The notes beneath the pieces were generated by a model, which was given only the letters and a program-made list of their open reading frames with translations, had not been told where the DNA came from and made no database searches. 64,000 bases of DNA from Vermamoeba vermiformis (taxonomy: Eukaryota), in NCBI GenBank assembly GCA_045837725.1, contig JBEWZL010000123.1, positions 186,001-250,000 on the forward strand, written 5' to 3'. Below are positions 1-64,000 of this stretch, piece by piece. How positions within the stretch are numbered: the stretch's first letter is position 1; each line of letters starts with the position of its first letter. The translations under genes were made by a program, and so were the position numbers.

Positions 1-33
1 ATATTGTTATCAATCTACATCTTTGTATTTGGA

Positions 34-2793
34 TCATAGAGGCTCAAAATCATCTTCAGTCAATGACGCATTCATTGAGGCCTCTAATTCATGTTCAGGC
101 GAACTAGTTTCAACCGTGAACACGAGCGGAACATTCTTTTGCTCCCACTGATTGGCAACTTGTTAGTGACTAGACAACGATATATTATGAATAATAGGAC
201 GTACCTTATAGTAAAAATCGATGAACTTGAAGAACTCCTCGCGTGTCTTCAACAAAAATCCTACAGCTAAGCTCGGATCCACGTCTTCAAAGTTCATTCG
301 TTGAGGGACTTTGCAGTGATAGCTCTATTATGCATAGTATTAGTATTGGCTCTAACTTATAGCATCATAAACTGAACATACCTCCAACACATCCACGGAG
401 TAATCTTGGTCTGGTTTCACTGCAGGACGAACAACGTGCGGATCCAAGTACACCACGTCCTCGTCTTGATAGCCAACAAAATAGAGCGACTTGTTTGGCT
501 TGCCGCCGATAATACCCACCGAGAACGGGCACTCCAAGCACGCTTTCAAGTGCGGGATGTACGTCTTGTTCAACTTGTCAATGCCCAATCGCGTCGGAAC
601 AATGAGCAGCAGTGGCCGCCAGAAGGCTTGAGGAGGCTGATTGGTGTTGGGTTGTGTCGAGGGCTGTTGTTGCGCTGGCTGTTGCGGCACGAGTGGCGGC
701 ATGCCTGTGTTCTTCGATGGCGAGCGCGAGAGTGGTGTTGAGGTCTTGGACGAGGGTGAAGACGACAAGCTGCCGTTGACTTTTGACTTGCTCGTTGATC
801 GCGTGACACGTGTCTTCTGTGAACTGAGGCCCGTCAAGTCATCGAGCTCAATGACCGGTCCTGACTCGGTCTCTTTGATCACCATGGCGCTGTGCTTATT
901 CTGCACTACGACGCTGTCGACTTCTCCCTCGCGAGGACTTGCGAGAACGAGGCTTGGTGGTCTCGCCATTAGTGCCGTTAGTCTCGTTCTTCTTCTTTTT
1001 CTCCTTGAGACTGCTCTTCAACAGCGGATAAGGATCACTCGAAGTCAAACTCTTGCGTTGATTCTTCAAAAAGTCCTCTTCTTCCTGCGACATCACGTCA
1101 TCTTCGCTTGAAAAGTCTTCGCTCTCATCAGACACGTCGTGTCCGTTATTTGCATTTGTATTGTTGAAATTACTATGTACAGTTTGATTATTTGGCTGAT
1201 TGTTCTTCATGTGCGAAGCGGGCTTGGATGAGCAAATGATGAGAATTTGATCGATGTAGACCACTCCCTGCGAGGGCACATTCATCACAAGGCCTTCTGG
1301 GCTGTGTCGCCGAATCAAAATTCTAATAATAGTGTTAATACAGCTCGGCACTATATGTGACATGTGCGTGTCAGTGCTTACTCTAATATCTGACAGATCT
1401 CTGAAGGTGCTAGCCAATTGCCTCCTTTGTACAAATACTCTTCCGTCTTCTCCTCGTATTCAATGTTGTATTTGGCCGCACGTTGTCGCTTGATCCACGC
1501 ATTGCGCGCAATGATGTTGTGAATGGAATAGGGATGAGCTGTCGAAGGATTATCCGAGAACCAGCGCAGCACCTAATTATAGATGTCAGCCTCTATTGTT
1601 ATATATGACAGGGGATTACATTACCTGTCTGTAAGTCGAGTACGGTGACTTCCTATCCGCGTCAAGACCAGCTAGTGACACGAGTGTTAGCAAGTGATTA
1701 CAAGTGATATAAAGTGACGTACTAGACTCAAATAAGTTCATCAATGCTTGTGCGAGCACCATTTGACCTGATCGAACCATACAGCCCCAACCTAGAAACA
1801 CCAGATCCAGGTCAATTAATTGTTCCTACTCCTCGGGCCTAACAGTCTATAATCACATATGCATTATTGTCGTGCATACCAATGTCAGAAGTGACTGAAT
1901 AAGGTCCTTGTTGCAGTTCAGGAAAGTCTTTGCGGTAAGTGAACCAAACGATGTTAGAAAAATCTTGAATAAATCGCTGGGCGTGGGGATACTGATGCGA
2001 TTTCTTCTTATTTGCAGATGCAGTGACCTAGTCATAATAAAATAATTAATAAATAAGCGATTGAGGCGAATTGGAAGGATCTGAGTTTTGGAAGCTTCGA
2101 TTATTGAGCGAAAGAATTATAATATATCCAAATGCTAGCATTATTTTAGAAAATAACTAAAAATAACGAGCAAATGCTAGTACAAAGCTGAATACTAGTG
2201 AAATTCCGAAACGAAGGACAGATTGAGACATTTTCATAACTTACCTCCTCTGGAGTCATCTCGTATTTCTTTCCAAATAACCATATCGGGGATGAGCTAA
2301 ATATGGGTGCGTCTGTCGGCTCTAAGAGAACGTTATTTCAAAAATTATTTTTTTTCGCGATCGCCCAAGAATAAAGGAAATTTAGTAACAGCTCGATGAT
2401 TATGCGATAAAATGCTGTAAAATATTTTAATATTGAATAATCAATAATATACTTACGTGAATTGTAGAGATTGTAAAAAGTATTCAGAAATCTGTTTCGA
2501 CCATTCAAAACAAAATTAAGGAACTTCTGTTTCGTCTTATCCTCCTTTTTTCCGCTATCTTTCGTTGGGGACTGTGATAAATTATTATTGCTGCTTTGCG
2601 GGATGGGCTCAGATCGCTCTAAATTATTAATTTTCTTATTTTCTTCATCCTCTCCAAGAATGCTCCATTCTTTATCCAAGTCCGTATCACCTTTAGAACT
2701 AATAATCCCCCAGCTCTTTCGAAGATCTATATATTAAAAACTCAGTAAAAGGAAACACAAACAGACTTTTCAGATTGGATTACCGTCTGTCAT
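34..2793 (-). CDS. ATG4: Autophagy cysteine protease Atg4 (peptidase C54), multi-exon
   Basis: Spliced SDIG|WGCMVRSGQM catalytic Cys motif; GIIGGKPNKSLYFVGYQ and YLDPH motifs; acidic C-terminus EDDFEPL; long low-complexity insert. Confidence 0.92.
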
Positions 2794-3166
2794 GGTGCAC
2801 GAGCAAACAAATTTTAACCATCAATAGGGGTCCTTTAATACAGGTCCCACTATGCACTTGTAAGTCATTAACTAGTTTAACTTAGAATCAAGCGCCGTTC
2901 GTTTTTTCAAGTTCCCTCGCACGTGGTTTGAGATTTCAGCACTAGTTCGAAACCGTTACAAGACCATCCTCATTACTCAGCATGCTACTTGTTAAGCATT
3001 AGTATAATTAGCTATCTTTTAGAAGGTTGGTTTATTTACAGCAAAATAAATAAGTGTTTCGCAGCCACATCCGACAGTCATCGAAACGCGACTGCACACC
3101 ACTATAATTACATGAACTCACGCTAATATGAGCAATTTGATATTATACACGATCTAATAGGGACAA

Positions 3167-5095
3167 TTAGCTCTTATCTTGATTCATTGAAATCAAGTAG
3201 TTGATCTTGCCAACAATTTCTCCTGCAATGTTCCGCGATTAGAACTGAGACTAGTAACAATTAAATATAAGCAACACTTACTTGCAACTGAACTGCTCGA
3301 GACCTCAAATGTCAGGGGCTTCATGTCCTTGCTCTTGAACTCAATCGTGACCGTCAGACCCTTCTCTTCCATGCGCACGCTCTTCACGTCTTTAATCGAG
3401 TTGGGTTGAAGCTGAATAGCAAGAGACATTAATACCACTTCATATAGACATATAAAGCACATCAAACAACGATGTTAGGCGATAAATTCATTGCCTTTGA
3501 AATGTCAACAGCGTTTCAATAAATTGACGTGTAGCTCGTCGTTGATGACGCAACAACGATATTAATTCACTGGGCAACAATAACCCAGTACGTTATAATT
3601 AATTAAGTATACTTACTTGTTTGCTAGGCCCCTTCTTCTTAACGACTGTGTGAGTGATGCGAATGCCATCGACACCAATCACGCGGTCTTGTTTCTTGCC
3701 AAACTTTTTCAAATACACCACGTTGTACGTCTGATTATAGTAGTGTTAGTTAATATGGCTATCCTAATAATGCAACAATTGTCGTAGGTATATTTTGAAC
3801 GCCCTAAACTTACCTTGTATTGCGTGGCCAGTGCTTCATACCAAAAGATTTCTCCGCCTTGTTCTTCGCCTTTAACGTCTAATATTCACGTTAGTATTAG
3901 TACTATTGTATAATAAGTTTGAGGTATAATTTGCTGATTTGTGACAGTTGAAGCGTAGATCTGAATTCCGTGTTGCAAAATGAATAAGTTAGTACCTTGC
4001 TTATTGATCAAATTGATGTCCAAGTCCTTCAAATCAGCCACGCGCAAGTCACGAGGCAAGTAGGTCGAGTCCACCATGTATTGCAACACGTGCTCGTGTT
4101 CCGACAGATCGCGCTTCTTGCAACATAGTTCTAATACTTTAGACATCTTTGTCTCTAAATCAAATGCCATTGTGATGTATGTGTTGTTCGGCATGTGAAT
4201 TTTGAGGAATAATCTGTTATCTGAGGCTGCATCCGCTGTTTTATGAAAGATTACATAATCAGATCCAATATTCGGTAAAGACAATAAAAAGAATTTAAAA
4301 CGTACCCTTATACTTGGCATTCTCTCGTAGCACCAGTGCCTCATTAAATTTACCGACTTGTGACCTGGAGGATATTTCTGAAATAAGAGGTTGGTTAGTG
4401 AATGAAGATCAAGACAAAAAATCTTTGTACGAATCAAAAATCAACTTTAAATTGCGGAATAAATCTAAAATAATTGAATATTGTATTTGTTATTGTATAT
4501 AATGCCGTTAATATTTAAACTTGCCTGGAAAATCGTCGTCGACATTGCCTTTCTCATCTGCCATTCGCAATACATAAGCATCAGTATCCTCGTTCAGTTG
4601 ATTATTGGGGTCCATAGTATTAACTTTTCTAATCACCATTTCCATTAGTTTCTCGAAAGTAGCCGTTTGAGCAATCTTGATCACAACTGGTTGGCTCATA
4701 TTAGGCACGAAAACCTTCATATCAGTCAAGGCCACGTTTCCTATCAATTTAGATAATCCAGATTTTTTAGGTGCTGCCACAGGGGGTAGTGTCGGCTTTT
4801 CTTTATCGAATGCGAAGCTCTTCAGATCTTTTGGAGCTTCCCAAACAACCATTTTGCATTTATCGACAGGTGCTTGGTCTGCTGGATTGACCTTTCGCTC
4901 GTTCTTCTTTGCGTCATCGAGGGCGTTCATTAATAAGAGACTTTTCCTTTTATTAATGCGCCGATCTTTTGCAGCAGATACGGTTTGTTCGCTGTCCAAG
5001 CCATTCACCTCGCGCCAAATAGGATCAATAATAATATTGTCCGTCTTGGTTCTAATGTCACGTAGGACTGCGGCCAAATCGCCAATCACCGCCAT
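3167..5095 (-). CDS. SIN1: TORC2 subunit SIN1/Avo1/RIP3-like (CRIM, Ras-binding and PH domains)
   Basis: YVLRMADEKGNVDDDFP CRIM motif, RBD-like exon (3886-4437 ORF), C-terminal PH-like exons ending EIVGKINYL. Confidence 0.8.
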
Positions 5096-5641
5096 GTGTG
5101 CTTGTGCTATTCAGTTCGGCTGCCGATAAGACAACTAAAATTTAATTTCGCGTCACAAGACACCCGCGCGGTTGAAATTTAAAAATTCGAGGGGATGTAG
5201 GGCTTGTAATGCGAATGGCACGAGTAGCACAATGCGGGCACGTCATAATAATTAGTAAATTGCGTGGCAGCGGATGCAAGTTCGATAATTCAAATTATGC
5301 CCCTGAGCTGATTTAACAAACTGGAGGCATTAATTTAATTATTACTAATATAATTTCCTTAATTTGACCTTGGTGGTGATTATGTAAGTCAAACAGTGGC
5401 GGGACCCTTCAAACAGCAAATCCTGTCGAGCTGGATTACCTAACAAGGCTCCAGAGCTCCGTAATGGCTTATTGACGAAGCGTGTATGTTTCTCATTGTC
5501 ATTTGAGCGTATAAACGACTTGCACACCTTGAGATTGACGCCCAGATTTATCAATCTTATTCCGGGCACCGAAAAAAAATCTTCTCGCGCACCTCGCTAC
5601 ATTCACTCATCGCATACTCAACACTCAACAACAACTCTACA

Positions 5642-6561
5642 ATGGCCAAGCTCGAAGGAAACAAGTGGTTTGTCGTAAGTGCTTACTTGCTGCACAATAG
5701 CTGTAGCTCCCATCTCACTTCTGAAATTGAAACTAATCTTGTCACGCAGGAAAACGTCTCCGACAAGCAAGACATCGTTGTCAAGCCCACCGCCTTCATG
5801 CAAAGCGTTTTCATCCGCAAAGTAAGCTTCAATTCAGTCGGAATTTTTAAATCTAATTTTTCCTCATTTAATTTTGCTTGAGATTCTAATAATTCTGTGT
5901 AGTGCACCAAGGCCGTCGTTACCATCCAAGGAAAGTGCAATGCCATCAGCGTTGGTAAGTAATAATTTAGATTTTGTGGTTCAAAAGATAAAATTCAAAA
6001 TTTTTCACTCTGATGTAAGGACGTCACCTTGCTTTTTACCTGTTTCGCTATGAAATTAGTATTTCCTAGTTAACTTAAATAGTATTTGTCATATTTTTGT
6101 AGCAAACAAATCTTTCTATTGCATTTCAGACCCACTTTTACTAACAGTCGCGTTTACTCCATCTAGAGGGCTCCAAGGACACTGGTGTTATCTTCGATGA
6201 GTAAGTACACCATAAGGCATATAAAAATATTCTACAACAAGCTGCTTCTCAAAAGACAATGCTAATTTTTTGTTTCAGCGTCATTGCCAACGTTGAGGTG
6301 ATCAACTCCCAAAAGGTTCAATTGCAAGCCAACGGCTCATTGAACAACATCGTTATTGAGAAGACTAAGGGTGCCACCGTCTTCCTCCAAACCGAGGCTG
6401 GCAAGAAGGCTGAGATCGTCACCTCCAACTCCGAAGAAGTCAACATTGTTGTCCCTGACCCCAGCGGTGACCCCAAGGAGCACAGCATCCCCGTGCAATT
6501 CATCTCCAAGTTCGAGGGCGCCAAGTTGGTCACTAGACCCGCTGAGCACTCTGGTAACTAA
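5642..6561 (+). CDS. Stand-alone C-terminal domain of cyclase-associated protein (C-CAP)
   Basis: Exons splice to MAKLEGNKWFVENV...IQGKCNAIS...VIANVEVINSQKVQLQ...EHSIPVQFISKF...AEHSGN, the CAP_C beta-helix; no coding sequence visible upstream of the ATG. Confidence 0.85.
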
Positions 6562-6766
6562 ATTCAACAATTTCGTACTGGATGCTGCTTTGTCAGCGTA
6601 GCTGTAGTTCTAGATACTTTGATGAAATCCTAATTATCGAGATTCATCATTTGTTATAATAAAATCTTTAAAACCCAATGTGCTGTGTCATTTCCGAAAA
6701 ATAATGCTAGCTGTTCGGGACAACCGATCTGGTCATTTTAGTTCACCGTTGATACCTCAATACACA

Positions 6767-8382
6767 ATGGCTGCGCAAGAAGTGAACGTACATAAGCTTA
6801 CTTTAGAGCTGGTTACTAAGGGTGCAGCACGTTCAGGTGTATTAAAAGTCAAGCACGACAAGCAGTTGGATACACCGGCACTTTTGTTGTATTCGAAAAA
6901 AGGAACACCCCCTAATTTTACACCTGATTTATTAGAAAAAGAGAAGGAGGCTAAGGCAGTTTTGGTCGATTTGCAAGATCTGTAAGCTAAATTATGATAA
7001 AAAATTCAGAAAATATCTCAAAAAATTAATATAAAATTATCTCTCGTAGATATGATGAGCACAGGGCAGTGGAAAAGTATGGAAACGGTCTCGGCAAATT
7101 TTCTAACATGGATAAATACATTCTCATTCTTGGCACTCGAGATCCGTTGTGCTATTACGAGAACAGCTTCTCTGGCGATGATTATACTGTCACTACTGCT
7201 GGTGGAAGAAAAACGGTACGTATACATCGCTATGATTGACCAATAAAACGAATGTTGGATTGCGCTGATCCTGCTAGTTGAGCTTGACTGATCATATTTA
7301 CACGATAGGTGGCGAGTAAGCAAATAGTAGATATTATGAACATGTTTGATTGCGAGGTAAATATCTCGCCTGGCCCGCAAATGGCCGCACACGGCACGAG
7401 CAAACGGTTGAACAAAGCTGTGACTACCTCAATGAAGTGTTTGAAGAGTTTATTCACCATCAATCCTGTGCTGAAGGTCAGTGCTATATACCTATTGCCA
7501 ATGTCGATGTGGTCGTATTCTAACTGCTGCTCATTAGAACAACACGTTTGGTGTCATTCACGGTGGCACGATTATGAAAGAGCGAGAGAGGTCCGCCACG
7601 GAGACAGTCAGCTTGGACCCTGCTGGTACGTGCATTTATGAACTATATAGAGCCTTTATCATGCAGAGCTAGTATGGTATCGAAGTACTCACGTCTTCAA
7701 CAGGATTCTTGATTGATTGCATGGGCGTCGATGACTCGCCTGAAGAGCGTACACAAGTGTTGAATACAGTGATGGTACGTTTATGATACTATTACGTTAA
7801 TATGACCTTTATTAATTGGCCGTTGTATCGTAGAAAATTTTGCCCGAAGATAAACCGCGCATGGTGATGGGCTCGTTCAATCCACTTGAGGTCCTTGATT
7901 TGGTCTCGCACGGCATCGATTTGATCAACAGCGCATATCCTAATATGGTAGCCGACCTTGCCTACGCACTCGCATTTGCAGTCGATGTGCCACTGACCGC
8001 TGAGAGCACGGAACATAAGATGGAAGTGGACGAACGATCTGATCTGCACGACAACAACAAGCTCAATTTACGCGACATTTGCTACAGACTCGATTTGCAG
8101 CCTGTTCTGCCTGGTTGTGATTGCTATACGTGCACTAAACACACTCGTGCCTACATCCACCATCTGCTCAACACCCACGAAATGTTGGCGAATGTTTTGT
8201 TAACCACGTACGTAGCACTGATACTTTAACATGTAGTTAATAATATGCTGATACTATTTGATCGCAGACACAACGTGCACGTCTATTTACAATTTTTCAA
8301 GACAATCCGCGAGCACATCCGTAAAGGAACATTTGAACAGTACAGAAACAATTTTGTTAAGAGATATAGTGGCTCTACTTAA
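6767..8382 (+). CDS. QTRT2: Queuine tRNA-ribosyltransferase accessory subunit
   Basis: ARSG...TPALLLYSKKG, LPEDKPR, GIDL and the zinc site [32 protein letters not shown]. Confidence 0.85.
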
Positions 8383-8668
8383 TATTAATAGCACAATTGG
8401 AAATAATAAATGTAACATAATTGCGATCGCGATCTGAGTTTGCCGGATATTTCTTTCTCTCACCAAACGGGCATTTTTATCTTACATATATCTGAGACTT
8501 AGTCTTCTCGAAGATATTTTCGCCATGCAGATATCAAGTGTCACCAATTGACACGCACCCAGAATTCCAGGCCTAATTTGGAGGTAGGTGATTTAAAGTG
8601 GCCAAAAACGAGACCTGGCATTCTATCTGTGCTTTTATTTGTGCCAACCACGTTAGCAATATTGAAAG

Positions 8669-11208
8669 ATGAGTTGGACTTCTACAACACCATCTGGAGC
8701 GAAAAAACAAGCTCAAGTAAGGGCAATTAAATGATCCGATCGTAACGAAATCCATTAATATTATTTAATAATAGCCCGCACAAAGTGGTGGACAAAGAGA
8801 AATACCTCCTTCGCCGAGGAGCTTTCAATTAAAACAAGATAGTAGAACTGTATCAACTGTAAATAGAGAATTTAATTCAGAAGCTGAAAAATGGGAGATC
8901 GACGCTTCTGAAATTACTTTAGGAGAGAAATTAGGCACAGGATCTTTTGGAGAAGTTTATAAAGGCAAATTAAGAGGCGTGGAAGTTGCAGTTAAGAAAT
9001 TAACGTTAAAAAAATTGGATGAAAAGAAATTGGAAGCCTTCCGAAAGGAAGTGGGCATTATGAGGTAAATATCATAATTTATTTTAATAATTAACTTGTT
9101 TTTGACGGAAATAATTCTTCAACCTAAAGATTTTTTTTTTCAACGGCTAATATTAAAAAAGACTAATGGTAATTTATTGATAAATAACGATTTTTATACG
9201 TTGTATGCATATGCATAGCCGCAATGTAAATATTTCTGCAATTATTCTATCCACGAGGGATCTCGCTGAAACTAAATCACTTCCCATTTCCAGTAAACTC
9301 CGCCACCCCAATGTCCTATTATTTATGGGTGCCTGCCTTGAGCCCGGCAATCTTATGATAGTAACAGAGTTGATGTCGCAAGGCAGCGTGTACGATCTTC
9401 TGCACAAACATCCGGTACGCGTCAATTTTAGGAGAAATTAAATATGAATTATTTTCGTAGTTAAATATTACTTCAGGGCATATAATTAACGCCTATTTGC
9501 TTAGGAACAATTGACATTCAGAAAGAAAATGGAAATTGCAAAAGGCGCAGCAAGAGGAATGAACTGGCTGCATCAATCCAAGCCCGTATCATTTATTCAT
9601 AGAGATTTAAAGACCGGAAACTTGTTGGTAAGACTCCAGAGCAATTTAAATTCTTTCCCACATAACGTCTAAAATTCTGCTTTTTATGGCAATTAATTCT
9701 AAATGTTGTTGCTACGTTAGGTCGACGACAACTGGTGCGTTAAAGTATGCGACTTTGGTTTAACGCTCATCAAAAAGCACGAGGAGAAAGCAAATTACGG
9801 TGCTATTGGCACGCCGTTATGGATGGTACGTTGGAAAGCTAGTCTTGATGCTGTGTTACCTATATAGAGTATATGGCTGGTGATAATAATAAATTGTTTG
9901 CATAGGCCCCTGAAGTGTTAACAAATCAAGCGTACGATGAATCAGCAGACTTGTACTCATTCGGCATTGTTTTATGGGAGTTAATGACGCACAAAGACCC
10001 GTACCCCGAGATCAACACCTTCGGCGAGATGTTGGAAAAAGTGTAAGTACATTAATAGGGAGATAGATCTAAACCGTTTTTTTTTGCAACTGCAATCAAT
10101 ATAACACGTACGTTGGGCACTTTACTAACGCTTATTACAGTTGCAAGCAACACCATAGACCAGCTATTCCAGAGGTATGTAGACAACGGCATCGCGTATT
10201 GATATGTACTAACGCTCGGTTAGTCTTGCCCACCTACACTGCGCGCATTGATGGAAAAGTGTTGGGATCCAGTTCCATCAAAACGGCCGTCATTCGAAGA
10301 GGTACGTTAATTGGTTGATCGTACTTTTAGCAATGTGCTCACACCATTTTAGGTCCTAGCACAAATCGACGGCATTTTAATTGAAGGTATTCTTATCGAT
10401 CCGCAAGCGGTGGCGTTTTGGAAGAAGAACTTCAACACTGCCGAGAAAGTACCATTCAAAGAGTTCTGTCAAAAGATCTCCGAGCATTACAAGGTGCCTG
10501 TTGACTCCGACAGCGAGATTGGCTTGTGTTTGAAGGATTTGTTAGAGAAGAATGATCACGTGACAGTTGACACTGTTGGAAACTTCTTGCAATGGTTTGG
10601 ACCATTTGACGGCCAACTGCTAACGAGAGTAAGTGTTGAACAGGACTCACAACAAGCTAATTCTGTTACGGGCACAACTGTTGCTTGACTTTTGTTCGGA
10701 CGAGTTCTAATGTGATACGTGTAGGTCGTGGACTTATTGAAAGAGAAGTGGTTCCACGGTGATATTTCATCCGCTGAAGCTGAGAAATTGTTGAAGTCAG
10801 AGGCAAAGGGCACTTATTTGGTTCGGTTCAGCACGAGGTATGATCGTGTCACTCCATTTCTTACTTTGGACTTGCAGGCTAATGTATTGTAACAGGGAAC
10901 CTGGTTCATATGCTATCAGTGCTAGAGCTAAAGAACAAGTTAAGCACTTCCGAGTAATGCACAAAGCAGGCGAGAACTACGTGATTGGTAAGCGCATCCA
11001 TTGTTGATTAATGAACGTTAAAATAGTGGGCTAATTCCTCTTTGTAGGCGCAAGAAGCTTTGACTCGCTACAGAATTTGATTAAATTGATAGCCGCGGAT
11101 ATCGGCCTGAAAAAGAAACAAGCCTGTCCAGGATCCAAGTACGAACAGATTTTCGCCAAAAAGAAAAATATCATTATGCCGTCAGCTTATGAAGAGGTTC
11201 ATCTGTAA
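8669..11208 (+). CDS. TKL protein kinase with C-terminal SH2 domain (Shk-like)
   Basis: GTGSFGEV, VAVK, HRDLKTGN, DFG, GTPLWMAPE, then SH2 WFHGDIS...GTYLVRFS. Confidence 0.9.
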
Positions 11209-11559
11209 TTAGTATTATATCATTATTATCGTTGTAAATTTTGGCTAACGAAAATTGTATTATTGCCCAAAGTAAAAGCTTTTCGAAAACTTAGTCGCCT
11301 TGACAACAAGCGTATTGCCGTATCCACCTCATCTAATATACAAGCTTTTCGAGTACCTCGGGGGTAACCGTCAAGGCACTTTTAAGTTTTCGGAGGCGCA
11401 GAAATCTTTTTTTTTTTTTTCAATTTGGAGATTTCTTATTCGGCCCAAAAAAAGGTTGATTCCGCCGACGGACTAATATGACCGATTCAATAACAAAGTT
11501 GGCACCACAAGTCAGCAAAGAATATTTAACGGCATTCTTCTCCTCATATTTTTTGGAGG

Positions 11560-14500
11560 ATGAGTACGAATGCTGAAGAACAGGAAAGCGGCTTCTCCAG
11601 GCCACCATTTACGACGTCAACCAGTGTTCGTAATTTGGTCGGTTTCTTCAAGGAGCTAGAGGATAAAGCTGCGAAAGAGCAGTCGAATAAATCCAAGAGA
11701 TTAACGACCAACTTGACCTCGCCTCTTTCAAGGTAAGAAATAATTTGAAAATCAATAATAGCATAATAACGGACACGCAAAAAATGAAACTAAACTAAGG
11801 ATTATCAATCCTATCGATAGGGAAGTCTCAACGCAGATCTTCCGCAAAAGGAAATTTAAAATTAAATATGATAACGAGCGTTGCAATTTTTTATTGATTA
11901 TAATAATATTAAACGGCAAGCGTAAATGAATTTAACGAAATTAGCTTGATTTTTGATTCCTCCGGTACGCGGGATTCAAGCGTTGCGCTAATGCACGAAA
12001 TCTTTATTTAGAATAATTCGGGTATTAATATTGACGATTATTTTTAGCCCTCGAGGACACAAGCCTGCTTCTTTGACAAAGAGCTCTGGCGAGATACTTT
12101 CAGCAAGAGGTCCCAACCGCAGCGAGATCGTGACTCGTCACAAACCTCAAACCTCGCAATCATTAGACGTGCTCGATTTATCTATGCCTGACGGGTATGA
12201 TTTATATTAATATTTTATGAATCAAATGAATCAAATGCAAAAGATTGGATCTGATTTCTGAAATTAATTAAGCGCTGTTCCGGTCGTCAAATTTAACACC
12301 AACCCGAAATTGGAAGTCAAAAAACAGTCGGACCTATCCCGGTCCAGCGATATTAAACAAAATCCAGCGGAAGAAAAGAATACGACAGATACTCAGTCGA
12401 GCGGTTCAGTGAATATTGAACAGCCAACAAAAAGCCCAAGTAATTCTTCAATAACAGTTCTAAGTGAGACTAATATTGACGAAGGTAAAAATTGCAAGAT
12501 AAAGAGAAAAAGGACAAGGAAAAAGACGTGACAAAAGATACGGACGTCGATCACAAATCATCTTTGAATCACGATGAGCCGAATCGATCGTCTGTTCGAT
12601 TTGACGTCAAGCCATTGCCAGATGAGGATGCTTTTAATGATGATGATACCGTTGGTATGCGACAGTCAGCGAGCGGTTCAGCAGTACACAGCCCCACATC
12701 ATCATTGGTAGACAGTCCGTCATTTATTTCGCTGCCCGATGAGACGCGCAAACGAAGGTCACGGTCACGAGGATCGGGCAGAGTAGAGAAGACGTCCAAT
12801 GAGGTTAAGAAAGATGCAGCACGAAGTCGATCAAAGAGCAAGACTGAGGGCAATAAAAAGAAAACAGACTCGTCACCCGACAGTGGATATTCGTTCAAAC
12901 GACGAGAGGATCTAGACAAAGATAAAGAATCTAAAAGGAAAAAGAAAGAAGAAGAGGAGCGCAAGAAAAAAGAGGAGGAAGAGGCCAAGAAAAAGAAGAA
13001 AGAAGAAGAGGAACGAAAGAGACGAGAAGAAAAAGAAGTGGCCAAAAAAGAGAAGAGCGAGAGACGCAAGTCGCGCAAAGGATTGGTGCCGCCCTTGTCC
13101 ATCAAAGGCAAAGACAAAGACGCGTTCAGTAGTGAGCCTAGCAGCAAGACTTTGATGTCGCGTGACAGCAAAGATGACTTGCACATTCGTTCAAAATCAT
13201 CTGTGGCCGAAGAACGCGGAGGCATCAAGTCCAAGAAGTCAATGCCCTCTTTAAAGATCAAATCCATCTCACCACGTGGCGAGAGGAAAGGTTCTAATCC
13301 GCCGCTGAAGGATAACAACAGCAAGACGAGTTCCGGTACCGAGTCAAGCAGCACGAAGCCCTCGCCGATCCAACTTCCTCCCAGAGATGTTGAGCCTAAA
13401 AGTGAGCCAGCAGTGAGGACAGATAGACCGAGAACTCGCAGTCTGCACAGATCCGCTTCTACTGAAAATTTTGAAAAACAAACACGCAACACCAAAAATA
13501 CTCCTGAACCACCTCCCATTCCAACGCCCGACGGTGCTGCGTCATTCAGAGTGCGCAAGAGAAGTTTGAGCACGAATGAACTCAAGGGTGATGGCACTGA
13601 CCAGGCCCTGACGAGCACTGAGCCCATTTCAATCAACAAAATGGCGAGTGAGAGCAAGCAACGCGAGGATACTTATGTAAATATTTTGAAGAAGAGTATC
13701 CGTGAAATTTTGTTGGGTACGAACACGAAGATTGAGCGCGAGGAGCTGACCAAGGTAAGTTCCTTCGAGCCTTTATATTTTGATATTAACACCGCTTAGA
13801 TCCGTTATGAAGAAGAGGCTTCGAGCTCTGAAGAAGATGACGAAGAAGATGTAAATATTTGGGAAGAACCCGAGGACTCGGAGAAGAACATTCGTTACGA
13901 CACGCGCGACGAGACTTTGAATCAATTGCTGCTACGACGCGCTGTGCCAGCCAAAGAAGGCTCGCGCAGTTTGGAGATCAGATGTGCCACTCTGAACAAG
14001 CTCGTTGAACGCTTGACATACGCTGATTATAGCGTGGATGACAAGGTTTTCATGCGCATCTTCTTGGCTACTTTCGAGTCATTCACCACACCGCAAATAC
14101 TGTTCAAGAAACTCCGACAACGCTTTGCCGTTCCTTCTGGCCAGTACTCAAAGATCGTTGAGCAACAGATCCAGACACGTGTTTGTACAGTCATGAAGGT
14201 AAGACTGATTTAACGTGGTTGTAACATAGTCTAACGTGTGCGTAGTATTGGATCGATAATTATCCGAGCCGCAAGTTGACCAAACAAATGATTGCACGAT
14301 TCCGTAACTTCATCAACACTGAGCTGAAAGAACAAGCGTACAAACCACTGCGCGATATTTTAGAGCAGAGTTTGAACAAGCGAGTACGTACTTATCGAGC
14401 CTCACTCACATCATGATATGGCCTAACGTTCTAATTTAGATTGAGACCAACAGACTGCTGCGCGAGCGTGTGCGCATTGACATGACCACGGACATTATTC

Positions 14501-15430
14501 CGCCATCACTGGCGAGCAACACCAAGGTCTACGATCCGGTGCAGTACTTCACTGAAGAAGACATTGCAAGTCAAATTACTTACGTGGACTACGAGGTCTA
14601 TAACGCAGTGCAGCCGTGGGAGATTATTCGCCAGATTTGGCGCTCACCAATGACCACGCGCTCACCCATCAAAGAAATGATTCAGCGCTTCAATTCCATC
14701 ACAAACTGGACTCTCGTCACCATTTTATCGCAGAACACACCCAAAGCACGAGCACAGCTCTACTCCAAGTTCGTTAAGATTGCCAAGGTGCGTACTTTTG
14801 ACCGTTGTTGCACCGTTAACGTGTGTTTAACATGTTTTTTTCATTCAGCAACTGCGGGAGATGAACAATTTCAACGGAGTTATGGCCATTATTGGAGCAC
14901 TGAACAACAAGGCCATTACTCGACTGACGCAGACGAGGAGTTTGTTGAGCAAGAGAACTCAAAAGGCACTCGAGAAACTCGATCAGTTGTTGAACATGCG
15001 CGGTAACTTCCGTTCTTATCGTGATCTGCTGTCAGATCTAGATCCACCTGCCATTCCATTCATGGGTCTTATCTTATCGGACTATACCTTCATTGTCGAG
15101 GGCAACGCCAGCACAGTCGACGGCATGATCAATTTCGCCCAGCGCAAGTTGATGTGGACCAACTGTCTCGAGCTACTGATGAAGTTCCAAAATGCAAGCG
15201 AGACTGACGCGCCTCAACACTGGGCCGCTGAACGATTGATTGCCAAGACACCGCAGTGGACCGATGAATTGGCATTTGAACGCTCGTGTGCAATTGAACC
15301 TGATGGCGAATCAGTGCGTCGCGATGACGTGAGCAGCATATCAATCCTGGCTGCGAAGACCACCGAACGGTCAACGAGCACTGAGAACAACGAACGCAGT
15401 GAGGACTTGGCGTTGAGTAGCTCAAAGTAA
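11560..15430 (+). CDS. Ras guanine-nucleotide exchange factor (REM + CDC25) with long charged low-complexity N-terminus
   Basis: ATLNKLVERLT/FLATFESFTTP (REM); NNFNGVMAII, PPAIPFMG, INFAQR (CDC25); 5' exon structure approximate. Confidence 0.85.
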
Positions 15431-15719
15431 GCTCACCTTATTGTAGTTTAGTGTTATTTATTTGTATATCCGCGCGTCATTGTGTAAATGTGTAAATAAA
15501 CAAAATAGAAGATGCGATCAATACTTAGTGTGCTGATCATCACTGAAAAAATACCAATCAAAGTTCGCTTTCTTGTTGTCAAAAAAAAAATACTCATTTA
15601 CCAGATCTGACAAAACTGGTGAGTCTCTCAACGTCGTGAATGGGTAATTCTTTTGCTTATACACCTTTTCACGAGTCCATTCGGCTAAGTGATGGACGCA
15701 CCTTCATCTAGATCAGCGC

Positions 15720-16121
15720 TCAGATCATGTTATTTGCACGGACAGAATGCAATTTTTCTATGCGAAGCGGAAGGGGGGGAAAATTTCTACCTGACAAAAT
15801 TATATATGAATTCAAAAGCGCTGCTACGCCAAATAGTTTAAGTGAAGTAATATTGCCCAATAACAGTTGCTATTAGTTTATTTGTCAGTATAATGGTACA
15901 GTTGGAATTGGATTTAATCCGAACTTGAGGGATTAAACTGCGACCGCTCTAATAGTCCTCTGGGAACTCACCCTCAATAGGGAGTCTGGGGAATTTAGGC
16001 AAGGGAAGAAGGTCGATGGGATGTCGAGGAAAGTCGGGGCCAGGTACAGGGAAGAAGGACCAGGCATGGGATCAGCGGGAGGCCAAGTAGATTCAACGGG
16101 GACAAAATATGAGCCGTCCAT
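15720..16121 (-). CDS. Small orphan proline-rich protein, 3' exon uncertain
   Basis: ATG at 16121, 50 codons with coding-like composition (MDGSYFVPVESTWPPADPMPGP...) ending at a GTGAGT donor (15971). Confidence 0.35.
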
Positions 16122-16540
16122 AATTAATTTTATGATGTGTGCTGTTAGTAATACACGAAAAAATTTGAATGAAACGAAAAAACCTTTGGTACAAAACCTC
16201 TGTCTTTCTATTTTTGGATCCCTAAAACGAACGTGATTCCGAATAATGCAAATTTTACAATGCCGTTCAGTATAATCTTGAAACATAATAATTTTAGATG
16301 TACATAGTTAACTAGCTCATAAACTCATCGCATCACTGTCAGGAAAACCAGGGCCACCGAAGTTTCTTGAGTCTGCCGTTCGCAAAAAATGTCAATGGGA
16401 GTCAATAAATATTGCGAACAACATTTTACTATTTACAAACCAAGTATTTACACGCACGAGTTCAATATCAGTATATGTACAAGATAACAACAAAATCCAA
16501 CGCTTCATCGTTGACGTATTCTACAACAGTTCAATTCAAT

Positions 16541-19006
16541 TCAATCCAAGTGCACACGTTGCAGCTCGTGACTTTTGAACTGCGCTGAACACGTAGGACA
16601 CGCGAATAAATTGCTGCCTGGCACTTGCGAGACACATCCGCGACACGTCACTAACAAACATCGGTTAGATACTATATAAGGTAATAATGGAAGGTTATTA
16701 TTATAAACTTACAGTGGCTGCAAGGATAAGCTACGCCCCAAGTAATGTCTCGACTGCATCTGCCACACAATCGCGCGGGTTTCACTCGTTTGGCCCGTTC
16801 TTCGTCCTCATACACGTCTTCCATATCTGGCGCAATCTCGTCAAATCTCCGCTTCACTCCGCGACCCTTGCCGTTCACTGAACTGTTATTACAAGCCACG
16901 TGATCATTCGGCAATGCTGATGTTTGATTTGTCAGCCATGTCGTAGTATTGTGCATAGGTGTCGTATTCATGTTGGAGTAGTTGGTTGGTTCGAGTTGTA
17001 GGTTCGGCAAGGATACGGATCCAAGCACATGACTTTTCGCAGAATTAGTTTCGGATTGTTGAAACAGCGTGTTTGGCAGCAGTCGTGTGGCATAAATCGA
17101 ATTAGATGATAGGCTAAGTTGTTGTAGCAGCCGTTGAGAATTATAGCGATCTAAATCCGCTTTCAGGGCTAAATCTGGCAAAACTTGAGCAGCAGTCATT
17201 GGCAGACCAGTAAATGGATCTGTTCCGTGATTGATCAGGTGTCGTGTGACTTGATAAGGTTAAGGAAAAGAAAAATAATTGAAAAATTTTTTGACATAAT
17301 TTCAATCCTTGACCAAACGTTGACTAAGGAATTGACGTTCAATTTCAAAAGAATATCTGTGACTAATTATGACTCATATTTGAATAAGGATACTAGTTGA
17401 CCTATCCACGACGTGTTTGGATGGTAAAATGACCGGATCTGACATGAGATGAAAAGTGATCGGATCGAGGAACTTGTCAGGCACACCATAGGCTTGTTCA
17501 GTGTTCGTGGGCAGACCAAATGGTGATGGTTGCTGGTCTGACGAGTTCCCAGCATGATCTATAGCCATAGACGAGCTACGCAGGTCAACATGGAAACTTC
17601 CAACGGTGTTACTGGCCGTTGACAACTGCATGGCCCTGGTTGAAGAATCCGATTCCTCCGCTCTGCCCGCATCAATCGTAGGCGAAGAATTGTTTTCTGG
17701 ACTATAACTCGACTGCAGCATGTTGTTGAGATTGGTGCGGGTGGATCCGTTATTCGTGTTGCCGCTGAGCAAATGATTCAACGAGGAGCTGAAGACAGGT
17801 GCACCCTGATTGAACGCTTGTCGTCTAGCACGATGTTGTTGCAGTGCTTGTTCGAATGCAGCATTCAGTGAGGGTGGATTGTGTCGCGAATACGTCGCCC
17901 AGATCCGTACTTGTTTTAACGCCAAACTGCCCGCATTAAGTGCTACACAAATACTATTAGCCAACGTGTCCCATATCATGATTAGCATCATTTTTTGTTT
18001 GAGTGCCTAATAGGTAATTTTGTTCGAGGAAATTCTGGCTTACATTTTTGTAATCGAATTTTGATGGCTCTGACTTTGTGCATGAGTGAAGTGTTGCGCT
18101 CAAATGGCACGATATTAGCCACTCGATCGCGCGGCAGTTGAGCGATGAGTGCCTGTGCCTCGTCAGTACCAGCACTTGAGTACTGAGTTGAATCCATTCA
18201 TCTGCGCATAATTCCCTCCACTAGTGTTATTATCGACGGTGCGTGATCGACTCAATCGCACGATATTATCGCCCTAATTAGGCAACAAACGTAATGTCAG
18301 TAAAAAACATAATTATTATATTTGTATTGCTAGTGTAGATTATTCGTTGCAGTAATTCTGTGTAATACGTACGATATTATTAAGGCTATTTAAAGTGATG
18401 CAAGGCTTGAAATAATGTTGCAATTGAGCTGCTTTTGATGGATCCCACTCGTGTTCTGACACATAGACCGAGGCCACTTGGGCTAACAAAGATATAAATA
18501 ACGTACCGATATGTTATAATAAGGTACTATATGCTTACTACATTGAGCAGAGACTTTTGGAGAAAGATCCAGCGCATAAAGTTCGATCCAGTACCTGCAA
18601 ATAGATTAGCAATTGGCGCCATAAAATTCTGAATAAATAACTTACGGAAATGAGAGTATTATATCTATTGGGGGCTTAATAAAACCTGGTGTCATAAAAC
18701 CTGAAGAAGTGATAAATTATTGAGATCTGCGTCTCTTGATCAATTTAATTATGATCTTACCTCTATCGCCCTCGATTATATTATTTGTTTCGTATCCGTC
18801 TACAGAAACAGCAGCATCACAATGAATGCTGCAACCTAAGAAAATTATTAAAATCAATTATATTTATATTTGAAGTTCAAAAAAGATTTGCTCGATTTAA
18901 TACGTGACAAATTTTGTATTTAAATAGCTATATTGTATAATTATTTCAAGGCAAAATTAGCGGGTTAATTACCTAGATCTGAATAAGCGAAATTTATCAA
19001 TGACAT
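16541..19006 (-). CDS. UBOX5: U-box and RING E3 ligase UBOX5/RNF37-like
   Basis: N-terminus MSLINF...IHCDAAVSVDGYETNNII; U-box [35 protein letters not shown]...DPFTG; C-terminal RING CGRC..CSH..CRGC..CPTC. Confidence 0.8.
17250..17393 (-). other. U12-type (minor spliceosome) GT-AG intron in the U-box
   Basis: 5' GTATCCTT; TTTTCCTTAAC branch site 9 nt from the 3' end; splicing restores DRST-I-TRHL. Confidence 0.92.
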
Positions 19007-19347
19007 GACTGCCTATTAAGGCTATTTGTGGCAACTGTATTGTTAAAAATGGGTATAACTACCCATCAGAGTTGATAGTTAATCTACGTCCAAACAGCAA
19101 ATCCAACGTGATCGGCTACTTCTAGAACAAGGAATAATTTCAACGACTAACAGCTTCTCATTCCAGTAGTTTCCAATATGCTAAGTTGGTGCCGATGATG
19201 TCTTCTGGAATATTGAACTAAGTTCGAAAAATTAGTCATTTTTCCGGTTTTCCAGAAACCACGTGGTTCTGGATCTGGATTCGGCAATCTTTTTTTATTT
19301 AAACATTTGAATAAGCGCTTTTATCAAAAATTGTTATTTTTTTCTTA

Positions 19348-21359
19348 TTATTCTTCGCTTTGTTCTTGTTCTTCGACAGGGAACGACGGTGTCAGACCAG
19401 CCGTCAGATTCTCCAACAAATTTTGTGCAGCCTCAGTAATTTGGAAACTGCCGCCCTCGGCTCTGTATTTTTCTACGGCTTGTTTAATTAACTCTGCTCG
19501 GGCCTCGTCTTTGAAGGCAGTGGCGAGATGCGTTACGCGCACTTTGGAGTTGTATTTCAGAGCGTTTACTGCATTATCCACGTCACCCAATTGAATATAG
19601 GCTCCAAATATAATGGGACTATAATAGTTTAAGTGTTAGATAGCAATTTAAAACCATTGACTGAATTCCAATACTCGGATCGGATGCGCACTTACCCGAA
19701 TGGTTTGAGCGATTTAAATTGTGAAGTGAAGCTGGAGCTCTTAATATGATCGATGACCTCTTGGGCCTTGCCGAGTTTCAACATACAAAATAGCTTGGCT
19801 GTAACATACAATAGCGTTAGCTCAATGACAAAACAACCTCGAACATCGGTCCAAACATTGCCTGGTGTTCAACAATAAATTCTATTAATAGAGTGCGTAC
19901 CTTCTTCAAAGTCAACAGCGTTAGGTTTCTTAGGAGGATAAGTCTTGAGCACTGCTTCAGCTGCGTCCCACTCTCCGCGATGAGCGTGGTATTGAACCAT
20001 CGCTGCGATGATTTTATCTGAGGGGTTTAATCTGCACAATATGTCATATTAGCACGATGCACGCGCTTAATGTAAATGACGCTACTGTTACTCACTTGAA
20101 GTGTTTAGTCAATACGCGCACTGACTCGTTGAATGCCTCTTCGAATTCTTTCGTGTCACCAGTCACTGGCTTGGGTTTGGGAATCTCTTCAGTCGCGCCT
20201 TCTTCGTCTTCTTCTTCTTCTTCTAATGTTCGACAACGATCGTCGTTAGTAAAGAACTCATTCGAAACACGACGCAAGGCCATACCTTTAGCTTCTTCAG
20301 CGGGCTTTTCTTCAACAGGGCGAGGACCAACAGGTGAATTGTAGGCCACTCGTCGTGACTCTAAAGCGTAGTATTCAAAGAGTGCGTGCATTGAGTTTGA
20401 AGTAGGCCAGAAGCGGCACCAAGTAGTACCGAGCACTTGATTGAGCAATTGTGGAACTCCAAGTCTAATAGACACGATGTCGTTAATATATATTGTCGGC
20501 AAAGGCTAGTACTATGCATACCTGGCTCCAGTTCGGCATAAAAGTCCAATAATAACAGGGCCCATATCCATTGATCGGTGTTCTTGCAACCAGAAAATAC
20601 CCTAGTAATATTGATGCTTAATTATTTCTGCCGCATTGCTTATGATAGATCTAATTACTTGTAAAGCGATGAGGAAGTGGTCAATATTTTCAGCTTTCTC
20701 TAATAATATTTGAACAGGGCCGTATCGAATGGGATCTTTCGTTTCGTTAATGTGATAGGCAAGTTTCTCGGCAATCTTTATTGTAGGCACATTAAGCCAC
20801 CATGAAAAATCTTCAGGTCGGTGCTGTCAATAAAACATTAATTAGACGATCCACAGAGAACGGTATTTTCAACGCGATCCAAACTTGGTTATCGCGGCTG
20901 TCGTGTCAATCATTACGTACAGTTTCCTTTTTTTCTGTTTTTAAATCTGAGCGTAGAGTGGTCCTCCAAGATAACAATTTGGAGGATGATTGGTAGCTTC
21001 GTGTGTTAGATGCTAAAATAATTATTAGATTCGACTCTAATATGACATAAATATTGTTATTAAATATTAGATAAAATAAATAAATATTTGCATATTTAAT
21101 TTTCAATATCTTCGTACGACAAACAAATACATCTGGATTCGGATTTAATTATTGAATAATAAAAATGCTGCGTGTTATTATTATAAAATATTCGTTTGTT
21201 ACTAACAATGCACTATATCAATAAAATATTTTAATAATATTGAATCGTTATAGGCTGTTTACCTTGACGTAATTTGGCACTAAAAATTGATGCACCTCGT
21301 GAGGAGGTAGAAACTGTCCTCTTCGGCAAAATCCTTACTACCTTAGTCAGAGCAAACAT
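19348..21359 (-). CDS. Hypothetical helical-repeat (TPR/PPR-like) protein with probable mitochondrial presequence
   Basis: Basic Ser/Arg-rich N-terminus MFALTKVVRILPKRTVSTSSR; several canonical introns; helical C-terminal exons. Confidence 0.5.
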
Positions 21360-21882
21360 TGTGTACGTTAACTCTGTCTCTACGCGCTGTAACAAGCCAA
21401 GTCACTATTGTGCCAGGCAAACGGTTTTGGTCGACCCGAAAATTTGACCGTCAAAAATCGGGCACCAAAACTTCACGAACCCAACTTGATTTTTTCAATT
21501 TCTACTTTTCAAGCAAACAACAAGGTAGGTCTATCTTTCGATTTTACTTCTTATTGGACAAAATTTCGCAGCTCTAATGTTTGTACTTCGTTTTCGCATT
21601 TGCTTACTTTAGTAAAATAGAATTCCAGGCCCACTTGATCATACAATAATGATCTTGTTATTGTATTATCTAATTACATTATTTACAATCGTTTAGAATT
21701 ACCCGTAGTATGAAAACTTTTCACATCGAAGGAAATTTGAACTCGATAGTACAGAGCTGCAAATCAAAACCAAATTATAATCTATCATTACCATATTATG
21801 TAGCTAACATTCATTTACAAATCGTTGTATTGCAAGTTGTTTTATTTGGTGGCGCCTTAGCTAATTTGTTTCTTTCGACAGA

Positions 21883-22385
21883 ATGAACCCATACGGTTAT
21901 CCTGGTGCTTATCCTCCTCCTGGTAAGCCTCATAATTATTCTGGCATATTTTGCAAAAGGAATTCTGCTTTTGATCGGATTTGAGACTAACAATACTTTC
22001 TTGCAGGAGGTTATTACGGTGCTCCCCCCGGCGCTTACCCCGCCCCTGGTGTTTATCCTGGTAAGCGATCATTGCTTGCGACAGCACAACCTCGAAAATC
22101 TTCGTGATTATCGGCTGGAATTTCCATAATTATACGTTTTCTTTGTGACACCGTTTCTTTGATTTGGCTTTCGTGTAATGATCGTAAATTTCCTAAACTA
22201 ATGTCCTTTGTTCCTCAGCTCCTGGTTATGGCGCTCCTGGCGTCTACTACGGACGAAAGTTCAAGCACGGTCACTACCACGGTGGCTATGCTGCTCCCAT
22301 GTACGGTGGCTACGGTGGCTTCGGTCGCAAGTTCAAGCACGGCGGCTTCTACGGTGGTCGCAAGTTCAAGAAGTGGAAGTGGTAA
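21883..22385 (+). CDS. Glycine/proline/tyrosine-rich protein, GPRP-like (XYPP repeats, KFKKWK end)
   Basis: Three exons splice to MNPYGYPGAYPPPGGYYGAPPGAYPAPGVYPAPGYGAPGVYYGRKFKHGHYHGG...GRKFKKWKW*; 5'UTR intron from about 21525. Confidence 0.8.
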
Positions 22386-22897
22386 AACACTTGCGCGTAT
22401 GCTGGTCGGAGATCAGACCAGTAACGGAAATGATGAACCACTTGAAAGAGTTCAGTCAGCCGTGAATAGATTATCTAATTGTTTATAAACCCATTAATAA
22501 ATAATTTTTTAATGTAGCTGGTGGCTGGTAGTTAGGTTAGCAGGCTGGGCACGTGGGATCCGATCCAAGCACCAACTTGTGTCGCTTTCACCTTCAACTG
22601 GTTATGACGATCGCACATGAGAACAACTAGAATAACAAAGATAAGTTCAAAGGCAAAACTTCCAACACGTCTCCCGTTCGTCCAATTTCGTAGAAATTCG
22701 AGCTCGTGTCTCTTTTTTCGATAAAGTTGGACAAACGTACGCAGTATTTTGTGAATTAATTGACCCGAACCAATAGGAGCGCATTCTTTGAGCAAGCCAT
22801 CATTCTTTGAAAGTGAACATTGTGCGATAAATAGGAATCGAACCAGATCAGTCCAAACAACCAACCGAACAACACAACTACACTTCTTTCTTATACA

Positions 22898-23518
22898 ATG
22901 GTACGTCATTAATACATTCCTTACGCGATCTCATCTACTGTGTAGTCCCTCGTTAATATACCAGACGCTGTCATCCTCGCGTGGGACGAGATGAAGTTGC
23001 GCAACAAGTACGGCTATTTGATGTTCAAGCTCGAAGGCACTAACACCGTCGTCTTGGATAAATCGGCACCTCCCGGCACCTCCTATGACCAAGTACGTAA
23101 TAACGAGGTGATCATTAATTTCTCCGTTCATTAAATTGCTCCAGTTTTTGGCGGATCTGCCCACCAACGAAGCTCGTTACGCGATCACCCACGTCCACTA
23201 CACGCTTGAAGACGGCTCTCAACGCTCTAAAATGATCTTCTTCCTGTGGTATGTATTCGACATAAGATATTCTACTCAGAACCAACGCTTACACTGTGTT
23301 GCTAGGGTGCCTGAATATAGCAACGTCAAAACCAAGATGCTCTACGCCTCCGCGAAGAACTTGCTCAAGCAATCGTTAAATGGAATCACGTTTGTCGTGG
23401 AAGGACAACAGCTCAGTGACCTGCAGTACGAGGACGTAAGTTAAAAAGTAATCGTCATCGGATGTAGCGACTGACTCTTTGCCAGATCGTTGCAAGATGC
23501 CTCGAGAAGTTCCGCTAA
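22898..23518 (+). CDS. ADF/cofilin-family actin-binding protein
   Basis: Intron immediately after the ATG; YDQFLADLPTNEARYAI, RSKMIFFLW, VKTKMLYASAK motifs. Confidence 0.9.
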
Positions 23519-23600
23519 ATCGTCTAAAGCCTTGTGAATAGTATCGGATTCTTATATACCATATTCTACCAATAAACTCTTAGTTAAGTAGTTGTTTATT

Positions 23601-24987
23601 TTAAAATAGAATGATTTTCGTTTGACCACTTTTAACGAGCTTATGGAAATGTTTGTTATACATATTAAAGAAATCTACTTTTGTTTCTTTCATATCCAAT
23701 ATCGTAAAGCTCTTAACAGTAGCAAACATATCAATAATTAAGTACTTGCAGCGCGACAGATTGAGACCGTCCTCCATATCCGCCAACTTATCGACGCGAT
23801 TAGGTGTACCAACGGCAATATCGACGGCGTGGTCTTTCAAGAATTTTTGTTGCTCTGGCGGCTTTTTGAACTTGGAGTACAAACGCGCGATCGGATGTTC
23901 TTTTGAGTCGAGCGAGTTCAAACAACTAAAGGAATATCGTTAGATCTACGCATGAATATATAATAGAAGTGGCACCTACTTGATAATTTCGATGGCTCGG
24001 TTAGTAGCTGGAGTTAAAATCATAATAACTGGACCTTCGCTCTTGGTCTCTTTCTTCTCTTTAGTCTCTTCTTTCTTATTCTTCTTATTCTTGGCATCCT
24101 TGTCATTCTTCTCGGTGTTACTGCTCTTAGCGCCCTTATCTTTAACAACGTTCTGTTTCACCTCGGGGGCAATGCGCTCAATAAGCTTGAGCAGGTACTT
24201 CAATTCCCATTCACTCTCGTCTTTAGGCTTCATAAAGTTGGACTCTAACATGTGCATAATATAAATATTGGCACTCAGGCGTTAGTATGCATTGGGCTCT
24301 TACCTTCTAACTTGTCCGACATTTCCAAGGTAGACAATTTGGAACCGATCGCTTCGACCTGTGGGCATCGTTAGTAACGAAGTAATATTTCGTGCATTTA
24401 AATATTAATAAGCTTACATATAAGGCCCAAAAGCTGGTCAACTGTTCTTCGATCGACTGAAATTGCAGTCCTTTCCACGTTCTGGTAGCGTTTGCTGCAG
24501 CTTTAGCTTTCTTCTTCGCCTAACAATCGCAATTAAAATTAAAGTTTCGACGATAAGAATATCTTTGAAGGAACTTACTCTTAGCTCTGCTAATTTTTGT
24601 TTTTTTCTAGCGGATCTGGCTGTTATTTTGGAGTAATAAATTAGATAAATTGCTAATAATACGAAATCATATACAAAAATTAATAAATAAGTCAATGTCC
24701 AAGTAGATGGCGCAGAATTGCAGGTAATTACAGATCGTGCGATGCGATCGAGATCTGGATCGCCTGACACTCTTTGCAATATGGGCATAACTGGTTTAAT
24801 ACTTGCCAATATCCTCTTCGGTAAGCTCTGCATCCTCATTTTCATTGTCCTCCAACTTTCGCTTGACGCCTCGCTTAGTGCCCTCTGATTTGGAGCCCTC
24901 ATCGACTACAGAGTCATCGTTGTCGTGAGAATATGAGTCAGTACCTCCAACAAAGGCTACGTTTCCTTCTAAATCAGCGTCTCCCAT
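23601..24987 (-). CDS. CMSS1: Cms1/CMSS1 ribosome-biogenesis helicase-like protein
   Basis: ILTPATNRAIEI, RLYSKFKKPPEQQKFL, AVGTPNRVDKL, YLIID; small size without a full DEAD motif. Confidence 0.8.
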
Positions 24988-25840
24988 AAAGATCTCAGTC
25001 GTGTTCCTCAACCGGCAAATGAAACTGGATTAAAATTTTCGACGATCACTAAAAAATGCTCCGCCAACGTCGTTGATCATGTTTAATAATGACAACTTAT
25101 TAAAGCATTCTGCGGTCGGATTTGTTGCTGGACGAAGCGAGTGAGGTCGCGCATTCAACGTCTTGGGCTTTTAACCTGTGCACTTGACAACTAAACACAA
25201 ATTTGGGAAAACGTGGATAAAATTAAAAAGATACGTATCCTTATACGAGTTGTATTAGATTTGTGCACTTCGCTGTAAAGCGATTAGGATAATGAAACCC
25301 CAAAAAGTAAAAAGGGCGCGCAAACTGCAGTTACCGTTGCTAAGCAGGGTTTTTGGTTTTCTTGTGGTCTTTTGACAATTCATTGAACATTTCAACACTC
25401 GCCACACGTGGGGCAGCACTGCACGTGGTCCGTCGCAACAAAGATCCCCCTTTTTTCCGGAGCGACGCGATCGCGTTCCCTTTCTCTCGCGCTACTATCG
25501 GCACGGTAGGCAGAAATGATATTCATTTAATTAATACATTTATTTGTATTTACATTCTATTTACAACCGTCGGTTGGTCGTGTTGCATCTCCCTATTGGG
25601 ACGGATGCACCAGCGGAGTCGTATAATAAGCACTTAGACGTTGCTTCAAAGTGCTACATCGTGGAATTCTGCTTCAGAAAAAGTTGCATGGCTTGATCGT
25701 CGAAAGACCAGATACTGAAATTACTGAAACAGCGATGTTTAGAGCTCTCTTTGGCTAAGACACGCTAAACCAACAGGCGCGAGTCGTGAAGTGACATCGC
25801 GCGAGCAAGGAGTGACAGCGATAGGGGTCGGGGGAAGCAT

Positions 25841-26050
25841 CTAGATGGTTCGAGAGTTTCCAGCCAAAGTGGCAATGGCAGGCGCAGTTTCCAAATCAGC
25901 GATGAGACGGTCTTGGTCCACAGGTCCGAAGAGGTTGCGACGAACGGGGCGACCGAATATATTGCGCTCGATCTTCTCTGGCTTGCGGATGGGCTGCGAT
26001 CGGGTTGCAGAACCGACGGAACTTCTACGAACTTGGTTGCATCGGGCCAT
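25841..26050 (-). CDS. 69-aa protein with a Cip/Kip-like cyclin-binding segment
   Basis: VRRNLFGPVDQDRLIADLE resembles p27Kip1 CRNLFGPVDHEELTRDLE; CA-rich leader like other genes here; AATAAA on the minus strand near 25540. Confidence 0.65.
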   Translation of the reverse strand: MARCNQVRRSSVGSATRSQPIRKPEKIERNIFGRPVRRNLFGPVDQDRLIADLETAPAIATLAGNSRTI

Positions 26051-27071
26051 GGTTTCTAACGTAAGTTATTGATCGGTTTCGTGATGTGGTGTGTGGTGTT
26101 GCGACTTGCGCGATAAATTAATTACACACAAGCAAAAAAATTTTCTTTTTAACGTTTTTGGAACGGAATCACATCCCGACGCTCCGTACTCCACGGTGGC
26201 TCACAAGGAGGTCTCCGTGAACTTCCATTTCATCTTTAAAGCTATCTAGGCCCTAGATATTAGTCTTTGGCGTATCTTTACGGAATAATAAAGATTCGCC
26301 CTTGTATACCGGTGCCAAATGGCCCTTGTGAGTGGGAAAGGATCCTTTTCGTGCTGTCACGAGCCGTAGTGTTTCGATGACTTTCTTTGACGAGATATAA
26401 TTTCGAGCACTGATATTAATGTTTAATTTTGTGATGCCTTTTAGAGAAGTGATAAATTTTAATGACTGGGTTGTTCCGCTAGCTTATGAAACTGACGTTC
26501 AGCAATAAATATAAGCAGATCAACTACGCGTTAAATTTGGAAAGATTTGTTTCAATTTATCGGCGTATCTTAGATATGGCACAGAAAGAGCAGATGTGAC
26601 ATCGCGTGCTTTTGTGTCCAAAGCTTAGATACACCTAGAAAGCACCGCAAGAATTCGTTGAATAATTGTGTCGGTAGATTCTAGCCGTATCGAATCTTTT
26701 CTTGCCACCCAGGTTTTAAATTGCCATTTTTAAACTTTGGGCGCGCAATTCAAATCTTGCTAAAATTTTGATTAAATTCTCATCTAGATGGCTCCGATTA
26801 AAGTTAACCTTCTTAGGATGTACATAAAATGCTTGGTGCTTAATATCAAGGTTGCACGTCGTTATACTTCCGGATTTCGTGTTTGCCAGGTAATTCGCTC
26901 GAGCGAATTGGGGACACAATTTACTTTATTGGGCCTGCCAATATTTTGCACGAATGGCTCGATAAGATAGCTCTCGAGTTGTTGCATCTCTGGTTGCTGT
27001 TTTGTCAAGATTCAGATTTTTTTTGAACCGCTAAATTTACGTAAAATTCAAATCTGATACCTACAAGAGTC

Positions 27072-28207
27072 ATGTTTGGTCGATTACAGCAATCTTTATT
27101 CAAAGGCATCGGAAAAGCGATCCCTAAGTCAGTAACTAGCAAAACGACAAATAAGGGCTTGTTCTGGGGTCTCAAAAGTCAATCTCGATCTATCAACGTA
27201 GAAAATCGTATTAAAGAGCTTGGTTTTGATTTGCCTCCTGCTGTTAAGTAAGATCATATCGATATAACGATTAGTAGCTTTTATTTAACGCCTAACGCCT
27301 TTCAGTCCTGCTGCCAATTATGTTGGTGCAGTTAGAAGAGAAAATTTTATTTATTTGAGTGGACATCTGCCTTACAAAGTATGTATATTATTTTATAGAA
27401 TTTTTAGAATAAATTTTAGAGGCCATCGTAAAATAAACGAAATTTTCAGTTAATTTTGAATTTTCTTTAACGGATCTGGACGCTCGTATTCATCATCAGC
27501 AACTAATTTCGTATACCTAGGCGCCCAACTTTTATAGCGAGAAAGATTTAATCAAAGGCAAAGTTGGTCAAGATGTTACTGTCGAACAAGCATACGAAGC
27601 GGCAAGATCCTGTGCATTAGCTCTGTTGGGCACTCTTGAGCGTGAAGTTGACGATTTGGATTCGGTACGCTACATACGAGTTAAATTATATCAATGTGAT
27701 CGCTTCAGTATTAATTTTTGTTACCCGAATCACCAGGTCCAAATCGTTAAGGTGACTGGCTTCATTAACTGCACTGAGAACTTTACGGAGCATTCTCAAG
27801 TGCTGAACGGCGCTTCCGACTTCTTGGTACAAGTTTTTGGTGAAAGCCGTGGCTCACACACCCGATCAGGTACGCGTGTAACGACCTAAATCCGCTTACC
27901 TGAAACTGCTTTTGCTTCTAAAGCAATATGATATCATATAATATGATGCCGTATACCTAAATAAGTATAAGATCTTTGGCTAAGCTATCGAAGAATCTTT
28001 ATGACATTTGATCTCGGGATCTTACCGAGAGCCGTTCTTTATCGATACAATTGAATACTATTATACTCATCATATTCATATACATGTACTGATCGGTATT
28101 GTTTTATATTAGCCGTGGGAGTAAATTCATTGCCAAAGGGCGTTGCCGTTGAAATCGAAATGGTTGCTTATGCTTTGGAAGAGTACGTCAACAACAAAGT
28201 CGATTAA
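27072..28207 (+). CDS. Rid (YjgF/YER057c/UK114) family protein with mitochondrial-type presequence
   Basis: VENRIKELGFDLP..PAANYV..LSGHLP..GKVG..VKVTGFIN..VLNGASD..FGE..HTRSAVGVNSLP..VEIE. Confidence 0.88.
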
Positions 28208-28334
28208 AGTACGCTGCATGTTAAATAAACTCAATATATGTTAATATCCCATGCACTGGCTGATTGATTTTGAATTTTGATGCCTTGATCTGGCGGAGAA
28301 TTTTATATTTACATTTGTTATGTACATTGCGGAT

Positions 28335-29219
28335 TTATGGGGGAGGAGGCCTGAAGCTCGTTTTGATTCTATTCATCCATGCGTTATAGAACTCTATTGA
28401 CTTGTTATACACAAGTACAGCGGTGTCTTTTGCTCGATCAATTTTGAGCGGATCTTGATAGACTTGATAGCCAACAGCTGCGGTCAATCCGATGGCTCCA
28501 AGCTAATCACATGTATTAGTAATGTCAGTATGTTCGTAATGATTCACTTGAATATACCTTGCAAGCCAAAATTCCGAGTTGAAGAACGTAAGATCTGCGT
28601 TCCCAAGCCTTTAATTGCTGCCCATCAATTAATTTCATGCCTATTGAGCTACATCTCGGTGTATATACGCTTGTGGTAACGAATGTACCCCTATACGAGC
28701 GAATGTTAGCGTATATTTGATTTCCCGCCTTCGAGTGGATTAAAATTTAATTCAAAATTAAATAATTATTGACAAGAGCGACAGGAGTTAATTAATTTTC
28801 GATTGATTCACAATAGAATTGCCATAAACAACGTTATAAGAAAATTTTGTGACCGACCAAGTTCGGCAAACGAAATTTTTTATCGCGTGATCAGATCTGC
28901 ATATTTTTTACCTTGAAACAGGAATGTCATTCAGCTCCAAAACTGATTTGAATTTTGCTACATCGTTCAAGGGCACGAAATGGCTATCGTGGTAATTTTT
29001 GCATTCGTAGTATCGCTTGAAAAAGAATCCGTGAACAACATCTATTTCAGATTTGTTGCCAAAACGATCATACAAAATTACGTTTCTTTTTACATTCCAT
29101 TTGCCTTCTCGTCGTAATATTTTTTCGACTTTTTTCTCCAAATCATCTCCCTTATTTTTTAGTGCTCGTTTTTCAATCCACTTTTTAATCGGTGATTGCG
29201 CAGGCGTAGAAGTCTGCAT
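28335..29219 (-). CDS. Mrr-like PD-(D/E)XK restriction endonuclease domain with C-terminal hydrophobic anchor
   Basis: KGDDLEKKV..EIDVV..YECKNY..VPLNDVAKF..GTFVTTSVYT..LIDGQQL after splicing of two introns; then LQLGILACKLGAIGLTAAVGY. Confidence 0.75.
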
Positions 29220-29403
29220 TATAAATAAATAAATAACACGATTGCGCGTGCCTTCGTTGTCGTCTATTAAATCAGTTATGTGCTAATGCAATACAAAAGC
29301 TCAATAAAAAGTGGGATCTCACCCGACTTTCAGCTAAAATTTTCCTTCCGTTCAAACTCACTATTATAATTACTGATCTCGATAATAATACACACTTCTT
29401 GTG

Positions 29404-32400
29404 ATGGAGTCGACGAAGAAAGCAACGAGTGCTGTATCAGGTATAATACGAGCCGTTTTTTCGTTTTCGAATTGACTTTAACGGATGTTGGCTGGGATTT
29501 GTCCGAGAGCTCTATTAATCGTAAATATACGATAATTAATATACTGACACACGAATACAGAGACTGAGATCAAGGACCTGACACGTCTGTTGAATTCTCG
29601 AAATCCAAAAATTCAAGCAGGCATGCTGTGGATAATTGCAGCCCTATCAGCAGACGACGGTAATAATTAGAATATTTTATGATTATTTAGTACAAAAATA
29701 TCGGAGAAGGAGCGTTAATACGTAATTTAAAAATTACGGTGCCGTAATTATCCTAATTCGTTCGTTAAATCAAATTCAAATTCGTATATAACCTCTTAAA
29801 ATACGAATGTAATAATTAATTACGTATTTTATTGCAGAAAAATACAGAGACAGATGCGGATCATCAACGATAAGAACTTTATGCGAATTATTGCAATCAA
29901 AGGACATTAAATTACGCGTTGGCGCTATTGAAGCACTTTGCAACGTATCAATACATAACGGTATGCTATAATCACAGCTCTACATTGCTATTTTTAATTG
30001 ATTCGTATCTTTAACGGCTGATCCGCTCAAATCTCTTTAACGACCAGATCTAGCTTGAATTCGATTCTTGAACTATAATAATCTACTTAATAGACTAAGT
30101 TCAACGATAAACGATCGATAATAAAGCAGTTCAATCGGAGTAAATCACGACAGCAGATCTAAAATCTCCAAATTGATTTTTGACGCTCGTTGAGAGTGTC
30201 TTTGCTAAAATGCACCAATTAATTTCGTTCTATTTTTAGAGCATAATTGCAACGTGATCGTGCGTGAAGGAGGAATTAAACCGTTATTAGCGAGTTTTAA
30301 AATCAAAAAAGCGATTGTAAAGGAATGGGTGGCTTCAACATTATGTAATATAGCTTATAGCAATGGTAAGTCTCACTATATGATTTATTTAGAGTTCAAA
30401 TAATGCTGCTGATCAAATATACAAAATATTTTAATTTTTTTAATAATTTTTTCTGTCACTTTTACCGTGACTTGGTATGACCTCGTAATTATTACAATTT
30501 GTTCCTCGTTTGTACATATATAGTAGGTGCCTAATATGGTATATTCGCAATATTGATATCACATTGCAATGTACACGAGATTGGCTTAGATTGTTGTTTT
30601 TTGATGTGACACTTTGGTGCGAATTCACTGAACAACACGTGACTAATCATTGCACTTATTTATTCAGAACAAAATTGCGCATCGATTGAAAGTGAAGGCG
30701 GAGTTAAAGCGCTGATTGAACTCGTCAAGGACTCGAGTGAAAATGTTGTGCTTGCGGGCCTTGCTGCGCTGCGCAATTTGGTCGGAACATCGCGTAAGTA
30801 CTAGGAATGATAGCATATACTATAGGACACGAGTACTATCATATAGATATACCACTATTGATGTAGTACAAATACCCGATTCGTTTTCATACCGCGAACC
30901 CCTGTCACAAACAAATTTTTCGAATTGGGAACGGTACATTTCCTCTGTGATTTCAAGTAGATTGCAATTATAGCCATATAAAATTTATATACACTACATA
31001 TAACAAAAATGCTAGTTCGAATGTGACACTGACGTTGTTCTTTTTTTGACATGCAGGCCGTGCCGCGACTAATTTTGTCGATGGTGGTGGTATCTACGTG
31101 TTACTGGACACTTTGAGACCAGCTGTCGAGAACAACTTTGACTTGCACAGCACATTCAGCACGCAGAACTACAGCGAACAAGTGCACGACGAGGAGATCA
31201 TTGCCTCCGTGGTCTCTGTCTTCTGCAACTTGGCCTTCAAGAACGGTACGTGTGACACGTGTCATTTTTAATCCGCGCCTCGTGCTCGTCATTCTCGCGA
31301 TATTTTTCACGGCAACATAAGATTGAGAATAGGACTAACGAATATATAGAGGCCAATTGCAAGCGAATTGGAGAACAAGAAGGTTTGTTGAAAATGTTCC
31401 TCGAGTTATTGCCGCGGTACAAAAACAACGTTGAAATTCAACTGTCGATATTGGGCACATTGCACAACTTGTCTCAATATGGTAAGTGCTCGTGAGGCTG
31501 ATTATAGGCATTCCTTATTAACACCTTGGCACCTAGAGCCCAATTGTAAAATATTGTTGCAATTGAAGGCACTGCGCGTTGTCTCCGAGTTCGAGAAGTC
31601 CCCGCACTTGGAGCTCCGTGAGCCCGCAGGCAAAATCATCACCTTCGTGAAGAGTTATCAAGGTACGAGTGACGCGAGGCCTACTCTTGTAAGCGCTGTG
31701 GCCTAATTAGATATTATTATTATAGACCAAGAGGAGTTGGCTAAGAAATCAGGCATCGGCTTCAAAACACGCAAAACAAATGGCTCAACAATGGAGCCAC
31801 TCAACTTGGACAAAACGAAACAAAGCAGCAGCACTGCACGCAGTATTTTGTCGCCGCGTGACGTGCAGACGATCAACAACAAGAGCAGTCCAACGGCCGA
31901 TTCTTCAACACGCGGCAGTCAAACACACCGCGAGGGACAACACAACCGCAGCTTGAGCACCGAGGCCACGCTGAGCAGTGAGCGTGACGGGCGTAAATCA
32001 GAGGACCAATCACGCCATCATCACCACGACGAGAAAGACAAGGACAAGAAGCACAAGTCCTCGCGGAAGAAGGACTCGTCGTCGCGCGAGGGCAAAGACA
32101 AAGAGAAGGTCCAGACAGGACTGAGTGCTGATCGATTAGACGTGTCAGATCACAAGTCTGAGAAGCGCAAATCTGAGCGACGAAAATCAGAAAAGCGACG
32201 GTCAATCGATGCAGGCAATCGGTCCAAGTCCCCTTCAGGCGAGTCAAGTACAAATTTCAACAACGTAAATGTGAATAATACGGGCACTGAGGCCGAATCT
32301 CGACGTCACAAACACAGATCTGATCGACATAAGCGAGACGAGTTGAGTGAAAAGAAAGAAGATAAGATGAATAATGTTAATATTAACAACACTAGTAGTG

Positions 32401-32432
32401 GTGAAAAGAGCAACGGTGCGGATAAATCGTAA
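29404..32432 (+). CDS. Armadillo-repeat protein with charged disordered C-terminal tail
   Basis: Repeated N...I..EGG+K.L+ and LxNL motifs across many short exons. Confidence 0.75.
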
Positions 32433-32519
32433 AAACTTTCCCGCAGTTTTGAATTTTCACAACCAATTTTGATTCGCAATAAATAAGAGCTTATTTATTA
32501 ATTACATGGGTTTATTTTA

Positions 32520-35106
32520 TCAGCTCGTAAGATATTCTTGCATAAATGATTGTCGGCCTTGTTGTTTTGCATAGCCGTTCTTCATCAGAATAATCTTACT
32601 GCACAAGTACACGATGAATTCTTTCAGCTGCGGGGAGACAAGTGTCAGTTTTCAAAGTCACTATAAAACAATTATAACAATAATTATAAAGTACGTACCA
32701 CTGTGCCCGTTGTGTAGAGACCACCAGTGTCTTTGATTTGACTTGAAAGTGCTTGCAAGGTCGTGTGAAGCTTCATGAATATATCTACCTTCCTAGCGAA
32801 CAGTTCGTAATGCACTGCAATGGCAATCTCAACGAGGTTCATGAAACACAACAGATCGTCGTAGTTTGTAGCGCCTTGTTCGATTTTGATCGATTTCAAC
32901 AATTTGATGAGGTTGTGCATGTTGATCATTTCATCATTGCCTATCGTGAAGTATTGAATGCCCTGTACATTGCACATTAGATCACGTGATCTACTCGGCA
33001 AGGTGAGACATACCTCCATATTAGTAGCGGCCTCTAGTGACGCAGCTGCGAGATTGTGTCGAACGAACCTCGTCAGTGGCGTGCCATATGGTGTCATATT
33101 TATACATTGCACTAATGTTCTGTAATCAGTGCTTTCTATGTGCATGTGCTTAATGACATCGGGCTACAATAATAAATATATTAGTCATATATAAAGACAT
33201 TAGTAAGTACGTACAATGACGAGTTCATTACATCGGTGCAAATTAATGTACAGTGCCTCCATGACACGCTGCAGTTGCGACAACAGTTTAAATCCCTTAG
33301 TATCGAGTGTCATGTGATAGCACACACCTAATAAGGCGTATTTCTCGTCCCTTTCCAAGTCACATAAATCTTTTCGGATCAATATGCTCAGCGCATCTAA
33401 CACTTTTTGCAAGTTGAATAGTGGGAAGTGCACTGACCTAATGAAATCTCCGTTAATCACGTGCTCGTGTTGCGTGAAATCAACAAGCCTTGACATACCA
33501 TTCCCAATCGCGGTTATCAATGTCAACCATTTCTACGTCAACTGAAACCATTGCATTATTATTACTTCCTTCTTTAGTGTTACCTAATCCGATCACTTCC
33601 AAGTCCGCACCAAAATCACTGATCAGATCCAAAATCATGTGAAATGTGAGCACTTTACAGTCATCCGGATCCTTCGAACAGACGCAAGAATAAGTTATCG
33701 TTATAGCGGTATATGTTAGACTATCAAGCACTTACATTATTCAGTACTTCCATAAGTGTCTCATGGGCAGCCCACACAAGGTCTGGACTATCCGAGTGAC
33801 AGCCTGAAAAATGATTATTAATTAGTGTTCGGACAAAGGTCAAGTTTCATACAATTAAAATGAGACTAAAAGTTACTATAAGACTTACATATATGTAGCA
33901 GCCATCTGATAAAATGATCTGATTTCAAGAAGGGCTCACGACCAACAAGAAATTTGAGAGATCTGTTAAGCACCTTTTCGAACGGTGGTACGGTGCCTAT
34001 TAGAAGAGCAATATTAATATCGAGCTATAGTCTTATAATAGGTCTCGTCTACATACCAGTGAATAAGATGCAGCTCGGAGCTAATTCTTTCTTATCAAAC
34101 GGCAGGGGTGTCAATTCAAGGGTTTTCTTCCTCTGCGACACGACATTAGTACTCGTCTCATAAGGGATATTACCGTATTGTATTAATACATACCCAATTC
34201 TTAGTAAATAATTGATCTTTGCGCTCAATTTCTTTCGCTTCTTGCGAGACCGCAATTAACTGAAAATGTTAGATCTGTTAGTTTAAGTTCTTAGGCTTAT
34301 TTAACATTACGTTATATTATATTAGTATAGATAAGATGTTATACGTACTTTTTGTATTTTTTGATGTGATTTCAACGCTTGTTTTCGTTCTTCAATGTCA
34401 CCACTTTTCTCCGCGCTCTTCTCCAACAGCACATTGTGCACTTGCATCTCCACATCGCTGTCGCCACTGTCACTCTCGTCTTCCATGCGCCGCAGTTCAT
34501 TTAGTGCACGGTGCTTCTCGTGCTGGTGGGACTTGTACCGTTCATTTTCAGCAAGCAAAGCGTCGATGCCGTAGCGCATACCAGTGTTCGTTGTTTTTGA
34601 TTTTTTGGATTTGTTGGCGGATCTTAGTGGTCTTGTTTGTATTAGATTGTATATAACTCGTTATTTTGTTGTTGTTCGAGTCTTTTGTAACAGATGGAGC
34701 TCTTTTGCGAGTTTTCTTTGTGTTGGTATTATTCTCGGAATCTTTTTTGTTATTCTGCGCAGGTGGCGATGACGTATAATTGCTTAATATTCTGTATCAA
34801 AAAAGGTATAAGCATAAAAGGTACGGATCGCAGATGCACACTCCGAAAATGCTAGGAAATTAATTCTGAGATAAATTGATAATAAACATTGAGCTTTTGC
34901 AAATAAAAATATTTAAATATTCTATTCTTAAATAACAGAATAATAATTGATCCAACGCGTTCTTACTTGTTTATATCAACTGAAGACTCGCCATCGTCTG
35001 ACAATGATAATCTTTTCGATATGGGAATTGCAATTTCTTCATCGCTATCTTCCTCGTAGTTCTTCGTTAGCCTTTGCAAAGCCTCCGCTGTAAACTCGCC
35101 ATCCAT
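32520..35106 (-). CDS. SLF2/FAM178/Nse6-like (SMC5/6 loader) protein, tentative
   Basis: Spliced FIRWLLHICCHSDSPDLVWAAHETLME and C-terminal QIKDTGGLYTTGTVLKEFIVYL recall the SLF2 conserved domain; acidic disordered N-terminus. Confidence 0.45.
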
Positions 35107-35305
35107 TTATAAAAGAATTATAATACAGAATAAATAACCTATTGTTATATATACAAGCGCTTTCGCTGCTAATACGTAAATTGGGTCGCAAGCAGTTCAA
35201 AAATTTCGCGCGATGCAGGTCATATGACTGAATTTTTGGCGAGAACAAAAAAACATGGCCTAAGCATCGTTGATTTAGCTCCTTGTAATATAGCTTAATA
35301 CCACA

Positions 35306-38300
35306 ATGGACTCCGATAGTGTCAACTCCGAAGTGGAGAATATGGAAGTCGCCAGCATGAGGTACGATTTGCTTTCAATTTTTGGGATTCGATCGCGATT
35401 AGCAAAACGTTTTTTCATTTTTTGTTTTAAAATAAACCAATTGCATAACCATGTATAAAAGATCGTCTCTAATGCGATTTTGACGATCTTGATGCAGTCC
35501 TATTTTTTATTTTAATAATGACAGATCTAATCCACTTATTTTGCAGCGGATCTGGTGAAGAATCTCAAAATGAACAGCCCCAAAAGAAGGGTGTTAAACG
35601 AAAGGCATCAGAGGCCGGCTTAGGTATGACTAAAGCGAAACTAGTTGTTTGGATCGAAGATCACGATCTAACGTTCTGTGCTTGTAGACAAAGGCGAAGC
35701 TCGTAAAAAACAGAAATTAAAATTGAAAGAAAAGAAAATGGCGAAGCCAAACGCTCAGATGGTTTACGGTAAGTTCAACTTCGCTATCTGGATCAGATCA
35801 CTTCGTGCCGATTTCTCATTCTTATTTTTCATTATAGAGGCCAAAAAATTATGGGAACAAGTTAGACAAAAGAAAATTGAAAATGAAAAGAGAAAAGAAC
35901 TCGTTGGAAAGTTGATCGAAGTTGTTCAAGGCAAGATCCACGACGTTGTGTTCAAGAGCGATGCTTCTCGTGTGATTCAATGCATTTTGAAACATGGCAA
36001 TGAAGAGCACAGAAAAATCGTATTCACTGAATTGAAGGGTAAGAATCAACCTTTTTCTAATCCGCAGATCCGTCTGCCTGATCTTAGTCAACAAGATAAC
36101 TGATGCAAATCTAACATATAGATCATATTGTCGCCTTGGCTACTAACAACTACGGCCGCTTCTTGTTGATGAAGATGCTCAAGTACGGCACCAAAGAACA
36201 ACGCAACACTATTATCAGAACCTTCTACGGCTTTATTCGCAAGCAAATTAAGCACAGAGTAAGTTGATGACCTAATATATTTATAGTAATAGCATTATAC
36301 TAATATGATGACATTAGAATGCTTCAGAGGTCATCGAATACATCTTTACTGAGATCGCCACTGCACAACAACGAAATGAAATTATGGAAGAGTTTTACGG
36401 TCTTGAATACTCTACTTTTAAGGTTAGTAACGTATTATAGGTAGTCATGAAGAGCGTTGCGAACGGATGCGATCCGCTACGCGAGAAGGTTTATTGCAAA
36501 TACTAACGTTTATTTATAGACCTACGACAACCGAACACTCGAGACTATTCTCGAACAACACCCTGAGCGCAAAGAAGAGATTTTGAAGTTTATGAACGAG
36601 TACTTCTCGGCTCTGATTGACCAAGAGAACTTGTCCATTCGCTTTGACGTCATTCATGCGCCTCTATTGAAATACTTCCAGTATCCTTTTCAATTTAACT
36701 ATTCTCGTCCAATTAGATCATTTTTAAGATCCGTAATCGGATCCTTACAATAACCCTCAAAATAACTAAGGCGTAGTAATAATACAACGGAACAGTGTGT
36801 AGTCATCATGGTTCTGTTCTTTTTGAGCATGAATCACGATGACTTCAGTCGGTGGTGAAAGACAATTGTTTTTGATGATCGTCTGTTGTTTCTCGTTATT
36901 TTTTGAAGTTGTGGTTTTTGTTTTGCATCATTTGGTATTCATTATCAAGTGGTGTCAAGATAGCAACAACGATCAATTAGACGTTTGAGACTTGAAGATC
37001 GAACAATCAAGTCTTTTGATTGCTTCGCTTCAATATTCACCGACAAGCACCAAACAACAACAAAACTCGTTCCAAGAACAAAGTTTGGGCCTTCATAGTA
37101 CAAAGTGATTGCTTTATTCTTGATTCATCACTTTGCCTCCATAGTCCCTACATTCTTATAAACACATAATAACGATAATTTACAAATATTACCTTTTATG
37201 GAAAGTTATTCCTTAACCTTGTCTCCAGACACGCCAGTCACAAGCAGATTGTCGAAATGGCCGGCAAGTTGAACAAGATTCTGCCCCTCATTCTGCACAC
37301 GCGCAACGGCTCCAAGTTGTGTTTGTACTGCATTAACTACGGTGCTGCCAAGGACCGTAAAGCCATCATCAAGTCATTCAAGGGTCTCATCACTAAGATC
37401 TCCAAGGAAGAGTTCGGTCATATCGGTACGTACTTCAAATACTTTGGTGACATAAGCGCACGTGCTGATGCATTGTTTTAGTTCTTTTGAAGCTTCTTGA
37501 TTGCGTGGACGACACTGTGCTAGTCTCCAAACAAATTTTGAACGAAGTTAAGAAGAACTTGATGGAAATCATTCAAGACAAATACGGCCGTCTCGTGCTT
37601 CTCCAGTTGTTAGTACCTGGCAACAAGAGGTACTTCCCTCAGGTCACTATCGACTTGTTGCAGCCTGTCTTGGTTCCATCTGCCGAAGACCCCACCAAGC
37701 TCGTGAGCACTAGCAAGAAAGACCCTGAGATCCGTCGTCTTGAGTTGTGGAACACTATGCAAAAGGACATAATTGCCATGTTCAAGCGCTTTATGTACAA
37801 AATCATCACGAACTACCAAGCACGCGACGTCTTGTTAGAGACTATTATTGCTACCACTGGTAAGTTTCTAAACTATACTCGTAATAACAAGGCTAATGTA
37901 AAATGTGATAGACGCCAAGATCAAACAAGAGCTCTACGACGCCGTTCTCGAATGGGTTGACTTTGACGCCGAAGCCATGGCCCAACGCATCCAAGAAGAA
38001 GACGAAGAAGAGTCTCAATTGATGCGCGAGTTGTTGCAAGAGAACGAGAAGCTTGAAGCTCAACTCCGTGAAGAGCGCAAGCAACGTGCCGCTGAAATTG
38101 CTCTGAAGAACAAGAAGGCCAAAGAAGCTGAGCGCACTGGTGGCAATGTTGAAGAGGACGAAGAGCCTCAACAACCTCAAAAGGGCAAGGGCAAGGCTGG
38201 TCAACAGCAAGAAGTCCACGATCACAGCGAAGTGCTGGTTGGTGCTCCTACGAAGAAGTTCAAGAAGCTCAAGAACCCTCTTGAGGCCAACAAAGAGAAA

Positions 38301-39208
38301 GAGCCTCGTGAAGATCTCATGGTCAACTATTCGAGCAGCAGAACTCTTCGAAGAATCATCGAAGAAGGCAAGTATATTTCTTCTACTTTTATGATGGTAG
38401 CTTCAAAGTGGTATTGTCGAGGATTACAAACTAACGACTGAGTGTGTCATGATTACCTTTAATCACCAAGATCGCTGAGGACAATGCCACTTCATTCTTA
38501 AATTGAACGATATCCGTTTATTATCAGCGCCATTCTAACTTATCTATTGCAGAGCCTGACTTTGCCCCGTTGTTGCTGAACAAGATCAAGGACAAGATTG
38601 ACACCTACGCTACGAGCAAAGGTGCTTCATTCGTTGTGTTGAGTTTGCTCGAGTGCGAGACCACCCAAAAAGAGGTCAAGGACTTGTTGATGCCTCACTT
38701 GGCAGCTCTGAAGCAATCCAGCGAATCGGGCAGCAAGGTGCTCGTGAAGCATTTGACTGGCTCAGCGACGATCAAGAAACAAAAGTTGCAAGACTTGGGT
38801 GATGCCGCGTACATTCCTGGCCAGGACAAGATGGAGGTTGAACACGATGAACCCAAGCCTCAAGCTAAGCAAGCCAAGACTGAGGCAAAGACCGCTGCTA
38901 AGCCTCAAGCTAAGCCTGTTCAAGCCAAAGCTGCTCAAGCAAAGCCTGCGCAAGGCAAGGCTGACGCTAAGCCTGCGGCCAAGCCAGCTCAAGCTCAAAC
39001 TAAGCAACAGAACGGCGCTAGTGCCAAGCCTGCCAAGGCCGCTGCAAATGGTAACGGCGCAACAGTAGCAAAGAAGACAAATGACGCCGCGCCTGTAAAG
39101 AAAGCTGTGCCCGCTAAGAAAGTCGCTCCTGCCGCTGACACCAAAGTAGCTGCCAAAGCTAAACCTGTGAATAATACCGCTGCCAAGAAGAAAGTAGCAA
39201 AGAAATAA
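35306..39208 (+). CDS. PUM3: Puf6/PUM3 (Puf-A) nucleolar Pumilio-repeat protein with Lys/Ala-rich tail
   Basis: AKKLWEQVR, DASRVIQCILKHG, LHTRNGS, GAAKDRKAIIKSFK, DCVDDTVL and TSKKDPEIRRLEL motifs. Confidence 0.92.
36738..37211 (+). repeat. ~470-nt duplicated intronic segment (inverted copy at 48271-48743)
   Basis: Near-identical reverse complement of 48271-48743. Confidence 0.97.
36786..37155 (+). ncRNA. Long intronic box H/ACA RNA, copy 1
   Basis: GGAAC(36789)/GTTCC(37069) closing stem, H box AGAACA 37075-37080, 3' hairpin with CAAAGTGAT/ATCACTTTG upper stem, ACA at 37150 14 nt below that stem. Confidence 0.7.
38386..38482 (+). ncRNA. SNORD24: Box C/D snoRNA, U24/SNORD24-like, in GC-AG intron 38368-38552
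   Basis: C-like ATGATGG 38391, D' CTGA 38438, C' ATGATTA 38449, guide ATCACCAAGATCG plus D box CTGA 38475; guide complementary to LSU GAUCUUGGUGGU. Confidence 0.8.
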
Positions 39209-39283
39209 GAACTACAATAAAATAAAAATTCAAAATTATTATAGCCAAACAATAGTTAGTGTAAAAAGATTTTTCTCATAATT

Positions 39284-39326
39284 TTCTTTTTTTTTTTTTT
39301 TTTTTTGCCTTTTTTTTTTTTTTAAA

Positions 39327-39363
<37 letters not shown>
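39284..39363. repeat. Poly(T) tract between PUF6 and the next gene
   Basis: About 80 nt of almost pure T with a few interruptions. Confidence 0.9.
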
Positions 39364-39365
<2 letters not shown>

Positions 39366-39504
39366 CTTCGTGCGTCGGTTGTGTTCAATGAAATTTTAGA
39401 CGGGATCTATTTTAGACAAAATCTTTTTTGTTGAATATTGATACAACAAGTGCAATGAAGTGAGAATTATTTGGGCATACATAACAAATCAAATCAAGAA
39501 TAAG

Positions 39505-42500
39505 ATGTCTTACCACACCGACGATCAGAATCCGAATTCCAGACCATATAGCGCAACGAACCCTTTTGCGCCTCAAGTGCAAAATACTAGCACACCGACA
39601 GTAAGTGGCTAACATCGTTTCTTATTTGCTTATAATAAAACAGAATTTTGCAATTTAACCGTTGCGTCAAGTCAAATTTGCTTGTTATGAATTTAAAAAG
39701 CAGATAAATTAGCGCAGTATTTTTTATTAATTAACTAGGAATAAATTGTTTGAAATCACGTGTTTGAATTTCGCTCGATAATCGCGATCCGCATTAATTT
39801 AACAAATATTAAGGTAAATCAGATTATGTCAGGCATACAAGATTGGCCTCCTCATGAAAGTAAGTACATGATCGTATTTTACCTATTATTTTCATTTTTT
39901 TAAATTATTTTGAAATTTGAAGTGCCGACGATTGCAATGCCACCCACACCTCAATTCAGCATAGCAACGCCTCAATATAGAAGCAATAATCCGTTCAATC
40001 CAGTAAATACTTCCAACAATCCATCATTCGGCGAGCATCGGTCACCTACAAATACTGCAACCAATTACAGCAACATGCCACAGACTATTTATAACCCGCA
40101 AAATAGTGCACCGAGCAACTATAATTATCCGAACAGCAATTTGAGCGCGTACAATCCTCCCGATGCACAGCACCAGCAGTTGCCGCAGTACGCCGTGCCC
40201 ACACTTGGTCATCAATGACGTCGAGGACCAAAACAATAATATCAAACAGACACAAGTGCAACAACACGACGGACCTGCCTCCGATACATTATTAGCGTCT
40301 TCACCGAGACGAAGTCCGCCGTCATCGCCGAGGAGGTACTCGCACGGTGCGGCCACACTTCCACGACCAAACTTCATCAACAGCACACCCGATCAATTAG
40401 TTGGCCCGCCGCCCTTGCCACCAAAAGATGGATTAGAACCTCCACCCTTGCCATCAAAAGACGGATTAGGCCCTCCACCCTTGCCACCTAAGAGTGCGCC
40501 ATCGTCACCAAGTGTTAGTCCTCGAAGGAACAATAATATTGCACCACAACAAGACGATGCAACTTCGTTTCCTATCCACGACAAGCACAGTTCAATCGAT
40601 CCACTCGACTTGGTGTTTCCTGAAATGGCAATTGAGACTGAAATGTTGCGTGAAAAGTTGCACGTGAGCCGTGACTTGAAGACAGAAGAGGCCAAGCCTA
40701 GTGAGGTTCAATATGCACCTCCGTTGAGTCCTAGAACTGCCGAGTACGTAAATAGCATCCATTACTAGTAGTGACTGACAATGTTGTTAGACAAAAGCGC
40801 GAGTTGATCGATGCAGTGATTGCGTCGGACACCAACAAGATCAACGAGTTGTTGAACCAAGGAGTGAATCCGAATGTGTTGGTAAGAGAATGACACTTTG
40901 ATAGCAAATTAGTATTAATAACGTTGTGACTAGGATGACACCGGACGAACACCGTTGCACATTGCAATCTTGGCGAAAAACATCGAGGTCCTCAAGTAAG
41001 TTACATACAAAATAAGACTATCAGCGTGATTCTAATACTGTGGTGCACTTCAGAGTATTATTAGCTAGTCCGAGAATAGATCCAAATGCCGGTGATCGAA
41101 CAGGTCTGACACCGTTACATTACGTCGCTTTCCTTCAAGATCCCGTCGACGCAACACTGTCGCCAGGTACTATTTAGCTGCTAATATATAGACTTGAATA
41201 CTTACCGTGGCTATATTTAGAATCAACTCGAATCCAGACCCGTGAAGCCGAGTCCGTGAAGATTATGATTTTGAACAAGTTGTTGCAGCACCCCAAGATC
41301 GACGTGAATATCATCGACAGCTCTGGCAACACACCTTTGATCTTTGCAGCGTCGTCGGGCAATCTCACCATGGTCTCGCTGTTGATCAACAGAGGTGCTA
41401 GCATTCAAAACTCAACGATGAATGGCACGACACCACTGCACGCCGCGTGTCAAGAAGGACATTACAAAATTGTTCAATTTTTGATCGACCTCGGTGCACA
41501 AGTCAACGTGCGTGATAATTTGTAAGTCCTATAATCATCGTGTCATATATAGCCGTAAGTACTGACGCGTGTTTGTAGTGGTGACACGCCGTTGCACTTT
41601 GCAGCCAAAGCGAACAACAAAGACATTGTGGCCGCACTGCAGCGAGCAGGGGCTGTGTTGAACTTAGTCAACAGACAAGGCCGCACACCCGCTGATTTGA
41701 CTACTTCAATGGACGTCAGGTGGATCTTGACTGGTGCGTGCACTTATACATACAATTTCATAGCATTACTAGTGATATTTGTTCCGTGCACGAAACTCCA
41801 AATCACCTGTTGTGTACACGTTGATTGAAACTTTGGAACTTTCGAGTGACAATTCTAACGGCCATCTAGGTATGAAGACGTCTGAGAGCAACCCACTAGA
41901 AGTAGACTTCGTGGACAATATGGTCTTAAAGAACGTAAGTACCGTACTTGATGAGAGCTGGATCTAACATGATTTTTGACAGTCACGTATTGGCATGTGC
42001 ATGTGTCCTGGACGCTCAAAGAAGGATCACAGACGTAATTTAGAAGCTGATATCAATGTGCTGCTGAGGTACGCTTGAGTGCTATCAAATCACGAATGAA
42101 TTTCCGTTTGACACTTCGATCCACCAGGTTCAACGCACAAGTGTTGGTCACGCTCGTCAAGGAGACCGAGTTGGATTCTATGGGCATCCCTAATATGATC
42201 AATGTGTACGTACTTCTCACACTAATTGCATGTCAGTAGCTAACGCGTTGCAGTGTCAAAGGTGCAGGCATTGAAAGTGTCTGGCTGCCTATCCGCGACA
42301 AGTGGATTCCGAGCAGCATGGACGATCTCATTCGCCTAGTAGAACAAATCATCGAGCGCATTCGTGAAGGCAAAGTCATCGTCGTGCACTGCAATGGAGG
42401 CAAGGGCCGCACTGGCCTCGTAGTCGTTGCTACTTTGTGTGGTCTCGGCATGTCAGTTGATGACGCCGTCAAGGCCACTAGAGCAGCGAGGCCGGGCATG

Positions 42501-42648
42501 ATTCAAAATCCAGCTCAGGTAAGTCAGATGCGCTGTTATAATGTGACTGAAGCGTTGACATTGACCTCGATCCGTTTGACAGATCTTGTATGCACGAGCG
42601 TTCAAAATGTATTGGGATAGCAAGTACCCTACTGGTGTAAGAATATAA
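39505..42648 (+). CDS. Proline-rich + ankyrin repeats + PTP-like dual-specificity phosphatase; apparent frame break near 40205
   Basis: NPF motifs, PPPLPxK repeats, GRTPLH/GNTPLI/GTTPLH/GDTPLH ankyrins, GMCMCPGR and HCNGGKGRTG active site. Confidence 0.8.
40402..40491 (+). repeat. Three coding tandem units encoding (G/E)PPPLP(P/S)K(DGL)
   Basis: GPPPLPPKDGL-EPPPLPSKDGL-GPPPLPPK, 33-nt period. Confidence 0.85.
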
Positions 42649-42944
42649 CATTACAGCATGTAAATATTACGGTGCACATGGTAGGGGATTTGAAATCTTT
42701 TTGAATCACACGAAAAAAGGGACCTAACGAATCACATGCTCATAGAAGTTGGTAAAAGTCGACTTTTACCGTTTTCGAGAGCGTCATGTTCATAGAGACA
42801 TGGAACTTTCTGCATAATTGTCACTAATTTTCGTTGTACGTGACCTAACGGTCGAGTTGTGGCAGTTAAAAATGACTCGATCCGGCTACTTATTTCAATC
42901 GACTTGAATCGAAGTTAGAACAACCATCTAAAGAAATTTCAACG

Positions 42945-43757
42945 ATGCAAATGAAATCCCTCTTTGTCGTATTTGTTGCTCTTTGCCTTGCCACTATTGT
43001 TTTGGCGAAGGATCCCGCCAAGCCAAAGCCTCCTACCAAATACACTCTGTCTGCCTTTGCTATTACCCCCAATGGCAACCACTCTGTTCGTTCTTACTAC
43101 GATCAAGCCAATGCTAGGTAGGTGGCAACATATGAACATCGTTCGAGCAATTTTAATAATTTGGATCCGCAGAGCTCGCACTGACATTTTGGACAACAAG
43201 TTTGTTCAAGTCGGAGAGTTCATTGGTCTCTACGAAGAGGTAAGTATACTACGATTATATAATACTATTCTTAGTTAATAAAATGATGAAATAGAAAAAG
43301 GGTCACTTCTACAACAGCACCACTGGTCAATGCGCCGTCTATGGTCTTAGCGCTGGTTGGGTGAACACCTGGGACTTCTTGAACAACGCTACTTTCTACG
43401 GCAACGATACTTTTGCTGCTAACAAGTCTTGCGAACTTTGGGCTTCTAAGCTCGGTAAGCTAATCCACATGCGATCCTGAATTCTCAGAATAATTTTTAA
43501 TGTTTTAACCAACACCCAATGTAGAGAAGAACATGACTTTGGCTGCGTGCTTCTCTCACGAGATCCCCGTCTTCGTTGGTCTTTATAACGGCACTCAAGT
43601 CAACTCGCTCTATTTCATCACTCACTTCGAGGCCGCGGTTAGCAAGGATGTTTTCAGCTTGCCCAGCACGTGCCACAAGACCTCTTTCAAGTTGTCCACT
43701 ATGCCGTTGTTGAACTTGAAGAAATTCAAGGTTCCTGCTCATCCTCTTCTCTTTTAA
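42945..43757 (+). CDS. Secreted ependymin-related-like protein, paralogue A
   Basis: Signal peptide, PAKPKPP, YYD, NSTTGQC, DVFSLPSTC, C-terminus KVPAHPLLF. Confidence 0.6.
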
Positions 43758-44153
43758 GCAGATTCGTACTTTCCTGGTCAGATGCGAAGTCAATTAACAA
43801 CGTCTCAAATGAGTTTTTGTATCTACGTTCCATTGCTAGATAATTTTTAGTTGTTAATACTCGTACGAGTGACAATAAACATCTGGATTATTTTTTCATT
43901 TTCGGATCCGTTCGATTTGACTGGGATTAATCTGTTGCACTAGATCGGCGTCATTACCGATATCGTTGGCTCGATCGTTGTACTTAAAAAGTAAGAATCA
44001 CGTGTTCTTAAGAAGTTTCCTCAGACAGTTCCACGGTCGCCAAAAATTCCGATTTGTACTGTACATTCTGATTGTACCTTATACCCGATAATCAGCATTT
44101 TACATGCTTCTACTGATCGAAGTACCACTAGTTAAAGTACAGTTAGATCAACA

Positions 44154-44934
44154 ATGCAACCAACAAGATCTTACTTCGTCATTCTATCAGCATTATGCTT
44201 GGCTACGATCGCACTGGCTGGAGATCCACCCAAGCCGAATCCACCAACTTCTTATTCCGTTTCATTGTTTACTTTCTCTCGAAATGGTTACGAAGCCACT
44301 CGGACTTACTACAACCAAACTACAAAGAGGTATTTTTTCCGAGATCGCGTTCTTTTGAGTATTAACAGCTCTGCAGCGCTAGAACTGATACGTTCGACCA
44401 AAATTTCAACCCCGTGAGCGAGTTCATTGGCTTTTGGGCACATGTATGTTATTTTTGTCGCCTACTGCGAGCTGATCAAGGACTTTCAGAAACGAGGCTA
44501 CATGTACAATAGCACCACCGGTCAATGCCAGGTCATCGCTTTAACCTCTCCTTGGGCAAACACTTGGGACATCTTAAACAACGCTACGTTCAGTGGTGTT
44601 GAAACGACGTACAAAGGCGAGAAGTGCGTGATGTGGATCACAGCTCTCGGTAAGTTAACCTCGACGGTAGCTTTTATCAATACGATGTTAATCTATTACA
44701 GACAACAATAAGGAACTAAATAGTTGCTTCAATGAGAACACCCCTGTTTATTTTAGCTTGTACGACGGGGGTAATGTGGTCTTTCTCTCTTTCGTCACCA
44801 GTTTCAGTCCGGATGTGGATCCATCAGTGTTTGAGGTGCCGGGCTCTTGCGGCTTCGGTGTGACCCCTCAGTCACCGATGAACTCTGACAACTTGAAGAA
44901 GTACAAGGTCCCTGCTCACCCTCTTCTCTTTTAA
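44154..44934 (+). CDS. Secreted ependymin-related-like protein, paralogue B
   Basis: Same exon layout and motifs (PPKPNPP, NSTTGQC, DPSVFEVPGSC, KVPAHPLLF). Confidence 0.6.
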
Positions 44935-45231
44935 TTGGTTCGATGGGGAATAAAATTACTTTGTTCTCTAACTTGGTAGATAATTTTGACCTAATTCAAA
45001 AAGTTCGTCGAGCCAGATCCAAAAAATTGTCTGAAAATCAATCTTCCACTACAATTGTTTCTAAAGGGGACAATCTCGTTCCAATACGTATTCGAATGAA
45101 CCCCGTTTTTGCGTTAGATTGTGAATTGTTTCGCTATTTAAACGTTATTTGGGAGTTCTCAAAGACCGCGCCAAAAATGACTTGTTTGACGTTTACGCTT
45201 CATCAAAAAGTAAAGCAACACAACAGCACAA

Positions 45232-46708
45232 ATGGCGCGTCGATTAAATCGTCAATATACGCCAATGGGGTTTACAGCACGCGAAACCACGCCATCGCTA
45301 AAGCGGACGGACAAACAAAGCGGATGGAGTATGATCGCGATTGACGAAGACCGTATTGGCAAGTGTATATGCTTAGTTTGCCGTCAATCGATAGCTATAG
45401 GCTCGGTAAGAATAAGGGCCTATAAGCGCACTGAAAAGAAGGCTCACTTGAATTGTTGGAAGGTAATTGAATGAAAAATAATGAAATTATCGATAATTTC
45501 TGAGAATTGAATGCGATCGTAATATAACCATATTATCGTTATAATTACGCACAAAATTTAGGCAATTAATTATCTAATATTTTCGTTGTAAGCTGGATCC
45601 GATCGCTCAGCCGACTTTCTTTCCTGGGTATGACGAATTAAGCGACGAAAAGAAGCTAATCGTGCAAGAATATTGCGATAACATTAATTGTACGAACTTT
45701 CAATTATTTTATTGTTCGAGACAAGATCTTGCTAATATTTCTCATTTAGCATCCGTACTGAAGAAACGAAAGGCTGAAGAAGCATTGCCTGAGACACGCG
45801 CCGTGAAGAGGGTTAGTATTCTACTACTATTTTGTGTCTTTAAAGACAGTTTTTGAAATTTTCGCAGATCTGTCTTGAAACTCTACAAAATGAAAAAATG
45901 TGGGAAGCTGAGGGATTGAAGTGCCCTATTAAGAGCTTGCCTATTGAAATCATGCACGTCTTATTCGACCAATTGGACCTTCGTTCTTTGCAAAATTTCT
46001 CGTTGACTTGTAAACGGATCTTGGTCACTGCCACCGACGATGAAATTTGGCAAAGTAAGTTTTAAATTATTAGAAAGATTTCTAATTAGGTTGCTAATTT
46101 CCGCTTACAGAACGAGTTGAAGCAGTGTGGTCCAACTACCTCCATCTGAAAACAGATGAGGCGCAACAATGGTTCAAATTCTATCAAATTATGCTTCATG
46201 TAAGTACCACAACACTAGTAATTCAATAACTATAAGCAAGAATAAGTTAATTGCACAAATACTTCACGGATCTGGATCCGATGACCAGCGCTAACTTTTG
46301 ACTTCTCAGAACACGTGCTATCATTGCCGTCAGCCCACACCACTCGCATTTGCACCTCTGAGTGGCAGACTCTGCGTAAAATGTCGCGAATTGAAGCAAT
46401 ACTACTTGATGAATACGGCCTGGGCCCTGGAGAAGTATCAACTGGACTACTCAGATCTGCGCCAAGCTGGTATAGTGAGCGTCAGATCCAACACGAACGA
46501 CAAGGTGTTGTTGTCGCAAGTACGTGCCTTGGCCAAGAAATTGAACAAAACTCCGGTACATATGCCATATGACTCGTGGATCAGACAAACATTTTCGCCG
46601 GGTGATGAGGAATACGAAGAGTTCAAACCGGACGAGAACCGAGCTCAACATAACAACAACTACCATATCTATCAACAGTATTTTGCAATAGATTTGTCTT
46701 TGTATTAA
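45232..46708 (+). CDS. F-box protein with N-terminal PARP-type zinc finger and C-terminal C4 zinc/XPA-like region
   Basis: CLVC..IAIGSVRI..HLNCW..GYDELS; LPIEIMHVLFDQLDLRSLQNFSLTCK..IW; CYHC..LCVKC..ALEKYQL. Confidence 0.65.
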
Positions 46709-46856
46709 TAAACGGACCCGTTTGGCTTCTACACAAATCCAAAAAAGATGAAAAAAAGTAATTTAGATCAACGATAGCTAATGATGCTTCGATTAATAAA
46801 CAATGACCAGAAAAGTCCAAAAAAATAGGCGCGACATAAGTACATGAAACAAGTGT

Positions 46857-49470
46857 TTAATTGCCCTTCCAATAATCACGCATCTTTTGGAAAGTATTGT
46901 GCCAAAATCCACTCGATGTGTCGTGTTGTGCTTCTAATGTTTCTTCTTTTGCAAATTCTTCAATCAATTGCCTCTGTTTTTCGCTCAGTTTCTTCGGGAT
47001 CTGCACTTTGAAGTGAATGAACTATCGATATGAAACTCGTTAGAATATGAATATATTGACCTAGTTGTAGTCTTAATCATACCTGACTGCCAGTCTCGCC
47101 GCCAGCTTTAGATACACCGCGGCCTCGCAGCACGCGTTTTTCAGCGTTTTGAATGCCAGGTGGTACTTTGACATCGACTTCACCGGTCAATGTCGGCACT
47201 CTGACAGTGCCACCAAGAATGGCAACACTCACGGGGAGAGGTACATCAATGTGTATGTCAGTGCCTTCACGGCGGAATAACTCGTGAGGCGTGACATTGA
47301 CGTGAAGGTAGAGGTGGCCGGGTTGACCGCCCTTTGGTCCCGCGTCACCCTGGCCCTTCAACCGAATGTTGTTGCCCTGGTCAATGCCAGCAGGGATCTT
47401 GACGCGCAATGTCTTCGTGTCTTCTTTCACGCCCGCGCCCTTGCACACGCCGCACGGTGTTTCAATCACGACACCTTCGCCCTTGCATTTGCGACACGTG
47501 CGTTGCATGCCCATGAAGCCCATGGACACCACTTCCACGCCTGAACCACCGCAGTTCGTGCAGCCTGAGACACGTGTGCCTGGCTTGGCGCCTGTGCCGT
47601 CACATGTCTTGCAGGTTGACTTGGCTTGGTATCGGATCTGCCGTGAAAGTTAGGTCAGTGCATTGCCATAAAAGGAAATAACAGCGTGATAGATCGTACC
47701 TCTTTCTCGCAGCCAGTAATAGCCTCCATAAACGACAAATTAATGCCGACTTCGATATTATTTCCTTTTTTGGGACCACCAGTCGGTCCGTCTTCAAACA
47801 TGTTGCCGAATCCTCCGCCGAATTCTTCTTGAATCTTGCGGAATATCTCTTCAGGGCTCGTAAATCCTCCGAAGCCTCCGCCGGGGAATCCTCCGAAGCC
47901 ACCAAATCCTCCACCAGGGCCGCCATTTGCACCCGCAGCATTGCCTTCAAATGCCTGCGAGCCATAAGCATCATATGTCTTGCGCTTTTCATCGTCTGAC
48001 AGCACTTCATAAGCCTGACTAATATCTGTGAATTTTTTGTGCGCATCCGCTGACTTGTTGGTGTCAGGGTGGTATTGTTTCGCGAGTGCGTAATATGCTT
48101 TTTTGATTTCATTCTTTGACGCGTTCTTTGACACGCCTAATATCTCGTAGTAATCTTTTTTTGCTCGTGGCACTGCGCAGTGAAAAAAAACGAGTTAGAG
48201 AACCATTGCCATAAAAGGAAATTATCGTACGAGCAACGCGTCATTATAAGAGTAATATTATGGTTTGTATGAATAACTTTCCATAAAAGGTAATATTTGT
48301 AATTATCGTTATTGTGTGTTTATAAGAATGTAGGGACTATGGAGGCAAAGTGATGAATCAAGAATAAAGCAATCACTTTGTACTATGAAGGCCCAAACTT
48401 TGTTCTTGGAACGAGTTTTGTTGTTGTTTGGTGCTTGTCGGTGAATATTGAAGCGAAGCAATCAAAAGACTTGATTGTTCGATCTTCAAGTCTCAAACGT
48501 CTAATTGATCGTTGCCGCTGCTTTCTTGCACCACTTGATAATGAATACCAAATGATGCAAAACAAAACCACAACGTCAAAAAATAACGAGAAACAACAGA
48601 CGATCATCAAAAACAATTGTCTTTCACCACCGACTGAAGTCATCGTGATTCATGCTCAAAAAGAACCGAACCACAATGACTCCACACTGTTCCGTTGTAT
48701 TATCACTACGCGTAGTTATTTTGAGGGTTATTGTAAGGATCCGCTGAAGATCCGATGTTCGCTTCGTATTGTTTCGATATACAAATTAAGTAAATATATA
48801 ATTATTGTTGAGTTTAAAGTCATTATAGTATTATTAATGATAATACTAAAGCTATAATTGTTAAGTTTGAAAATGACGCGTGTCGTAACAATGAGTTCAC
48901 TAAATGTTCGCTTACCTGTAGAGGTGTGAAATTGAGTATATGAAATATTGTCGGCAATATTGTCCTATAATAGAAGTTATTAGTCGACCCTGTTTGGACG
49001 ATCCAGATACAGTTCCAGATCCAAAATAGTTCTGTTAATATTCAGAATTGTTCGATTTGCCACAATGATATTAAATATTAATAGCAGACGTGTCCTATAC
49101 TTTTAGGCGAGGGAGGACCAAGCCAATTCAATAAAACAACACGAAAATATTTTATAATTCTAGATCGCAGTTAAATTACCTGTTGGGCGTTTAATAAAGT
49201 TGTATTTGTATGTTCTGAGGGAAGGCTAACAGAGCGCTTTTTTTCTGTATATTTAAAAAATGGATCAGAACGAATCAGATGCCAGATGAAAATTTGTCGT
49301 TGCATAAATAGAGCCGAATACTTACTACGCGCGTTATTTGTACAGCTGCAGTTGCTGTGAGTATTATTGAACAAGGATAAAGGCTTAGCACTCGAGTGGA
49401 ACTTCCTTGCTTTTGATGCGGCAGATCTGGACAGACGCTTGCAAGCGACTTTAGTTGTGTTGGAAAGCAT
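46857..49470 (-). CDS. DNAJA3: Mitochondrial type I DnaJ (Mdj1/DNAJA3-like)
   Basis: Presequence, J-domain with HPD, G/F region, four CxxCxGxG repeats, C-terminal domain. Confidence 0.9.
48326..48696 (-). ncRNA. Long intronic box H/ACA RNA, copy 2 (in DnaJ intron 48173-48915)
   Basis: H box, 3' hairpin and ACA identical to copy 1; sense to the host gene. Confidence 0.7.
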
Positions 49471-49872
49471 TTCTAGGCTACTGCTCTTATTCACGTATTA
49501 AAGTCGATAAATACAATTGAATTGATGTTTACAGTTCGCCGGTAAAAGTTGAAATGAAAAAAACAACATCCAAATCTTATGGCTGCGAGCCTCATCGTGC
49601 AAAACGGCGGAAATATATCACCTGACATTACTATGCTACGAGGAACCACTTTCAGCCCAAACAGAGTCCTTCAGATGGGTAGATCGGCAGATCCATATCG
49701 TGTGACGTCATCAACAATGTTTAAACTCCGAATATTCGTTAAAATACTTCGTAATTCAGTTAATGAGTAGTTTTATTGTACTTTTGGTTTCTCATTGAAT
49801 AGCCATGCAAAAAACTATTTTCTTTTGTACAAGGATCCGGAAAAATATTTAAATATAAATAAAGAGCTGTAT

Positions 49873-52026
49873 TTAGTTCTTCTTAATGTTATCAGCCTTC
49901 TTTTGTTCTTCAGCAGTCTTTTGAGTCTTGCCGCTCTGATCCAGACCGACATTGGTGCGGGTCTGAGGGGTTTCTTTAGGCGACTGTTGGCTAGCAGCTT
50001 GTTGCTGTTGTTGCGCCTTGTTGGCTGATTCTTGTTGAGCTTGGGCTTGCGCTTGCGCTTGTTTCTTTTCTTCTCGCAGCTTGTCGTGCTTCTCCAAGTT
50101 AGGAGCATAAGGACCTGTCAAACAACCACACGTTAGACCAGATCTAAAATAGTAACTCTTCATGATATCAACTATTACTTTATCAATTTCATACTGTGTA
50201 TATTACTAATATTGTAGTCTAAATGAGATTAAGTTGAATGTAGGGTAAAAAATATGTAATAAAAAAGTCGCGTTGACACGCGTGTTTGAATAACATTACC
50301 TCAATATAGCAAGTAGTGGTACCATTAAATACTATTACATTACATACCCATAGGAGGCTCCTTCAAAGTGATGGGTTCGCCGAAAGGCTCGCAGTTTCGT
50401 CTGCCGCTGTAAGGACCAACTTTAGGTGTACCTCCGTTTTTCAACTCGGTCAAAATTTGTCTTGTTGTGGCAGGAGTCAAATCCTCCTATTAAAATTAAA
50501 TATATACGGTGAGTAATAGTGTCCATATACGACTATATTAATGCAAAATAATAAGAGCGGATGGTTCCTTGGACTTACAAAGTAATCGTCGCCAATTTGC
50601 ATCATCGGAGCGTTAACGCAAGCACCGAGGCACTCAACTTCCAACAAAGTAAACATCTTGTCCTTAGTAGTCTCTGTAATAATACAAATAATGAGTCTCA
50701 TGCGTAGCTGAATTAAATTAATTTTCAAATTGAAGCTTGATCCCAACTTAACGAAAAAATTATTTCGAGTTTTTAACCTTTAAAATTATGACGATAGCTA
50801 TATAATGTAGGTCTAGTATTCAATTACAGGAAAATTGTTTTGAATTACGTACCACCCGGATGTATTCCCAAGAACTCTTCGCAAGCCTTCATAATGTCAT
50901 CCGAACCGCGCAACTTGCAGGGTGTGGTACCGCACACTTGAACGAAGTGCTTGCCAATAGGTGATCTAGTGTGCGAGGCACAGTTAATAAGAGTTTGCGA
51001 ACGAGATCCAGCTTTTGTTTAAAAAGCTCTCATAAATTTAAAATGATTAATTTCGCTCAATATACAATATACCGACTTATATTAGACGTAAATTATTTCT
51101 AGATTAAAAAATAAATATTCTAAATAATATTCGTACCTGTTAAACATAGAATAGAAAGAAGCAACTTCATATACAGCCATAGGAGGCACTTCAAGGATTT
51201 TTGCGACCTATTAAATAAATAAAATATTAATATTTCATTACGCGCCAATCACAATAATGTTGTTTGTAAATTATGACAGCCGATGCGCTCGTAGCTCAAG
51301 CCATCATATTCTAGATTGAACAGACATTATTATATTTACCTTGTTCATCGCAGACAAAGGCAACCAACCACCGCATTGACGTTGAGCCAAATCCAAGAGA
51401 GGAGCCATAGCAGATTGTTTGTAAGTGGGAGGATATTTAGCCATAAATTTCTGTGCTTTAGCCCAATTTTCGGGAGTGAACTCGAAGGGGATACTTTCAT
51501 TGTTCCATTCAGTATCACGGTGCTGTGCAAAGTGTGGATTAGAATTGGATTTAGCTCGCCTCATTATCGGGCTTGTAAATTATCTAAAATTTAGGAGAAT
51601 AATTTATCGCGTGTTTGGTATTGATGTATCCATATATTAGTGGTTATTAAGCCGTTTTAAAAATGTCTAGACGCGGTTAGTGAAAATTATTATTTTTGAT
51701 AATTATAAAATATCTGGATAAACGTTATAATAAGCCCTAAAAATATAATAGCAGTAATATAGTCAATAAAAATATATATGAGTACGTACCACGTTCAATT
51801 TATCAATACCAACAGCGCTCATCTTGCTAGAGTGGAATCCCTTAGCCTAAAACGCGTCAAATTGATTAATCAACTGCATCCACCGATGATATCAATCATA
51901 TAATAATTAATATTAATTATTGGACTGTCGCTGGACACATACAAAGAGGCTTTTTGAGCTAGATGGACGCGAGCAAACTGATCGAGAGGCTCGAGTGACT
52001 GAACGGAGAAGTTGCTTGCTGAACAT
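49873..52026 (-). CDS. NDUFV2: NADH:ubiquinone oxidoreductase 24-kDa subunit
   Basis: [44 protein letters not shown]; Gln-rich C-terminal extension. Confidence 0.95.
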
Positions 52027-53089
52027 TGTTATTCAATACTATGATATTCTATATTGAATAGTGTTAGAGTTGATCCTCCTCTCGTTGGCTCAAAAAAAAT
52101 AAAACTGTTCACGAGTCACACGACCTCGCTATTTCTCAACTGAAACACACGCGATACGAGGAGGAACCTCCATACTCAACGTAGATAATATTATCGAATG
52201 TATTTGTGGCGGTAGATCGATTGGCACGAAGACGAAACTAAAGTTCGAAAATTTTTGTTTGGATCTGATCTTAAAATAGTGCAGGTTAGCGATGTATTTG
52301 CGGCAGGTGCACCACTAGAGAAATTCCGTTAGCATTATTTTTGGCTGTAGAACGCTCGTGCAGCCAAGGCTTGAAATATAATCGGCAAAAACAACGTTTC
52401 AAGTGCTTCAAAAATCGCTAGCGCAACGTGATTTAAGCCATTTCTCAAGCGGCAATTGATGGATTATAAACGTTTATACGAGTACGTATCCATTTTTGAA
52501 GCGTTTCATTCATTTTAGTTCATTAACTGGTCCGATCTACATTGTGGAAGCTCCGCCTGCTCTGTATACTATATTAACTATGGAGACATTACTATAAAAC
52601 GTTCGAATAAAGCTCCGATAGGGGGAAGGGATTATTTTGCGGCCATTTCTCGAAGATAATTTTATTTGGCCTATCTTGGATAAAATCTCCGCTTCTGCCT
52701 ACGCTCCGATAAAAGAAGCATTACGTACTGCAATTCTTACTTTTGACTATTATAAACAGCGGAAAGCTTCGATTTCAGCAAATATCGTAAAAACTTTGAC
52801 GTGGATTTGACGCGCAGATCCTTTTGCAAGCGCCTCTTGAGGGTCTCTTACTAACCAATAGACCTCCTATACCATCTCAATTCTATTATACAGCCTATTC
52901 CTACGCTCCGAAACTATTCAAAAGTATAAAATTTTGTAAGCGACCTCGTGGGAAAAACCACGCTGAAATTCATTCCGCCATTTTGTTCTATTTCTGCAAG
53001 ACCAACACAATATTAGGTGAACCTGCTGGTATTAAAATTCATGCAGAATAGGTCTTGGTGATTCATTTTGATTTATTTTTATCGAGGAG

Positions 53090-53424
53090 ATGGAGTCAAA
53101 ACAGCTATTAGAGCAATATTTTCCACAATACACGCAATTAAAAGCGTCGCAAAAATGGTTAATTATTATTCCTATATTGGCCACGGTAGTTGCAGTCACA
53201 ATAATATTAATTGGCCTAGATCGTAAAGGTATACAATTTTCAGACAGAATTCTAGCTCTATAATCTCATTTTACTAATTTTTATAATGAGCAGTGGCTAC
53301 TATAATATACAGCGTGCTATTTATTACAATTCTTGTTTCTGGAGGCATGTTCCTAAGGCAGAAAAATGAGCTTGCCAAATATGACGCAAGTAAAATTAAT
53401 ACAAATAATACTTTTATAGAATAA
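53090..53424 (+). CDS. Small two-transmembrane hypothetical protein
   Basis: Two exons: MESKQLLEQ..WLIIIPILATVVAVTIILIGL DRK|VATIIYSVLFITILVSGGMFL.. Confidence 0.5.
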
Positions 53425-53607
53425 TGCGTTAGTTATGATTATTCGGATAAGCCCTCTTCCTTTTGGTATAAAATATCGCTTTTGTGATACATAGGGCAAA
53501 CCAAAAAAAATCTTCGTAAAAACCATGTTATTCATGAACAAATCCAATTAATTCGTATTGCACTTGATCACGTATCGCGCGACAAGTATTTTAGCAGAAT
53601 CTCAATC

Positions 53608-54057
53608 ATGCCTATTATTGCAAATTTTTATACCTGCGAATTTTCCGCAGTTAATATTATTAATCTTTCTATATTTGGACTGCTTCCTAACCGCTATTTC
53701 GTACAGAAAATTGATCTAAAGCGGCTGCTCGATGCCACATCGGGCGACGTTGAAATGGAGGAAGATCTATTGAACGCGTTACGACAAAACGTTGTGGATC
53801 GACTTCCGTTATTAAAAGCTGGCTTACAAAATAAGATCAAGGACCAAGCAGTACTCTATTCGCATGATTTTAAAGGTTCATGCGCTACGATTGGCTTGGA
53901 AGGCGTTAGAATTACGGCGATGGAGATGGAACGATTGAGCAAAGAAAATCAACTTGAAGCCGCTTTGCAGCTCTATCCGCAGCTTGAAATGGAAATTAAA
54001 CAAGGATTCGAGCTATTAGAATCGTACATTAAGAATAAGAAGAGAAAAGCAGCATAA
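53608..54057 (+). CDS. Histidine phosphotransfer (Hpt) protein, RdeA/Ypd1-like; 5' end uncertain
   Basis: SHDFKGSCATIG matches the Hpt H..KGSS..+G motif. Confidence 0.8.
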   Translation: MPIIANFYTCEFSAVNIINLSIFGLLPNRYFVQKIDLKRLLDATSGDVEMEEDLLNALRQNVVDRLPLLKAGLQNKIKDQAVLYSHDFKGSCATIGLEGVRITAMEMERLSKENQLEAALQLYPQLEMEIKQGFELLESYIKNKKRKAA

Positions 54058-54260
54058 ATTTATTCGATCCGAGTTTGGATCTGCGCCAGTACAATACATG
54101 TAATATAAAATCCTGTTATGCAACACGAGTATCATATTCTATGTCGTAATTACGTAATTAGCTGACTTTAGATCTTTTTTTAGCAAGGGGCAATGGTCAG
54201 GATCCGATTGTCCGCATACGTTCTAGCTTTTTTTTTTCGAAATTAACAAATTTTATTCAT

Positions 54261-57200
54261 CTAAAATGAAATAGTCAAATAATTAAATCGATCTACATTT
54301 TGCTGAATCAGTTGAGGGTTCTTTTGGATGTACTCGTTCATGCGCACATCTACAACTTCGATCGTGCACTTGCCCAAGGCCTCCAAGAACTCAATGACTT
54401 CCTTAGGACTAAGGCCACAATTTTGTAGCGTCAAAAGCTTGATTTTTGAAGTTTTAAGTACTGCTGCCAACTGCGGATAAATTATTTTAGCCTCGTATTG
54501 CGATAAGATCCGTATTTAATTTGACTTACCTCTTTAACTCCGCTAGCTAGCTTATTTCCATCCAAATGTAACCTATTTCATAAGCAATTAATCTCTATTT
54601 GCCACACTTTCGAAAATTTAATTAGATCTAAATTTGGATCTTCAATACAGATCGCTTGCATAAAACTAAATCAATTTAGAATAATTATGACTACTTACGT
54701 CTCGAGCTTATTGTTATATTTCAAATTCGTAAACAGTGCAGAAACGGTTGACTTGTCAATTCCCGTTGCAGCCAGATTTAGCTCCGTCAAACTGACGTTC
54801 TTTTGGAACGTGCCTGCCCATTGCGCGACAACCTCCTTCTTAGTGAGCTTATTATTACCAGCCAAGTCCAAGAACTCCAGCTGGTCGTTCACTTCAAGAG
54901 CTCCTCCGATCGCAACCAAGCCCGACGCATCCAAGCCGCTGTTTCTCAAACCAAGGCGCTTTAATGTCGTGTTCTTCTTAATTATCTCGCCCAAAAGCAA
55001 GCCAGTCTTCTTATCGATTTGATTGCCGCCAATCATCAGCTCTTTCATGATGTTGTTCTTTTCCATGGCTGCTACGATCTGGTTGATAAAAATGAAATTA
55101 ATACATAGCCTTGAGATAACTCATTATAAGAACTATATTTCTGCTATTAATTTGGCAAACGCGATAAAATACAATGATTATCAATTTACTTTGTAAGTTG
55201 AAAGGTTGATTGTAGTATGTCGTAAATAAAGAGAATATGAGTACTATGCAACGTACCTCTTTCATCGAGCTGGATCCAAGGTTATCATCTTGCAAGTGTA
55301 GCGTCAATAGCGAATAACGATCTTCGATATATTTTGCGAGTCTCTCAGCAGTAGCCGAGTTTAACACGCAGTAGCTCGCCTTGAAGCTATTGTAATAATA
55401 GAGTTAATATTGCATGGTCGTTGCGCCATCTACGCAATCCAAACAAACAGTGTTGTTACAGCATTTTTGGAGCGGATTTGTTTTTTTGGGCTCTAAGCTT
55501 GCGACTGATATATAACGGAAGAAATAATAAACTATCTTCTAAAATAGGAAGAATAAACAAAAATAGATTTGTGGAGTGTAAAATCGGAACAGATAATTTT
55601 AGGTTAGATCGCAGCGAAAGTGTATACTTTATGTGCGTACCTTGTGATCGTAGAATTACTAGTCAGCCAATCAGCGACGAGACTTGACGTCTTGGATGTG
55701 ATGCCAATGTTGGTAATATCGAGCTCAGTAATAGTTCTGTTGGCTCCCAATCCTTTCATCAGATCTTTAACTCCTTCGCCGAGCTAGAAAAAAGCTATAA
55801 TTAGTACGTCATATATATAGGCGCTATAGTATACGAGTTTTTAAATTGATTATTATCATCGGATGAATTCTAACGGATGTTTCGGATCCGATTTTCAAAC
55901 TTACTTTGTTGTCTGGGAGGCTCATAACGGTCAAACCATTAGCCTTCTTCAAGAACTTGGAGAAAAACTCGCAGAATTGCGGCTCCAATTTGTTTTGGCC
56001 GATATAAAGCTTCTTCAAGGTTTCGGATCCCTTCAATTGCTCCAAAATGACCTCCATACCAGGGCCGGTAATATTATTCGCAGAGATATCGAGCTCTTCA
56101 ATCACATTGCCGCGTTTCAACATGGCAGCGAGGCCCTAGCAACATCAATTAGAAAATATTTCCTTTTTAGGAAAAAACGATTTATGCGGGTTAAAACTCT
56201 AGTTAGCAAGCGATGAGTTACCTCGGGACAGTTAGGATTGCCAATATTGTTTCCTTTCAAGTTTGCCACGCGAACTTTAGTCAAAGTAATCATTCTAATA
56301 AGCGTTTGTTAGGCCAGATCCATAAAAAGTAAAACAGCGTTTATACTAACCTTCCAATAGTTCTGCCGGTGCCAAATTTGTTTCTTGCCAAGTTGACGGT
56401 GGTAATATTCATATCTTGCAGACTTACGATGCCCTCACTGAAAAATAATTATTTTAGTCGCTCGTTCACTGAACCAAGTCGGATCTGTACTTACGAAGTC
56501 TTTTTCAAAGCGTTCTCCAAGGCATTAGCAATTGCGTCTAAGTGCAAGTCGTTGAGGTCGCACTTGCTCACATCAAGCATATCCAAGTTCTTATCAGCGT
56601 CGTAAGCCACATCCACTTGCAACAACAATTTATGCAGCGGCTTCAAATCCTTCGTCTTGCATCTATAACAAAAATTAAGATATTATCTCGAATAAATTAA
56701 TTTCAAAATATACGTACTCATCCAAGTAGCAGTTCTTGAATGCTCCCAAAGGCGAGATCTTGACCTCGACTTCATCACGAGGCTTGGGCGGTGCTAATTG
56801 CATAAACTCGGGCAAGAAATCGACTTTAGGCAAGAAATCGTGTCGTGATACACCATCAGTCAATTGTCGTACCAAGATCTCGTTGTAGCCGCTGATCAAT
56901 TCGAGCATCGTCTTTGTGTGCGCATCAGCAAGCTTGCAGAAGAACTCGCCCTGAGAATAAGCACGTAATTAATATAAGACTAGTGGCTATTATAATCTAT
57001 GACCACTTACAGATCTGAATTTGAATTGCAAACCAGTCGGCTGTCTGATGATCATCTTCATGTCCTCGTACGAGTAGAAACCAAAAATACGCTAGAAATA
57101 CGTTAATACGACTACTATTAATATTATTATACTAATGACAATGCTTACGTCATCATCTTGTTGCACCCAAACACCTTCTTCACTGACACCAAATCGACGA

Positions 57201-59357
57201 TAGACTTTGCCGTCCAACTATGGAAAAGAATTAAGATCAATATTGTTCCGACGCATATAAATACCGATATAGACTCGTATATTAGCATATTTAATACTCT
57301 TAATATTAATAAATCGCTATGCGTTCGAGTCATAAAGTCAAAAAATTATTTCTTAGTAAAAGTACTTACAGCGCCCTTGAAGAATGTGCAGCCAAAAGTC
57401 GGAATATTGCGCGCAGTTTGAATGTACAATTTCATGGCCTCTTCTTTGCTCAAGCCAGTCATGTTCGTGTAACAAGCAAAGATACGTTGTTCCGCGTAAA
57501 TCTGCGTCATTTTCTTTACGTGGAATGAAGGCAAGAAATGTTCAATGCTCTTTTCTTTGAAGAAGCCGACGTGATGTTTGGAGCGTTGATAATCGCCCAA
57601 CAAGACTTGCATTTGAATGGCAGCCAACTTGACCGCCAATGACTCGTGCACTGGGTAAACTTCACTCACGACATTTTGACACAACTACTCAGGCATAAAT
57701 ATTAATACGATGGATGCATTAGAGGTGTCAAGCTAATGACTTACTTGAGTGTAATAGAAGTACAGTGCTGTGGGGTCAGCCCATCTGAAAGGTACTTTGA
57801 ACCACTTCACTTTGAAGCGAATGTTCGATTTCTCGTGCAAATTAGCCATTTTGATCGAGTTCAACGGGTCCAATTCTTTGTCTATAAGACATATCTTAGC
57901 TCTAATACTTCAAATTATAGTTGACATGTCACGTACCTTCACCGTCAGAAATATCGTACAACGCGAACAGATCTGATTGCCAAACATCAAATTTGTCAGC
58001 AGCCAACTCAAACAACTCTTGCACGCTGAAATCAGGTGTGGCGTACAACTTCTTTTGACTGCCATCGACAAATGTAATTGTCAAAAGTAACTTGGGCAAG
58101 GGTGAAGTGTCGGGAACCTGTCAATTTTGAGAAATTAAAATTAAATAATGCTCCTATTCATACGAATATCGTTCCTAAGGCGAAAAAAAATGACTACAGA
58201 ATTATAGTGCATTTGTAATTAAATTAATGACCGATGTGGAGTGATGCACCAAATACGTCACCGAAAGTTTGCGTGTATCAACACGTTAATTGCAAATTGT
58301 TTAATAAATATTACCTCTCGCACAATCTTTCTAACGCGCACAGGGACAGGTGCTCTGTAAATGGATTAGCGAATTAGCGATTGTCGCTATGCGTAATGAA
58401 ATTTTCAAATAGTGAATATAAACGTACTTTTCGGGATTGGGATCGTAAATCTGAAGGTCATCGTCTTCAAATTCACGTTTCAACTCGTCCAAGTCAATTT
58501 CATCTTTCTTTTTCTTGGATGTCGTTCCAGTCTTTGACTTAACAGTGCCGCCAGATCGTGAGGATGTGACGGATTGCTGTAATATTGTTAATGATGTCAC
58601 ATAACGCGATTGAAATGCGATTTATAGAAATTTCAAAATTTTAAAATTAAACAAAAGATTTTCAAAATCGAATTGAATTGACGCAGATTACGACCGTTAC
58701 GAAATTGCATTAAAATAACTGAATCGTATATTGCGCGAAACGAAGCAATTTTAGCGAATTTTTGAAGCTAGAGTATGGGTATAACGGCTACATACTTTCG
58801 GTTTGGAGTTAGTGTTTGTTCGCTTGAGTGTGCTTGGCGCAGCTGAGCGTTTAATTTTAACAGTCGACATATCGTATTTTTGACCATTAACTTCAATGAC
58901 GTGAGTGTCTCCAACGTTAGGAATAACCGGCTTGGCGAGAGATGACGAGGATTTGGTCTTAGCTACTGGTTTTTTAGCGCTGGATCGCTTAGTAGAATTC
59001 GAAGTTGTCTTTTTGGTATTCGAAGTACTACGCGTAGTACCGGTTTTACTGGATTTAGATCCAGATGCGGCAGAAGACGAAGGTTTAGCTTTAGCGCCTT
59101 TACTACTAGCACTGCTGCCACTTCTCTTCTTAACAGTACCCGTTTTACTCGTCACATTAGGAATTTCTGCAGGCTCTTCTTCCTCTGGCATCAGGATCCT
59201 CTTCTTGCGGTTCTTCCTCGACAGGCTCTTCGCCAGAATATTGATTACTATTATTATCTCCATTGCTAACCTCAGAACGAGGGCTAGTTGAAGTTCCAAT
59301 GCCTTGAATCTCGTCCAACAAGGCGTCTAAACGGTCTAGATCTGCAACACCAGACAT
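54261..59357 (-). CDS. FERM-domain + leucine-rich-repeat protein with Ser/Lys-rich N-terminus
   Basis: LAAIQMQVLLGDY, AMKLYIQTARNIPTFGCTFF (FERM), followed by RI-like LRRs. Confidence 0.85.
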
Positions 59358-59906
59358 GCTAAATCAATAATAAATAAATATATGTACAAGTGATTTGGCT
59401 TGTTGTTGACGTAACAGGAATTATACAAAAAATGAACCCAACGATCTGCCAACCTTGATTTTGTGCTTTTTTTGGGAGATTTTCATCTCCTTTTGGGGAT
59501 CTCACCGTTTTAGCGTTTCGAATCAGTACATGTCCTTATAAGGATAACAAGCCTATCGGCATACACGAACTACTAACGGAGTTCTCGATAATTGTTTTTC
59601 TGAAGCGAAAAGAAATCAACATCCACCGGCCAATACTGAACAATCGAGGCGAATTTCTTTAATTATTTATTTAAGCTACAACGAAATGAATCGAAACGAG
59701 TCGACTGTACAAATTCTATATTCTACTTAAAGAGTACAAGTGCAATACGTAAACGAGATCCACAGAAAGTACTTTGTTTTAAATTATCCACGGATCTGTT
59801 TCGTATTTCTTTCTAATGATGATATTAATTATACAAAATGAATTATGATTTAAACTTCTGCCGAAAAAAAAGCAGAAAGAAGATCGACCAAAGTCAACTA
59901 GCTGCT

Positions 59907-62219
59907 CTATTTCTTAGCAGCGTTAGCGGGATTGTACGTGAAGCCGTCCCAATCAGAGTTGCCGCTGTTAACAGGAGGATTCTCCTCGCTGTCTTCTTCC
60001 TCTTCATCGTCGTCCAAGGTTACAGGCTCATCCGTGAACATGGTGTCGATGTTGCTAATGTCCAAATCGTCCTTGACTTGAGGCTTGAATGGAGGCTCGA
60101 GCTCCAAGTTCTCCAACTTGGTCCAATCAATGCTGGCGTAGAAAGGATGGGCCTTGATTTGCGCTGGATCGACCAAACGGCGAGCAGGATCACGCTCCAA
60201 CAACTACACACCAACACATTAGTCTTATTCAATATCATTATAAGCACATTAGAGCACGTACCTTGGACAACAAGTCACGAGCAGTGTCGCTAATGACGTC
60301 AGGGAATTGAAGATCCGCGGTCATGATCTTAGTGTACATTTGTTGCACGTCTTCGCAGTAGAAAGGAGGCAGACCAGTGAGCATCTGCGCAAACAGACAC
60401 GCGTTAATATTGTAAACGACAGCAAATCATAAAGCGCGAAATTTCACGTTCAAAGTTATAGATTACGGTAATCTAAAGGTAAGCTGTAATGCACGTCATA
60501 AGGTGCTTGACGTGTTAATATTTGATTTGCCAATAATTGTTCAAATAATAACTTGAAATCAGCAATAAAAAAGATATTGATAGTGTCGTTGTACGTACCT
60601 CGAACATCAAAGTACCAAAGCTCCACCAGTCAATAGCCTTGCTGTATCCGTTGCCCTCCAACACTTCAGGGGCGAGGTACTCAGGAGTGCCGCAGAAAGT
60701 AGCCGTGCGCGCGTCTTTAGTGTGCAAACCTTCCTTCGAGAGACCGAAGTCAGTCATGATAATGTGGCCGTGACGAGTCAACAACAAGTTCTCGGGCTTC
60801 AAATCTCTGTTGATAGATCGCATCGTTAATACGCGTATCAGCATAATAGTGTTAATTAAGGATAACATTGCGCAGAAATTGCAACGGGATCCGCAAATTA
60901 AAATTGAAATTGTGGTGAGATCAAATGGGGATTTGGCTATGCCTTCGTATATTACCTATAAATGACACCATTCTTATGCAAATATTCAATGCCAAGAACA
61001 ATTTCAGCGGTGTAGAATTTGACTCGATCCTCGGTGAATCGTTTCTCCTTTTGCAAATGGAAGAATAATTCTCCTCCGTTAACGTAGTCCATAACAAAGA
61101 ATAATCTATCTGCATCTTGGAACGAGTAATGCAATTTGACCAAGAAAGGATTGTTCAGTCTGACCAAAATAGCTTTTTCGGATTTAGTATGACCAACTTC
61201 GTTCTTCTTCAAAATCTTGCTCTTAGTAAGAACCTTCATAGCGTAAACTTTGCCGGTATCTCTCTTTCGGACTAAAAGGACCTAGTAACATTATTGTAAT
61301 TAGCATGCGAGATCCCTTTTCAAAAATCTAGCAATGACTGCTACAAAATTAATAATGACCATAAAATTATCATAATATGGTAGTGATTATAGCAGTGGTT
61401 TCGTAATTTCTTAAACGGAATATATAATTAACCGAAGATTGCACGGAAACACATGGAATCCAGATTTCACTCACAAATTGACGAATAAACTTTCTTACAC
61501 CATAAATTTGATACATATGCTAAAAAAATATTTTGTAAACGAATAAATACCTTGCCAAAGCTACCCTTGCCAATAACTTTAAGGAAACCGAAATCTTCAA
61601 CGGTCATTTTCTTTTCGTTAGTCTATCACCAAAATTAATATCATTACACTAAGTACATATCAAATACATAATAAAATATCATTATTATAATTTTGGACCT
61701 AATTAAAAACTTGGTAATTTTTTTCGTATATCCGTTGGGACTTACCGAAGTAGGCTCAGGTTCCTCGTGATGATGGTTGTTACCATTTGCTACTACTTGT
61801 GTGCTTGAGGAAGGACCGCTGCTTGTTTTTTGTTTATTCAACACTTCGATCCAAGCGTTCATATCAGGTTCGTCATCGGTGCAGATGTGGTAAACTCTGT
61901 CTTCAGTAACGATCTTAAAACAATTGGAATGCTTCTTATAATCAGCTGCACGCTCTACTGCGATTTCCGAAGCATCAGCAAGTCGGATTTCACCACACTT
62001 TTCCTTCTTGGTCTAAAAATAATACTAATATTAGGACCGTGATATAAACCAATCACAACTATAATGGTGCATATTGTCATGCCATTTTTGCAATAAATAA
62101 TCATTAATTCGCACCTCTTTTTTGTAGTAAGATAAAACGTCTCCTTCCAAGGCCATCCATCTCTTCTTCCAGGTTTTAATTTTACCACCTTCTTTTACGA
62201 CCCAACCTGCTTTGCTCAT
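59907..62219 (-). CDS. pkbA: PH-domain AGC kinase PKB/Akt
   Basis: PH ([13 protein letters not shown]), [20 protein letters not shown], hydrophobic motif WDGFTY. Confidence 0.92.
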
Positions 62220-62558
62220 ATTGTTGTTTTTATAGTTGTATTAGCCTCGAGGCGTGTGGTTGTGGTGTTGCTCGTGTACAACAATAACGAAATAATTTTT
62301 ATTCCACACGGATATTTATCCTGAAAACAACAGAAAGGGGACCTTTTAATCATCAAGCGCAATTCAAGTCACCTATCGTATTAGGTTAAACAATTGAGTA
62401 GAATCTATCTGTCAGCGGAGGAATAATTTGTAAGTACTGATCGAGATTCAGCAACGGAATTCTGGATCCCTTTGCTATTACGCGAGCAATTCGCAATCTA
62501 TACTGCTATAGTAGTAAACTAAGCCTTCTTTCTTAAATTTAGTCACAAAGGACGAAGG

Positions 62559-64000
62559 ATGTCAGGTGGCAAGTAAAAGTCTTTTAGTTGTTGGAGGCCA
62601 TAATAATTATAATAATTTCTCGTGCACGTAGTTTATACGTGGGGCTGCGATCAAGGCAATTTAGGCAGCGACAACGGCGGATCTTTATTCAGATTGGTCG
62701 ATTTTGACAACAGACCTATCAGACACGTTGCCGCAGGTCGTGCAGGTACTGCTGTGCTTACAGGTTAGTATTTTTCGATTTTTCCAATAAAATCTCCATT
62801 GCGTTATTATTACGCAAAACGACGGTCCTAATAATAAGGAACTAACGAAAAAAACGAAACTTCTCAGAGGATGGTGAATTGTTTCTATTTGGCATGTTTG
62901 GTAGATCTGGCGTCTCCATAAAGACTACCTCAAAGGATTTTATTCATGACAAGATTCTCGGCGTGTCATGTGGAATGGACTGCGTTGCCTTTTACACCGA
63001 GAAGAATGAAGTAAGACTGCATTACCATATGTAGCTTGCTTACATATAAAATTAACATATTGTGGTAGATTTGGGCTTGGGGTCCTTACATCAGCGAAGA
63101 TCCAGATCCCGCTATCATCCATCGATTTCCAAAAGACGTACTGATCAAGCAGATAGCTTGCGGTGGAATGCACTGTCTTGTACTTACTAACCAAGGCAAG
63201 CCCTATCATAAGTCTGAATATGATGACTCATATTTGCGTTAGGAGTGTACGCGTGGGGTGGGAACAACAACGGTCAGATGGGCACGGGAGATGTATATAT
63301 GCCAATGATGATGCATGCAGGGGCAGTACAGTACAAGCAATTGCTGCCTATAGTTGCCCTTAAGAACAAGAACATCGTTCAGATTGCTGCAGGAGGATAC
63401 CACTCGTTGGCATTGACCGGTAAGGGATCAGATCCAGGCAAGCGAGGCCGCTAATATATTTCCCAGACGCTGGTGAGGTTTACAGCTTTGGAGCAGGAGG
63501 ATACGGCCAGCTTGGCACTGGAAACAAAATCAATCAAACGGTACCAACTTTGGCACTAGAGCTCGCGAGCAAGAAGATCAATTTCATCGCAGCTGGACCT
63601 TCTCACTCGATCGCAATCTCGACTGACGGCAAGGTAAGTTAATACAATCCTATTGATCATTACTTATACTGTTATCCTAAGGCGTACTTGTTCGGTCGTA
63701 CAGAAAGCAAACAATGCAATTGCACCGCACCCGAGAATGCATGTCTTCAGCCTGTGGAAGTGTCAATCAAAGACGACTTCTTTGTCTACGGCGCAGCAGC
63801 ACATAGCTGCACATACTTAGTCACTGTTAGCGGCAAGATCCACGACTACGGAATGTTATGGGTAAGCCTCAGAACATTCTGTCAGACCTTTGTTAACATG
63901 ACGCAAACACAGCAAAATACCGAAAATGTGATGGTCGGGAAAGATGGAGGCGTGTTCAAAGACAAGATTGTTCGTCAAATATGGTGCGGTCATTACCACG
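62559..64000 (+). CDS. RCC1-repeat protein (runs off the end of the window)
   Basis: VYAWGGNNNGQMG, IAAGGYHSLALT, GYGQLG and IAAGPSHSIAI repeats. Confidence 0.88.

Follow-up and report, generated by a model that had tools for sequence, protein, structure and literature searches.

The stretch of DNA analyzed in this work (the whole 64 kb, hereafter referred to as the window) is eukaryotic, with a G+C content of 40.7%, short introns, and a gene roughly every 3 kb. The Pfam analysis of 37 long open reading frames (ORFs) revealed the presence of Atg4, Sin1-CRIM, CAP, TGT, Cbl_N2, RasGEF, U-box, cofilin, CMS1, YjgF, and PUF/CPL matches, and also of ankyrin plus DSP phosphatase, DnaJ, Hpt, LRR, FERM_M, and PH plus kinase; the Rfam and tRNA scans of the window returned nothing. 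As regards single loci, the plus strand carries the Cbl_N2 (Cbl EF-hand-like) match at 10353-10688 (E 8.6e-8) and, downstream of it, a RasGEF_N/RasGEF gene (13800-15430), and the C-terminal exon of the PUF/CPL-domain gene (38507-39208, plus strand) has at its end a long Lys/Ala/Pro/Gln-rich tail (…AKPAQGKADAKPAAKPAQ…). A 103-residue Mrr-like ORF is located at 28908-29219 on the minus strand; two relatives of it carry Pfam PF04471, and the closest one, P0005, is 91% identical and is represented by 5 member sequences on 7 contigs (the longest of 535 kb) in JGI data. As for the lineage, the earlier note had proposed a probable amoebozoan. The gene content agrees with this (Cbl_N2, FERM, and Hpt in combination, and also RasGEF and PH-kinase), but the TACTAAC words of two RNA-confirmed introns (see below) and the several close relatives in JGI data would suit an early-diverging fungus to the same degree, and a unicellular holozoan may also be considered; an amoebozoan origin is thus one candidate among others.

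The gene with which this work is concerned is a very small one, placed on the minus strand, with a CMS1-like gene just downstream. The RNA evidence comes from four runs, whose reads or contigs were aligned on positions 24000-26500: X1 and X2 are Logan contigs about 99% alike to the window, while X11 and X13 are raw reads declared as RNA-seq, which come from a relative and are 90-99% (mostly 90-95%) alike to it. The features of the locus are the following, where P0001 is a database protein discussed below:

25841..26050, minus strand: gene of the micro-protein, 69 codons plus TAG, start context gaaaccATGg, with RNA cover and selection
25943..25969, minus strand: first docking-like motif, E28-RNIFGRPV-36 (R-x-I-F); P0001 has TERSIFG, with R, I, F, and G kept
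25916..25942, minus strand: second docking-like motif, R37-RNLFGPVD-45, identical to the p27 segment RNLFGPVD
25844..25915, minus strand: C-terminal tail, Q46..I69, starting like the p27 linker helix (L..DLE) and with an Ala-rich end
25841..25843, minus strand: TAG stop, present in the X1 and X2 RNA contigs and unchanged in the relative, which has no difference at 25841-25870
25739..25840, minus strand: in-frame ATG directly after the TAG, 33 codons in all (MLPPTPIAVTPC...), then TAA
25704..26183, minus strand: minimal stretch with transcription seen, from depth, with no joints and no indels
25539..25544, minus strand: AATAAA word, a possible poly(A) signal by motif match only, sequence read by eye
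23601-25019, minus strand: CMS1-like gene (Pfam CMS1), just downstream of the micro-gene, exon 1 from about 24994-25019 with its own ATG

The ORF runs from the ATG at 26050-26048 to the TAG at 25843-25841 and encodes a protein of 69 residues, MARCNQVRRSSVGSATRSQPIRKPEKIERNIFGRPVRRNLFGPVDQDRLIADLETAPAIATLAGNSRTI, in which ERNIFGRPV is followed directly by RRNLFGPVDQDRLIADLE. An earlier note on this DNA had described a 69-residue ORF containing RNLFGPVD and a second ERNIFG; this description is confirmed, and the strand, which was not stated there, is the minus one. The tandem nature of the motif is also borne out, with ERNIFG and RRNLFGPVD starting at residues 28 and 37, respectively. The RxL/Cy pattern [RK]-x-[LI]-hydrophobic is found at two sites of the protein, i.e., R29-N-I-F and R38-N-L-F, and the overall composition is basic (13 K+R vs. 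6 D+E), with no S/T-P sites. The gapped alignment of the two motif units scored 3.0 vs. -3.8 +/- 2.6 for the shuffled sequences (22 out of 2000 shuffles reached 3.0), a result that may be taken as weak support for a duplication; at the DNA level, the tandem motif was not picked up by the repeat search.

The X1 and X2 contigs are transcriptome-like: those covering the CMS1-like gene lack four introns, and nothing falls in the intergenic bins. Three of these introns are 59 nt long with GT..AG ends and the fourth is 187 nt long with GC..AG ends (GCAAGT donor, 24620-24806); TACTAAC branch-point-like words occur in two of the four RNA-confirmed introns. Between the CMS1-like gene and the micro-gene lie 680 nt devoid of RNA cover. 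On the micro-gene itself, the X2 contig spans positions 25704-26005 (word depth 40.9, one letter differing) and the X1 contig positions 25779-25982, both colinear with the genome through the TAG. The reads aligned over the whole 24000-26500 stretch are 78 for X11 and 85 for X13, with the greatest depth on the ORF (about 30-35, both read directions summed) and with coverage extending to the bin 26100-26183. No joints or indels are reported in the aligned RNA between 25680 and 26183, and the RNA depth is zero in all four runs at 25092-25679 and at 26184-26500. The inspection of RNA-seq data across the TAG had been proposed in the earlier note as a check; the outcome is that contigs and reads are colinear there, with no joint, and that the gene is expressed.

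The relative from which the X11 and X13 reads come is ~6% diverged and exhibits 13 differences in the ORF, on which nearly every covering read agrees. Every one of them is a synonymous change at a third codon position, so that the protein of the relative is identical; the chance of all 13 differences falling on a single codon position is 6e-7. These reads cease to align 5 nt before the ATG (loose end 26055) and, on the other side, ~50 nt past the TAG. The GC3 of the ORF (0.55) lies inside the range of the neighboring exons (0.37-0.61) and, hence, the gene looks native. Since the RNA libraries are unstranded, the transcribed strand was deduced from the conserved frame, and one might suppose that the transcript is non-coding, or that the coding ORF is instead a 75-codon antisense frame on the plus strand (25845-26072); the wobble positions of this frame are in common with those of the minus frame, so that the third-position periodicity fits both. 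However, 3 of the 13 differences change a residue in the plus frame, one of them to a stop (W64*), whereas none of them does so in the minus frame, and we consider this explanation extremely improbable. The other two plus frames would take 11 and 9 changes from the same differences. The 69-codon ORF is a real, expressed, and unspliced gene under purifying selection.

As previously noticed, the TAG is immediately followed by an in-frame ATG and 33 codons (25840..25739), and this observation is correct. The further idea, also put forward in the earlier note, was that readthrough of the TAG or reinitiation at the adjoining ATG might add, or separately make, a 33-residue TP-containing tail and, with it, CDK sites. 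Besides the position of the ATG, this idea would be in agreement with the finding that the first 8 post-stop codons show 2 changes in the relative, both synonymous, with PPTP kept. Nevertheless, the change in the 9th post-stop codon is nonsynonymous (A78D), and the reads of the relative break at 25791, 25751, and 25704, with loose ends that, read by eye, point to indels of lengths not divisible by three. Conservation declines over the first ~50 nt past the TAG, the product obtained by reading TAG as Q matches no Pfam family, and, to our knowledge, no known readthrough context is present at the TAG. The addition of TP sites is not supported by these data and appears improbable, and the stretch 25739..25840 is most likely 3' UTR. 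On our reading of the loose 20-30 letters, by eye, the flanks in the relative are homologous, with indels of this type. At 25751-25791, the reads of the relative have loose ends on both sides, and one consensus resembles 25806-25820 read in reverse complement; the 3' UTR of the relative may have undergone a small rearrangement or an indel here.

In p27, as seen in the structure of its complex with cyclin A and CDK2 (PDB 1JSU), the RNLFG segment occupies the hydrophobic patch on the cyclin, from which a helix extends to the kinase, and the W-N-F-D-F hairpin with the residues following it binds CDK2 and fills the ATP site. In our case, the ORF ends 24 residues past PVD, and the previous claim that no CDK-binding segment exists here in any frame held both for the window and for the transcript. 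Indeed, the six-frame regular-expression scan of the 64-kb window detected neither W-x-F-[DEN]-[FY] nor W-[DNGE]-[FY]-[DN]-F (and RNLFG only once), and the RNA is colinear and unspliced. A weak W-N-F-D-F look-alike, IWSFDD, can be read in another frame of the 3' flank (25697-25714, minus strand), where it is preceded by two tttcag acceptor-like words.

It might be argued that a full-length Cip/Kip gene exists or existed here, of which the ORF would be just exon 1 or what is left after decay, with the CDK-binding part further downstream. Animal genes have W-N-F-D-F within about 15 residues of the docking segment, as seen in the p21-like gene of contig L001 (see below), and IWSFDD, although in a different frame, is 130 nt past the stop. 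On the other hand, the RNA runs through the stop with no joint or indel, and no usable splice donor exists before it: from codon 48 to the stop there is no GT, and none of the GC dinucleotides in the ORF tail resembles the GCAAGT donor of the adjoining gene. No donor could feed IWSFDD, whose frame, moreover, meets a stop in the relative (loose-end letters read by eye). The next gene downstream is the separately transcribed CMS1-like one, with zero RNA depth between the two, and W-x-F-D-F is found in no frame of the 64 kb. Decay, in turn, is contradicted by the synonymous nature of all 13 changes. On the whole, an incomplete or decayed Cip/Kip gene is a very improbable explanation.

The search of the PDB sequences at E<=10 gave 11 matches, 10 of which are p27Kip1 or p21Cip1, the best one with an E-value of 0.2, so that none of them is significant by itself. 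In the alignment, residues 36-55 of the query correspond to residues 28-47 of p27 (...RNLFGPVD..L..DLE.), with L49, D52, L53, and E54 aligning with p27, and the linker helix would be cut short. Judging from this alignment, the micro-protein has the docking segment plus one or two turns at the beginning of the linker helix, and lacks the other three fifths of the CDI domain. A pattern scan of metagenome contigs gave at least 591 pattern matches and, among those listed, one was confirmed by tblastn, i.e., L001. The ORF of L001 is a vertebrate-like p21 gene and represents a positive control, since it matches Pfam CDI with 65.7 bits (E 3.9e-18), the gathering cut-off of this family (PF02234) being 25 bits. 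This p21-like gene occupies positions 829-1371 of the plus strand of L001, its CDI domain is followed by KRKQTNIT before an apparent intron, and it presumably comes from animal DNA in the sample. The micro-protein and the L001 protein have PVRRNLFGPVD in common (11 residues in a row), with 13 identities out of 22 and a pairwise E-value of 7e-8, and in both of them the motif is located ~35 residues from the N-terminus.

In the case of the 69-residue protein, the Pfam search retrieved no family at E<=10, CDI included. The CDI profile had been indicated in the earlier note as a way to check the assignment, and it was not matched at this threshold, either with or without readthrough. By the Pfam test, the micro-protein falls outside the CDI family, although it carries the docking segment of these proteins. 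The identification of the motif with the Cip/Kip cyclin-docking segment, also claimed previously, stands as far as sequence can show, on the basis of the matches with p27 and p21 in the PDB and with L001. The match goes beyond chance, the expectation in the six frames of the window being 5e-6 for RNLFGPVD and 7e-10 for PVRRNLFGPVD. On its own, the former should occur by chance roughly once in a set of some 250,000 windows, so that the weight falls on its occurrence in an expressed ORF under purifying selection. The likeness to p27/p21 is real but short.

A word-indexed search of 5.8 billion proteins retrieved a single match of similar length, P0001, a "hypothetical protein" of 69 residues that is 97% identical to the micro-protein; the same search among longer proteins gave 52 candidates, none of them at E<=10. 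P0001 differs from the micro-protein at 2 of the 69 residues (I27T and N30S), with R-x-I-F-G intact. The phmmer search of 1.84 billion representative proteins returned four proteins at E<=0.001, i.e., P0001 and three long repeat proteins. The latter (P0002, P0003, and P0004) were considered as relatives and rejected on reading, as they are WD40 and FG-repeat proteins. These weak repeat matches imply that the segment has some low-specificity character. No Cip/Kip protein was found by phmmer at E<=0.001 among the 1.84 billion representatives and, as a consequence, homology rests on about 20 residues. The search of the ESM Atlas gave no usable match with the micro-protein, nor with a RasGEF exon of the window. 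Judged by these similarities, P0001 is the only true relative among the 1.84 billion representative proteins, and the family is known from a single tight species cluster. The absence of the family elsewhere is weak evidence, since ORFs so small are often unannotated. Conservation of the motif in relatives, to which the earlier note had tied its proposal, was observed at the defining positions in the two relatives available: the protein of the X11/X13 relative is identical, and P0001 alters I27 and the x position, N30.

A different explanation has to be weighed here, that is, the possibility that the micro-protein is real but that its likeness to Cip/Kip proteins is convergent or coincidental, in which case it would have some other partner (e.g., an FG-type one or another short linear motif pair) and no cyclin role. 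RxL motifs can arise convergently. The lack of a match with Pfam CDI, the PDB E-values of 0.2 or worse, the weak match statistics outside the 11-mer, and the frequency at which the 8-mer alone is expected by chance would fit this explanation, as would the finding that in phmmer an FG-repeat protein, P0003 (E 8.7e-5, ...LFGRPTSGSIFG...), outranks any Cip/Kip protein. However, 11 consecutive residues are identical to those of a confirmed CDI protein, L..DLE is in register with p27, and the substitution N30S of P0001 hits the free "x" of R-x-I-F. In addition, the spacers of the micro-protein are strongly basic and those of P0003 are uncharged, which argues against an FG-type role. Convergence appears to us possible, though doubtful. 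An assignment to FG-repeat nucleoporin-like segments was also considered and discarded: only two FG are present, with an R/K-rich spacer and flanks, whereas P0003 has dozens of repeats with S/T/Q spacers.

The single-sequence AlphaFold2 model of the protein has a low confidence (mean pLDDT 61.3, pTM 0.18). It displays no regular structure before residue 45, except for two 2-residue bridges, and two helices at residues 46-55 and 57-67 (block pLDDT 51-66). The model would agree with a docking region that is disordered and precedes a helix, and it shows nothing beyond that.

On these grounds, the micro-protein is best read as a protein that would compete, by itself, for the hydrophobic patch present on cyclins, a reading to which we would assign a probability of about one half. 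The locus is a separate, intron-less gene encoding a 7.6-kDa, basic, and by prediction largely disordered protein, the core of which is a tandem pair of putative cyclin-docking (RxL/Cy) motifs, RNIF-GRPV and RNLF-GPVD; the second one apparently leads into a helix just as its counterpart does in p27Kip1 (RNLFGPVD..L..DLE). The hydrophobic (MRAIL) patch of at least one cyclin might accommodate these motifs, as it does the N-terminal sub-domain of p27/p21. Since both the W-N-F-D-F hairpin and the 3-10 helix are absent, the protein should not be able to block the ATP site; having only the first part of p27, it could occupy the patch without blocking catalysis, which is why we read it as a docking-site competitor. 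The predicted effect would be a lower phosphorylation of RxL-dependent substrates or the displacement of other RxL partners, and the existence of two motifs might confer a higher avidity or allow the bridging of two cyclins. The absence of S/T-P sites implies that the protein would not be itself a CDK substrate. What we infer from the sequence is that the protein would bind cyclins, compete at their patch, and derive from a Cip/Kip-type ancestor instead of being a product of convergence. In its most extended form, the proposal would be that a non-animal eukaryote (an amoebozoan or an early-diverging fungus, lineages with no recognized CDK inhibitor of this type) possesses the docking module of Cip/Kip/KRP proteins as a duplicated micro-gene standing on its own, which encodes a "docking-only" cyclin antagonist that descended from an ancestral inhibitor; we advance this form very tentatively, as a rather unlikely scenario.

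If the micro-protein does bind cyclins, it would be a natural inhibitor working only via the substrate-docking patch, with a recognizable Cip/Kip docking segment, outside animals. In that case, both the age of Cip/Kip/KRP-type inhibitors and the separate evolution of the two binding modules would become testable issues. If the docking-only descent is true, the two halves of Cip/Kip proteins, cyclin-binding and CDK-binding, are able to evolve and function independently. A cyclin-binding micro-protein would also provide a candidate regulator in lineages without an annotated one; genes of this kind are easily missed, since ORFs under 100 codons are often uncalled. Docking-site competitors are a current drug idea, and a tandem-RxL protein kept by selection might represent a natural template for them. 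If, on the contrary, no cyclin is bound, the gene would encode one more lineage-restricted micro-protein, with its role unassigned.

As for previous reports, Dictyostelium is described, in the accessible part of one paper, as lacking identifiable CKI homologues (PMC3386910), and the accessible parts of papers on fungal cell-cycle evolution (PMC4862756), the Physarum genome (PMC4758236), and the Capsaspora cell cycle (PMC7098662) do not treat Cip/Kip-type inhibitors outside animals and plants. The literature text search (LFGPVD; Cip/Kip-type inhibitors in amoebozoans) disclosed nothing in print like a free-standing docking module. Within the scope of these searches, a selectively maintained Cip/Kip-type docking module that is in tandem and stands on its own appears to be a new form of a known type.

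The comparison with known systems starts from the CDI proteins p27Kip1, p21Cip1, and p57Kip2, to which the micro-protein is similar in having R-N-L-F-G-P-V-D ~35 residues from the start, followed by L..DLE, and in being basic and, by prediction, disordered. It differs from them in that it has no W-N-F-D-F hairpin, 3-10 helix, C-terminal regulatory half, or PIP box, its docking motif is duplicated in tandem, and the Pfam profile is unmatched. A second comparison concerns the RxL (Cy) motifs of CDK substrates and of synthetic competitor peptides, with which the micro-protein has in common the [RK]-x-[LI]-[F] pattern in a disordered stretch, at residues 29 and 38. Unlike the motifs of the substrates, those of the micro-protein are embedded in a whole gene product, rather than in a part of a substrate, and no S/T-P site accompanies them. 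Synthetic RxL peptides act by competing for the cyclin patch.

As to the proposed mode of action, the closest system is that of Drosophila Fruhstart (Z600), a small mitotic inhibitor that is said, by Gawlinski et al. in EMBO Rep in 2007, to bind the cyclin hydrophobic patch: in both cases, a very small protein would act at the docking patch of the cyclin and not in the kinase cleft. We know of no Cip/Kip-type motif in Fruhstart/Z600. This is an insect gene, and the likeness, drawn from descriptions, concerns the mode of action. In the accessible text of a further paper, Z600/Frs is described as a CKI binding CycB-Cdk1 (PMC10670764).

The plant SIAMESE/SMR proteins offer a precedent of a different kind. 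According to the accessible part of the source, they are proteins of 8-19 kDa that have one short putative cyclin-binding motif (motif C, consensus EIERFF) in common with the larger KIP-related proteins (PMC10904545). From what that text reports, the SIM/SMR proteins also carry further motifs (A, B, and NLS), whereas the second motif of the micro-protein is of the animal type. Set against EIERFF as given there, the PEKIERNIF segment of the micro-protein (residues 24-31, 25958-25981, minus strand) has I-E-R and F in common, i.e., 4 residues, by eye. On the basis of this partial description, the SIM/SMR family would represent the precedent for a micro-inhibitor keeping one module of a larger family and, in this respect, the known system closest to the micro-protein.

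Follow-up and report, generated by a model that had tools for sequence, protein, structure and literature searches.

The first pseudouridine site of large-subunit (LSU) rRNA helix 69 (H69) depends on a protein enzyme in bacteria and on an H/ACA guide RNA in humans. In yeast, the guide snR191 is intron-encoded and longer than average. Human SNORA23 (ACA23), also intron-encoded, is listed as the guide for 28S-3737 and -4331, and its host gene is IPO7 (PMC6466398). By base-pairing logic, 28S-3737 corresponds to the first uridine in the loop of helix 69; as human H69 numbering differs by 10 between sources, position 3737 was equated with the U predicted below by pairing and not from a printed statement. 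Yeast snR191 is also an H/ACA guide acting on helix 69, at Psi2258/Psi2260 according to bioRxiv 10.1101/2024.02.02.578723. These two loop uridines lie 3' of the U predicted for the present RNA, by 4 and 6 nt, and that U is not included in the yeast H69 modification string given in PMC13215694. Long H/ACA RNAs are already known as a kind: yeast snR86, a guide of ~1 kb, combines a well-conserved 3' hairpin with a very large 5' region that replaces the ordinary hairpin, and has relatives of ordinary size (~180 nt) elsewhere (PMC2551606 and PMC5824354).

The window considered here is the whole 64-kb stretch of Vermamoeba vermiformis DNA that was analysed. In it, a duplicated unit probably encodes an intron-borne box H/ACA snoRNA in two paralogous copies, and this two-copy RNA of ~370 nt looks like an oversized representative of a familiar class of RNA. 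Its description as unusually long in the initial annotation holds by animal standards, but not in general, given the ~1 kb of snR86. The RNA resembles SNORA23 in the strands that form the pocket of its 3' hairpin, in a lower stem of the GGG/CCC type, in the spacing of the ACA and in being intron-encoded. It differs from it in the 5' part, which in SNORA23 (~184 nt in total) is an ordinary guide hairpin for 28S-4331 and here is a multi-branched domain of ~285 nt without a conserved pocket, and in its host genes, which here are PUF6-like and DnaJ. With snR86 it shares the conserved 3' hairpin and the oversized 5' region; the target of snR86 is LSU2314, the passages on it in PMC2551606 and PMC5824354 do not describe it as intronic and cast doubt on whether the structure of its 5' region is conserved. 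In the present case, by contrast, the 5' helices covary. If confirmed, this RNA would guide the first pseudouridine of helix 69 in this organism, and would offer a clean example, from outside the budding yeasts, of an H/ACA RNA whose enlarged 5' domain is conserved in structure. The accepted view of how H/ACA RNAs work is unchanged by the finding.

The duplicated unit and its host introns

The unit and the introns that contain it are located as follows.

36738-37211, plus strand: duplicated unit, copy 1 (474 bp), comprising the predicted RNA, ~50 nt of 5' flank and a 3' trailer of 56 nt
48271-48743, minus strand: duplicated unit, copy 2, the reverse complement of copy 1
36681-37228, plus strand: U12-type GT-AG intron of a PUF/CPL (Puf6-like) gene, from the splice joint and motifs
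48173-48915, minus strand: predicted GT-AG intron of a DnaJ gene, phase 1, from the reading frame and conservation in L002, a locus of the diverged relative described below

The two copies lie 11 kb apart in opposite orientation and share ~96% identity. Pairwise alignment sets the limits of homology at CGGATCC (36738 / 48743) and GTTATTC (37211 / 48271), and a repeat search recovers two pairs of inverted arms, 36962-37180 / 48301-48519 (219 nt, 99%) and 36771-36923 / 48559-48711 (153 nt, 95%). Both analyses agree with the initial annotation in describing a near-identical inverted repeat, each copy being sense to its host. Comparison of the copies also confirmed that their 3' hairpins show no difference, and that a CA>TG change elsewhere keeps or improves pairing, with U.G and G-C replacing C-G and A.C (alignment, read by hand). 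The two copies can be told apart at 36800, 36807-36808, 36815 and 36950-36966.

The host gene of copy 1 encodes PUF and CPL domains. U12-type introns are characterised by the 5' splice site consensus /GTATCCTT and by the branch site TTCCTTAAC, located 10-15 nt before the 3' splice site. The PUF6 intron begins with GTATCCTTT (36681-36689) and contains TTCCTTAAC at 37209-37217, 11 nt upstream of the 3' splice site. The joint 36680>37229 (GT..AG, skipping 548 nt) is present in RNA-derived data, in one spliced contig (run X5) and in 2 reads (X21), and the earlier assignment of this intron to the U12 type is thereby upheld by its motifs and its splicing. The two hosts differ in splicing type, the DnaJ intron being of the U2 type.

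The RNA-derived contig set X5 contains the spliced mRNA at a depth of 31 and no intron contig. In two raw RNA runs, 8 and 9 reads were placed, none of them within 36695-37219, at an exon depth (~1-5) too low to judge expression. These reads are 90-99% alike to the window, none reaching 99% or more, which indicates that they come from another strain.

Architecture of the predicted RNA and its guide pocket

The elements of the predicted RNA are these.

36789-37155, plus strand: predicted mature H/ACA RNA, copy 1 (367 nt), with putative ends at the base of P1 and 3 nt past the ACA
48326-48693, minus strand: predicted mature H/ACA RNA, copy 2, with the H box at 48401-48406 and the ACA at 48329-48331
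36789-36796 / 37065-37073, plus strand: closing stem P1, GGAACAGU / ACUCGUUCC, from folds of both copies and of the relative
36798-36847, plus strand: P2 hairpin, also recovered as inverted repeat I2, with the stem AGTCATCATGGTTC / GAATCACGATGACT at 36801-36814 / 36831-36844
36848-36855 / 37037-37044, plus strand: P3, GUCGGUGG / UCACCGAC, that is, GTCGGTG(G) / (T)CACCGAC
36992-37033, plus strand: P6 hairpin, from energy-minimum folds and compensatory changes in the relative
37075-37080, plus strand: H box AGAACA (ANANNA), 1 nt past P1
37087-37148, plus strand: 3' guide hairpin, also recovered as inverted repeat I5, with a GGG/CCC lower stem
37101-37109 / 37127-37135, plus strand: upper stem of the 3' guide hairpin, CAAAGTGAT / ATCACTTTG
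37090-37100 and 37136-37145, plus strand: pocket strands, CCUUCAUAGUA and CCUCCAUAGU
37150-37152, plus strand: ACA box, exactly 14 nt (37136-37149) below the upper stem

After splicing and debranching, exonucleases would trim the intron down to an RNA protected by the H/ACA proteins Cbf5, Nop10, Nhp2 and Gar1, the mature species spanning about 36789 to 37155. In this RNA, the position of the usual 5' hairpin is filled by the multi-branched domain, closed by P1 beside the H box, which would act as its replacement, and the 3' hairpin would work as a canonical guide. The sense strand folds with z scores of -5.1 (copy 1) and -7.1 (copy 2), with 0/100 shuffles as good; the opposite strand gives z = -3.6, and the sense strand of the relative's element z = -4.4.

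Most of the structure previously proposed for the unit was found where it had been placed, including the GGAAC/GTTCC closing stem, the GTCGGTG/CACCGAC and AGTCATCATGGTTC/GAATCACGATGACT stems, the H box, the pocket hairpin and the ACA 14 nt below the upper stem. P3 is present in the energy minimum of copy 2 and in the centroid of copy 1. One of the internal stems did not hold, as AGACTTGA/TCAAGTCT competes with P6, which is preferred by both the energy minimum and covariation. The guide hairpin has a short lower stem of just GGG/CCC. In the 5' domain, no conserved pocket was found 14-16 nt from the H box in the two species compared; by hand reading, the strand 5' of the 3' side of P1 varies between them (AAGCACCAAACAACAACAAA vs AAGACCCCCUCUCUCAAAU) and 30 nt separate the H box from the end of the next helix. 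A C/D box reading was also considered and rejected, as UGAUGA occurs at 36873 but the unit contains no CUGA (hand reading).

In helix 69 (GGAG-U-A-ACUAUGA), ACUAUGA is complementary to the pocket strand UCAUAGU and GGAG to CUCC, so that the U between the two pairings, within GGAG-U-AACUAUGA, would be held 14 nt from the ACA for pseudouridylation. The target motif GGAGUAACUAUGA appears as 25S/28S sequence in two publications. Complementarity was judged on stand-in rRNAs from other eukaryotes; of the LSU rRNAs among them, 3/3 have their best all-Watson-Crick site (4+7 bp) at the helix-69 U. The counterparts of the target would be U1911 of E. coli and, among the five pseudouridines of human H69, the first one. 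Taken by itself, rRNA complementarity is not beyond chance: a site as good as helix 69 was reached by 7/60 shuffled pockets, and the stand-in SSU contains an alternative 12-bp site with 2 G.U pairs. Likewise, a match to a simple H/ACA 3'-hairpin descriptor is on its own within the range of chance, with 13 matches in the 64-kb window vs 8-20 in 10 shuffles.

An Rfam scan returned 0 window matches at the gathering score, SNORA23 (RF00319) reaching 10.0 bits in the window and 11.8 bits in L002, with a cut-off of 45. The alignment to this family revealed, in turn, that its consensus pocket strands, UCAUAGUA ... CCUCCA, have the letters of the window pocket, and the longer consensus stretches UCAUAGUAC ... 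GCCUCCA also match. The initial annotation predicted a match to helix 69 at the counterpart of E. coli 1911, and this is supported at sequence level, by pairing with the stand-in LSUs and by strands of the SNORA23 type. A SNORA12 match at 36904-37038 (29.3 bits, cut-off 45) was rejected, with neither an H nor an ACA box at the aligned places (hand reading), a region that is variable in the relative, and no counterpart among the 14 L002 matches.

Conservation in a diverged relative

A guide-based pattern scan of metagenome contigs identified 2 loci of a diverged species, at both of which the element is present in an identical copy; the same pattern gave 0 matches in the viral contigs scanned. 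The scale of the divergence is given by the DnaJ exon, in which 138/155 amino acids, 99/155 third positions and 31/58 fourfold sites are identical. The relative's element adjoins the same two host genes. Against this background, its 3' hairpin differs, through ACAUUCUUAUA, at one loop base alone; the ACA box is kept, and the H box is AUAACA, in the same position as AGAACA, both of them satisfying ANANNA.

Independent folds of both species share a common layout, made up of P1, P2, P3, P6, a single-stranded linker, the H box, the 3' hairpin and the ACA. In the relative, P1 is GGAAGAU / AUCUUCC (C-G>G-C and G-C>U-A), the base of the P2 helix is kept (A-U>U.G), P3 is GUCGAUGG / UCAUCGAC (G-C>A-U), and P6 shows C-G>G-C and G-C>A-U (hand reading of folds). 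Thus, six base pairs in four helices have changed on both sides with pairing kept, and one pair, at the inner end of P1, has been lost; with a single independent relative, every compensatory pair counts as one event. RNAalifold, run on an automatic alignment, reported double-sided changes in 9/108 pairs. Because the 3' strand of P1 is one column out of register in this alignment, P1-P3 were checked by script and P6 by hand, so that the structural alignment between window and relative is partly manual. The single-stranded linker is not conserved between the species. These data support the presence, in both introns, of a conserved, structured RNA with H/ACA layout.

The otherwise diverged 5' domain includes a stretch that does not vary.

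36873-36910, plus strand: 38-nt invariant block inside the 5' domain, identical between the two species

The bin 36874-36903 is identical at 30/30 columns, and the other 30-column bins of the 5' domain range from 6/30 to 26/30. The block is G/U-rich (hand reading). Its action as an rRNA antisense element found no support, since its best duplex with the stand-in rRNAs (-23.5 kcal/mol) was surpassed by 23/25 shuffled blocks, and its pairing with the 3' trailer (I3, 36890-36905 / 37163-37178, 81%) is absent from 3/3 folds that include trailers. A telomerase RNA, with an H/ACA 3' domain of the vertebrate type, was also considered. A template rich in C/A, conserved and ~1.5 telomere repeats long, would then be expected; this reading was dropped because neither C/A-rich candidate (36750-36770, 37045-37064) shows conservation in L002 (hand reading) and the stretch that does not vary is rich in G/U.

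The initial annotation already suggested a possible extra function for the 5' domain. Taking into account the four covarying helices, and a 38-nt block left invariant where half of the fourfold sites have changed, the oversized 5' domain could be a second functional module and not padding. In this tentative proposal, whose probability is rather low, the unit would give rise to a bifunctional H/ACA RNP whose copies are homogenised by gene conversion, and the 5' module might serve for protein docking or pre-rRNA chaperoning, in the manner of snR30/U17 or snR10.

Alternative readings and the history of the copies

In one alternative, which is unlikely, the H/ACA snoRNA would be compact and of the usual size, about 165 nt, with P6 as its 5' hairpin and a long hinge between this and the 3' guide hairpin, while the upstream ~200 nt would be a conserved intron structure that is trimmed off and perhaps helps processing. 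The full SNORA23 model does fit the relative in this manner, aligning to L002 638-786 from the P6 region to the ACA with the 11.8 bits given above; direct reading of the window copy shows several ANANNA words in its A/C-rich linker, and the 5' end of the mature RNA is a prediction and not an observation. However, the whole 5' domain is enclosed by P1 and P3, which carry compensatory changes, so their 5' strands are expected to belong to the functional RNA; moreover, the sole position-conserved H box adjoins P1, the linker being unconserved, and P6 has no internal loop able to serve as a pocket. Quite unlikely as well, and slightly more so, is another conserved structured intronic RNA, with a regulatory, scaffold or splicing-related role, whose likeness to H/ACA RNAs would be fortuitous. 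Such a reading would accommodate the frequency with which descriptor matches and rRNA complementarity each arise by chance, the Rfam scores under threshold, the short lower stem of the guide hairpin and the invariant block, which the guide model leaves unexplained. Against it stand the joint conservation of pocket strands, 14-nt spacing and box positions, and the fact that the pocket sequence is that of a curated family with a guide role at a human 28S site. In addition, the location in one U12 and one U2 intron argues against a role bound to a single splicing pathway. An H/ACA guide RNA with an expanded 5' domain is the reading preferred here.

Two near-identical, sharp-ended copies in unrelated genes, together with the repeated occurrence of the 10-nt word AAGCGAACAT in the DnaJ intron, might suggest a non-autonomous mobile element inserted in two introns, and the initial annotation had held that the RNA moves between host introns. 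This is very improbable and the claim of movement was not sustained. Instead of the many dispersed copies with target-site duplications of a plain transposon, the depth of DNA run X4 over the unit is ~1.5-2 times that of the flanks, which fits a copy number of about two, and 4 loose ends in this run all lead into the flanks of copy 2 or a variant of them, and to no others. No terminal inverted repeats were found at the unit, the flanks of copies 1 and 2 share no target-site duplications in pairwise alignment, and internal conservation tracks the RNA helices. Because there are about two copies, terminal repeats are absent and the relative has the same two hosts, the data point to an old duplication whose copies have been kept alike by gene conversion within each species, and not to transposition. 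The locus would then show concerted evolution between two snoRNA paralogs housed in introns of different type, U12 and U2.

The DnaJ intron holds a further sequence related to the unit.

48194-48228, minus strand: second, more diverged 3' trailer (ACGATAATTTCCTTTTATGG...), from direct reading

This trailer resembles that of the DnaJ copy in L002, with which it shares the word GATAATTTCCTTTT(T)ATGG; the likeness comes from direct reading, as the automatic alignment of DnaJ trailers did not match up this word. It is read as a relic of an older resident copy that has since been overwritten.

Two intronic copies and their hosts

The reverse complement of 36738-37211 was found at 48271-48743 by repeat search and pairwise alignment in the window, with two inverted arms (219 nt, 99% identity; 153 nt, 95%), which bears out the near-identical inverted repeat reported in the initial annotation. 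The homology between the copies is bounded by CGGATCC and GTTATTC, and their flanks are unrelated. Differences concentrate in the 5' third and around 36950-36966, and across 36962-37180 there is only one, at 37167.

36738-37211, + strand: copy 1 of the 474-bp unit
36992-37033, + strand: P6, a hairpin predicted in the 5' domain
48271-48743, - strand: copy 2
48915-48173, - strand: DnaJ intron, as predicted from reading frame and conservation in a relative

Both copies lie sense to their hosts, as had been described. The + strand host encodes PUF and CPL (NUC119) domains in a Puf6/PUM3-type pattern, and the - strand host encodes DnaJ, CXXCXGXG and C-terminal domains. Position 36680 is joined to 37229, with GT..AG ends, by one spliced contig of an RNA-derived set (X5) and two reads of a raw RNA run (X21); therefore, the intron of the Puf6-like host is 36681-37228. 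It begins with GTATCCTTT, and TTCCTTAAC sits 11 nt before the acceptor, both matching the U12-type consensus. Low-complexity sequence with long T and A runs was noted at 39256-39379, directly behind the lysine/alanine-rich C-terminal exon of this gene.

Folding and conservation in a diverged relative

The sense strand folded far better than its shuffles, at z scores of -5.1 and -7.1; none of 100 shuffles reached such a fold, and the antisense strand gave -3.6. The H box, the ACA box and the 14-nt spacing of ACA from the upper stem are as claimed, and the CA>TG difference between the copies, turning C-G and A.C into U.G and G-C, does keep or improve pairing. Three of the four annotated stems are as described, but AGACTTGA/TCAAGTCT is displaced by the competing hairpin P6, favoured by both the energy minimum and the comparative data. 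An Rfam scan of the whole window gave no match at gathering score, and a descriptor of the H/ACA 3' hairpin (upper stem, pocket, 3-bp lower stem, ACA at 14-16 nt, H box upstream) matched 13 times in the window, within the chance range of 8-20 matches per shuffle (10 shuffles). Taking into account that shuffles reach both the descriptor and the pocket complementarity, the original structural argument is unconvincing on its own.

Scanning metagenome contigs with the pocket-strand pattern yielded two loci. One, L002, covers DnaJ in a related species and runs from an exon through an intron carrying the element into the following exon. The other (L001, a whole contig of 2523 nt) has the same first DnaJ exon and an identical element, then the TTCCTTAAC trailer and a Puf6-like exon, all sense. 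Either the assembly switched within a repeat that the two introns share, or an inversion took place between the inverted copies; whichever holds, the relative also has the element adjoining both host genes.

The DnaJ exon sets the scale of divergence, with 138/155 amino acids, 99/155 third positions and 31/58 fourfold sites identical. The 3' hairpin through ACAUUCUUAUA differs from the relative in a single loop base, and the 38 nt at 36873-36910 form a block without any change; in the remaining 5' domain, identity per 30-column bin is 6/30 to 26/30. Folded independently, the relative adopts the architecture of the window copies (z -4.4), and six pairs are altered on both strands yet still paired. 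The innermost pair of P1 is the only one lost, and the H box one base 3' of P1, AGAACA in the window and AUAACA in the relative, satisfies ANANNA in both.

Compensatory changes, window versus relative, in predicted 5'-domain helices
P1, closing the 5' domain: C-G>G-C and G-C>U-A (scripted alignment check)
P2: A-U>U.G (scripted alignment check)
P3: G-C>A-U (scripted alignment check)
P6: C-G>G-C and G-C>A-U (folds compared by hand)

The gene pair is judged to be real and very probably encodes a functional H/ACA snoRNA, and the mechanism of the predicted RNA would be the standard H/ACA one. Its length, which had been singled out as unusual, has a precedent in yeast snR86, described in PMC2551606 and PMC5824354 as an H/ACA RNA of ~1 kb whose 5' region is large and whose relatives are of ordinary size, a build similar to that predicted here. 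The 5' domain has no conserved pocket 14-16 nt from the H box, and pairing between the invariant block and the trailer is absent from 3/3 folds.

The eight bases that directly follow ACA, UUCUUAUA (37153-37160), and a GAUAAUUU word farther downstream recur in the trailers of the two hosts in the window and in the relative; because trimming should remove trailers, these kept words may have a role as processing signals.

The predicted guide and helix 69

Targets were sought in stand-in rRNAs, four eukaryotic rDNA contigs picked from 33 loci. As to the proposed pairing of the pocket with helix 69, the helix-69 U is the top all-Watson-Crick target in 3/3 stand-in LSU rRNAs (4+7 bp), but 7/60 shuffled pockets equal its score, and one stand-in SSU rRNA gives a 12-bp pocket site including two G.U pairs. 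The invariant block has no special complementarity to these rRNAs, 23/25 shuffles doing better. Contigs L004, L016, L025 and L028 are filed as bacterial metagenome-assembled genomes, yet the eukaryotic rRNA genes on them are complete (LSU_rRNA_eukarya, 1133-2782 bits); the bins are contaminated with eukaryotic DNA.

When only the 3' part was scanned against Rfam at relaxed stringency, two weak matches appeared, among them SNORA23 (10 bits, E 5.6; cut-off 45). The family score test thus failed and the bit score itself is not evidence; the alignment of the pocket strands is informative because the letters of the consensus strands, UCAUAGUAC ... GCCUCCA, recur here in the same placement relative to the stems and ACA. 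The predicted RNA would act in the manner of the SNORA23 3' hairpin. In the table of one review, 28S-3737 and -4331 are assigned to the guide snoRA23/ACA23 (PMC6466398). Human H69 has five pseudouridines, the first three equivalent to E. coli 1911, 1915 and 1917, according to PMC2875026; its numbering runs 10 below that of the snoRNA table, and the sites were therefore equated by pairing. The target word is printed within a plant 25S fragment (PMC3221849) and as 28S sequence beside the R2 site (PMC13000458). The yeast H69 modification string begins two bases past the predicted target U (PMC13215694), and therefore this U, modified in some eukaryotes, is apparently unmodified in budding yeast.

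Origin of the duplication and sequenced samples

The element had been proposed to move between host introns. However, in a DNA run (X4) depth over the unit is ~1.5-2x that of the flanks, and 4/4 loose ends run into the copy-2 flanks or a variant of those. No terminal inverted repeat was found at the unit, nor any target duplication common to both copies in the pairwise alignment. These data, and the occurrence of the element next to both of these host genes in the relative, make a transposon very unlikely; the arrangement in the relative indicates an old duplication. The copies are ~96% alike within this genome, whereas about half of the 5' domain has changed between species, which is the gene-conversion pattern of nearby inverted paralogs. 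The DnaJ intron retains a second, more diverged trailer (48228-48194) resembling that of L002, and this suggests that Puf6-derived sequence recently overwrote a resident copy there.

On the - strand, the DnaJ intron has two occurrences of the 10-nt word AAGCGAACAT, one at its 5' end (48904-48913) and one just upstream of copy 2 (48755-48764), separated by ~140 nt of AT-rich sequence missing in the relative's intron; the distance from splice site to P1 is 222 nt in the window and 71 nt in the relative. This arrangement may be the trace of an insertion, or of a duplication, that accompanied the overwriting. Elsewhere, a 45-nt direct repeat (91%; 43713-43757 and 44890-44934) lies at the ends of two adjacent ORF sets (~42.9-43.8 kb and ~44.1-44.9 kb) that start with similar signal-peptide-like sequences and look like tandem small secreted-protein genes.

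Two raw RNA runs (X21 and X23) that share the species label of the best DNA source contributed 8 and 9 reads; no read fell in the intron, and exon depth was ~1-5. The ends of the mature RNA are predictions. Against 36520-36690 and 37229-37429, all 17 of these reads were <99% alike (9 at 95-99%, 8 at 90-95%), and many exon positions differ from the window. With no read reaching 99%, this RNA comes from a different strain or close species. The upstream intron (36457-36591) is represented in DNA run X4 by two variant contigs, equally deep at 367 and 361, which suggests two haplotypes in that sample (a heterozygous diploid or two nuclei).

Follow-up and report, generated by a model that had tools for sequence, protein, structure and literature searches.

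What is the sequence that the large intron of a DnaJ gene shares, almost unchanged, with an intron of a PUF6-like gene, why does the resemblance end at a U12 branch point, and what is the inverted repeat that brackets the DnaJ copy? These questions were followed within the window, by which we mean the whole stretch of DNA analysed, 64,000 nt in length. When the DnaJ intron was compared with the 64-kb window by blastn, two copies of a segment were found that were 96.4% identical over 477 columns, and the second copy claimed for the DnaJ intron in the original prediction is thus a real feature of the sequence. Copy A (36738-37211, plus strand; located by repeat search, blastn and alignment) is sense to the PUF6-like gene, and copy B (48271-48743, minus strand, 473 nt; located by its blastn match to 37211-36738 and by alignments) is sense to DnaJ. 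The two form an inverted pair with 11 kb between them, and each reads in the sense direction of its own host gene. A repeat search resolved the pair into a 219-nt arm with 99% identity and a 153-nt arm with 95%.

The host of copy B is a mitochondrial-type DnaJ gene on the minus strand, with J (Pfam), CXXCXGXG and C-terminal domains. Its exons 1-3 were found at 49470-48916, so that the intron holding copy B is the third and not the first. As originally described, this is a U2-type intron of 743 nt (48173-48915, minus strand), running from GTAAGC through CTCTAAC (48194-48200) to CAG in agreement with the exon frames; the other introns of the gene measure 62-216 nt. Two RNA runs with the same species label, X21 and X23, came from a relative (26 of 32 reads in X21 and 53 of 60 in X23 matched at 90-95% identity). 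Spliced reads in these runs were obtained for the neighbouring intron 4 only (62 nt, 47638-47699, minus strand; 5 reads in X21 and 11 in X23), and none showed splicing of the 743-nt intron. The last ~60 nt of intron 3 resemble intron 4 in a 19-nt exact motif (48204-48222 = 47661-47679, E 0.001) and in the GTACGAT start.

The host of copy A is a plus-strand gene with a CPL domain, of the PUF6/PUM3 type, and the gene families of both hosts agreed with a protein-atlas comparison. A ribosome-biogenesis gene of this kind is the more typical host for intronic snoRNAs. The predicted PUF6-like intron (36681-37228, plus strand, 548 nt) starts with GTATCCTTTT (36681-36690) and carries TCCTTAAC (37210-37217) 10 nt before its AG (37227-37228), and for these reasons it was assigned to the U12 type, in which a 5′ site RTATCCTT, the branch motif and a short distance to the 3′ site are all expected and were all found here. 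Read in the PUF6 sense, the shared sequence runs to ...GGAAAGTTATTC and overlaps the branch motif by 2 nt, which places the end of identity at the U12 branch sequence, just where it had been predicted. Of the PUF6 intron, the first 57 nt and the final 17 nt have no counterpart in copy B. The RNA model (described below) leaves shared flanks of 51 and 56 nt in copy A and 50 and 55 nt in copy B, in keeping with the roughly 50 nt per side that had been anticipated.

Could the second copy be an assembly artefact, or a functionless recent segmental duplication? In contigs of the DNA run X1, the left junction of copy B (48215-48344) was present with no differences, both flanks of copy A were present as loose ends, and copy-specific variants were joined to the matching flanks. 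The depth was 1089 on the core of the element and 489-671 on the single-copy flanks, about twice as high, and this fits two copies better than a repeat family. What speaks for an artefact is that no read or contig covers an entire copy, so that linkage across the repeat rests on the assembly and the gene frames, and that a 200-nt stretch identical in both copies cannot be checked with unitigs. Against it stand the variants tied to their own flanks and the two host genes, DnaJ and PUF6-like, which are in frame only in the arrangement of the window. An artefact or a functionless duplication also accords poorly with the conservation of the element on the contig of a relative, where covariation and an invariant 75-nt block were seen and the flanking intron was much more diverged. 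We regard this explanation as scarcely credible.

It is clear from folding that the sense strand of the element is structured. The 660-nt sense strand gave z = -5.9, with 0 of 20 shuffles folding as well, and the alignment folded to -67.0 kcal/mol in the sense direction against -51.4 in the antisense direction. A consensus of three sequences (A, B and the relative's contig, L001) computed by RNAalifold contained 108 pairs with 94.7% of cells paired. Changes on both sides of a pair numbered 9, compared with 3.3 ± 1.5 in shuffles (0 of 500 reached this number) and 1-4 in slid controls; the sequences compared represent two lineages only and are also the ones that gave the structure. The changes include a G-C to A-U replacement on L001 in the GUCGGUGG/UCACCGAC stem and two replacements in the outer stem.

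From the consensus, the pair counts and landmarks, a structured RNA of ~367 nt was predicted in copy A (36789-37155, plus strand) and one of ~368 nt in copy B (48326-48693, minus strand), with deduced ends. The model starts at the 5′ side with the outer stem GGAACAGU/ACUCGUUCC and a first hairpin, continues with a large domain closed by GUCGGUGG/UCACCGAC, and ends with a hinge, a 3′ hairpin and an ACA; an 8-bp stem closes its 5′ element, which as a whole forms a large branched domain. The hinge contains an H-box-like motif, AGAACA (48401-48406 on the minus strand in copy B, 37075-37080 in copy A). The 3′ hairpin of 62 nt (48333-48394 on the minus strand in copy B, 37087-37148 in copy A) differs between the window and L001 by a single indel and is otherwise invariant, and helices 12 and 13 do not vary. 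Directly after this hairpin, 15 nt past the upper stem, stands the ACA (48329-48331 on the minus strand in copy B, 37150-37152 in copy A).

The architecture of the putative RNA resembles that of box H/ACA RNAs. Hairpin, hinge, hairpin and tail were all present in the consensus fold together with covariation, and the hinge motif, AGAACA in A and B and AUAACA in L001, has the form of a box H (ANANNA) and lies 6-8 nt before the 3′ hairpin. The spacing from the top of the pocket to the ACA was 15 nt (37135-37149), inside the 14-16 nt expected for the class, with RNAalifold pairing part of the pocket. The ACA is invariant in A, B and L001, and the predicted 3′ end places it 3 nt from the terminus. 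Intron-encoded box H/ACA snoRNAs and scaRNAs of animals and fungi, including long and tandem forms, are likewise found in sense orientation within introns of protein genes, here with one ribosome-biogenesis host, and share the terminal hairpin followed by ACA, the ANANNA hinge motif and the 15-nt spacing between upper stem and ACA. The element differs from them in a branched 5′ domain of ~290 nt in place of a simple hairpin, in a total length of ~367 nt and in the lack of an Rfam match at threshold, and it is known here solely as sequence. An ordinary H/ACA RNA would have a far smaller 5′ domain, and the spacing between the single-stranded 3′ strand of this domain and the H box is not canonical; both points argue against such an RNA, as does the pairing in the pocket.

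Searches of Rfam, which covered the whole 64-kb window and lax scans of A, B and L001, gave 0 families at the gathering score. Below threshold, SNORA12 matched copy A (E = 3e-4) in a region without a proper H or ACA box, and we did not rely on this match because it appeared in only one of the three sequences. SNORA23 matched weakly (E about 8.5), on the sense strand and at the 3′ module, in all three. The depth of RNA reads on the large DnaJ intron was 0 between 48202 and 49100 in X21 and X23, which is weak evidence, since both runs are cDNA libraries from a relative only 90-95% alike in exons. On the strength of the model, membership of the box H/ACA class with an oversized 5′ domain appears evenly balanced or slightly favoured, and we rate the existence of a functional structured RNA, to which the same model points, higher than its class. 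A literature search gave nothing specific on H/ACA RNAs in U12-type introns, and we make no claim that the combination is unpublished.

Several other identities were tried and rejected. A 7-nt word resembling a telomere template suggested a telomerase RNA; the predicted RNA does not include this word, which belongs to the 5′ flank and is absent from L001. UGAUGA and CUGA words are present, as in U3 or a box C/D RNA, with neither a terminal C/D stem nor an Rfam match to U3. An independent antisense gene was considered in view of a TATA-like word after the ACA, but the antisense fold is weaker, an antisense T-run is not conserved in L001 and the G-U pairs favour the sense strand. As for protein coding, an open frame of 166 codons (48357-48857) exists in copy B only, and indels break it in copy A.

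A PUF6 exon was used as the query in a metagenome scan. This gave 27 PUF6-related loci, three of which (L001, L026 and L002) were examined at the intron site. Only L001 was close, with 90-100% amino-acid identity, and its nucleotide identity in two ungapped exons was 82.9% and 81.6%; L026 and L002 are intron-less at the PUF6 site of the element. A metagenome scan with the open frame of the element as query returned no matches, and exact 27-mer scans of genome contigs and viral contigs gave 0 matches to the element. L001 carries, in this order, the gene that lies upstream of DnaJ, exons 1-3 of DnaJ with the first ~45 nt of the intron that follows them, and a diverged element; after the element come TCCTTAAC (kept at 1801-1808 of the contig), the 3′ splice site and the PUF6 3′ exons. 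Its DnaJ part corresponds to the reverse complement of window 50426-48890 (DnaJ exons 1-3). Such a linkage is the one expected from recombination between two inverted copies.

In this arrangement neither gene would keep its frame. The exons on L001 are well conserved all the same, and for that reason the contig is most likely a short-read chimera formed through the repeat; a real inversion haplotype is less likely. Were the haplotype real, recombination between the inverted copies would have flipped the 11-kb segment, creating a hybrid U2/U12 intron and breaking both genes there, and the pair would be a repeat homogenised by conversion and also a hotspot at which inversions recur, tolerated in heterozygotes. 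We consider this improbable. The flip/flop inverted paralogues on Saccharomyces chromosome XIV, as portrayed in the available text of PMC9731477, offer a comparable case. Those paralogues flank the inversion and are homogenised by gene conversion; there too inverted repeats lie a few kb apart and are more alike within a genome than between species, and a recombinant linkage of the same kind is found here on the contig of the relative. The present repeats differ in that they sit inside introns of two essential-looking genes, both of which an inversion would break, and in that the recombinant contig may be a chimera. Under either reading of L001, the relative has the element beside both a DnaJ flank and a PUF6 flank. 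It follows that the relative probably has both copies as well, as judged from a single short-read metagenome contig.

Comparison of the three sequences revealed a discrepancy between paralogues and orthologues. Over the RNA region, A and B were identical at 363 of 375 positions (96.8%), whereas A matched L001 at 261 of 355 (73.5%) and B matched it at 262 of 356 (73.6%). Paralogues at 96.8% against orthologues at ~73.5% point towards concerted evolution. In the 15 columns at which A and B differ, L001 shared the state of B 6 times and that of A 5 times, and in the other 4 it matched neither. A and B differ at 19 places in 476 columns; these are clustered, leaving an identical run of 200 nt (48315-48514; P = 0.0005) that includes stretches not conserved between species; since the run covers stretches that differ freely between species, selective constraint alone fails to explain it. 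The simplest reading, which depends on L001, would be an old duplication homogenised by gene conversion. Should L001 be misleading, the 96% identity would be explained just as well by a recent duplication. The original prediction had left gene conversion out of account, and the data favour it.

A published parallel exists for one way in which the second copy may have arisen and come to end at the branch site. Weber (2006, PMC1687206), in the text available, described mammalian type-2 snoRNA retroposons that keep downstream intron sequence, miss the last 3-17 bp of the parental intron and lie mostly sense in introns of new hosts; the missing 3′ end was attributed there to polyadenylation at or near the branch point, and the published elements begin at the mature 5′ end. 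The DnaJ copy could by analogy be a type-2-like retroposon from an excised PUF6 intron, trimmed to the branch point and inserted in sense, an origin compatible with later conversion. Copy B is alike in being a sense copy in a new host intron whose downstream parental sequence stops at or near the branch point: it stops after the first 2 nt of the branch motif and leaves out exactly 17 nt at the end of the PUF6 intron, within the 3-17 bp of loss and with the sense placement in host introns seen in that precedent. It is unlike the type-2 elements, as far as the same text describes them, in having neither an A-rich tail nor a target-site duplication, in its ~50 nt of upstream flank, in its U12-type parent and in the later homogenisation of the copies; the organism, moreover, is no mammal to judge by the sizes of its introns.

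A makes up 50% of the 20 nt that follow copy B, compared with 31% of the whole intron, and the parent would be a ribosome-biogenesis gene, generally the more typical snoRNA host; both points count towards an RNA-mediated origin. A proper A-rich tail is nevertheless absent after copy B, and so is a target-site duplication in the range of 8-19 bp: direct matches across the copy are no longer than 6 nt, a length equalled by 362 of 500 shuffles. The copy moreover starts ~50 nt upstream of the predicted mature 5′ end. The event is older than the split from L001, and footprints of the origin may have decayed whichever way it happened. The intron or lariat origin first suggested thus keeps its published precedent (PMC1687206, in the text available) and the 17 missing nucleotides, and is weakened by the missing tail and target-site duplication and by the upstream flank. 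We hold an RNA-mediated origin to be possible but rather unlikely, and the origin would otherwise be copying at the DNA level. A comparison of orthologous introns had been proposed to polarise the move; L001 carries the element by both DnaJ and PUF6 flanks and so makes the event old.

The inverted repeat around copy B was confirmed by direct reading as a perfect 10-bp repeat with a TACGA/TCGTA extension, exactly as it had been reported. The left arm (48228-48245) consists of TACGA (48228-48232), a 3-nt bulge and ACGCGTCATT (48236-48245); the right arm (48872-48887) consists of AATGACGCGT (48872-48881), a 1-nt bulge and TCGTA (48883-48887), and varies in X1 at 48880 and 48881. The arms lie 25 nt and 128 nt from copy B and enclose 626 nt. 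In 5000 composition shuffles, a perfect complement of at least 10 nt between the two non-copy flanks occurred in 2.7%. The best duplex between the flanks reached -37.9 kcal/mol, against -23.4 ± 4.0 in shuffles, a difference of 3.7 standard deviations that was attained in 0 of 300; this duplex is GC-rich, with further pairing inward, in an AT-rich intron. A stem of this kind would stand 28 nt from the 5′ splice site and 55 nt from the 3′ site, so that these 28 + 55 nt of the intron lie outside it. Of two variants of the right arm in X1, one is without a core base (48880) and the other carries an additional C behind it, with the left arm unchanged, and on L001 6 nt of that arm are missing, the partner arm not being on the contig.

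Three readings of this repeat were weighed. The 660 nt between 48228 and 48887 could be a small non-autonomous DNA transposon with the arms as terminal inverted repeats and the RNA segment carried or captured, as proposed earlier for a small TIR element. The interrupted inverted repeat of 15 bp (10+5), bordered by TA on both sides, and the duplex energy beyond 300 of 300 shuffles would suit such an element. The proposed search for the arm pair elsewhere with target-site duplications found each 10-mer only once within the 64-kb window, however, so that several copies are lacking there; the bordering TA is itself part of the palindrome, with no further target-site duplication; and the depth in X1, about twofold on the core, shows no extra copies. 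The arms stand 25 and 128 nt beyond the ends of the copy shared with PUF6, the PUF6 intron lacks them, and L001 keeps an arm-like remnant by the RNA instead of an empty site. On these grounds from the window, X1 and L001, capture by a TIR element is very improbable, and that part of the original prediction is not supported.

The repeat may also be without function, a chance or short-lived palindrome in an AT-rich intron that changes quickly, a reading to which we give serious weight, if slightly less than an even chance. A perfect 10-mer turns up in 2.7% of shuffles and many other features could have been noticed; the right arm varies in X1 while the left is constant, the arm on L001 is short of 6 nt, and the hexamer ACGCGT is its own complement. 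Set against this are the GC-rich arms within an AT-rich intron, the energy of the duplex, which surpasses that of shuffles by 3.7 standard deviations, and the 28 + 55 nt outside the stem, which come near the 62-216 nt of the other introns of the gene. Zipper stems are also known in yeast (PMC2536676, PMC12350175, in the portions available), where complementary segments soon after the 5′ splice site and soon before the branch region shorten the effective distance. By analogy with these, a stem that shortens the effective DnaJ intron is plausible. The DnaJ stem departs from the yeast stems, as those portions describe them, in varying within the species and in its lack of conservation in the relative, and it has been seen here in nucleotide sequence only. 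The idea that the stem loops out the insert for splicing is a possible one as regards the 28 + 55 nt left outside, and is weakened by the X1 variant without the core base and by the 6 nt missing from L001.

Taken together, we favour, with some reservation, a paralogous pair of intron-hosted RNA genes, likely of the H/ACA class and homogenised by conversion. The duplication would predate the split from a relative with about 82% exon identity, and gene conversion would keep the copies and their ~50-nt flanks 96-97% identical. As both copies are sense to their hosts, the predicted RNA would be freed from the spliced introns of both. Since conversion cannot extend into unlike flanks, the present edges of identity should lie at or inside the edges of the original tract. 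The end of identity at the U12 branch motif would then mark an edge of the originally duplicated tract, and a tract crossing the branch site would presumably damage PUF6 splicing. The inverted repeat would be a local stem of the DnaJ intron, perhaps bringing the splice sites closer, and not a terminal repeat of the copy. Both the branch-point boundary and the stem are real, and have ordinary explanations.

The locus provides a case of a putative non-coding RNA gene within introns removed by two different spliceosomes, and the element is a candidate long H/ACA-like RNA. Its breakpoint at the branch site is not unique, given the precedent in mammalian snoRNA retroposons (PMC1687206, in the text available); if the RNA-mediated origin is true, the retroposon pattern extends to a U12-type parental intron. 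An inverted repeat of 470 nt can also mislead short-read assemblies. Paralogues that are more alike than orthologues imply that intronic RNA genes can evolve in concert, and that they can serve as substrates for ectopic recombination between unrelated host genes.

Of the duplicated segment, copy A lies in the U12-type intron of the PUF6-like gene and copy B in intron 3 of the DnaJ gene; each had a small hairpin at its 5′ edge, at 36718-36746 for copy A and at 48737-48760 for copy B. The shared edge sequence, CGGATCC..., was paired in both copies with an upstream partner, and these partners were different and non-homologous; in copy A the partner was AAGATCCG with a loop of 4 nt, and in copy B it was GGATCT with a loop of 5 nt. 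The 8-mer adjoining the 5′ edge was reverse-complementary between the two loci. Besides the intron that hosts copy A, the window had one more clear U12-type intron, about 141 nt long, on the minus strand at 17253-17393; it opened with GTATCCTTAT and carried TTCCTTAAC about 10 nt upstream of its AG, so that the 64 kb hold two such introns. The PUF6-like gene was followed downstream by a stretch of over 100 nt (39256-39379) that was nearly all T and included a short run of A.

Upstream of copy B, the AT-rich part of the DnaJ intron (48767-48911) was represented in the DNA sequencing run X1 by two contig variants of similar depth (433 vs 428), distinguished by several small indels, as expected of two haplotypes. 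A 10-nt direct repeat, AAGCGAACAT, was located on the minus strand, one unit (48904-48913) at the 5′ splice site of the intron and the other (48755-48764) just upstream of copy B. Only the splice-site unit was present in the metagenome contig of a relative (L001), where the AT-rich spacer of about 128 nt between the units was also absent; this sequence comparison suggests that unit and spacer were either inserted in the window's lineage or deleted in the relative. Elsewhere, a 45-nt direct repeat (43713-43757 and 44890-44934, 91% identical) corresponded to the C-terminal ends of the small, secreted-looking proteins that two paralogous genes in tandem encode.

The final ~60 nt of DnaJ intron 3 (48173-48232, minus strand) resemble a complete copy of intron 4, which is 62 nt long (47638-47699, minus strand). 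Both start with GTACGAT, contain a CTAAC branch-like word and have in common an exact 19-nt motif (48204-48222 and 47661-47679; E 0.001). The 3′ flanks of the two element copies (at 48281 and 37192) also hold a related word, CC(A/T)6GG. These resemblances could reflect an ancestral small intron, a duplication of the intron or an intronic signal in common.
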